DNA of 64,000 nt from Hypanus sabinus (taxonomy: Eukaryota). Below the pieces are notes generated by a model. It did not search any database, was not told the DNA's origin, and was given only the letters and a program-made list of their open reading frames with translations. Location: assembly GCF_030144855.1 (NCBI RefSeq), contig NC_082721.1, forward strand, positions 82,708,001 to 82,772,000, read 5' to 3'. Positions 1 to 64,000 of the stretch are shown here, piece after piece. Position numbers and translations under genes: made by a program. Positions within the stretch are counted from its first letter, which is position 1, and every line of letters begins with the position of its first letter.

Positions 1-2370
1 TCAAAGGTACCACTTCCAATTTTTTCTAAGTTTAAACAGGATATGATTTGTGAAAACCATTGAGATGTAGTTGGAGGATTCATCTTTTACCAATTCAATA
101 AAATAGATCTTCTGGCCATTAAAGTAGCAAATGCAATCATCTGCCGAGCTGAAGAGGACAGATCAGTCATTGGTAAACCAAAAATTTCAGTGATAGGGTG
201 CGATTGTAAATCAATGTGCAAAACTGTAGAGAATGTATCAAAAATATCTTTCTGAAATTTTTCCAAAAGAGGACAAGACCAAAACATATGAGTCAGAGAG
301 GCTACCTCAGAATGACATCTATCGCAGATCGGATTTATATGAAAGTAAAAGTGAGCTAATTTATCTTTAGACATATGAGCCCTATGCGCCACTTTAAATT
401 AAATCAACGTATATTTAGCACAAATAGAAGAAAATTTAACTAATTGAAAAATTTTCTCCCATTTCTCTATAAGTAGAGAAAGTTGAAGTTCCTTCTCCCA
501 TTCATTTTTAATTTTATTGGATATATCTGACTGTATTTTCATAATCATATCATAAATGATTGCTATTAAACCCTTTGACAAGGGTTTAAGCCTAATATTT
601 TTTCCGTGATATCAGTTGGATATGAAATTGGAAAAGAAAGTAACATTGTATTCAAAACATCTCTGATCTGTAAGTATCTAAAAATGGGATCTGGGCAAAT
701 CATATTTATTAGACAACTGTTCAAAAGACATGAAACAGTGATCCAAAAATAAATCGCGAAAGCATAGTATACCCTTCAATTTCTATACCAAAAAGGCTTG
801 ATCCATGACAGAGGGTTGAAAGAAAAATTTGGATATAATAGGACTTTATAAAATAAATCTATTCAAACCAAAAAATTTCTGAAACTGAAACCATATTCAT
901 AATATATGTTTAATTATTAGATTAAACATTTGTTTATTCAGATTAGAAAGAACAAAGAGAAACAAAGTCCCTAAGATAGAAACTAATGAAAATCCTTGTG
1001 CAGAATTACATTTGAGGTTAACCCATTGCAGACTGACATTGATATCCACATCTTGTATCCAAAATATTAAATATCAAATATTAATTGCCCAATAATAAAA
1101 TCTTAAATTTGGCATGACAGGCCACCATTCTTTTTGGATTTCTGCAAGTATTTTTTACTTAACCTAGGATTTTTATTCTGCCATATATGAGACTAAATTT
1201 TAGAGTCAATAGTATCAGAAAAGGATTTAGGATTAAAGATTGGCACTGTTTGGAAAAGATATAAAACTTTAGGTGAAGTAATCATCTTAATAGCATTAAT
1301 TTGACCAGTCAGTAATATAGACAGTGAGGACCATTTAGTAAGCGATTGTTTGACCTGGTCTATAAAAGGTAAAAGATTGACGTTAAATAAGTCCTTATGT
1401 TTTTTATTAATTTGAACACCAAGATAAGTAAAATAATCTGTAACCAATCTAAATGGTAAATGTCTATAAATTGGAACTTTCATATTTAAATGGAAAAGTT
1501 CACTCTTATTAAGATTCTGTTTGTAAGCAGAAAAGTTACTAAACTGAGCGAGCAGGGACGTTATAGCAGGAATGGATTTCTCAGGATTTGAAATATATAG
1601 TAACAAATCATCTGCATATAATGATAACTTATGTATCATATTCCCATGGGAAATGCCAAGTATAGTAGGTGAATCATGAATAGAAATAGCTAAAGGTTCC
1701 AGGGCAATATCAAATAACAAGGGGCTAAGAGGACAACCTTGCCTAGTGCCACGACACAACTGAAAGAAAGGAGATCTTATATTATTGGTAAGTACCGAAG
1801 TCATAGGGGTATAATATATCAATTTAATCCAAGATATAAATTGCGGGCTAAAATTAAATTTCTCAAGCATACTAAATAAGTATGGCCATTCAACTCTATT
1901 GAATGCTTTCTCAGCATCCAATGAGATGACACATTCTGGAGTTCCAGATGAGGGAGTATAAACAATATTCATTAATCTAATATTAAAGAACGGTTTTTAA
2001 TAAATCCGGACTGATCAACCAAAATAATTTGAGGCAGACATTCTCCAATCTAGTTGCCATTATTTTAGAAAAGATCTTAGAATCTACATTGTATAAGGAT
2101 ATAGGCCTATATGATGTGCATTCAGTGTGAACTTTATCTGTTTTAAGAATTAAGGAAATAGAGGTACCATCAAAAGATTGTGGTAATTTACCTATAAATA
2201 AAGCATCCTTAAAGATTCAACATAACCAGGGAGAAAGTATGGTAGTGAAGGATTTAAAAGTTCTTCTGTGTAGCTATCTGGGCCAGGTGCTTTACCTGAA
2301 TTCATCGAAGAAATAATATCTTTTATTTCTTTTTCTGTAATAGGAGCATCTAATAGTAAACGTTCATTAG
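1..2370 (-). mobile_element. L1/Tx1-type LINE, ORF2 RT and C-terminal region, 5'-truncated, degenerate, runs off window
   Basis: ORF 1193-1972 has LDAEKAFNRVEW, RGTRQGCPLSPLLF and LYADDLL RT motifs; ORF 87-392 has the C-terminal CDRC...HMFWSC cysteine motif; broken by stops and frameshifts. Confidence 0.9.
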
Positions 2371-2374
2371 ATGA

Positions 2375-2680
2375 TTATTGATCATGTGGATAGTCAGAGG
2401 CTTTTTCCCAGGGCTGAAATGGCTGGCACGACATTGCATAGTTTTAAGGTGCTTGGAAGTAAGTCCAGAGGAGAAGTCAGGGGTAATTTATTTATTTTTA
2501 AAAACGCAGAGAGTGGGCTACCGGCAATGGTGGTGGAGAGTCCTGGATAAGTACATAGAGCTTAGAAAAATAGAGGGTTATGGGTAACCCAAGGTAATGT
2601 ATCATAAGTACATGTTTGGTACAGCATTGTGGGCTGAACAGCCTGTATTGTGCTGTAGTTTTTCTATTTTTCTATATTCA
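2375..2680 (+). mobile_element. CR1 LINE 3' end fragment
   Basis: gatagtcagaggctttttcccagggctgaaatggc ... ttgtgggctgaacagcctgtattgtgctgtag plus ttctat tail; same tail as the other CR1 copies in the window. Confidence 0.8.
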
Positions 2681-2744
2681 GGTCAGCTGTGTTGGCTAGC
2701 TACAGGCTGCCCCAATTCAAAAATGCCCAAGATAGCAAGAAAAA

Positions 2745-3085
2745 AATGTAGTGACCAGAAACTGGAAACACGTCATAATGTCAACTACAGAGTCCAATCT
2801 ATAAACCAGAACTCCGGCACCATTCTCCGACAGCATCGAGGATTTAAGAGGGAGACCGCCATACGCAAACACCTTCCTCGGGTGGAAAAGAGCAAGAGGC
2901 TGATAGACTGGGCTGAACATCTGTAAGATTTGACAAATGTCTGTAAATGTGTAATGGAGAGCGGTGACTGGCTGCATCACGGCCTGGAATGGAAACATCA
3001 ATGCCGTTGAACGAAAATCCTCCACAAGGTAGTCGATACATCCGAGTATATCACAGGGCCCTCCCTGCCACTGATACATATTAAA
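2745..3085 (+). mobile_element. Rex1/Babar-like LINE 3' fragment
   Basis: degenerate translation resembles the YRCxIESxLTGCITAW...KxLQRVV C-terminal block also present at 7700 and 18150. Confidence 0.6.
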
Positions 3086-3425
3086 AATTTAGATGATAAT
3101 GTGGTAAAGTAGATCAGCAAATTTGTGGATGAAAGTCAGATACTGGACATCAAAGTATGCAGTCTGAACTGGTCCAGTTGGAAAAATGGACTGAAAAATG
3201 GCAGATGGAATTTAATGCAGACAAGTGTGAAGTGGGTGGACAAACCATAATAGGACTTACACAGTGAGGAGTGCAGAACAAAGGGATCAGTGAATTATCA
3301 GATTGATAATTCCTTGAAAGTGGTGTCACAAGTACATGGGGTCGTGAAGTGAGCTTTTGGCTCAATGGCCTTCGTAGATCAGAGCACTGAGTACGGTAGT
3401 TGGGATGTAATGTTTAAGCTGTAGA
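3085..3425 (+). mobile_element. CR1 RT fragment
   Basis: aaatggcagatggaatttaatgcagacaagtgtgaagtg (KWQMEFNADKCEV). Confidence 0.7.
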
Positions 3426-3429
3426 AGAA

Positions 3430-4735
3430 TATAGAAGGTAGACAGAGAAATCTACAACACACCACAGGCCTTTCAGCCCACAATGTTGTGCCAACCATGT
3501 AACCTAGTCTACAAACTGCCTAGAATATTCTACCACAAAGCCCTCTACTTTTCTAAGCTCCATATACATATTTAAGAGTCTCTTAAAAGACCTTATTATA
3601 TCCATGTCCACCTCTGCCAGTGGCAGTGCATTCTATACACCCACCACTCTCTGTGTGAAAAATCTACTTCTGTTATCCCCTCTGTACCTACTTCCAAGCA
3701 CCTTGAAACCACACCCCCTCGTGTTAGTCATTTCAGCCCTGGGAAAAAGCCTCTGACTATCCACACGATCAATGCCTCTCATAATTTTATACACCTCTAT
3801 CAGGTCACTTCTCATCCTTTCGCTCCAAGGAGAAAAGGCCAAGTTCATTCAATCTACTTTCATAAGGCATGCTCTCCAATCCTCTGACCTTTCTCTATAG
3901 TATCTACATTCTTCCTGAAGTGAGGTGACCAGTACTGAACACAATAATCCAAGCGTGGTCTAATTAAGGTCTTATATGACTGCAACATTACCTCTCAGCT
4001 CTTGAACTCAATCCCATGGTTGATGAAGGTCAATACACCATATGTTTTCTTAACAACACTGTCAACCAGTGCAGCAGCTGTTTTGGCATGAAACGTCATC
4101 ACTACCTCCTCCCATAGATGCTGTCTGGCCTGCTGAGTTCTGCCAGCATTTTAGTGTTTTTATTTATCTCCAGCATCTGCAGATTCACTCATGTTGCAGC
4201 GGCTTTGATTGTTCATTGGAAACAGATCCCAAGATCTCGCTGATCTTCTACAATACCAAGAGCATTACCATTAATATTATATTCTGTCTTCAAATTTGAC
4301 CTACCAAAATGAATCACTTCACACTTATCAGGGTTGAACTCCATCTGCCACCTCTCAGTCTAGTTCTGCATTCTATCAATGTCCCACTGTTACCTCTGAC
4401 AACCCGGCAGACTATCCACAACACACCAACCTTTGTGTCATCAGCAAACTTACTAACACACCCTTCTACTTCCTCATCCAGGTCATTTATAAAAACCACA
4501 AAAAGGAGGGGCCCCAGAACAGATCCCAGCAAACCACCTCTGATCACTGACCTTCATGCAGAATATGAACCATCTACAACCACTCTTTCCCTTCTATGGG
4601 CAAGCCAACGCTTGATCCACAAAGCGAGTTCTCCTTGGATCCCATGCCTCCTTACTTTCTGAATGAACCTCACATGGGGAAACTTATCAAATGCCGTACT
4701 GAAATCCATATTTATGACATCTGCCACTCTACCTT
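3430..4735 (-). mobile_element. CR1 LINE 3' part, interrupted by a PLE-end insertion at 4080-4194
   Basis: ORFs 3633-3848 (DLIEVYKIMRGIDRVD), 4314-4547 ([23 protein letters not shown]) and 4554-4769. Confidence 0.85.
4080..4194 (+). repeat. Solo Penelope-like terminal unit with about 10-bp target duplication
   Basis: gaaacgtc...gatgctgtctggcctgctgagttctgccagcattt; flanked by tgcagcagct (4070-4079) and tgcagcggct (4195-4204). Confidence 0.65.
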
Positions 4736-4809
4736 CATCAAGATTTTGGTGAGGCCAAATTTGGAGCATTGTATGCAGTTCTGGTCACCAGCTACGGAAA
4801 GACAGCAAT

Positions 4810-5549
4810 TGTTATGTACCCAGTAATGGGTTAAAAAGAACCAGCAGAAATGGACACATCTGGAGTCTGTGTCTTCTGTTATAAACTCTATGTTATTAAC
4901 AACTACGTGATAAAGTGATATAAAACAATATAAGGTAAACAGGTCAGCAAAGTATATGCATATATGTAAGCGAGTCAATGAAGTTCCCTAGCTTCTCCCA
5001 GCTCAGGTGATTAGATGATACAGTCTTACGATGGGATGGTAAGTAGTCAGTTCAGTTCTGGAAATATTTGAGTAGAGTTGGAGACTCTGCTTCCCAGTGC
5101 CGATGCCATCGATCCTCCACGTCGTCCTCCTGCTCCCAAAATTCATCAAAGTCTCCGACTTGTGACCACAAAAAGAGAAATACTGGTTTTCCACAGTAAG
5201 TTGTCAACCCAGGCAAGGGTTAAACACTCCAAGAGCTCCCCACCGGTCACTCCTTTGTCCACACTGTGAGCAAAAACCCCACCCTTGCCATGGGCAGGCA
5301 AAGCTCACCAGTGTCCTCCTTGGTGTCTGGCGTGTCTGGTGTGTCTGATTACAAATCCAGTTGACCTTGTATATATATCACAAGTGCTGAACGCTCACTG
5401 TCCATCATATAGCTCCGCCTTTCCATTTCCAAGGCAACTCACAGACTTTCTCTCTCTCTGTTGCTGAAATAGCACACACGCTGTTCGCTCCCTCTCACTC
5501 TTTTTAAAGGAACGGTACACTTTAGAATAATCCTTCAGATCTTGTCACA
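4810..5549 (-). repeat. 3' LTR of Gmr1-like element
   Basis: direct repeat of 11702-12456; preceded on the minus strand by polypurine tract aaaaagaggg (5550-5559). Confidence 0.9.
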
Positions 5550-7279
5550 CCCTCTTTTTAAGAATAATTTTGATGAAACAGCAAATTTTTTGTCTTAATG
5601 GTTATACAGCTTAAAGCAATACATGTGTAATTATCAGGTAACATATCAAAGCAATACAAACTCAAACTTAACATCTAGATAAACAGTCTTCTATAATATT
5701 GTCAGTACCTTTCACGTGTTTTATTTCCATGTCATACTCTTGCAAGATCAGGCTCCAGTTAAGTGACCTTCTATTCTTATCCTTCATTTTACTCAGAAAC
5801 ACTGATGGGTTATGGTCCATGTAAACCACAAGTGGTTTCTGTGCAGGACATAGGTAGACATCGAAATGTTGCAATGCTAAAATGAGTGCTAGCAACCCTT
5901 TTTCAACAGTGGAATAATTCTTCTGATGCACATTGAATTTCTTTGAGAAATAAGCTACTGGATGTTCAATTTCATTATCATCCTTTTGCAACTGGCCGGC
6001 AGCTTCATCACTGACATCTACCGTGATTAAAAATGGTTTATTGAAATCAGGTGCTTTGAGCACAAGGTGATAACACAGAATGGTTTTCAGGTAGTCAAAT
6101 GCCTCCTGGCAAAGGTCAGTCCACGCAAATCTTTAACTCTTCCCTAGGTGTTTCATTAAGGGGAGAGCAATGTCTGCAAAGTTGTTACAAAACTTACACA
6201 CTTGGGGTGGGATAAACATCTGTCTTAGTTACTGCATTAACTTTCCTGTAGTCAGTACAGACTCTCATGCTCCCATCTGGCCTAGGGACAATCATGCAAG
6301 GTGACGCCCAGTCTGAAGTGGATGGCCTAATTATGCCGGCTGTCAGCATGTATTCAATTTCCTGTTCAACCATCTGATTTTTGTCTTGGTTCATTCTGTA
6401 AGAGTGTTGTTTAATGTGACCAACTCAGTCTACAATTATGTCTTGCACCACAACTGTGCACGGTTTTGGAATGTTAGGGAATAAATCTTTATACTTGTTA
6501 ATTAAGCTCTTCAGTTGTTTTTGCTGCCTTGGCTGCAAATGATGAATCGTTCTGTCAATATTTTTCCAAACTTTAGCATTTCTGAGTCTTGTGGAAACTA
6601 CTTTGAGCTCATTAAAATTATCTGGTATCCCAGTACCAGGAGCTACAATTTCCTCTGTTGTCATAACAGTATTTACAGGTGCTGGTTTGGGTTCATGATA
6701 ATGTTTGATCATATTTACGTGCATGATTTGTGCAGCCTTCCTCCAGTCAGGAGTTCTAATAACATAATTCAAAGAATCAATTTTCTTCATTATTTCATGT
6801 GGTCCACTAAATCTCGCTTGAAGGGGGTTGGTAAGGAGGAGGAACAACACCAAGACCCTTTCTCCAACACGATATCTCTGCTCCCTCGCTTTCCTGTCAT
6901 ACCACTGTTTCATGTTTATCTGAGAATGCTGTAAATTCTGCTTCGCAAGGACACAAGCCTTGTTAACTCTGTCTCTGAGTTACAAAACATAACTAAGCAC
7001 GCTCATACACACATTCGGATCTGACCATTGCTCTCTGAGTAGGGTCAAATGTCCCTTAGCTTTGTGACCAAAAACAAGTTCAAACGGTCTGAACCCCAAA
7101 GATTCTTGAATCGAATCTCTAACACCGAATAGGAGTAGGGGACCCCCTTCAACCCAGTTTCTTGCATTTTCCACACAGTACATTTTAATCCTTGTCTTCA
7201 GAGTGGAGTGAAACCACTCCAAAGACTCCTAGGACTCTGGGTGATATGCAGATGACACAATGTACTTAGCTCCCAACTC

Positions 7280-9388
7280 AAGTCAAGTCAAGTCAAGTCA
7301 CTTTTTATTGTCATTTTGGCCATAACTGCTAGTACAGTACATAGTAAAAATGAGACAGCATTTTTCAGCCCCATGGTATTACATGACACAATACAAAAAC
7401 TAGACTGAACTATGTAAAAAAACAACACAGCAAAAACTACACTAGACTACAGACCTACACAGGACTGCATAAATTGCACAAAATTAGTGCAGGCATTACA
7501 ATAAATAATAAACAGGACAATAGGACAAGTGTCAGTCCAGGCTCTGGTTATTGAGGAGTCTGATAGCATGGGGGAAGAAACTGCTACATAGTCTGGTTGT
7601 GTCTGCCGTATACTTTGGAGCCTTTTCTCAGACAGCAGGAGGGAGCAGAGATTGTGTGAGGGGTGCATGGTGTCCTTCATAATGTTGTTTCCTTTGTGGA
7701 TGCAGTGTGTAGTGAAAATGCCCGTGATGGTGGGAAGAGAGACCCTGATATCTTCTCAGCTGACCTCACTATCTGCTGCAGGGTCTTGCGATCCGAGATG
7801 GTGCAATTTCTGAACCAGGCAGCAATGCATCTGCTCAGGATGCTCTCAATTCAAGCCCTGTAGAATGTGATGAGAATGGGGTTGGGAGAAGAAAGTAGAG
7901 ATGCTGCTGGTCTTTGTTTGCTATGGAGCTGGTGTTGAGGGACCAGGTGAGATTCTCCGCCAGGTGAACACCAAGAAATTAGGTTCACTTAATGATCTCT
8001 ACTGAGAGCTGTCAATATTCAGCGGGGAGAGGCCATTCCATGCCTTCCTGAAGTCAACAACAATCTCTTTTGTTTTGTTCACATTCAGAGACAGGTTGTT
8101 GGCTCTGCACCAGTCTGTTAGCCGCTGCACCTCCTCTCTGTAAGCTGACTCATTGTTCTCGCTGATGAGACCCACCACGGTCATGCCATTGGCGAATTTG
8201 ATAATGTGGTTCAAGCTGTGTGTTGCAGCACAGTCGTGGGTCAGCAGAGTGAACAGCAGTGGACTGCGCACATATCCCTGGGGGTCCCCGTGCTCAGTGT
8301 GATGGTATTGGAGATGCTGCTATCGATCCGGACTGACTGATGTCTCCCAGTCAGGAAGTCTCAGATCCAGTTGCAGAGGGAGGTGCTTGGGCCTAGTAGG
8401 CTCAGCTTTCTATTCAGTTCCTAAGGGATGATTGTGTTGAATGCTGAACTGAAGTCTATGAATAGCATCCGAACGTATGGGTCTTTTTTGCCCAGGTGGG
8501 TTAGGGCCAGGTGGAGGATGGTGGCAATGGCATCATCTGCTGAACAGTTGGAACGGTACACATACTGCAGGAGGTCCAGTGAGGGGGCAGCAGGGTCTTG
8601 ATATGCACCATGACGAGCCTCTTGAAACACTTCATGAAGATGGATGTAAGTGATGGTAGTCATTTAGGTAGGACACTGAAGACTTCTTCAGCATGGGGCG
8701 ATAGTGGCGGGCTTGAAGCACATTGGAATGGTGGCGCTGCTCAGGGAGATGTTGAAGATGTCAGTGAGAAGATCTGCTAGCTGGTCTGCACATCCTCTGT
8801 ACGCTCTACTAGGAATGTTGCCTGGTCCAGCAGCCTTCCATGGGTTGACCCTGCACAGGGTTCTTCTCACATCGGCCACGGTGAGACACAGCACCTGGTC
8901 ATTTGTAGAAGGGGTGGACTTCCTCGCTGCCACATCATTTTCCACCTCAAACTGGGCATAGAAGTCATTCAGCGCATCTTGAAGGGAGGCATCACCTACA
9001 CAGTCAGGTGTTGTCCTGTAATTGGTGATGCCCTGAATGCCCTTCCACATGTGCCATGTGCTGCCACTGTCCTGGAAGTGGCTGTGGATTTGTTGGGCGT
9101 GTGCATGCTTTACCCCTCTGATGGCTCGGGACAGTTTGGCCCTTGCTGTTGTTAAAGCTGCCTTGTCGCCTGCTCTGAAGTCGGAGTCGCGGGTCCTCAG
9201 CAGCACAAGCACCTCCGCAGTCATCCATGGCTTCAGGTTAGCGCGTATGGTGATGGTCTTGGACACAGTGACATCATCAATGCACTTGCTGATGTAGCTG
9301 GTCACTGATGCTGTGTGCTCCTGTGGGTTGGTAGAGTTGCCATCGGTTGCAGCCTTCCTGTACATGTGCCAGTTAGTGTGCTCAAAGT
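7280..9388 (-). mobile_element. Rex1/Babar-like LINE, 5'-truncated, inserted in the Gypsy integrase
   Basis: ORFs 8688-9365, 8421-8663 ([17 protein letters not shown]) and 7999-8271; (caagt)n tail at 7279-7299; ACTC at 7276-7279 and 9389-9392. Confidence 0.85.
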
Positions 9389-11679
9389 ACTCTTTAACTA
9401 TCCACTGGAATGTTTTTGAAGTAAAGTTACTACCCTGGTCAGATTGGATTTATTTAACACCTACTAGTGTGAAAAATTTTAGAAGAGCTTTTACCACAGT
9501 CTTGGCCCTGATGTTTCGGAGAGGCTCTGCTTCATGGAACCCAGATGCAACACACATAATTGTTAACAGATACTCATAACCAGCTGCAGTCTCAGGCAAT
9601 TGGCCAACACAATCCTCTATGACCTGAAAAAGCTTCACCAAAAGCAGGTATTGGTTTAAGTAGTGCAACTGGAATCACCTGATTAGGTTTTCCCGCAACC
9701 TGACAGATCTGGCAAGTCTTGTAAAAATTCACAACATTCTTTCTTAAAATAAGCCAGTAGAATTCCTTCATAATCCTATGTCTTTCCCACTCCAAAGTGC
9801 TCACATAAAGGTATACTATGAGCCATGTTTAAAATCTCAGCCCTGTAAACTTTCGAGACCACAATTTGATGTCCAATGGCTTAATCCTCGTTTGCAGACA
9901 CAGTAGGTGATCTCCACTTCCTCATTAACACCCCATCATTAAGATAACATCCTACTGACTCGTTCTGAACCTCCTCTTCTATGAGAGCTGTCTCCTTTAA
10001 TGCAGCAATTTCAGAAACCCAACTTTGCTCCTCTATAAATTCAACCCTGGACAAGGAAAAACCTTCTTCATACTCCTTACTACCCAAATCCTGATGTAAC
10101 ATGGAAGGTAGAAAAGTCTCTGACATATTCTCATAAGTGAAACCCCTGTCTTTGCTATCTGCATTAGCAGGCTTTTCAGACATGCTTCGGGATACTGCAC
10201 ACGCAGGGTAAATATCGGTATCCCTGTGTGGGTCGTCAGCCATAGGCTTGCCTGCTAGCTGTACTGCTGAATAAACTTTACCCTGGATAGGTGCCAACCT
10301 ATCCCCAATGTTTGCCAAACTCAGTACCATCACTAAACTTGCAAAGACCCTGTGTACATTATGAAAATTTCCAAACAATCCATTATCCTATTCCTACGAT
10401 CTTTAGCTGGATTCGTCTCCATAGTAACCCAGACAGGTGGCCTCTCAAAACCAAAACAATCATTTTCCTCCACATCACAATTGAGAAAAGCAACTCCATA
10501 ACCTTGAAGGTGTTAACATCCAAATGTTAAAACAAATTTGAGCAAACTAGTCATCCCTCAACAGGCCATTGTCCTGAACACAGGGTCAAAGGTTGTGAAA
10601 CCAGTCCGCACTTCACAAGTTCTTTATTCAAAAATCCAGAACCAGCACCTTTATCAATACTTTCAATTACATTTAACTCACCAGCTTTTAGACCACCATC
10701 TAACACAAGTGACTGAGAACCCTCAGTTTCCACTGGTACCAAGTTTAACCCTTTATTCACTGAACCAAGTGCAAATGACACAAAAGGACTGCATTCTTTT
10801 TCAACCGAGTCAGACACCTCAGACCTTAAACTGAGTTTCAACACAAGGTTCAACACCCTGGGAATTCACAGGTACTTCAACAACCTGATCACAGGCAATC
10901 AGGACAGTTGCCTCTTCTAGGCTTTCAATACCAGTCCCAGTTTCAAATTCCAGATTCCCCTGGATTTCCCAGCTACTCCAGATGGGAAACTCTCATCTGG
11001 AGTAAACTCAACATTTGGGTTGCAACAACCTCGTCTGCTAATCTAGTAGACTCCCGCTGGGTAGCGGCATCCTTTTCATGTTGGTATGCCCTTACATCGT
11101 GGGGAAAAGACTTCTTAAAGTCTTCAAACAAGATCAGCTCTTTCAAGCTGTCCAAACCCTCAGTTACCCCTTCCGAGGTATACCAGCAATTGATGTACAT
11201 ACGTTTCTTCCTTTCAAACTTTCTCTACTTTTCTGCCTCCATAGCCTCATGCTGTCTCTGCCTTTCTGCTTCATCAGCCTCGAGCTATTTTAACTGCAAC
11301 TCATACTCATACTTTAATTTTGTTAACTGAAGCTGAACCTCAGCCTTGGTAAGTACTTTACCTTCAGTGAACATTTCCAACACCTCCTCTTCGAATTTCC
11401 CTTCAGCTACAAAATGCTCTGCTATTAACAGCTGTGTATGAGCCTTCTTCATTCGAGTGGTCACCTTAACTTTTAACTTACAAGCAATTCCCTACAGCGC
11501 ATCCCTCTTAGCATCATCCAAAGCTTGTGGGGTTGGTCTACCACAAACAGACTAACCTCAAACTCCATTTTTGCTGATAATGCTCTCACACAAATCTTTA
11601 GGAATTTCCCCAATCAAATAAAACTAGGCAATCAAGCCCCCAACAAGTTTTAAAATGGCTCCCAGCACCGTTTGTTAAT

Positions 11680-11697
11680 ATTCCGAACGAGCCCCCA
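11680..11697 (-). promoter_or_regulatory. Primer binding site, tRNA-Pro type
   Basis: minus strand tgggggctcgttcggaat, 2 mismatches to TGGGGGCTCGTCCGGGAT, 4 nt from the LTR end. Confidence 0.8.
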
Positions 11698-11701
11698 ATT
11701 T

Positions 11702-12456
11702 TGCAACGTACATCGTAACGGGTTAAAAAGAACCAGCAGAAATGGACACACCTGCAGTCTGAGTCTTATGTTATGAACTCTATTTTATTAATAACTACGT
11801 GATAAAGTAATATAAAACAAGATAAGGTAAACAGGTTAGCAAAGTACACGCATATATATGTAAGTGATTAAATAAAGTTCCCAAGCTTCTCCCAGCTCAG
11901 GTGATTAGATGATACAGTCTTATGATGGTATGGTAAGTAGTCTGTTTAGTTCTGGAAATGATTTGAGTAGAATTGGAAAGAGAGACAGAGAGTTGTTTTG
12001 TCTTCCCAGCGCCAATGCCATCGATCTTCCACGTCATCCTCTTGCTCCTGGAACTTATCAAAGTCACCGACTTGTGATCACAAAATGAGAAATGCTAGTT
12101 TTTCACAGTAAGCTATCAACACAGGCAAGGGTTATACACACCGATAGCTCCCCATCAGTCACTCGTTTGTCCACACTGTGAGCAAAAACCCCACCCTTGG
12201 CACACAAAGCTCAACCAGTGTCTTCCTTGGTGTCTGGTGTGTCTTGCGTGTCTGATTACAAATCCAGTCAAACTTGTATAGTAATCACAAGCACTGACTA
12301 CTAGCTGTCCATCATATAGCTCTGCCTTTCAGTTTCCAAGGCAACTCACAGACTTTCACTCTCTCTGTAGCTGAAACAGCACACATGCTGTTTGCTCCCT
12401 GTCTCTCTTTTTAAAGGAACAGTCCACTTTAGAGTAAACCTTCAGATCTTGTCACA
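11702..12456 (-). repeat. 5' LTR of Gmr1-like element
   Basis: direct repeat of 4810-5549; about 20 substitutions in the first 225 bases compared by eye. Confidence 0.9.
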
Positions 12457-12869
12457 GCAATAATCTTGAAAGAGTGCAGAGAAAATTTTCAAGGACGTTG
12501 CCAGGATTTGAGGACCTGATTTATAGGGAAAGGTTGAATAGGTTCGGACTTCATCTTTTGGAATGCCTTACAGTATTGGTCCATGGCACGAAAAAGTTTG
12601 GGAGCCAGTGTCACAGGGTGAAAGATCAACCTGAGGGAGAACTTCTTCACTCAGTAGGTGTTGGGAATATACAACAAGCTGTCAGTGGAAATAGTAGATG
12701 CCGGTTCAATTGCAATATTTAAGAGAAGTTTAGATATGTATTGGAGGGGTGTGGACTGCTATGATCTGGCTGGAGGTGGATGGAATAAGGCACCAGATCA
12801 AGCTAACTTGGACTTAAAGGGCCAAAGAGCCTCATTCTGTGCTGTAGTGCTCAATGGCAATAGAGAACC

Positions 12870-24079: not shown

Positions 24080-25390
24080 CCATTCTTCATTCACATGCCT
24101 ATCTAAGACTCTTAAAAGTCCCTTATGTATCCGACTCAACACCCACCCCTGACAGTGCAGTACAGACCCTTCCTCCTTCTCTGTAAAAACCTGCCTCTGA
24201 CTCCCTGGCTCACCATAAAAGGATCTCCTCTGCTACAGCCATTACCTGCCTGGAATAAGGCGCTGCTGCCCACTCTTCCTACGCCTCTTACAATCTTATA
24301 CAATCATCCTCCTTGGCTCCAAAGAGCTCAGTCAGCCTTTGCATAGAAGACATGCTCTCTAACCCAGTCAGCATCCTGCTCAATCTCCCCTGCACCATCT
24401 CCAAAGCTTCCTCATCTTTCCTATAATGAGGCGACTAGACATCACTACACTGTGTATTCAAAGGGCTGGAAAATCACATTGGACTGTGTGCTGAGCTGAC
24501 TCCTGAGCAGCTGTGGTCAAAGTCCCAAGAGCCTTCATTCCAGAGTCCTCCCTCAGTAAACAAACCATCTCTCCATGTGATGAGCCCAGAACTCTCGTCG
24601 TTGTCAGGCTGAGAAACAACAGATTCTCACCCAAGCCACATGAGCTCCTCTCAACCAGAAGCATTTTAAGAGAGCCTAGTGCAGGGAGCAATCCCACTGT
24701 CTGCTTCTCTGGTGGGTGGGATTTGGCACCAGCCCACAGTTTTCTCCAGGAAACATGAGGTGAAGAATCTCAGCACTAACTCATCGTGTCCACTGTGGCT
24801 CACGGGAGCACCGCCAGTCTCGTTTCAAACTGTTCTGGATTTAAGTTGTACGCCAAAGAGTGGAGCACAAAATCGAGGCCAGGGGTGTTGGTGAGCCTAT
24901 GGCATGTGTGGCCAGGATGTCAAATGCAGAAACTCTGTTGGCATGCAGCAATACCCCTTGATTCTTTTCATTTTTTTCATTTATTTCAATCTTGTCTGTT
25001 ATACTTTTATTAATGGTAACATAATGAATGTACAAATTGTTATTTATGTGTAAGTAACAATTACACATTGTTATGGAGTCATCGAAAAGTACAGCACAGA
25101 AACAGTTGACCGTAGTCCTCCAAATCTCTACCATCCATGAACCTACCCAAACTCTGCATAAACGTTGAAACCGCCACACTGTCACACCTCTGAGTGAAGA
25201 AGGCTCCCCTCATGTTCTCCTTGAACGTCTCATGTTTCCCCCCACCTCATAACCTCCGGTTGTAGTCCCACCCAATCTCAGTTGGAAAAGCCTGCTGGCA
25301 TTTACCCTATCGATACCCCTCATAATATTGAATATACCTCTGTACAATCTCTTCTCAATCTTCTACACTCTAAGGAATATATTCCTACTA
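24080..25390 (-). mobile_element. CR1 3' fragments (24080-24470 and 25040-25390)
   Basis: cacatgcctatctaag, ttcctataatgaggcgac and acacctctgagtgaagaaggctccccct match CR1 tail blocks. Confidence 0.5.
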
Positions 25391-26068
25391 ATAAATAAGG
25401 GTATTTACTCTTAATAAAGGTTTTTCTTTCAAAGAGTTCATATCTATTTTAACTGATTTAGTAATCAATGATATCTATTAACCCCATCATATCACTGCAC
25501 TGTAAACACTTTATACCATTTTTGATCATGTTGTTCACATTGTAAATCCATGCTTGTATTTCAATATTTATGCACGTTTTATTCCACATTCATGCTTTCA
25601 ACTTTATTTTTACATAATTCTCTATAAATGTTGAATGTTATTGTAATTTGTCACGGTCACACCCTCACCCACACACCACTGCAAATTCCTAATCTATGCT
25701 TTGTATATGGTGAATGAAGCTGATCCCTGATAATCTCGGCACAAAATTACCATGACACGCAACAGACATTTTTCAGAAGATCAGCACCAATTTGGACACA
25801 CGACCCCCAAAGGGGTTTGGCACCCCTCATTTAGGCTGACTTTACAGTGGTGTTCTGAGGAGGTCCTACACTGGCCCAGTGCTGTCCTTTAACTCAGACA
25901 TTAAACTGAAGTTCCATTTTGCAGAGCTGCCAATCCCTTGTGCCCTGGGCATATTTTGTTTGTTTTTTGATCTGACTGTGTGATGATATTGTACAGGCAG
26001 GGAATAAAGCAACTTATTCTGCTCCTATGTCTTATGGTCTATTCCACAAAGAAACCTCCTGTACTTAC

Positions 26069-26314
26069 ACAAGATCTCTACATCGTGAGAGGAGCTGGTG
26101 GAACCAATATTATTGCTGACTCCGCAAATGTACCGACCACCATCTCCCAGCCGGACCGAGGGGATGTGCAGACTCTCACCACGACTGATCGTTTTTCCAT
26201 CTTTGATCCAGCGCACCTCGGGAACTGGGTTGGCATCTGCGTGACAGGTTAAAATCTGGGATTCCCCTTCAATCCAGTTCTGCTTTCCAGAGATTTGTGC
26301 TTTCTTTGGAGAAT
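26069..26314 (-). CDS. Exon 6, Ig domain D5
   Basis: ctttacag|at, t|gtaagt; YSPKK...LTCHADANPVPEVRWIKDG...GGRYICGVSNNIG. Confidence 0.93.
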
Positions 26315-26473
26315 CTGTAAAGTTGATTAGAAATAGAAATTAAAAGCTGAAAGTTAAGAGCACAGAATTGTTCCTTGGTGATTTTGGTGCTGACCAAGTT
26401 CCACTTCTCAGAGTAAGAGAGACTTTTACTTTAATACCCTGTGCTACCACCAAGCACAGCAAGTCAAACACAG

Positions 26474-26860
26474 TCAGTGGCCACTTTATTAGATATACCT
26501 GAAGAGCCCAGTGTGGTCTTCTGCTGCTGTAGCCCATCCACTTCATGGTTCGACGTTTTGTGCATTCAGAGATGCTCTTCTGCACACCACTGTTTAACAA
26601 ATGGTTAGTTGAGTTACTGTCACTTTCCTGTCAGCTTGAACCACTCTGGCCAGTCTCCTCTGACTTTTCTTGTTAACAAGCTGCTTCTGGCCACAGAATC
26701 ACCACCCACTGGATGTTTTTTTGTTTTTCACACAATTCTCGGCAACTCTTGTTGTGCGTGAAAATCTCAGTAGGTCAGCAGCTTGAGTTACTCAAACCAC
26801 CCTGTCTGGCACCAACAATCATTCCACAGTCAAAGTTACTTACATGCTAATGTTGAATCG
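26474..26860 (-). mobile_element. Non-autonomous Tc1-like element
   Basis: TIR cagtggccactttattag; interior is the reverse complement of 49075-49580. Confidence 0.75.
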
Positions 26861-26879
26861 AAATGCTAATAAACTTTCC

Positions 26880-28700
26880 TATCTATGGACCTGTCCAAGT
26901 GATTTTCAGACCATTTAGAGAGGACTAAAATATAAAAGCAAGGAGGTAATGTTAAGGATTTATGAAGCACTGGTGAGGCCTCACTTGGAGTATTGTGAGC
27001 AGTTTTAGGCCCCTTATCTAAGAAAGGATATGCTGAAACATAGAACCAAAATACAGAAACCCTACAGCACAATACAGGCCCTTCAGCTGACAAAGCTGTG
27101 CCAAACACGTCCTTACCTCAGAACTACCTAGGCTTACCCATAGCCTTCTATTTTTTCTAAGCTCTATGTATCCATACAGGAGTCTTTTAAAAAACCCTAT
27201 CACTTCCAACTCCACTGCCGCTGCCAGTAGCCCATTCCACGCACTCATCACTCTCCGAGTGAAATACTTACCCATGACATCTCCTCTGTACCTACTTCCA
27301 AGCACCTTAAAACTATGCCCTCTCATGTTAGCCACTTCAGTCCTGGGAAAAAGCCTCTGACTATCCACACAATCAATTCCGCTCATTATCTTGTACACCT
27401 CTATCAGGTCACCTCTCATCCTCCGTTGCTCCAAGGAGAAAAAGCCAAGTTCACTCAATCTATTCTCATAAGGCATGCTCCCCAATCCAGGCAACATCCT
27501 TGTAAATCTCCTCTGCACCCTTTCTATGGTTTCTACGTCTTTCTTGTAGTAAGGTGTCCAGAATTGAGCACAGTACTCCGTGGGGTCTGACCAGGGTCCT
27601 ATACAGCTGTAACATTACCTCTCAGCTCTTAAACTCAATCCCACGATTGATAAAGGCCAATGCACTGTATGCCTTCTTAACCACAGAGTCAACCTGCGTA
27701 GCAGCTTTGAGTGTTCTACGGACTCTAACCTCAAGGTCCCTCTGTTCCTCCACACTGCCAAGAGTCTTGCCATTAATGTTATATTCTGCCATCATATTTG
27801 ACCTCCAAAAATGAACCACCTCACACTTATCTGGGTTGAACTCCCACTTCTCAGCCCAGTTTTGCGTCCTATCAATGTCCCGCCATAACCTCTGACAGCC
27901 CACCACACTATCCGCAACACCTCCAACCTTGGTGCCATCAGCAAATTTACTAACCCATCCCTCCACTTCCTCACCCAGATTATTTATAAAAATCACAAAG
28001 AGTAGGGGTCCCAGAACAGATCCCTGAGGCACACTACTGGTCACTGGCCTCCATACAGAATATGACCCATCTACAACCATTCTTTGTCTTCTGTGGGCAA
28101 GCCAGTTCTGGATCCACAAAGCAATGTCCCCTTGGATCCCATTCCTCCTTACTTTCTCAATAAGCCTTGCATGGGGTACCTTATCAAATGACTTGCCTCC
28201 TAAATTGAAACCGGAGAAGGCTCAAAGGAGCTTCATGAAAATGATTTCTGCATTGAGAGGCTTGTCATAGGAGGAGCGTTTGACGGCTCTGGGCCTGAAC
28301 TCAGTGGAATTCAAAAGAATGAGGGGAATCTCATTGACACCTATCGAGTGTTGAAAAGCCTCAATAGAGTGGATTTTGGAGAGGAGAGTGGCAGAGTCCG
28401 GTGCCAAAGGACACAGCCACGGAATAGAGGGGTGTCCTTTTAGATTGCAGATGAGGAAGAAGTTCTTCAGCCAGAGAGTGGTGAATCTGTGGAATTTGTT
28501 GCCACAGGAAACTATGGAGGCCAAGTCATTGGGTATATTTAAGGCGGAGGTTGACAGATTCTCGATTGGTCGCGGCATGAAAGGATGCAGGGAGAAAGCA
28601 GGCAATTGGGACTGAGAGGGAAAATGGATCAGCATTGATGAAATGACAGAGCAAAATCATTGGGCCAAATGGCCTAATTCTGCTCCTTTATCTTATGGTT
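26880..28700 (+). mobile_element. CR1 (+) containing a nested minus-strand CR1 at 27040-28205
   Basis: gatatgctgaaac resumes as tgaaaccggagaagg at 28206; inner ORFs 27018-27518 and 27622-28119 are CR1 RT. Confidence 0.8.
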
Positions 28701-31700
28701 TATTAAATGTTATTAACATAGTTGCCGAAGCTCTGTGATATAGTGACTCTTTTTCAGCTTTATGTCTTTTATAATCTGTGTTTCTGCACATTCTTTCTTT
28801 CTGCCGTATAAGTGGTTTAATTTTGAAGTTTGATGCTCTTGTTGCCACTGTGCAATTTAAATTTGGCCCGATTTGAAAGTTTTTCTTTGCGAGGAGGTTG
28901 ATGTTCTTGCAGTTCAGTGATTTTGTTTTTCTGCGTGGGGGAGGGAGGATTTTATGCTCTTGTTGCCGTTACCATTGAAATTTGGGGTGATTTGCAAGTT
29001 TTGTTGTGTGGGGGAGGGGCATGAGTGGCTTCCATATTTTTCTTTATTTCCTGGCTGTCTGAATCTCACAGTTATATACTTCATACATACTGTGATAACA
29101 AATGAACCTTTGAGACTTTCTCATCTGGTACCTCATTCCATATAGCCTCTCGGTGACAAAGCTGCTCCTCAGGGTCCTCTTGCACCTTCCCCCTCTCAGC
29201 TTAAACCAATACCTGCAAGTTCTAGGGTCCCAACCTGGGATAAGCATCACAATCAATAGCAATACAGCATAACAGTGGCTCCGTTATCCCTAATGGAATT
29301 ACTTTGTCATCTACTGAGTAATTTGCTGATCTCTGTCAGGGGTTGACAGCAGTAAGCTACATGCCTGTAGTTGGCAGTGGTTCTCATTTAGAACAGTGAA
29401 AGATGTGCATTACAGTATTAATGCCTGTTGAGCATTGGTAACATCCTGCTTTTGAGAAGAGCTGAGGAAGCCTGCAGTTTGTAGCAATTCCACACAGTGG
29501 CAGTGCATCATGCATTTTGATATAGAGCCTCAACTCTTTTAACCCTCCCTGCACTGAACCCATTCCTTCCCTGAGATCCTCAAAGCAGACACAATGAGTA
29601 TTGTTATTTCAATTTTGGTGGAAATTGTATAATTCCAGTACTCCACCTTAGATATAGCAACAGAAAGGAAAGGTGACGTTACAGATCAGAATCAGATTTA
29701 ATATCACCAGTATAGCTCAATGACGATTTGTTAAATATAAGGGAAGCTGAATTACACCAAGTATATGTCTATTAAATAGTTAAATTAAAATAAGTAGTGT
29801 AGAATAAAAGTCATGAGGTAGTGTTCATGGGTTCAATGTCATTTAGAAATCAGATACCACCTTCTAGAAGATTTGGGCGGGTATCAGAACCCATCCCGGA
29901 CTTGATTCAGGATCTCTTATTCCCCAAACCTCTCCCCTCTCCCCACTCCATACTCTCTGGAACATCCAGCATTAGTCAACCTGAGGTCCCCAAAAGTGCC
30001 TGACTAAGAGTCATCGATCTGAACTGTTAACTTGGCCCGACTTGTGTGTTGCCAACATTGTGTTTTTGTTTCTGAATTGTCCCAGTGCTTCCCCCACCTC
30101 TTTGTTTACTCCTTGAAAAGTCCTGTTGAACTGAGTCACAGGGACATGTCGGACAGGCTCGGACTGTATTATCTGGAGTGTGTGAGACTGATCTTAAAAA
30201 GGTGTATAAAATCACAACTATTATCTCATGTTCTGGTTATTTATTGCTATTTATTTCAATTTGTATTTGCAGTTTATTGCCTTCTGATCTCTCATTGATC
30301 CTGTTCTAGTGACTATTCTGTGGATTTGCTGAGGATGCCCAGAGGCAAATGAACCTCAGGGTTCTATGTGGTGACGTGTATGAACTCTGACAGTAAATTT
30401 ACTTTGAACACAAGGGCACATGTCTGAGATGAGTGAGAACATGAGACGCGTTTCTCTAGTTTGTGACGTTACAAAACCAGTTGTCACAGAAGAGGGGAAC
30501 TTGGGGAACCTACGAAGGACAGAATTATGTTGACCTTTGTTAACAGGCTGGCCAGGTGACAGGAAACCTCAAGACAAAATGTTTCAGTGGGTTACAGGAT
30601 CACAACGTGGAAAGCTGTCCAGGTACGCTCCACTGACAAAGAGCAGAACAAAACCAACACAATCATTTCGTGTTTGCTCCCTGACGTGGGAATACTGTCA
30701 TGTGGCCATGTCAGTGTCGCCTGCTGTAAAGAAACGAATCAGCAAAACAAAATATACAACATTTTCATTGGGAAGTGTGAGGGGGAGGAGAAATCAGGAA
30801 ATGGAGTCGTTGGAGGTGTGGGGGTCACAGAGGGGGCAAGGGAGGTGGAAGGCAAAGAGGGGTTGTGTGTGGGAATTCAGAGAGGACACAGGGAGGCAGA
30901 GAGAGGGCAATGAGTGGTCTTGGGACTCAAGCCGTGAGCTCACTTGCTTTTCAGCTACTGGGGGGTGAGGCGTCTGAGCCGTCATGCCCTACCACGGGCA
31001 GCATAGCGCTGTAGTGGTTGATTGAAGATTCCATTTGAATTGAGGCGTCAGGACTATATGTATTTAGATTTGTCTGCTTGTGTCTTTATTATTATTCAAT
31101 ATATTCCTGTATCTGTGAGGACTGGGCCTCTAAGCCATGGTATCGCCTAGCAGACATTGGGCATCGGGGCCAGTCGAGAGATGATCACAGTGACTGGGGG
31201 GGCTGGACTATATACGTGCATAATCTGTGTCGTTGTAATTTACTGATGATCTATATGGATTTATCGATTTGAACGTGCAAGAACTGGGCATCAAGTCGTG
31301 GTGTTTCCGGGTGGGATGGGGGGAGTGTAGGAGGCAAACCTGGACTCTCTTATTCCGTGAATGTGTTCTTGTGTGTGACTGTCTGTAATGTGTTTTAGCA
31401 CCTTGACCCCATTTTTAAAACTCTCTCCTTTGCCTGTATTCATCTAAGGTTGAATGACAATTAAACTTGAATTGAACTGAAGAAGATTTCACTTGGTTCG
31501 GGTTTAGACGGAGCAAGTAGTGATCAGGTGACCCTGTCAGTGGATGGTTCAAAGTCCTTCGAGTCAGAGTCCCAGGCAACCATGGGGAGTTGAGTGGAAC
31601 TCGTTCATGTGGAGTGTTTCTGATGTGGAACTCTCCTCCTGAGGGCTGAGGGGAATGGAATCAATCAGGCTGAAGGATGGGCTCGAGGGAAAGTAGGGTG

Positions 31701-32529
31701 CAAGGTCAATGGGGCTAAATGGATTAATTTGAGAAGAGCAGGGAAGGTCTTGATAGGCTGAATGGTCTCATTGTAATGATTCAAGGATATAATTTTTATT
31801 TTATTTAGAGATATAGTACGGTTACAAGCCGTTCGGGGTCTACGATCCTACACCACCCAATTACTCACATGTGACTATGTATCTATGTCTATGAAGGTGA
31901 CTCTTTGGCAGTCCCTGCATGTTCAATACTTGTTCCACTACACTCGCCAGGGTGGTTCCATTCATTGTGAGAGTCCGACCCTCAAACGGATCAGGATTGA
32001 ACACCGTTGACCAGCCCTCGGCCCACTCTTCAATAACCAGGATGCCACTGCAGTTACTGATAACTGTATTTACTGCCTACAATACCATTGGTACCATCTG
32101 CAAACTCAGGCCTGGTACATTCACACCCAAATAGCTTCTACTTGTATAAATACCAAACAACAAAGATGCCAGTAGCAGTCTCTGCGGGATACCATTAATC
32201 ACAGGTCTTCAGCCCAAGAAACAGGTTTCCACCATTCCCCTCTGCTCCCGACTGGCAAACCATTTGTGAATCCAGTTAACCATCTCTGCCTTGTCCCTCC
32301 TGACCAGCATCCTCATGGTCCCCTCTTCGAAAAACTCTAACCGATTTGTCAGACAAGATTTGCTACTCAGAGAGCCCTACTGATTCTCCCAAATCATCCC
32401 TTGTCCATCCAAACCCCAGATTCCCATCCCAACACTGATGTCAGATGTGTTCTCTTATTATTTGTCATTTTTACCCAAATTGTATGAATTCCTTTAATAT
32501 TTCCTTCTAATGAACCTGAGCTAATTTAA

Positions 32530-32810
32530 CACAGGACAGAATGGTTAGTACAACGCTCTACAGTACAGGCGAACAGGGATCATTTCCTGCCACTGCCTGG
32601 AAGGAGTCTGTACATTCTCCCTGTCACCATATGGGTTTCCTCCGGGTGCCCTGGTTTCCTCCCACAGTCACCGGTTGGGAGGTTAATTGGTCATTGTAAA
32701 CTGTCCTATGATCAGGCAAGGGTTAAATCAGGGGATTACTGGGCGGTGTGGCTCGAAGGGCCAGAACGGCCTATTCTGTGCTGTATCTCAATAAATAAAA
32801 ATAAATATAA
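32530..32810 (+). mobile_element. HE1-like SINE
   Basis: gggtttcctccgggtgccctggtttcctcccacagtc core and A-rich tail. Confidence 0.75.
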
Positions 32811-33439
32811 CACAGTACAAAATAAAAATAAAATATAACTCAGTACAGCCCTTCAGCCCATCTTGTGCACACTGACCAAGATACCATTCTGACAACCTGC
32901 ACAAGGTCTGTGTCCCTCTATTCCCTGCCTGTATAAATATTATTAAAAGTTAAATCACATCTGCTTCTGTGAGCATGTTCCAAGAAGCGACCACTCTCTA
33001 CGTAAAAAAAAATGACCTTGCACACCTTAAAGTCTTCACTGCCATTCACCCTGTCCCCTGTCCCACAAACGGTCATGTCAGCATTGGGACCATGCTGTGT
33101 GTGGACAGAGAATACTGTTCCCGATTGTACAACAGGACACTAACGTACAATGGCCCCATGAGTCTCCACAATACTGATACATCAAAATAGGAGATATGAT
33201 TGATCCAGTCGAACACTCCCAAAGCAACACACACTCAATGCTGGAGGGACTCAGCAGGTCAGGCTGCTGAGGATTTCAGGGTTGGATAAAACTGCACTGG
33301 AAAGGAAGGGGGAAGACTGCAGGACTCTCCCGTAGTCTGTGGAGTTCTGTATGGAGTGGGAGGAGAGCTGGTTGTTCATTCATCTGCATTTGAAATAAAG
33401 AACTCAACAGCCTTTAGTGTCAATAATCAGATCACTTAC

Positions 33440-33721
33440 ACCAGACAGTGACAGTGGTGGACTGTTGTTTAATAATGATGTTGGAGTGATGGTGAAATGT
33501 CAGCTCGGCCTCGCAGGTGAACTGCTGTCCATTCAGCTCGGCTCCTGGAGTCACAGTGTGGTAGATAGTCAGCCCAGCACTGGCTGACCTGTTCACTAAT
33601 ATCTCACTTCCCTTCTTCAGTCTGAGTTGAAATTCCCCTGAGACGTTAAACACACTGCAGGTAATATTCACCGGAATACCCTCAGTGGTGATCAGGATGT
33701 GGAATTCAGGGTTGGAGAAAA
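33440..33721 (-). CDS. Exon 5, Ig domain D4
   Basis: gttacag|tt, t|gtaagt; VNITCSV and GQQFTCEAEL. Confidence 0.92.
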
Positions 33722-33971
33722 CTGTAACAACAGAAAACATTGTTAGAAACTTCTCAAAGTGAGTTCTGCAGCCCTTCTGCGCCACTAGTCTGAGGTAGCA
33801 AATGCGACTCTGTTGAAGTCTGTCTGTGGTACAGCACCCACCTACCTCACTGTGTGTCTAGTGGCTAAAGGAGGTGCTGTGGGAATTATGAAAATCCCCT
33901 CCCACAGTTCCCAGCGTCATTCACTCCTGACCCAATCTCATCAAAGCAAATGACACATTGGTTCAGAGCAT

Positions 33972-34107
33972 NNNNNNNNNNNNNNNNNNNNNNNNNNNNN
34001 NNNNNNNNNNNNNNNNNNNNNNNNNNNNNNNNNNNNNNNNNNNNNNNNNNNNNNNNNNNNNNNNNNNNNNNNNNNNNNNNNNNNNNNNNNNNNNNNNNNN
34101 NNNNNNN
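33972..34107. other. Assembly gap (136 N) in intron 4
   Basis: run of n. Confidence 1.
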
Positions 34108-35244
34108 TACAATGTCTTTTTAAGTCTGAGCAATCCTGGTAAAGCTGTCATTCGCCACCACAACAGGGTTGGCTTGGCAAGTAACCAGTCAGTGGTTTCT
34201 CAGTCATTACAGATGGCACTTTGCTTCAAAGCAATGGTGTGTCTCCACACACCTGTGTCTAATTGCAACTTACAGTTTATGTATTGCATCTTGGGTATGA
34301 AGTACTTTGATATATTGTGAGGGTGAAAGCCTGTGTGGAGTATATTTTACTGACTATATAAATGTATATGTAAAAAGTATATGTGTATATATTTTTATAA
34401 AATAGAAATAAAATATGAAGTAAAAAGGAAAATAAACTATAAATTGCAATTAGATATGCAGTGTGTATAATACACACACACAATATCTAATTGCAGCCTA
34501 CAGATTTTGTATTGCATTGTACTGCTGCCATAAATTTGAAAAATTCATAACACATGTCAATAATAATAAACCTGACTGATTTAACTTTGCTGCAAACTTC
34601 TGTCTCCGTTCTATCTAATGATCCGTTTGCTGGCAGTCTTTGACCCCACATTCAGTTTCTATCTCTGACAAATTCAATTGCCGGTCGCTGCTTCTGCAAC
34701 AGGATTTTATCCTGGTACACAGATTTCTGAATGGATGAACACTACATCAGTATTTGAGCTTTTGCTCTCTTTTGCAATACTATACAGATATGTATATCTT
34801 TGTGTAATTTATAATTTATTCTCGTTATTCTACATGACATTGTACTGCTGTTGCAAAACAATAAATTTCATGACATATGCCAATGGTGTTGAACAGGATT
34901 CTGATTACTGGCCAGGCTTAGTCACATGCTCCATTGAACCCGCTCCATTAATAAACCCTCGGCTAAATAACTACATCTGCTTCAAGGGTTCAAAGGTTCA
35001 TTTTATAGTCGAAGTGTGCTTGCGGAATATAGCTCTCATATTCATCTTCTCCAGATAGCCATGGCATTCAGAAAAACTGTGGACATTGTTGAAAGAAAAG
35101 ACATTGACCACCCCCCACCCACCCGTCCCCACACAAGAAAGAAATCTGCTCTGTGTTGCTGCCTGTTAACGGTTTAGGAGCGGGGGGGGGGAACTCTGAA
35201 AGATAACTGTCTAGTCAAAGTTCTCAATTATCCAGCATACTTAC

Positions 35245-35538
35245 CGTACATGTCAATGGTGATGCTATCATTCTTTGATGAAACTGATGGATAGTCCTCA
35301 AAATCTGCCGTGCATTTGAGTTCAGTCTCACCGCTCTCTCGTGGTGTCCATGTAGCTGTTGCCTGGACTGTGGTGGAATCTGATCTACTGGGAACTGAAT
35401 TCCATTCCTCACCATCCTGAAACCACCTTAATCTCACCTTCTCGGCAGGGTAGATGTTTGAGACCTCACATGTCAATGTGGTCTCCTGATTTACTTCTAC
35501 AGGGTCTCTGTTGAGGATCCTTGGAGGCTCTGGAAAGG
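35245..35538 (-). CDS. Exon 4, Ig domain D3
   Basis: tattgcag|cc, g|gtaagt; junction gives YSFPEPP; LTCEVSNIYPAEKVRLRW and LKCTADF. Confidence 0.93.
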
Positions 35539-35825
35539 CTGCAATACACACAAGAAATTCACTGCACATTGGTTTGCCTTGGCATGTTTCACACACTGAT
35601 GGAATGATGCAAAACTGACTAAACCTTTATGAGCCTCTGTACACAACCAGGAGTTCATCAAACCCACGCCAGTATCCGCAATTCCATACTTTGCCCTTTC
35701 TCTGAACTTCTCCTGCTCTAAAGGCACCCCAAAAATTTAACTCTTTGCTCCTCCCATGAGCAGTGATACAGGAGTGAACTCTCACTGACCTCTCAAGAGT
35801 GTGATCTCAACGAGCGGCAGGTTTG

Positions 35826-36250
35826 GGGCAGCACGGTAGTGTAGTGGTTAGCACAACGCTTCACAGTGCGGGCGATCCCTGTTCAATTCCCACTGCTGCC
35901 TGTAAGGAGTTTATATATTTTCCCTGTGACCGTGTGGGTTTCCTCCCACAGTCCAAAGACATACAGGTTGGTGGGTTACAGAAACATAGAAAACCTAGAG
36001 CACAATATAGGCCCTTTGGCCCACATAGTGGTTTTGAACATGTCCTTACTTGTGAAATTATCTAGGGTTACCCACAGCCCTCTTTTTTCTGAGCTCCATG
36101 TACCTGTCCAGGTGTCTCTTAAAAGACCCTATTGTATTTGCCTCCACCACCATTGGGCCATTGTAAATTGTCATGCGATTAGGCTTGGGTTAAAATGGTG
36201 GATCGGTGGGCAATGTGACTCGAAGGGCTATTCTGTGTTGTAGTCTTTCA
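35826..36250 (+). mobile_element. HE1-like SINE interrupted by a minus-strand CR1 tail (about 35978-36150)
   Basis: head ggggcagcacggtagtgtagtggttagcac; SINE resumes at attgggccattgtaaattgtc. Confidence 0.75.
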
Positions 36251-36299
36251 ATCTATTTTGTTCAGCCCAAACTGGTCCAAGAGAAGGGCTGATCCCTAA

Positions 36300-36910
36300 A
36301 GAATGGTCATAAAGAAAGCTTTTGGCACGTTTCCCTTCATGAATCAAAGTATTGTGTACAGGAGATGGGATGGTATGTTGAAGTTTTGTAAGACATTGGT
36401 GAGGCCTGATTTGGAGTATTGTGTGCAGTTCTGGTCACCTACTTATTGCAAAGATGTAAATGAGGTTGAAAAAGTACAGATGAAATGTTCAAGGATTTAG
36501 CCCTGGACTGCAGGACCTGAGTTATGAGGAAAGATTGAATCTGTTTGGATTTTATTCCTTGGAATGTCAAAGATTGAGAGGAGATTTCATAGAATGATAC
36601 AAAATTATAAGGTGTATAGATAGGGTAAATGCTAGCAGGCATTTCGCACTGAGGTTGGGTGTGACTACAACTAGAGGTCATAGATTATGTGAAAGGTGAA
36701 AAGCTTAAGGGGAACACGAGGGGAAACTATTTCATTCAAATGGTTGTGAGAATGTGGAAAGAGCTGCCAGTGCAAGTGGTAGATTTCAACACTTAAGAGA
36801 AGTTCCTGGATGGTAGGGGTATGGAGGGCTATGGCGCTGATGCAGTTGGATGGGAGTAGGTAGATTAAATGGTTCTGCACATACTAGATGGACTGTACTT
36901 TTCTATGACT
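36300..36910 (+). mobile_element. CR1 3' part
   Basis: LVRPDLEYCVQFWSP in ORF 36303-36500. Confidence 0.75.
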
Positions 36911-37218
36911 CTATCCAATACCCACCACCTGCACTGACCACCAAGAGGGACACAGGAGTATCGGGTAAAAGTGCCGAATTTGCAGGAGTTTGGAATTGTT
37001 TCAGTGATCTGCAGCCAAATAATCTCTTCCATTTCCATGATGCCCTGAAGTTGTAAACTTTCAGTCTCGGTTCAAGATAAACAAGTTTTGCTGAACGGAT
37101 AAAACAAGAAATGTGAAAGCTTTTAAAACAGGGCCACTCATTGCCTATTTTTGCCAATTCTTAACCAATGTGGGGGGGGGGGGTGAGGGAGGCAGTTCGA
37201 TTTCAAAATGGAACTCAC

Positions 37219-37530
37219 AATACGTTTGCAGAGTCACAGAGGCATTTGCGATCTGTGTGGTCGTTTTAGAGTCCAAGATCAACTCTGCCAAGCAGGTGTA
37301 CACCATTCCATCATCAGAAATACTTGCAATGAAATGAAGGACATTCTTCAATGGACCATCTTCCGGGAGACCTGGGTCCTCTGTGGAATTACGTTGAACA
37401 GTCTCACTCCCTCTGAGCCAGGTGAGTACGAGTCTGTTCTGTGGATAGACCTTCGGGCCAGTGCACTCCAGCTGATATGGTTTGTTAACTTCCAGCACTT
37501 CAGGAGCTGGAACAATGCTTAAGTTTCGAT
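37219..37530 (-). CDS. Exon 3, Ig domain D2
   Basis: tttgacag|at, t|gtgagt; LECTGPKVYPQNRLVLTWLRG and YTCLAELIL, typical of ICAM D2. Confidence 0.93.
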
Positions 37531-37589
37531 CTGTCAAAGGAGAATCACGTTAACAAAATTCATTCAGATTACAAATCTAGATTATACTT

Positions 37590-38280
37590 GTGTCAAACAG
37601 AAGAAAATCTGCAGATGCTGGAAATCCGCAGCAACACACAGAAAGTGCTGGAGGAACACAGCAGGCCAGGCAGCATCTATGGAAAAGAGTAAACAGTCAA
37701 CGCTTCGAGTCGAGACCCTTAATCAGGTTTGGTAGGAGACGGGGAGAAGTCTGAACAAGAAGGTGGAAGGAGGGTAGGAACAAGTACACGTTGGTAAGTG
37801 ATAGGGGAAACTGGGAGAGGGGGAGGGGTGAAGTTAAGAGCAAGGAGGTTAATTGGTGAAAGGGATATAGTACAGGGCTGGGGAAGGTGGAATTGGACAG
37901 GAGAGGACTGAAGATGAGGGAAGAAAGGGGAGGGGGAGGAGCACCACAGGGAGGAGATGGGCAGGTAGGGAGATGAAGTGAGAGAGGGAAACAGGAATGG
38001 GGAATGGTGAAGGAGAGGAGGGGGCAATTCACTGTTCATGTCATCACATCGAAGGTTACCCAGACAATATTTATTTCATCTGATCTCCTTGCCTGCCCAG
38101 TTTCACCCATCATCTGTCACCTTGTACATCCTTCTTCCCTCGCCCAACTTCTCATTGGGATTTCTCTCCTTCCCTCTCAGTCCTGAAGAAGGATCTCGGC
38201 CCAAAATGTTGACTGTTTACTCTTTTCCACAGATGCTGCCGGTCCTGCTGATTTCCTCCAGCATTTTGTACGTGTCCCAC
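37590..38280. mobile_element. Penelope-like remnant with inverted termini
   Basis: terminal unit on the minus strand at 37600-37720 and on the plus strand at 38178-38280, purine-rich spacer; decayed hammerhead at 38178-38215. Confidence 0.7.
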
Positions 38281-38403
38281 CTTTCTTTCTATTCACTGTC
38301 ATTTCAAATGACTTCAGAACTTTGAAATACTCCTTATATTGTCTACCATCTTTAAAAGTTTCTCAAACTTTCATCAATGTCCCTAACAAATGGTGCTCAA
38401 GTA

Positions 38404-38898
38404 CAAGGGGTGATTGATAAGTTCGTGCCCTAAGGTAGAAGGAGTCAATTTTAGAAAACCTAGCACATTTATTTTTCAACATAGTCCCCTCCTACATTTA
38501 CACACTTAGCCCAGCGGTTGTGGAGCATATGGATCTTGGACCTCCAGGAAATGTCCACAGCAGGGCATGATTGATAGGTTCGTGGCCTGAGGTAGAAGGA
38601 AATGAGTTATACAGCTTCTGTTACATGCACGTGCAGTTCAATCCTTTGAGTGATTATGCAGAAAGTTTGAAGTTAATAATTCATCACCTTCCACCTTAGG
38701 ACACAAACTTATCAATCACCCCAGCTGTGGACCACTTCTGGAGGTCCAAGACATCGACTTCTACAAAAGAAGGGATCCGTATGCTCCACAACCGCTGGAC
38801 TAAGTGTGTAAATGTAGGAGGGGACAATGTTGAAAAATAAATGTGCTAGGTTTTCTAAAATTGACTCCTTAGGCCACAAACTTATCAATCACCCCTTG
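38404..38898. mobile_element. Mariner-derived MITE with nested inverted repeats, TA flanks
   Basis: TA-caaggggtgattgataag ... cttatcaatcaccccttg-TA; arms encode EGIRMLHNRWTKCVNVGGDNVEK*, a mariner transposase C-terminus. Confidence 0.8.
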
Positions 38899-38919
38899 TA
38901 TATACAGTAGTTATTTACC

Positions 38920-39640
38920 CATACACATATATACCACCAAACAAACCAACATCCCTCCAGAGCAAGGAGCACAACACAGTAAACTCACACACAACACAAA
39001 GTAATATTACCACAAATCACAAGGTGCATTTACAACACAAGTTAAAATGTAAACAGTATAATGCTACTGGTGCTTCATACCTGATGAGGCCTGGGTGGCG
39101 GCAGGGAGTTCAGTAATCTTACGGCCCGGGGGAAGAAGATGTCTCCCATCCTAACGATCGCTGTTTTAATGCTACGGTACCTCCTGCCTGATGGTAGGGG
39201 GTCAAAGAGACTGTTGGACAGATGGCAGAGATCATTGACAACGCTAAGGGCCCTGCACACACGGCACTCCTGATAAATGTCGAGAGATTCTAATGATCCT
39301 TTCAGCAGTCCTTACATACTTTGTATGGATTTATGATCAGTTGCCTTGCAATTCCTGTACTGGAGAGATATCCAGCTGGTCAGGACACTCTCAATAGTGT
39401 TCCTGTAAAAATTGTTAGCATGGGGTGGAGGGACTGGGTGGGGTGGTGGGAAATGGAAAGCCTTGCTTGCCCCAATCTCCTCAGGAAATGGAGATGCTGC
39501 TGTACATTCCTGTCCAAAGAAGTGGTGTTGAGGGACCAGGTGGGACTGTCCATTATGTGCACTCCCAGAAACTTGGTGCTGCCAACTCTATCCATGAGGG
39601 ATCCATTAATGTGCAGTGACATCAGCTTCCCAACATCAGG
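38920..39640 (-). mobile_element. Rex1/Babar-like 3' fragments
   Basis: ORF 39075-39260 (LFDPLPSGRRYRSIKT) and ORF 39380-39730 (KFLGVHI...WSLNTT). Confidence 0.7.
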
Positions 39641-39679
39641 TAGATTATCGCTCAGAAGGAGCCTCAGATCTCTGTGATT

Positions 39680-40430
39680 TGCAGTCTGCTTCATTGCTTT
39701 GAAAGGAGATAGGCAACTGTACTGAAACAATGTCCACTAAATATGATGCTTCACCTCAAAGTCATTTTGTAGTGTCATCAGTTCTTCCTCCATCTTTCCA
39801 GTTAATTGCTCATTTCAGGTGTTCAGGAATGGATTAATTTCCCAATCTAGAATTTGGATTGACAAAAGATCCTGAAATCTCTGACAATTCTTTTTACAGC
39901 TCACCCAGGTGGGTACTGTATACTTGAAGATCATCATCTCTTACTCTTCCTCTCTCTTCCAACTCAGAGAGGCTCGGAAATTGGAAAGGTCGACTCTTGG
40001 ACAGAAATGTGGAGACGACTGATTTGACTTTGATAAAGATTCATATCATTTCCTTGTCATTGAAGACTGATTTCATAAAACTTTGCAAATACTGTCATTC
40101 TGACAAATAAACAATATGATACCGAATGTTCTTGAGTTGATTACTAAATAAAGCAGTCAAGGCTTCAGAGTTTTTTTATCATGGTTTCAGTAAATGCATA
40201 AAAGCATCACAGGAGGCTCCTTTTGAGAGCCATGAGACTTCTGTGTGTAACAGCCAGCGTTCAATCCGTTCATCATTCTCAATACAAAGCTCTTAAACTA
40301 GTCAAGAATTGATTGAATGAGACGATGTTATTTACTACTGTGATACCTGTGACAGCATTTCATGATTTGTGCAGCTGATCACTTAGGTGTTTTGTGACAA
40401 GAGGTTGTCTGTGAATTATATAATGAATGG
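39680..40430 (-). mobile_element. hAT (Charlie/Buster-type) transposase remnant
   Basis: minus strand near 40215-40285 reads NDERIERWLLHTEVSWLSKG, matching the LLHTEVRWLSKG motif of this group. Confidence 0.7.
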
Positions 40431-40579
40431 TAAAAATGTTAGGAACAGGACTTTTTTTGTAAGAGTAATATCTCCACGGAAGTTCCCTGTCATCGATGTG
40501 CTCTCATCTGCTGCACAGGCAGGAATGTTGGTGAGCGGAATATCCTTCTCTCTGGAAAATTGCTCAACAATACGAAGTA

Positions 40580-41483
40580 CTGGTTGACCACCCCTTATCC
40601 GAAATGCTTGGGGTCACAAGCGTTTCGGAGTTTGGAATTTGAATTTTGGAATATTTAATGAGATAGCTTGGGAACGGCAACATTTCCAAGTCTGAATTTA
40701 TGAGATCAGTCTTTGTCTTAAAAATGTTCATCGCACATGTACTTAACACTAAGAATTATTCCATACTATTAATGTGATGTGTGCAGGGTAACACTGCAGC
40801 ATTGGGAGAATACCTGAATCAGCTGTTGAACAACAACAAACAACGACAGGCTTTCAGTCTCCACCCACGGTGCTGTGGTTTGATGAAAAGTTTACAGTAC
40901 ACTGTATGTGTATTCTGCTTGTTTTAGGTTTTATGTAAAATATATAAAAAATCACCATTGCAAACTTGTTCTGGTTTTAGATTTTCATTAGCGACCACCT
41001 GGGCAAACTTAACAATGTGTTTTTCTGCCGTTTTGTGATCAGCAGATGCTTTATCTTAAAAATTTTAACTCTTTAAAAATATAATGTTGTGCCTTTTTAA
41101 AATCTCTGTAATTTCCTCACTGAATATTCAGAAATCCCTTCAATTTCAGTTTGACATGATATATCTTTGCTTACTTCAAGATCAGCATACCGTCAAACAG
41201 CACGTGTTCACTGACACTGATGAATCCACTTTTTCGAGATGATTGAGAGCTTCATTTTTCACTTTATGCAGTGTTTTCCCATCCTTCATTACACGTGAGG
41301 TCACTTCTCAGAACTGCCCGTGAAGCACAGACACATGTGCATTGCCTGGGAACTTTCACAGCGTCTTGTGGAGTTTTCCATTTGTAATGTCATGTCAGCA
41401 TTCAAAAACAAATAAATAAATAAATAAATGGTTTTCAGAAGTTTTCAGATTTTGTAATTTTGGATAAGAGGGTAATCAAACTT
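40580..41483 (-). mobile_element. Tigger/pogo-derived element
   Basis: TA-ctggttgaccaccccttatccgaa TIR with its inverse at 41460-41485; internal CENP-B HTH remnant (KTLHKVKNE..., KASADHKTAE). Confidence 0.7.
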
Positions 41484-41941
41484 TATTGACTCCCGTTTCG
41501 TGTCTGTTTCTATTAATTACTAATTTCCTGACCCGTTGTGTTCCTCCAGCACTTTGTATCTGTGGAACAGAAAACTGGTATGAATTCTGATCGATGGTCC
41601 TTGGTTCAGTTTGATTTTCGATCAGTTCAGCTGGTGAGTGGGGAAGTTGGGAGCTTGGTGATTTTCAGTGCTGATACCAGCAGTCCAGTGTCTACACAAT
41701 GTTTGTGAGAATCGGTGTAATGGCCCGGATGCAGAGCATTCAAGGAATGAGATGGTAGAGTGTGATTAAGTTGCAGCACTGTATTCAGCAGCTCAATAAT
41801 ATCATTGGAATATCGGTCTGGAATTTATATGCCGTATTAAATTTAAATCTTGTCTCAATTCTTGTAGATGACAGTACATTATCTTCCAGATTTAATTTTC
41901 TTTAAAGAAGGTGCTTGTGGATGTCCAGTGAGAGTTCTGCA

Positions 41942-42045
41942 TTATTGTTGGGCTTGGTTTCTGCTGTTAGTTGGGTTCTTCCAAAAGTAGTAGATCGGAC
42001 CAATAACAAATAAACATGCAAAGATAGTTACCACATATATCCAAG
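41942..42045 (-). CDS. Candidate alternative terminal transmembrane exon in intron 2
   Basis: ctccag|CT TGG is phase 1; encodes WIYVVTIFACLFVIGPIYYFWKNPTNSRNQAQQ*; no expression evidence. Confidence 0.4.
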
Positions 42046-42274
42046 CTGGAGATCCAGATTGATCGATAAAACCAATCACAAAATCAACAGTACAGGTCAT
42101 TGACGGTCCCAGGTAAACACTTTATAACAGAAGTACTCTTCTGATCACTCTTACCTCTGAGAATGCTTCCTCAGTAGACAGAAGTGTCAGGCGAGCTTAT
42201 AATGATCAAGTATGTAATCAATCTATCTATTTATATATTTATTTAACTATTTGCTTACTCACTTCCTTATTCAG

Positions 42275-42530
42275 ATCCAGCACGGAATAGGCCTTTCTGG
42301 CCCTTTGAGCCAGGCTGCCCAGCAGTCCCCTGATTTAATCAGAGGACAATTTACCTACCAATCAGTGCGTCTTTGTGATGTTGGCGGAAACAAGAGCACC
42401 CAGGGGAAACTCACATGGTCACAGGGAGAATGTACAAACTGCTTACAGGCAGTGATGGGAATTGAACCTGGGTCACCTGTACATGTAAAGTGTTGTGCTA
42501 ACCACTACACTAGTGTGCCACCCACAAACA
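42275..42530 (-). mobile_element. HE1-like SINE
   Basis: reverse complement of the head (gtgctaaccactacac) and 3' block. Confidence 0.7.
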
Positions 42531-42946
42531 TCCTGGGGAAATGGACTACCCAATGAGCTCCCAGATAGTCAGATATAAACGAGGTTAATCATCTGCTACA
42601 TTCCATACTTCAGGTGAAGCAAGTCCAGTTCCTTCACTGGCCCAACACTCTGGACTGTGAAATATCAACACACATTCCCTGATTTGAGACTCTCTGAACT
42701 TCCTTACTCCATTTCTGTAGAATTATCTTTGTACAATGTCAATATCAAACCCTCTTTCAGTCTGTGAACTCATTGTGGGGGAGTGAAGTGTAAATCCATT
42801 TCCCAGCAGGCTGTTCTCTACCTCACCTGATACATGACAGCATCTTTCTATGTAACGTTTTCAAATGACACATAATTTCATTTTACTTCCTTTCATCCTG
42901 TTGTACTCTGCTATGGGATGTGATCAGAACAAGAGATGTCACTTAC

Positions 42947-43222
42947 TGTACACTGGGAGCACCCGTTTGTTTTCCTTCATTGTGGGTTTTGCAGATGGAC
43001 AGATTACAGTACAGGGCACTGACAGATCCCATTTCTGGACACTCAGAAATCGGTCTGTAATCCACTTATCACCGTGAGTTCTGTTGGCAATTAACCCTGC
43101 TTTATATTCCACAATTATCGACGCATTCTTACACGTTGTACTGCAGGTCACCTCCAGGGACTCCCCGAATTCCACCGCTTGACGGCTTGTATTGACCAAA
43201 ACCTCAAATCCATTCAGTTTAT
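42947..43222 (-). CDS. Exon 2, ICAM N-terminal Ig domain D1
   Basis: ctggcag|at acceptor, a|gtaagt donor; CSTTC and CTVIC double-disulfide motifs; ends PVY. Confidence 0.93.
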
Positions 43223-43504
43223 CTGCCAGAGACACACAGGGAAATGGAAAACATTTAGTGTAGTCCTGGGTGCAGTTTTGATCTCTGTATCTGCATCTCA
43301 GTTCAAACATGTAATGTATTGCTCTCTAGTTATTATATATATATATATATAATATACAGCATATTATCTAATATAACTACCATGTAGACATCCACAACAG
43401 AGGAAATTTTAAATTATGAAGGATTTCTTACTGTTGTGAAATAATAATTTTCCTGACAAGGGGGAGGGGTTCATTCTCCCTGGCATGTGAACCTTGTGGC
43501 GGTG

Positions 43505-43975
43505 AAACTCTTTCACACACAACTGCTGAAAGAATTCAGCAGGCTGGGTAGCATTTATGCAAAAGAGTGACAAGTTGATATTTTAGGCTGAGACCCTTCA
43601 TCTGGACTGGAAAAAGATGAGAAATCAGTGTAAAAAGTTGGAGGGAGGGGAGGAAGAAGTATAAAGTGGTAGGTGATAGGTGAAACCGGAAGGTGGGGAG
43701 GGGTGAAGTAAGGAACTGAGTAGTGAAAGAAATAAAGGGCTGAGGAAGGGGGAATTTGATCGAGAGGAATGAAGGCCATGGAAGAAGGGGAAGGGGAGGA
43801 GCACTAGAGGGAGCTGGTGGGCAGGTACGGAGATGAGGCAAAAGAGAGAAACAGGCAAGGAGAACGGTGAAGGAGTGGGTTGCAATTTCTTGAGGAATCA
43901 ATGTTCATGCCATCAGGTTGCAGGCTACCCAGGTGGAATATAAGGTGTTGTCTTCTCTGTGGTGGTTGTAAGACT
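43505..43975 (-). mobile_element. Neptune-type Penelope-like 3' end
   Basis: QHLIFHLGSLQPDGMNID in ORF 43804-44244, then the pyrimidine tract and decayed hammerhead near 43575-43615. Confidence 0.75.
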
Positions 43976-44089
43976 TGACTCTGGGACTGTAAGAAGTTGT
44001 TCTGACAGCTCTGGACACCTCTCTTCTGTAACAATGGACTGGGTCTCCTCAACCGATCGATGTGTCCTTGCCAGATGGCATCAGATGTT

Positions 44090-44480
44090 ATCTCCATTGT
44101 CTGGCAGTTTGTCCCCACTGCTTGTCCTGCATACTCCATCTGAGACTGGGATTGAGGAAATCCAAGCGTGAGCACAAGGAACACCCCAGGAAAGCTGAGC
44201 TGGTAAGTTGTTGGTTTTGAACTGTGCTGCATTGCGATATGCAAGGAGACAATTGTCGAGGTTCTGATTCAGTGTCCTGTGTTCTGATGACATTGCTCAC
44301 AGAGCGTTCTTTAGATTCTGGACAAAACTTTACACCAAACCATTTGTAGCTGGGTGGTACGGTCCAGATGTGATGCATCTCATTCCATTCATTTTCAGGA
44401 ACGACTGAAGAACTGATCCCCAACAAACTGTGCTCCATTATCACTGACTAAGTATTCTGGAACATCAGTCTTGAGAAGAG
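44090..44480 (-). mobile_element. Gypsy integrase core fragment, different family from the Gmr1-like elements
   Basis: FLKMNG..TSGPYHPATNGL...LLAYRNA motifs, frameshifted. Confidence 0.65.
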
Positions 44481-44489
44481 GCTTCTCAG

Positions 44490-45330
44490 CACAACAACAT
44501 TATGCAAAGCTGCAGTGGAGGCCATTGGAAACACATCTGGCCACTTTGTAGCTGCATCGACCACTGCCTAGAGATTTGTGCCCATGAAAGGTCTAGCAGA
44601 ATCCAAATGAATCTTCTGCAAGGGCAACTTAAACCTTCTGTCCCCATAAAACTATGACACTTCCAACCTGTGAGGAACATGACCTCTACCCTATCCGTGC
44701 CCTCTATCATGCCGCCTCTCAGCATCTGATGCTCTTGCCTCTCCTTGTAGATAATACACCACAATCCAGACAACATTCTGATGAATCTCTTATGCACCTA
44801 TTCAAATCCTCCACATCCTTTCTCAATGAGGTGACCAGAGCTACACAAATATTCCAAATATAGCCGATCCAATGTCTTGTATAGCTGGAACGTACCTGTC
44901 AACGTTCATGCCCAGTGTTCCCACCAGTGAAGGCGAGCACGCTTCACACTGTCTTTACTGCCCTTTCCACTTTCACGGAGCAATGGTCATCCACCCCAAG
45001 ATCCCTCTGTACATCAATACTCTCAAGTGTCTTGCCATTTATTGTATACTTTTCTCTAGTATTTGACGTCCAAAAATGCATCACCTCACACTTATCTGCC
45101 TAAATTTCCAACTGATCTCCTGCAACTCCTGCCATTGTCCCTTTGACAATGTGCCTTACTTTCCAGTACTCCGTCAATTTCTCTGCAAACTTACTGATCA
45201 GACCATCCACATGCTCATGCAAGTTATTAATTTAAATTACAAACAAGAGATCCCTGGACTGACAGAACACCGATGGGTGCAGTCCTCCAGTCAGAAAAGC
45301 CCCACAACTATCCATCTTCTATGATGAAGC
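44490..45330 (-). mobile_element. CR1 3' fragments
   Basis: HKRFIRMLSGL in ORF 44486-44797; tgacgtccaaaatgcatcacctcacacttatct. Confidence 0.6.
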
Positions 45331-45369
45331 CAATTATTTGCTCTTAAACGTCACAGTGAGAGTAGGACT

Positions 45370-48300
45370 GAAAGAGGTGGAGGATAAATGCGTGGCTGAG
45401 GGATTGGAATAGGGGGCAGGGATTCAAGTTTCTGGATCATTGGGACCTCTTTTGGGGCAAGTGTGACCTTTACAGAAAGGACGGGTTTCTTGAATCCTAG
45501 GGGGACCAATATCCTGGCAGGTAGGTTTAATAGAGCTGTAAGGGAGGGTTTAAACTAATTTGGCAGGGGGATGGGAACAGGAATGATGGAGCGGAGGAGA
45601 GGAAAAACAGAAATAGAACTAAGGTAGTGAGCGGTAAGGATGTCAGGAAGGACAGATAATGGAGCAATTTTGCAGCCATTGGGATGAGCTGCAGTGCAAT
45701 AAAGTTGCAGTGCAATCAATGCCAAATGTACCAATACTGGACTTAAGGTGTTATACTTAAATGCACACAGCATAAGGAATACGGTGGATGATCTTGTTGT
45801 ACAGTTACAGATTGGCAGGTATGATATTGTGGCCATCACTGAGACGTGGCTAAAGGATGCATGTCTCTGGGAGCTGAATGTCCAATGATACACGGTGTAT
45901 CAGAAGGATAGGCAGGTAGATAGAGGGGGTGGAGGGGCTTTAATGCTAAGAAATTATATTAAATCATTAGAAAGTGTTGACATATGAGCAGAAGGTATAG
46001 AATCTTTATGGGTGGAGCTAAGAAATCGCAGGGGTAAAAGGACCCTGATGGCAGTTATCTACAGGCCTCCAAATAACTGCAGTTGTGTGGACTACAAATT
46101 ACAACAGGAGATAGAAAAGGCTTGCTAGAAGGGCAGTGTTATGATAATTGTCAGGGATTTTAACATGCGAGTGGATTGGGAAAATTAGGTCGGCACTGGA
46201 TCTCAAGAGAGAGAATTTGTAGAATGTCCACGAGATGGCTTTTTAGAACAGCTTGTTGAGCCCACTAGGGGATCGGCTGTACTGGATTGGGTATTGTGTA
46301 ATGAACCAGAGGTGATTAGGGAGATGGAGGTGAAGGAACCCTTAGGAGACAGTGATCACAACATGATTGAGTTCACTGTGAAATTTGAGAAAGAGCTGAA
46401 ATCCGATGTGTCGGTATTTCAGTGGAGTAAAGGAAATTACAGTGGCATGAGAGAGGAACTGGCCAAGGTTGACTGGAAAGGGACACTAGCAGGAAGGATG
46501 GCAGAGCAGCAATGGCTGGAGTTTATGCGAGAAGTGAGGAAGGTGCAAGACAGATATATTCCAAAGGAGATGAAATTTTCGAATGGAAAAAGGATGCAAC
46601 CATGGCTGACAAGAGAAGTCAAAGCCAAAGTAAAAGCAAAGCAGAGGGCATACAAGGAAGCAATACTTAGTGGGAAGACAGAGGATTGGGAAGATTTTAA
46701 AAGCTTACAAACGGAAACTAAGAAGGTCATTAAGAGTGAAAAGTTGAAATATGATAGGAAGCTAGCAAATAATATCAAAGTCGATAATAAAAGCTTTTTC
46801 AAGTATATAAAGAGTAAAAGACAGGTGAGAGTAGATATAGGACCGATAGAAGATGAAGCTGGAGAAATTGTAATGGGAGATAAGGAGATGGCGGAGGAAC
46901 TGAACGAGTATTTTACATCAGTCTTCACAGAGGAAGACTTCAGCACTATACTGGACATTCAAGGGTGTCAGGGAATCGAAATATGCACAGTCACAATTAC
47001 GACAGAGAAAGTACTCAGGAAACTGAATAGTCTAAGGGTAGATAAATCTCCAGGACCAAATGGAATGCACCCTCATTTTCTGGAGGAAGTAGCAGTGGAG
47101 ATTGCAGAGGCACTAGCAATGATCTTTCAAAAGTTGATAGATTCTGGCCTGGTTCCGGAGGACTGGAAGTTTGCAAATGTCACTCCGCTATTTAAGAAGT
47201 GGGCAATGAAGCAAAAGGGAAATTACAGACCTGTTAGCTTGACATCGGTGGTTGGGAAGTTGTTGGAGTTGATTGTCAAGGATGAGGTTACAGAGTACCT
47301 GGAGGCATATGACAAGATAGGCAGAACTCAGCATGTTTTCCTTAAAGGAAAATCCTGCCTGACAAACCTAGTGCAATTTTTTGAGGAAATTACAAGTAGG
47401 CCAGACAAGGGAGATGCAGTGGATGTTGTGTATTTGAATTTTCAGAAGGCCTTTGACAAGGTGCCACACATGAGGCTGCTAAACAAGATAAGAGCCCATG
47501 CAATTACAGGAAAGTTACATATGTGGATAGAGTGTTGGTTGATTGGCAGAAAACAGAGAGTGGGAATAAAGGGATCCCATTCTGGTTGGCTGCCAGTTAA
47601 CAGTGGTGTTCCACAGGGGTCTGTGTTGGGGCCGCTTCTTTTTACGTTGTATATCAATGATTTGGATTATGGAATAGATGGCATTGTGGCTAAGTTTGCT
47701 GATAATACAAAGATAGGTGGAGGGGCCGGTAGTGTTGAGGAAACAGAGTCTGCAGAGAGACTTGGATAGATTGGGGGAATGGGCAAAGAAGTGGCAAATG
47801 AATTACAATGTCAGAAAGTGTACGGTCATGCACTTTGGTAGAAGAAATAAATGGGCAGACTATTATTTAAATGGGGAGAGAATTCAAAGTTCTGAGATGC
47901 ATCGGGACTTGGGAGTCCTCCTGCAGGATACCCTTAAGGTTAACCTCCAGGTTGAGTCAGTGGTGAAGAAGGTGAATGCAATGTTGGCATTCATTTCTAG
48001 AGGAATAGAGTATAGGAGCAGGGATGTGATGTTGAGGCTCTATAAGGCACTGGTAAGACCTCACTTGGAATACTGTGTGCAGTTTTGGGCTCCTTATTTA
48101 AGAAAGGATGTGCTGACGTTGGAGAAGGTTCAGAGAAGATTCACTAGAATGATTCCGGGAATGAGAGAGTTAACATATGAGGAACATTTCTCCGCTCTTG
48201 GACTGTACTCCTTGGAGTTTAGAAGAATGAGGGTGGACCTTATAGAAACATTTCGAATGTTGAAAGGCATGGACAGGGTGGATGTGGCAAAGTTGTTTCC

Positions 48301-48625
48301 CATGGTGAGGGAGCCTAGTACGAGAGGACATGATTTGAGGATTGCAGGGCGCCCATTCAGAACAGAGATGCGAAAAAAATTTTTTAGCCAGAAGGTGGTG
48401 AATCTATGGAATTTGTTGCCACGGGCGGCAGTGGAGGCCGGGTCATTGGGTGTATTTAAGACAGAGATTGATAGGTATCTGAGTAGCCAGGGCATCAAAG
48501 GTTATGATGAGAAGTCGGGGGAATGGGACTAAATGGGAGATTGGATCAGCTCATGATGAAATGGCAGAGTAGACTCGATGGGCCGAATGGCCGACTTCTG
48601 CTCCTTTGTCTTATGGTCTTAACTA
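45370..48625 (+). mobile_element. Long CR1 LINE: end of ORF1 plus nearly complete ORF2 (APE endonuclease and RT)
   Basis: YLNAHSIRN...AITETW endonuclease start near 45750; ORFs 46294-47769 (491 aa) and 47717-48532 (271 aa) separated by one frameshift; gtcttatggtctta tail. Confidence 0.92.
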
Positions 48626-48809
48626 TTTGAAATGACCTCTTGTGTCTGAAGGTGAAGGCTACCTCTCAAAATGGACCATAGATCTAAATGTTGGACAGGG
48701 AAATTGATTTTCTGAAGAGCCACAACGAGAAACTGAGTATTTTTCACATCAAAAGGGGAAGGAAGTTGTTTGTTTTTTCTATATTGTGACAGAGATGTTT
48801 CAGGTAACT

Positions 48810-48940
48810 ACCATCTGATGAACAGTCTTGGCCCAAAATATCGACTGTTTATTCTTTTCCATAGATGCTGCCTGGTCTGTTGAGTTCCTCCAGCATTTTG
48901 AGTGTATTACTCTGATTTCCAGCAGTGGCAGGTTTTCTTT
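48810..48940 (+). repeat. Penelope-like terminal unit with decayed hammerhead
   Basis: CTGATGA acagtcttggccc AAAA tatc gactg. Confidence 0.6.
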
Positions 48941-49074
48941 TGTTTGTGATTCAACTATAGACCATGCCCAATATACCCTGAGCCGTTTTCTTGAACTGCC
49001 TCAGCACTTCAGGTGAAGGTAGGGGAGGAGTTCCAGGATTTATACCCAGTGATCATGAAGGAATGGCAGAAAAC

Positions 49075-49639
49075 ACTCAGTGGCCAATTTTATTAGATAA
49101 ACGTGTACAGCTACTTATTGATGCAAACATCCAATCAGCCAATCATGTGGCAGCAACTCAAAGCATAAAATCATGTGGACATGGTCAAGAGGTTCAGTTG
49201 TTCTTCAGACCAAACATCAGAATGGATAAGAAATGTGATCTAAATGGCTTTGAACATGGAATGATTATTGGTGCTGGTTGGGGTGACTTGAGTATTCCAG
49301 GAATTGGCAATCTCCTGGAACTTTCACACATAACAATCTATAGAGTTTACAGAGAATGGTGTCAAAAACAACAAAAAATCATATGTGACAGTTCTGTGTG
49401 AAAAATGCCTTTTTAGTGAGAGAGGTCATAGGAGAATGTCGACACTGGTTCAAGCTGACAGGAAGGCAACAATAACTCAAATAACTGTGTTACAACAGTG
49501 GTGTGCAGCAGAGCATCCCTGAATGCACAACTTGTCAAACCTTAAAGTAGGTGGACTACAGCAGCTGAAGACCACAGACATACACTCAGTGACCACTTTA
49601 TTGGGTACAGGAGTTACCTAATGAAGTGGCCAGGGTGTA
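49075..49639 (+). mobile_element. Non-autonomous Tc1-like element with transposase N-terminus
   Basis: cactcagtggcc TIR; MDKKCDLNGFEHGMIIGA in ORF 48991-49401; TIR-TIR hairpin at 49581-49639. Confidence 0.75.
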
Positions 49640-50039
49640 TCTCCCGGTCAGAATGACTTGAACCCAGGTGGGGAATGTACCAGCGTTGTTAAACCCACGC
49701 ACCAGCTCCCATGTCCTTTTTTGTGATTGGTGTGACACCTTTGGGTGGCGTTGTTAATTAAGAATTTGGGGGAGAAAAAGCTGCCGGCAGCCTCTTCCAT
49801 CTGAAATGAAACAGAAAATGCTGGAAACATCCAGTAGACCAGGAAGCACCCGGGAAGGAAAAATAAAGTTAACATTTCTGGTTGAAGACCTTTCTTCATA
49901 ACTGCCTTTATTTCATATTTCCAGGAGTTGAATTCTTTAAAAAAATTTTCTTCCAGCTGCCCCAAAGCCCTTGGGGGACTCAGGGAAGGGAATTTGTGAG
50001 GGATTTGGTGTCGTGCCAGAGCAGAATGGTCACATAGAG

Positions 50040-50970
50040 ACTCCGGTGATTGCAGCTGCGGGAACCTGGAACAACAAACTCAGCGGGTCGGTCGCTTCTG
50101 TGTCGGGAAATTGAACTGACGGCGTTTCCAGAGGAGACCTTGCATCAGGCGCGTTATGGTGACTGGTCAGACTGTTATATCGGAAGGAAGTACAGGAACT
50201 CGGGTTGTGTGCACTTTGGTGGCTGTTGCAGTTTCACACAAAGATACGGAGTTGTAAACGGAGCCAAAAACGGACCCGCGGTCAGACTCAGCCCAGCGCA
50301 CACCAGTGATCGAGTGTAGAGAGTACTGAGAGAATAGTGACCAGGGACTGAGAAACGGAATGAAAATGCTTCTGACCTAAAGAGTAAAATTATGAGATAT
50401 ATTCTTAAATTTAAATTGAATTCCTGAATCATGCAACTATTTTGCTCGGTGCCTAGTTTTCATTTCTATCTTCCTCGTCATTCTTCAGCGGAATTCAAGT
50501 TAACGTAAAGTTTATGTTTTGCCAAAAAGAATTTTGCCGAGGAAATTGGAAACGAGATACGGTCCATGTCCGCTCAGTAGCGCACAATCCGAGATATACA
50601 GTTAGTATGTACAGTTACTCTCTAACGCTGCGTGACTCCACGCAAATATATTGATCATATTTAAAACAAGTTTACCTACCTGCTACCACGAAGAGGAAAG
50701 CGACAAGGGAAATCGACCTGAAATACATAATAATCAAATCTCGAACGAAAACCTGAAACGAATTTATTAACCTAAGTCCCGAAATCAACGCGAAGAGCCA
50801 GTACTGGTCTGTTTGGCGCTTCGAGCGATGTAAGAGGTGGCAGCGCTTCCGGGCCGTGACTAGGGATCTTTATTAACATTCATACTTCTACAGTTGTTGC
50901 ATAACTACCGATCGACTATGAAAATAGGGTTCATGGTCAGCAAACAGGACCGACGGGTGAATGAACGGTG
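50040..50970. promoter_or_regulatory. CpG-rich promoter region of the ICAM-like gene, possibly bidirectional
   Basis: dense CpG compared with the flanks, non-repetitive, contains exon 1 and an ETS-type cttccgg at 50846-50852. Confidence 0.6.
50680..50728 (-). CDS. Exon 1, signal peptide MYFRSISLVAFLFVVA
   Basis: ATG with A at -3, hydrophobic core, donor G|gtaggt, phase 1 matches exon 2; lies in a CpG-rich region. Confidence 0.8.
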
Positions 50971-51139
50971 AGAGTTTGGGATATTCAGTGAGATCAGGTC
51001 TTATTGGTTGCATATCCACGCCTCCCAAAATCAACTTTTGCACAGCGTGTTATGTTCAAAGTGCACAGAAGAGAACTTGGTTTAAAATGTGTAATGTTAC
51101 AGGTTTCACTCGTGTTTGTAGAATTCTTCAGCGCAAAAA

Positions 51140-51330
51140 CAGGCATTCCGACCCATCTAGTCCATGCAGAACTGACCTTCTGCCAAGGCCCATTGATGTG
51201 CACCCGGACCACAGCCCTCCATACCTCATTTATCCAGCTATCTACCCAATTTTCTCTTACAATGTTACAAATGAGCCTGCAACCACAACAGCCTCTGGTA
51301 GCTCGTTCCACACTCACACCACTGGAAAAT
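51140..51330 (-). mobile_element. CR1 3' tail
   Basis: cctctggtagctcgttccacactcacaccact block. Confidence 0.55.
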
Positions 51331-51394
51331 TGGAAATGTTTCTCCGCTACATAAGAAGGGTGGGAGGCAGCAGAACGGAAATTATAGACATGTT

Positions 51395-52400
51395 TGCCTG
51401 ACATCAGTGGTTGGGAAGTTGTTGGAATCGATTGTTAGGGATGAGATTACACATACCTGGAGGGACATGACAAGATAGGTCAAAGTCAGCACAGTTTCCT
51501 GAAAGGAAAATCCTGCCTGACAAACCTACTGCAATTATTTGAGGAAAATACATGCAGGGCAGACAAAAGAGATGCAGTAGACCTGATGGACTTGGATTTT
51601 CAGAAGGGCTTTGACAAGGTGCCACACATGAGGCTGCTTAGCAAGATAAGAGCCCAGGGAATTACAGGGAAGTTACTAGCATGGGTGGAGCATCGGCTGA
51701 TCGGCAGAAAACAGAGAGTGGGAATAAAGGGATCCGATTCTGGCTGGCTGCCGGTTACCAGTGGAGTTCTACAGGCGTTGGGACCGCAGCTTTTTACGAT
51801 GTATGTCAATGATTTGGACATTGGGATTAATGGATCTGTGGCTAAATATGCCGATGATACAAAGATAGGTGGAGGAGCGGGTAGTGTTGAGGAATCAGAG
51901 AGCCTGCAGAGAGACTTAGATAGTTTAGGGGAATGGGCAAAGAAGTGGCAAATTAAATACAATGCTGGAAAGTGTATGGTCATGCACTTTTGTGGAAGAA
52001 ATAAATGAACAGACTATTATTTAGATGAGGAGAGAATTCAAAATGCAGAGTTGCAAAGAGACTTGGGAGTCCTTGTGCAAGATACACTAAAAGTTAACCT
52101 CCAGGTTGAGTCGGTTGTGAAGAAGTCGAATGCAATGCTGGCATTCATTTTTAGAGTTATAGAATACAAGAGCTGGGATGTGATGTTGAGGCTCTATAAG
52201 GCACTCGTGAGACCAAACTTGGAGTATTGTGTGCAATTTTGGACTCCTTATTTCAGAAAGGATATACAGACATTGGAGAGGGTTCAGAGAAGATGAATCC
52301 CGGAATGAAAGGGTTACCGTATGAGGAATATCTGGCAGCTCTTGGGCTGTATTCCCTGGAGTTCAGGAGAATGGGGGGGGGGGGGGAATCTCATAGAAAT
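51395..52400 (+). mobile_element. CR1 RT fragment, same subfamily as 47200-48230
   Basis: ORFs 51586-52008 and 52051-52296 align visibly with ORF2 at 47400-48200. Confidence 0.85.
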
Positions 52401-55400
52401 TTCTTCGGCAGTTTGAACGGGGCACGACTGCGCAAGCGCGTGAAAGTTGGCCCGTGAGACAGCGAGAGAGTTTGAAAAGTGAACAGATTAACGGATTGGG
52501 CAATATAGTAGCGGGCGGTTTTGGCTCGAGAGGCTTCGACGAGCAGAGTCTGAGGACGAGTTTGCTCCCATTCAGGTGGGGCTGGGTCAGCTCCTTTAAT
52601 TAATCTAATTAGTTTAGGAGTAGGTAATGAAGCCAGCAGTTAGGACAGTCGAGTGCTCCATTTCCAGTCTGTGGGAAGTCACGGCGAGCACAATTGCCCC
52701 TGATTACTACACCTGTTAAAGGTGCATCCAGCTGGAGCTCCTGACAAACTGAGTTAGGGAACTGGAACTGGAGCTGGAGCTGGAGCTGGATGAACTTTGG
52801 ATCATTCGGGAGGCGGAAGCAGAAATAAACAAGAATTACAGGGAGCTAGTCACCCCTAAGAGTCAGGAGACAGGTAGCCAGGTGACTGACAGGAGAGGGA
52901 AGGGGATTAGACAGAATGAGCAGAGAACCCATGTGGCCATTCCCATCAATAATATGTATACTGTTTTGGATACCGTTGGTGGGGATGATCTACCAGGGAC
53001 AAGTTGCTGTGGTTGCGTCTCTGGCACTGAGACTGGACCCTCAGCTCAGAAGGGAAGGAGGGAAAAGAGGAGAGCAGTAGTGAGAGGGGATTCGATAGTT
53101 AGGGGGACAGATAAGAGGTTCTGTGGAAGAGATCAAGAATGCTGAATGGTCTATTGCCGCTCTGGTGCCAGGGTCTGCGATATCTCAGAACGAGTTCTCA
53201 GTATTCTCAAGAGGGAGGGTGAGCAGCCAGATGTCGTGGTCCATGTAGGGACCAATGACGTGGATAGGAAGAAGGAGGAGGTCCTGCAAAGAGAGTTTAG
53301 GGAGTTAGGTGCAAAGTTGAAGAACAGGACCTCCAGGGTTGCAATCTCAGGATTGCTACCAGTGCCGCATACTACTGAGTCTAGAAATAGGCAGATAATG
53401 CAGCTAAATATGTGGCTAAGGATTTGGTGCAGGAGGGAGGGCTTCATGTTCCCGGACAATTGGGCCTTGTTCCAGGGAAGATGGGACCTGTTCCAATGGG
53501 ACGGGTTGCACCTGAACTGGAGGTGATGGGTTGCAACCTGAACCTAATATCCTCGTGGAAACTAGAGAGAGTGTTAGAGCAGACAGTGAGGTGGAGGAGG
53601 ATAAAGGTCATGCAAGAGCTGCAAGTCTAGTGCATGGAGTACATAGGCATCCGTTAGTCTCGTGAGACCATGGATTTGGAAGGTATTTTTCCAGGGCACA
53701 GGCCTGGGCAGGGTTGTATGGGAGACCGGCAGTTGCCCAAGCTGCAGGCCTTCCCATCTCCACGCCACCGAAGTTGTCCAAGGGAAGGGTATTAGGACCC
53801 AAGCAGCTTGGCTCCGGTGTTGCTGCAGAGCAATGTGTTGTTAAGTGCCTTGCTCAAGGACACACACACAGACTCAGCTAAGGCTCGAACCAGTGACCTT
53901 ATCCACTAGGCCACACGCCAACATGGCATGGAGTAAAGCCAGATCTAACATATAGAGGCTTTGAGGAAAGAGAAAAAGAATAAAGGGTGTAAAGGTAGTA
54001 AGGTAGAAGGGCTAAAGTGTGTGTTTACTTTAATGCAAAAAGCATCAGGAACAAAGGTGATGAACTGAGAGCTTGGATACATACATGGAATTATGATACA
54101 GTGGCCATTATGGAGACCTGGCTGGCACCAGGGCAGGAATAGATTCTCAATGTTCCTGGATTTCAATGTTTTAAAAGGGATAGAGAGGGGGGAAAAGGGG
54201 AGGAGGGGTGGCATTACTGGTCAGGGATACTATTACAGCTACAGAAAGGGTAGGTAATGTAACAGGATCTGCTTTTGAGTCAGTATAGGTAGAAGTTAGG
54301 AACAGGAAGGGAGCAGTTACTCTATTGGGAGTATTCTATAGGCCCCCTGGTAGCAGCAGAGATACCCAGGAGCAGATTGGGAGGCAGATTTTGGAAAGGT
54401 GCAAAAATAACAGGGTTGTTATCATGGGTGACTTTTACTTCCCGAATATTGATTGGCACCTGATTAGTTCCAATGGTTTAGATGGGGCAGAGTTTGTTAA
54501 GTGAGTCCAGGACGGGTTCATGTTACAGTATGTTGACAGACCGACTGGGGGAATGCCATACTAGGTCTAGTATTAGGTAACGATCTGGGTCAGGACACAG
54601 ATCTCTCAGTGGGTGAGCATCTGGGGGACAGTGACCACCGGTCCCTGGCCTTTTGCATTATCATGGAAAAGGATAGAATCAGAGAGGACAGGAAAATTTT
54701 TAATTGAAGAAGGGCAAATTATGAGACTATAAGGCTATAACTTGCGGGTGTGAATTGGGATGATGTTTTTGCAGGGTAATGTATTATAGACACATGGTCG
54801 ATGTTTAGGGATCGTTTGCAGTATGTTAGGGATAAATTTGTCCCGGTGAGGAAGATAAAGAATGGTAGGGTGAAGGAACCATGGGTGACGTGAGGTGCAG
54901 AATTTAGTCAAATGGAAGAAGGCAGCATATGTGAGGTTTAGGAAGCAAGGATCAGATGAGACTATTGAGGAATACAGGGTAGCAAGAAAGGAACTTAAGA
55001 AGGATCTGAGGAGAGCAAGAAGGGAACATGAGAAGGCCTTGGCAAGTAGGGTAAAGGAAAACCCCATGGCATTCTTCAATAATGTCAAGAACAAAAGGTT
55101 GACAGGAGTGAAGATAGGACCAATTATAGATAAAGGTGGGAAGATGTGCCTGGAGGCTGTGGAAGTGAGCAAGGTTCTCAATTAATACTTCTCTTCGATA
55201 TTCAGCAACGAAAAGGAACTTGATGATGGTGAGGACAATATGAGTGAGGTTGATGTTCTGGAGCATGTTGATATTAAGGGAGAGGAGGTGTTGGAGTTGT
55301 TAAAATACATTAGGATGGATAAGTCCCCGGGGCCTGACGGCATATTCCACAGGCTGCTTCATGAGGCAAGGGAAAAGATTGATGAGCCTCTGGCTAGGAT

Positions 55401-56855
55401 ATTTATGTCCTCGTTGTCCACAGGAATGGTACCGGAGGATTGGAGGGAGGCGAATGTTGTCCCCTTGTTCAGAAAAGGTAGTAGGGATAGTCTGGGTAAT
55501 TATAGACCAGTGAGCCTTATGTCTGTGGTGGGAAAGCTGTTGGAAAAGATTCTTAGAGATAGGATCTATGGGCATTTAGAGAATCATGGTCTGAACAGGG
55601 AAAGTCAGAAAGGCTTTGTGAAGGGCAGATCATGTCTAAGAAGCCTGATAGAGTTCTTTGAGGAGGTGACCAGGCATATAGATGAAGGTAGTACAGTGGA
55701 TGTGATCTACATGGATTGTAGTAAGGCATTTGACAAGGTACCAAACGGTAGGCTTATTGAGAAAGTCAGAAGGCATGGGATCCAGGGAAGTTTGGCCAGG
55801 TAGATTCAGAATTGGCTTGCCAGAAGAACTCAGGGGGTCATGGTGGAGGGAGTACATTCAGATTGGAGGGTTGTGACTAGTGTTGTCCCACAAGGATCAG
55901 TTCTGGGACCTCTACTTTTCGTTATTTTTATTAACGACCTGAATGTGGGGCTAGAAGGATGGGTTGGCAAGTTTACAGATGACACAAAAGGTTGGTGGTG
56001 TTGTGGATACTGTTGAGGATTGTCAAAGATTGCAGAGAGACATTCATAGGATGCAGACGTGGGCTGAAAAGTGGCAGATGGAGTTCAACCCAGAAAAGTG
56101 TGAGGTGGTACACTTTGGAAGGACAAACTCCAAGGTACAAAGTAAATGGCAGGATACTAGGTAGTGTGGTGGAGCAGAGGGATCTGGGGGTACATGTCCA
56201 CAGATCCTTGAAAGTTGCCTCACAGGTAGATAGGGTAGTTATGAAAGCTTATGGAGTGTTAGCTTTCATAAGTCGAGGGATAGAGTTTAAGAGTCATGGG
56301 GTATAATGATGCAGGTCTATAAGACTCTGGTTAAGCCACACTTGGAGTACTGTGTCCAGTTCTGGTTGCCTCACTATAGAAAGGATGTGGAAGCATTGGA
56401 AAGGGAACAGAGGAGATTTACCAGGATGCTGCCTGGTTTAGAGAGTATGCATTATGATCAGAGATTAATGGAGCTAGGGGTTTACTCTCTGGAGAAAAGG
56501 AGGATGAGAGGAGACATGATGGAGGTATACAAGATATTAAGAGGAATAGATAGAGTGGACAGCCAGCACATCTTCCCCAGGGCACCACTGTTCAATACAA
56601 GAGGACATGGCTTTAAGGTAAGGGGTGGAAAGTTCACGGGGGATATTAGAAGAAGGTTTTTTACTCAGAGAGTGCTTGGTGCGTGGAATGCACTGCCTGA
56701 GTCAGTGGTGGAGGCAGATACACTAGTGAAATTTAAGAGACTACTAGACAGGTATATGGAGGAATTTAAGGTGGGGGTTTATATGGGAGGCAGGGTTTAA
56801 AGGTCGGCATAACATTGTGGGCTGAAGGGCCTGTACTGTGCTGTATTGTTCTTTG
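52401..56855 (+). mobile_element. Full-length degenerate CR1: 5' UTR, esterase-type ORF1, ORF2, 3' tail
   Basis: ORF1 ATG at 52627 with a LELELE coiled coil and SGNH blocks GDSIVRG, HVGTNDV, DGLHLN; ORF2 from about 54000 to 56800. Confidence 0.9.
53650..53922 (-). mobile_element. tRNA-derived SINE inserted between CR1 ORF1 and ORF2
   Basis: colinear with 16548-16858. Confidence 0.7.
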
Positions 56856-57729
56856 AATACCTTGCTCTTCTGGAACATGACAAATTGTGAATTGTTCAAA
56901 ATGTGCAGCTTGTTACCATGTATACAGCAGGGCCTGAAGCATATGTTATAAAGGGACCCTGAATTAAAATTAACATTGTGTTTGGATATTATCAGTAATG
57001 TCCAATAAACCAGCAAAGCTATTCATCTGCCATCACCAAATTCCTAAAGGTGCCAAATTATTGGAATATTTACTGGAGTTTCTGTATGCCAGAGGCGGAG
57101 AAGGTGAATGTTTTATACATCAGACAATGTTGTGTGAACCTAGCAAACTGGGTTGTTCTGATGATGTTGGAATTTCTTAATTTCTTTTTCATTAATTTTT
57201 GCAATCTGGGTGCTGTTGGAAAGTCCAGAATTTAATACCTTTTTCTAATTAACCTTGAGAAAGTGTTACAAGACGCCAACTAAGCCGCCGTGAATTTTCA
57301 GATAAAGACATCTATTTCAGATTGAATAGTTGAAGAGAGCAGTGTTTATATATGCCTGCTCCCCTTGTCCATACTGGTACAGGGGTTGCAGTTTTTGGAA
57401 GACGATATTGAAGAAGTCTAGGTGAATTAGTGCAGACAGCACTAATCATGAATGACAGGACAAATAATGAATGAATAGATCATGAACATCTAGTAAACAA
57501 GGAGACAAAAAAGAATTATTTCATTCAGTTTTCTGGATCTGTGGAGGAGCTGTTGTATTAATTTTCTCTAGATCTAGACCAGCAATGCCAGCATTAATTG
57601 TGCTTACGAATGCGGTGTTAAGCCAACTTTTTGAACCGCTGAAGTCCCTCTGGTGAAGATACTCCCTCTGGAGAAGATTCTGTTGAAAAAGTGTTGAGGA
57701 CTTTGACCCAGTAACAATGATATCCCTTC

Positions 57730-57910
57730 CGTGGCCACATTATTAGATGCACCTGTGTACCTGCTTTGTTCATGCAAATATCTGATCACCCAATCATGAG
57801 GCAGCAACTCAATGAATAAAATCATGCAGACATGGTCAAGAGGTTCAGTTGTTGTTCAGAACAAATATCAGAATGGGGAAGAAATGTGTTCTAAGTGACT
57901 CTGACCATTA
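57730..57910 (+). mobile_element. Tc1-like left-end fragment
   Basis: matches 49080-49250. Confidence 0.7.
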
Positions 57911-58859
57911 TTGGTGATTGGCAGGTGGCATCGATATCTTTGAAACCCAGCACAATACAGCTGGTAGAAGTAATACTTCTGTGAGCTGATTGAAGTATAT
58001 TATGGAGATTCTTTGCTGGTATTTTAAATCCATATGCAGTAGTGAAGCAACAGGCATAATGATGGCCAAATAATTAGGCACCCTAAATCTGATATTATTT
58101 AGAAATGAAACCCTTTAAACCTACACTAATTATCAGTGACTCTAATGTCTGCAGGATTAAAAAGTGATCTAATAAAGAAGTACAAATGAATAGCTATCCA
58201 GGGGCCAAATTTGTTCATGTCACCGCTGTCCTGTAGAATGTACATTGTAATTTGAGAATCTATAGCCACAGCTTGAAACAAAACAAAGGTTATCCTCTTT
58301 CTCAGAATAAATTATAAATAGACCACAGAGACTCCAAACAGCTACTAAACAGTCAGAAACCAATACAAAGGGATAGTACTAAATTTCCTGATGTCAGTAT
58401 TTGGGTCTCAGAAATAAACTTTAGCCAGACACTGCCAGAACCAGAGAGGGTAACCAATAAGGCAGCTAAATGATGAGATTAAAACGAAAGCATATTGTCA
58501 ATGTAGAAAGTTATTGAAAATTAGAATTCACTAGATCCATTTGTTCTCCCCTTCAAATTTACCAGACGCTGTATGTCCTTTAAAACCAGAAAGCTATGTC
58601 TAATTAGATTATGCTATATGTTATGTATGGTTCCAAGTGAATTGGTTAATAGGTTCATTATTGTCACATGTACCAAGGCACAGTTAAAAATGTATCTAGA
58701 GTACTGTTCATACAGATCAATCCAATACAACAGTGCATTGAGGTAAAACAATAATGGAGTGGAGAATAAAGTGTTACTGTTACAGAGGTAGGGCAGTACA
58801 GGTTGGCAATAAAGTTCAAGGTCATAGCAAGGTAGACTGTGAGGTTAAGAGTCCATCTT

Positions 58860-59707
58860 GTTCATCCCAATTTGACAAAAGAATAAACCAGGGAAGGTAG
58901 TGCACCCGTGGCTGACAAGGGAAATTAGGGATAGTATCAAGTCCAAAGAAGAAACAAATAAATTAGCAAAAAAAAAAGCAGCACACCTGAGGACTGGGAG
59001 AAATTCAGAGACCAGCAGAGGAGGACAAAGGACTTAATTAGGAAAGGGAAAAAAGATTATGAGAGAAAGTTGGATGGGAACATAAAAACTGACTGTAAAA
59101 GCTTTTATAGATATGTGAAAAGAAAAAGATTGGTTAAGACAAACGTAGGTCTTTTACAGTCAGAAACAGGTGAATTGATCATAGGGAACAAAGACATGGC
59201 AGACCAATTGGATAACTACTTTGGTTCTGTCTTCACTAAGGAGGACATAAATAATCTTATGGAAATAGTACGGGAACGAGGGTCTAGTGAGATGGAGGAA
59301 CTGAGGGAAATACATGGTAGTAGGGAAGTGTTGTTAGGTAAATTGAAGGGATTAAAGGCAGATAAATCCCCAGGGCCAGATGGTCTGCATCCCAGAGTGC
59401 TTAAGGAAGTAGCCCAAGAAATAGTGGATGCATTAGTGATCATTTTTCAAAACTGCTTAGATTCTGGATTAGTTCTTGAGGATTGGAGGGTGGCTAATGT
59501 AAGCCCACTTTTTAAAAAACGAGGGAGAGAAAAACAGGGGAATTATAGACCGCTTAGTCTGACGTCAGTGGTGGGGAAAATGCTAGAGTCGGTTATCAAA
59601 GATGTGATAACAGCACATTTGGAAAGAGGTGAAATCATCGGACAAAGTCAGCATGGATTTGTGAAAGGAAAATCATGTCTGATGAATCTTATAGAATTTT
59701 TTGAAGA
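58860..59707 (+). mobile_element. CR1 ORF2 fragment truncated by the LTR element
   Basis: ORF 59070-59735 (KSPGPDGLHPRVLKE, GNYRPLSLTS). Confidence 0.85.
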
Positions 59708-62700
59708 TGTTCTTATGAAGCATGAACAACTCTGAAGGGCAGAAGGGTACAGAGTTGCCCATGTTCCCCACCACTCCTGGGAGAATCATAAACTGTTACT
59801 GTTACCACGCTGCTAATGAGAGAGAAAGAGAGACAAAGGGAAAACATACTGGGACTGGAACATTTGCTTCAGATAGAGGAGCGATAACACCGGGAGAGAG
59901 AGACTTGTTGTTCCACCATATTATGACTCCTGAAAGACTTATGGCTCCGGAGAGGGTTGTTTACTTGGTACCATTCTGTTCATTAAAATCCCTCAGTGGA
60001 CAGCCGGAGTGGGCTGGTTTGATGGACTAAGCCATTAAAAACTGATTGATACCTGAGACCCCGTGAGTAGGGATAAAAGTGAGGTCTGGGGAGACACCCC
60101 TCAGACACACCAGGAGACACACTCGTGAGCACTGCTTGAGTGTTGGAACCCATGAGAAGGTGTGGGGTATCAGGGACCGAACAAAGGATTGGTCAGTTTA
60201 ACTCAGTGTTTATAGCAGGGCCGGTGGGGGCTGGTGTGTGTGTCCGCCCTTGCCTGGGTGACGAGTCCACCACAGAAGAACGGTCTAGCTGAAGGACAGA
60301 GGGGTCATACCTGAATGGCCACAACACATCAACGGATCAAGAACGTAAAGGAAGGTTTGCCTGACTGTAGCTGTCACTGTTCACTCGCTCTCTTTCTCTC
60401 TCTCTCTCTCCAATGATTAAAACACAAGAACCAACAACTACCTCAGCACATATGAACTGAACTGAACTTTATATTCACATATGACAATTCATTATCCCCT
60501 GGGCATCGATAGAGCTTGTTTATTATTGATTATTATTATACCCACACTTTTAGGTTTACTATTGCTAACATGTATTAGCTATATATTTGCATTGTTGATA
60601 TTAATTTGTATATTTTACTAATGAACACTGTTTAAAAATAGTACCACCAGACTCCAACGGATTCTTCTATCTTTGCTGGTAAGACATCCAGTTATGGGAT
60701 ACGTAACAAACTGGGGGCTCGTCCGGGATTTGATTAAAAAATTAGCCGGCCAGTGAATCGGGCTATAAGTCCATTATTTGATCTGGTTGCATGGGTAACC
60801 AGATGGGAAACCAGCAAGGATGGATATAGACAAATTTTTAGAAAGCCCGACTTTGAAGGTGCTAGAGGATGCCACAAAGACAGACATGGTGAATATTGCG
60901 AAACGATAAAATCTCCCAGAAGTGAAGTTGTCAATGAAAAAGTGGGAGATACAGAGGGCCGTAGCCCAGCACTATATATCGGTGGAGGTGTTTTCGGCTG
61001 GGGTTTTGGATCTGTTCCCTGAGAAGAAACCAGTTGTTGGGGTGGTTCAGTTAGAGTTGGAAAAATTAAGGTTGGACGCGCAACAGAAGAAAAGGGAGTA
61101 TGAGCTCCTGCTAAAGGAGTTGGAGGTGAAAAAGGAGCGGGAAAGAGCTGCCTGGGAGGCACAAAGGGAGAAGGAAAAGGCTGAGTTAGAGGCACAAAGG
61201 GAGTTGGAGGAAAGGGAAAGGAACAGAGATAGGCAGCATGGAGAGGTTAAAGCAACAGGGAAAAGACCGAGGGGAAGGCTCAGTTGAGAAGTTTAATGTT
61301 AGTAGAGAGTTTAGGTTAGTACCTCCGTTCGATGAGAGAGATATTGTTAGTTACTTCTTGCATTTTGAAAAGGTGGCAGTGAATCAGAAGTGGCCCAGAG
61401 ATCAGTGGGTGGCATTGTATTAAAAGGGAAGGCTCAACGGGCATATGCGGCATTGTCCGAGGGGGAGTCTGAGGATTATGAGGAAGTAAAGCAGGCTATC
61501 CTTCCGGCCTACGAGTTGGTACCTGAAGCGTATAGACAAAAGTTCAGAAATTTAAAGAAACTGTGGAATCAGACATATGCAGAGTTTGCCTATGAATCGT
61601 TGGTGTGCTCTTGGATCGTTGGTGTGCTGCAGAAAGCATGGAGGAGGATTTCCATCGTTTCAGAGAGTTAATTCTGATTGAGGAATTTGAAGGTTGTGTT
61701 TCGGATAATATCCGGATGTATCTGAATGAGAAGACGAATAAGTCTATATCAGAATTTGCCAGGTTCGCAGATCAATATGCCCTAACCCACAAGACAAAGA
61801 TTTCCACAAATCAGAGTTACCAGAAAGTCCACCGGCTAAGGTAGAGAATAAGCCGGGAGCTAGTGGTAAAGGTAAGGAGGAGGACCAGCAGGCTGGCAGG
61901 AAGGTTCCTGGCTTGACCTGATATAATTGTGGAAAGGTTGGTCATATTGCATCTAAGTGCTTTGCTCCGAAGAAGGAGGCAGGAAAAGGGAAAACAGCAA
62001 TCCCTACAGGTTGAATTAGCAGATCGATGAGGGAGGCAAAGGAAGATAGAGTACAAGAGGGCCATGAGAAATTTATTTTGGAGGGGACAATGTCTGTGAA
62101 AGAAGGAGAAACCCCAGTTCCAGTGAGAATCTGGTGGGATACTGGGGCTGACCAGTCATTGATCCTAAGTAAGGTGCTAGATTTCAGTCCTGAAACTGGA
62201 GAGGTGGTACTAAGAGGTATAGGAAAAGGGACAGAAGCTGTACCTTTGCACAAGATCATTTTAAAATATGACCTGGTATCTGGACCAGTTGAAGTAGGGG
62301 TGCGGTCAGAATTACTGAGAGACAGCATGGACGTCCTTCTTGGTAACGATTTAGCAGGTGGTGACGTGTGTAAAGCAGTTAAACTGACAAGCAAGCCTGC
62401 GAGTGCTGAGGACACACCCCTAGATTCTAAGATCTATCCCGCATGCGCGATCACTTGCAGCATGTCGAGAAAGGCAGCTAAGAAAGACGACAGTTTATAT
62501 GAGTCCAGTGTTGATTTGGCTGAGACGTTTTTACCAACCCTGTACCAAGAAGGGTTAGGGGATGGTAAAGCGGAGAATAGAGAGGCGAAAGAGAATAAAG
62601 GAGAGGAGGTAGACCTACCCTTAGCAAGGAAAGAATTTATAAAGGAGCAAGGACGTGACGAGGAGCTTGTGGCATTGAGAGAGTCAGTTCTTTCTGAGAC

Positions 62701-64000
62701 AGAACGGGATAAAGAACCAAAGGGCTACTACCTGAAGGAGGGAGTGTTGATGAGGAAGTGGAGGCTGACCACGGTGCCAGTCGATGAGGACTGTGCGGTG
62801 GTACATCAGGTGGTAATACCGAAGGTGTATCGGGATTAAATTTTGAACTTAGCTCACAAGGGACCTCTAGGTGGTCATTTGGGAGTAAGGAAGACAATGG
62901 ATAGGGTTATGAAAGATTTCTATTGGCCAAAAATGAGGAAGGGTATAGCTGATTATTGTAAAAGGTGCCATACATGTCAGGCGGTAGGAAAGCCGAACCA
63001 GGTTATCCCTAAGGCACCTCTGAGACCGATACCTGCTTTTGAGGGGCCTTTCTCCTGAATCATTGTGGATTTTGTAGGTCCTTTGCCTAGAACAGTGAGT
63101 GGGTGGCAGTATGTCATGACCATGATGTGTGCCGCTACACGATTTCCAGAGGCTGTGCCCCTGGGGAATATTAGGACCCCTGCGATGGTGAAGGCACTCA
63201 TTAAATTCTTTACCACAGTGGGGCTACCTAAGGAAATACAATCGGATCAGGGGAGTACATTTACATCCAGAGCATTTTAGCAAATGACAACCCAGATGGG
63301 AGTCAAACAAATTTTAGCTTCTGCATACCATCCGGAATCTCAAGGAGCATTGGAAAAATTCCACACTACACTAAAGACCATGATTAAAACTTACTGTCAG
63401 GAAAACGTTCGAGACTGGGATGATGCTTTACCACTTCTGTTTTTTGCAGTGAGGGATACGGTTCAGGAATCTCTGGGGTTCATTCCGTTTGAGCTCGTTT
63501 TTCGTCACAGGCCCAGAGGACCTTTTACCCTACTTAAAGAGAAGTGGTCTAGTCTGAACGTTCAAGTCAGTGTGATTGACTATGTTTTAAAATTCCGGGA
63601 AAGACTCCATAAGGTATGCGCCTTGGCAAAAGAAAAGTTAAGACTCTCAGACGAGAATGAAATAATGGTATGACAAACGTACCCAAGAGCAGGAATTTCA
63701 TGTGGGCGATAAGGTCTTGGTCCTATTCCCTGTAGTTACCAACCCCCTACAGGCGAGGTTTCAAGGACCATACAAAGTAGTTAAGAAAATAGACTCGCTG
63801 AATTATGTGATTGAAACCCCTGATAGACACAAGCCAAACCAGTTGGTTCATGTAAACATGCTGAAAGGTTATCATGAAATGACCCCCGTGGTGGTCGGGG
63901 CAGTCACGAAAACTGATGAGGCAGAGAGGAGTGTTGAGGAGGAACAAGAGCATTTTGAAAAAATAAGTATAATACCCACCAGACTAGAGAACTCGGTTAT
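59708..64000 (+). mobile_element. Second Gmr1-like Gypsy element: 5' LTR (about 59708-60708), gag, protease, integrase; runs off window
   Basis: LTR ends taaca; gag with capsid/SCAN-like block and damaged CCHC knuckle; WDTGA protease motif; HHCC and integrase core follow the protease directly; many stops; LTR start approximate. Confidence 0.88.
60712..60729 (+). promoter_or_regulatory. Primer binding site, perfect tRNA-Pro complement
   Basis: TGGGGGCTCGTCCGGGAT, 3 nt after the LTR end. Confidence 0.9.

What the first reader, a model, noticed from the sequence alone, without database searches (positions are those of the whole stretch)
41942..42100. Hidden in-phase transmembrane exon in intron 2: possible one-Ig-domain membrane isoform
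Seen: non-repetitive intron sequence encodes PAWIYVVTIFACLFVIGPIYYFWKNPTNSRNQAQQ*, a 21-residue hydrophobic helix with aromatic belts and a stop-transfer lysine. It is too short for the ORF track. The AG at 42046-42047 is phase 1, so exon 2 would splice in frame and give leader-D1-TM-tail (142 aa). An ATTAAA lies about 50 nt past the stop (41891-41896). Inference: either an alternative last exon producing a mini-ICAM that carries only the integrin-binding domain, or the relic end of an older gene copy. It also reads as a standalone 52-aa ORF from the ATG at 42100.
Basis: partly seen in the sequence, partly recalled or inferred. Interest (0 to 1): 0.7.

Follow-up and report, generated by a model that had tools for sequence, protein, structure and literature searches.

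The report
Probable relic membrane-anchor exon in stingray ICAM intron
An intron of a stingray ICAM/VCAM-like adhesion gene holds a short open reading frame that looks like a membrane anchor and could splice in frame, but it is most likely a decayed leftover of a family anchor exon, and nothing shows it is used.

Summary
It includes the 52-aa ORF, a 21-residue hydrophobic helix, a phase-1 AG that joins the D1 exon in frame (142 aa), the TAA stop and an ATTAAA 45 nt further on.

The helix and the phase are not beyond chance. About 0.3-1.8 such pseudo-exons are expected in this gene's introns.

Two results go further.
- The short tail (NPTNSRNQ) matches the cytoplasmic tail of a skate ICAM-like protein at 7 of 8 residues (P about 0.0015-0.004 against null ORFs). 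The conserved KTGxY motif next to the membrane is missing, and a family profile gives only 4-5 bits.
- An NCBI model from Hemitrygon akajei (XP_072925445.1) ends, after a D1 exon, in 31 residues that match window 41987-41895 at 28/31. It reads the other frame, starts downstream of the helix, and stops inside the ATTAAA.

No protein of 50-159 aa with this D1 was found. RNA-like runs hold words of the 1.7 kb around D1 but none of the candidate.

My odds are relic family exon about 0.5, chance about 0.3, and real one-Ig membrane isoform about 0.15. The scan's only other note on this stretch is the same first-reader finding logged again.

The parts
42046..42047 (-). Candidate 3' splice site (CAG), phase 1 relative to the open frame
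   Evidence: Read directly. Pyrimidine fraction upstream is 0.60, T fraction 0.35 and the longest pyrimidine run 5. That is the lower edge of this gene's seven real acceptors, which range 0.60-0.90.
41942..42045 (-). Candidate terminal coding exon: (T)WIYVVTIFACLFVIGPIYYFWKNPTNSRNQAQQ plus TAA
   Evidence: It is the only AG-to-stop reading in this stretch longer than 20 codons when joined to D1.
41981..42043 (-). 21-residue hydrophobic helix WIYVVTIFACLFVIGPIYYFW, followed by Lys
   Evidence: Kyte-Doolittle 19-residue mean is 2.13. That ranks about 24th of 191 such six-frame segments in the window. It is near the bottom of the family's TM range of 2.0-3.65. The gene's real TM scores 2.88.
41954..41977 (-). 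Tail motif NPTNSRNQ, 7/8 identical to the cytoplasmic tail NPTPSRNQ of Leucoraja erinacea ICAM-like XP_055520210.1
   Evidence: P = 0.0013 against shuffles of the tail. P = 0.0018-0.0042 against simulated ORF ends. P = 0.0015 among 1,967 TM-like null ORFs.
41895..41987 (-). Stretch homologous to the last 31 codons of Hemitrygon akajei XP_072925445.1, read one base downstream of the TM frame. In that frame the window has a TAA at 41969-41967, and it has AC where an acceptor AG would be needed (41988-41987).
   Evidence: tblastn 28/31, E 2e-13. Sequence, name.
41891..41896 (-). ATTAAA poly(A)-type hexamer. The stop codon of the H. akajei model falls inside the matching hexamer.
   Evidence: Such hexamers occur 1.4 times per kb on this strand, so this alone is weak evidence.
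42947..43222 (-). D1 exon (ICAM N-terminal Ig domain), phase 1 at both ends, strong donor ACA|GTAAGT
50682..50728 (-). Leader exon MYFRSISLVAFLFVVA plus G
   Evidence: Found by the pseudo-exon scan. 15 of 18 residues match the start of the H. akajei models. Donor G|GTAGGT.
37219..37530 (-). D2 exon, the normal splice partner of D1
   Evidence: tblastn 73-83% identity to ray proteins. Splice sites read.
20646..20770 (-). The gene's real TM/tail terminal exon GDDWKMALMISLPILMLLLLLVVAYVQINRARKTQHYCTRS* (3' coordinate approximate)
   Evidence: Top hit of the family TM/tail HMM at 17.6 bits.

Best explanation
The stretch is a diverged and partly decayed copy of the ICAM/VCAM-family TM plus cytoplasmic-tail terminal exon. 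It was left in the D1-D2 intron by the exon and gene shuffling that marks this tandem family. It keeps the family's phase-1 acceptor, the Trp that opens the helix, a hydrophobic span and a piece of the distal tail motif. It has lost the juxtamembrane KTGxY block and ends early.

Shown: the sequence features, the tail match, and the homologous stretch annotated as a terminal exon in another frame in Hemitrygon akajei.

Inferred: its descent from a family exon. Also inferred is that remnants of a terminal exon (acceptors, ATTAAA) could let it act now and then as a cryptic intronic polyadenylation exon. In that case the protein made would depend on which AG a species happens to have. In this genome only the AG at 42047-42046 gives a long reading, which is D1 plus TM.
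For: - The tail NPTNSRNQ is 7/8 identical to the skate family tail. P is 0.0013, 0.0018-0.0042 and 0.0015 among TM-like null ORFs. The joint P with the family HMM score is 0.0005.
- About 2 TM-like null ORFs are expected in introns 2-7.
- Trp sits just before the hydrophobic core, as in 9 or so of the 15 family TM exons aligned, and in the gene's own exon.
- H. akajei XP_072925445.1 places its last coding exon on the homologous DNA directly after a D1 exon, and it stops inside the ATTAAA.
- The family swaps TM/tail exons between near-identical paralogues. P0007 and P0039 are 87% identical up to VKG and then carry different anchors.
- Domain units are duplicated in tandem (P0024).
Against: - The family TM/tail HMM gives only 4.4-5.1 bits. 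About 5% of TM-like null ORFs do as well.
- There is no DNA-level likeness to the gene's real terminal exon.
- No relic Ig exon lies upstream of it in the intron.
- The tail match is eight residues, was noticed post hoc, and needs an in-frame loss of about 12 codons.
- A 59-codon open frame in an old relic is somewhat unexpected.
- Whether the H. akajei model rests on RNA or on ab initio extension is unknown.
Confidence: 0.5

Rival explanations
1. Chance. A T-rich intronic stretch happens to read as a hydrophobic helix with an in-phase AG and a nearby ATTAAA. The tail match and the H. akajei exon are coincidences.
For: - 0.3 (strict) to 1.8 (relaxed) such pseudo-exons are expected in introns 2-7.
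- The window holds 191 six-frame segments with a KD mean of at least 1.6, and the candidate ranks about 24th.
- Poly(A) hexamers occur 1.4 times per kb.
- The family HMM score is not significant.
- No homologue of the 59-aa stretch was found.
- RNA-like runs hold none of its words.
Against: - The tail match to family tails has P about 0.0015-0.004, and 0.0005 jointly with the HMM score.
- The homologous DNA is annotated as a terminal coding exon after D1 in a sister genus.
- Under the strict criteria the other two minus-strand hits in the window are both real exons, the leader and the real TM.
Confidence: 0.3
2. A functional alternative last exon. D1 splices to 42045, the transcript is cleaved after the ATTAAA, and a 142-aa type I membrane protein is made that carries only the integrin-binding-type D1 domain and a 12-residue tail.
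For: - The junction is in frame, with an intact 34-codon reading and a stop-transfer Lys.
- The acceptor lies within the range of the gene's real ones.
- The ATTAAA lies 45 nt past the stop.
- A terminal exon is annotated on the homologous DNA in H. akajei.
- DNA-like runs of two related organisms hold more words of the 241-nt stretch (0.46-0.59) than of the surrounding 1.7 kb (0.30-0.37). This rests on only 22 words and is not significant.
Against: - No protein of 50-159 aa with this D1 was found in the 5.8-billion-sequence set.
- RNA-like runs X1, X7 and X8 hold 0.07, 0.02 and 0.00 of the words of 41700-43400, but 0.00 of 41860-42100.
- The H. akajei model skips the helix and uses another frame.
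- The tail lacks the family's conserved KTGxY block.
- The helix holds Gly-Pro and sits at the low end of family hydrophobicity.
- From my own knowledge, not tested here: ICAM D1 expressed without D2 folds poorly.
Confidence: 0.15
3. A standalone 52-aa membrane micropeptide translated from the ATG at 42100.
For: An ATG-initiated ORF exists.
Against: No homologue was found. The exact sequence is not on record anywhere in the collection. There is no sign of its own transcript. ORFs of this size are abundant by chance.
Confidence: 0.02

Closest known systems
TM plus cytoplasmic-tail terminal exon of elasmobranch ICAM/VCAM-like genes (e.g. Leucoraja erinacea XP_055520210.1, Pristis pectinata XP_051897857.1, and this gene's own exon at about 20770)
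   Same: Phase-1 start a few codons before a Trp, a single hydrophobic span, an aromatic and basic end to the helix, and the distal tail motif N-P-T-x-S-R-N-Q.
   Different: It lacks the juxtamembrane R/K-rich KTGxY(K/N)V block. The tail is 12 residues instead of 30-60. The family HMM is not significant, and there is no DNA-level likeness to the resident exon.
Terminal exon of Hemitrygon akajei XP_072925445.1 ('intercellular adhesion molecule 4-like', NCBI model)
   Same: Homologous DNA (28/31 residues in that frame), in the same position directly after a D1 exon, ending at the same ATTAAA.
   Different: It starts at the equivalent of 41986, 3' of the helix, and reads the other frame, so it has no membrane anchor. 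In the window that frame has a stop at 41969-41967 and the acceptor position reads AC.
Intronic polyadenylation / alternative last exons that truncate Ig-superfamily and other receptors (own knowledge: immunoglobulin mu secreted versus membrane forms, soluble FLT1)
   Same: A composite terminal exon inside an intron, competing with the downstream acceptor, would shorten the protein.
   Different: In the known cases use is shown by transcripts. Here it is not shown, and the product would gain an anchor rather than lose one.
Relic exons in birth-and-death Ig-family clusters with swapped TM/tail exons (own knowledge: KIR/LILR-type paired receptors). Within this family, Heptranchias perlo XP_067829028.1 versus XP_067829025.1.
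   Same: Near-identical ectodomains are joined to unrelated TM/tail exons. Earlier scan notes report tandem and inverted duplications in the cluster.
   Different: Here the extra TM/tail-like exon lies inside an intron after D1, not at a gene end.

Membership tests
ICAM family (the host gene) | N-terminal ICAM-type Ig domain (Pfam PF03921 ICAM_N) | tested here: met
   The D1 exon ORF scores 31.9 bits against a cut-off of 21, E 1.1e-7. It is 46-80% identical to D1 of annotated elasmobranch ICAM/VCAM-like proteins.
Family TM/cytoplasmic terminal exon | Phase-1 acceptor a few codons before the helix | tested here: met
   The AG at 42047-42046 gives a phase-1 start one codon before the Trp. The real exon starts three codons before its Trp.
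Family TM/cytoplasmic terminal exon | Single hydrophobic span of about 21-25 residues opened by Trp | tested here: met
   WIYVV...YYFW has a KD mean of 2.13. The family range is 2.0-3.65, and Trp is present at that place in most members.
Family TM/cytoplasmic terminal exon | Juxtamembrane basic block with KTGxY | tested here: not met
   It is absent. The helix is followed directly by K-NPTNSRNQAQQ*.
Family TM/cytoplasmic terminal exon | Distal tail motif N(A/P)xPxxN(P/Q)(E/Q)IP | tested here: inconclusive
   7/8 match to the skate NPTPSRNQ, P 0.0013-0.004. It is only eight residues, and the EIP part is not kept.
Family TM/cytoplasmic terminal exon | Significant match to a profile of family TM/tail exons | tested here: inconclusive
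   4.4-5.1 bits. It ranks 125th of 42,543 ORFs, yet 5.4% of TM-like null ORFs do as well. The real exon scores 17.6 bits.
Expressed alternative last exon | Spliced reads across 42947|42045 | not testable with these tools
Expressed alternative last exon | Presence in RNA assemblies | tested here: not met
   RNA-like runs X1, X7 and X8 hold 0.00 of the 22 sampled words of 41860-42100. X1 holds 0.07 of the 1.7 kb that includes D1. The runs are small (90-97 million letters) and only guessed to be RNA, so this is weak evidence.
Expressed alternative last exon | Annotated protein using the exon | tested here: not met
   No protein of 50-159 aa with this D1. No relative of the 59-aa stretch. The only model on the homologous DNA uses another frame.
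Expressed alternative last exon | Poly(A) signal downstream of the stop | tested here: met
   ATTAAA at 41896-41891, 45 nt after the stop. About a 13% chance per 100 nt at the observed density.

The most novel reading that the evidence does not exclude
Stingrays make, from a multi-domain ICAM/VCAM-like gene, a 142-aa membrane protein that carries only the ligand-binding D1 domain. They do so by splicing D1 to a recycled family TM exon in intron 2 and polyadenylating there. That would be a 'mini-ICAM' decoy or minimal adhesion ligand with no known counterpart in other vertebrates.
Probability: 0.12. Interest if true: 0.5.

Novelty: new member of a known kind. Interest (0 to 1): 0.2.

Why it matters
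If it is a relic, it is one more trace of how TM/tail exons are shuffled in a fast-evolving tandem family of adhesion genes in cartilaginous fish. That is useful for annotating the cluster but not surprising.

If the exon is used, it would show how a leftover terminal exon can be recruited to give a truncated isoform. That isoform would be soluble in one genus and membrane-bound in another, depending on a single acceptor. This would interest people who study receptor evolution and intronic polyadenylation. Nothing here yet shows use in this species.

Tried and rejected
Later work started at 41450 or masked them.
- A protein search with the 59-aa open stretch found nothing.
- A protein search with D1, limited to targets of 50-159 aa, found nothing.
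- A search for other models with the H. akajei tail, limited to 184-586 aa, found only the model itself.
- An exact look-up of the 52-aa ORF and nine neighbouring ORFs found none on record.
The orthologous introns could therefore not be read.
- DNA alignment of the candidate to the gene's real terminal exon was not significant.
- tblastn of 43 family proteins against the intron found no relic Ig exon on the sense strand. A plus-strand D1-like 21-mer at 41766-41828 (E 0.01) has no DNA-level support and is treated as chance.
- Likeness to the family's second, short-tail TM exon type (P0007 class) was not significant.
- Rfam and the tandem-repeat search found nothing.
- Two literature searches found nothing on elasmobranch ICAM isoforms.

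Full report
**What is there.**

The window carries, on the minus strand, a multi-Ig ICAM/VCAM-like gene of a stingray. Its exons are:
- the leader exon, 50728-50682
- the D1 exon, 43222-42947
- the D2 exon, 37530-37219
- further Ig exons near 35.5, 33.7, 26.3 and 23.9 kb
- a TM/tail exon starting at 20770

The D1 ORF passes Pfam ICAM_N at 31.9 bits against a cut-off of 21.

In the 5.4 kb D1-D2 intron, 42100-41942 is a 52-aa ORF inside a 59-codon open stretch. D1 ends in phase 1 at 42947 (ACA|GTAAGT). The AG at 42047-42046 starts an exon at 42045 in the same phase, giving T-WIYVVTIFACLFVIGPIYYFW-KNPTNSRNQAQQ-stop. An ATTAAA lies 45 nt past the stop. The stretch is unique within the window, has no tandem repeats and matches no Rfam family.

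**Is the helix plus phase more than chance?**

No. The window has 191 six-frame segments with a Kyte-Doolittle 19-residue mean of at least 1.6, and the candidate (2.13) ranks about 24th.

I counted 'pseudo terminal TM exons' defined as follows:
- KD mean at least 2.0
- a phase-1 AG no more than 12 codons upstream, with no stop between
- a stop no more than 45 codons downstream
- optionally, a basic residue after the core and at least 60% pyrimidines before the AG

A third-order Markov model of the window gives 5.5, 2.6 and 1.0 of these per 64 kb strand. That is 1.8, 0.8 and 0.3 in the roughly 20.7 kb of introns 2-7, any of which would 'splice in frame' because all the Ig exons are phase 1.

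In the real sequence the strict filter finds three hits on the minus strand: the real TM exon, the leader exon and the candidate. It finds none on the plus strand. Poly(A) hexamers occur 1.4 times per kb. The candidate acceptor (pyrimidines 0.60, T 0.35) is at the weak end of the gene's seven real acceptors.

**Evidence that it descends from a family exon.**

A full-library search with D1 returned 23 elasmobranch ICAM/VCAM-like proteins. Their TM/tail ends share four features: a Trp just before the helix, the helix itself, a basic KTGxY block, and an N-rich distal motif.

The candidate has the Trp, and its tail NPTNSRNQ is 7/8 identical to NPTPSRNQ in little-skate XP_055520210.1. A match this good is rare:
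- 0.13% of composition-preserving shuffles reach it
- 0.18-0.42% of simulated ORF ends reach it
- 0.15% of 1,967 TM-like null ORFs reach it

Against this:
- An HMM of 15 family TM/tail segments finds the real exon (17.6 bits) but gives the candidate only 4.4-5.1 bits. About 5.4% of TM-like null ORFs do as well.
- The KTGxY block is absent.
- The DNA shows no likeness to the resident terminal exon.
- No relic Ig exon lies upstream of it.

The joint null probability is about 0.0005. With about two TM-like null ORFs expected in these introns, that leaves roughly 0.001-0.003 expected by chance. I read this as moderate support for descent from a family TM/tail exon that lost about 12 codons and its distal tail.

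**The sister-genus model.**

The closest D1 relative is Hemitrygon akajei XP_072925445.1, a 335-aa NCBI model with the layout leader-D1-D2-D1-tail. Its last 31 residues, ILEEPNLQQKPSPTIMQNSHWTSTSIFFKEN, match window 41987-41895 at 28/31 (E 2e-13). So the homologous DNA, in the same place right after a D1 exon, is annotated there as the terminal coding exon, and its stop lies inside the ATTAAA.

But that exon begins at the equivalent of 41986, downstream of the helix, and is read one base downstream of the TM frame. The model therefore has no anchor. In the window that frame is closed by a TAA at 41969-41967, and the needed acceptor position reads AC. If H. akajei has AG at that spot through a C-to-G change, the TM frame there would acquire a TAG. 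This is inference, because the H. akajei DNA could not be fetched. Whether the model rests on RNA is also unknown.

The model shows two things. The stretch is shared by two stingray genera, and a terminal exon can be called here. It gives no support for the membrane-anchored reading.

**Expression.**

No run on record as RNA holds the stretch. Three small runs guessed to be RNA (X1, X7, X8) hold 0.07, 0.02 and 0.00 of the sampled words of 41700-43400, which includes D1. They hold 0.00 of the 22 words of 41860-42100.

DNA-like runs of two other organisms hold 0.46-0.59 of the words of the 241-nt stretch, against 0.30-0.37 for the 1.7 kb. With 22 words this difference is not significant.

No protein of 50-159 aa with this D1 was found in the 5.8-billion-sequence set. 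The 59-aa stretch has no relatives of 32-103 aa. No other model carries the H. akajei tail. These blanks are limited by the length windows of the tool.

**Context.**

The family shuffles its ends. Heptranchias XP_067829028.1 and XP_067829025.1 are 87% identical up to the last Ig domain and then carry unrelated TM/tail exons. H. akajei and shark models show tandem D1-D2 units. Earlier notes of this scan, which I did not check, describe tandem and inverted duplications, mini-ICAM copies and paired TM/tail variants in this genome's cluster. They also describe a frameshifted tail in this very gene. I did see that truncated reading. A stray TM/tail exon in an intron fits that history.

**Verdict.**

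The mini-ICAM isoform is unproven and on balance unlikely (about 0.15). The relic reading is the best supported (about 0.5). Pure chance remains a serious rival (about 0.3). The finding is of local interest for annotating this gene family. It would become interesting only if junction reads or a conserved frame were shown.

Noticed in passing
window 50682-50728 (-): The leader exon of the ICAM-like gene (MYFRSISLVAFLFVVA plus G, donor G|GTAGGT) was picked up by the pseudo-TM-exon scan. 15 of its 18 aligned residues match the start of the Hemitrygon akajei models.
   Followed up: partly
window 41766-41828 (+): The plus-strand reading LSCSTVFSSSIISLEYRSGIY resembles the D1 core CSTTC..I.VEYKPGI (45% over 20 aa, E 0.01 in a 5.4 kb search). 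It is flanked by stops and has no DNA-level likeness to D1. It is probably chance, but it sits about 115 nt from the candidate exon in convergent orientation.
   Followed up: partly
window 43514-43932 and 37635-38063: A direct repeat pair (71% identity over 440 nt, a Pro/Ser/Leu-rich element with more copies near 23.0, 48.9 and 14.5 kb) brackets the segment that holds D1 and the candidate exon.
   Followed up: no
window 42267-42529: A SINE-like element lies between D1 and the candidate exon, with copies at 32542-32794 and 35821-35943.
   Followed up: no
window 20646-20770 (-) and 20494-20763: The real TM exon reads ...VQINRARKTQHYCTRS*. The conserved tail (YKVMNAVPHKNQILSGNDQESFPLKELNSD) continues in another frame.
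   Followed up: partly
proteins P0007 / P0039 (Heptranchias perlo), P0024 (Hemitrygon akajei): Near-identical paralogues carry two unrelated TM/tail exon types: a long KTGxY tail and a short ARRLAAK...IIYFRNKRK tail. Models also have two or three tandem D1-D2 units spliced in series.
   Followed up: partly
window 42097-42120 versus 20802-20825 (-): The best local DNA match between the candidate and the real terminal exon (19/24) lies 50-75 nt upstream of both acceptors. It is not significant against shuffles (P about 0.1).
   Followed up: yes
window 46294-48532 (+): Long reverse-transcriptase-type ORFs (491 and 271 aa) of a LINE-like element lie inside intron 1 on the opposite strand.
   Followed up: no
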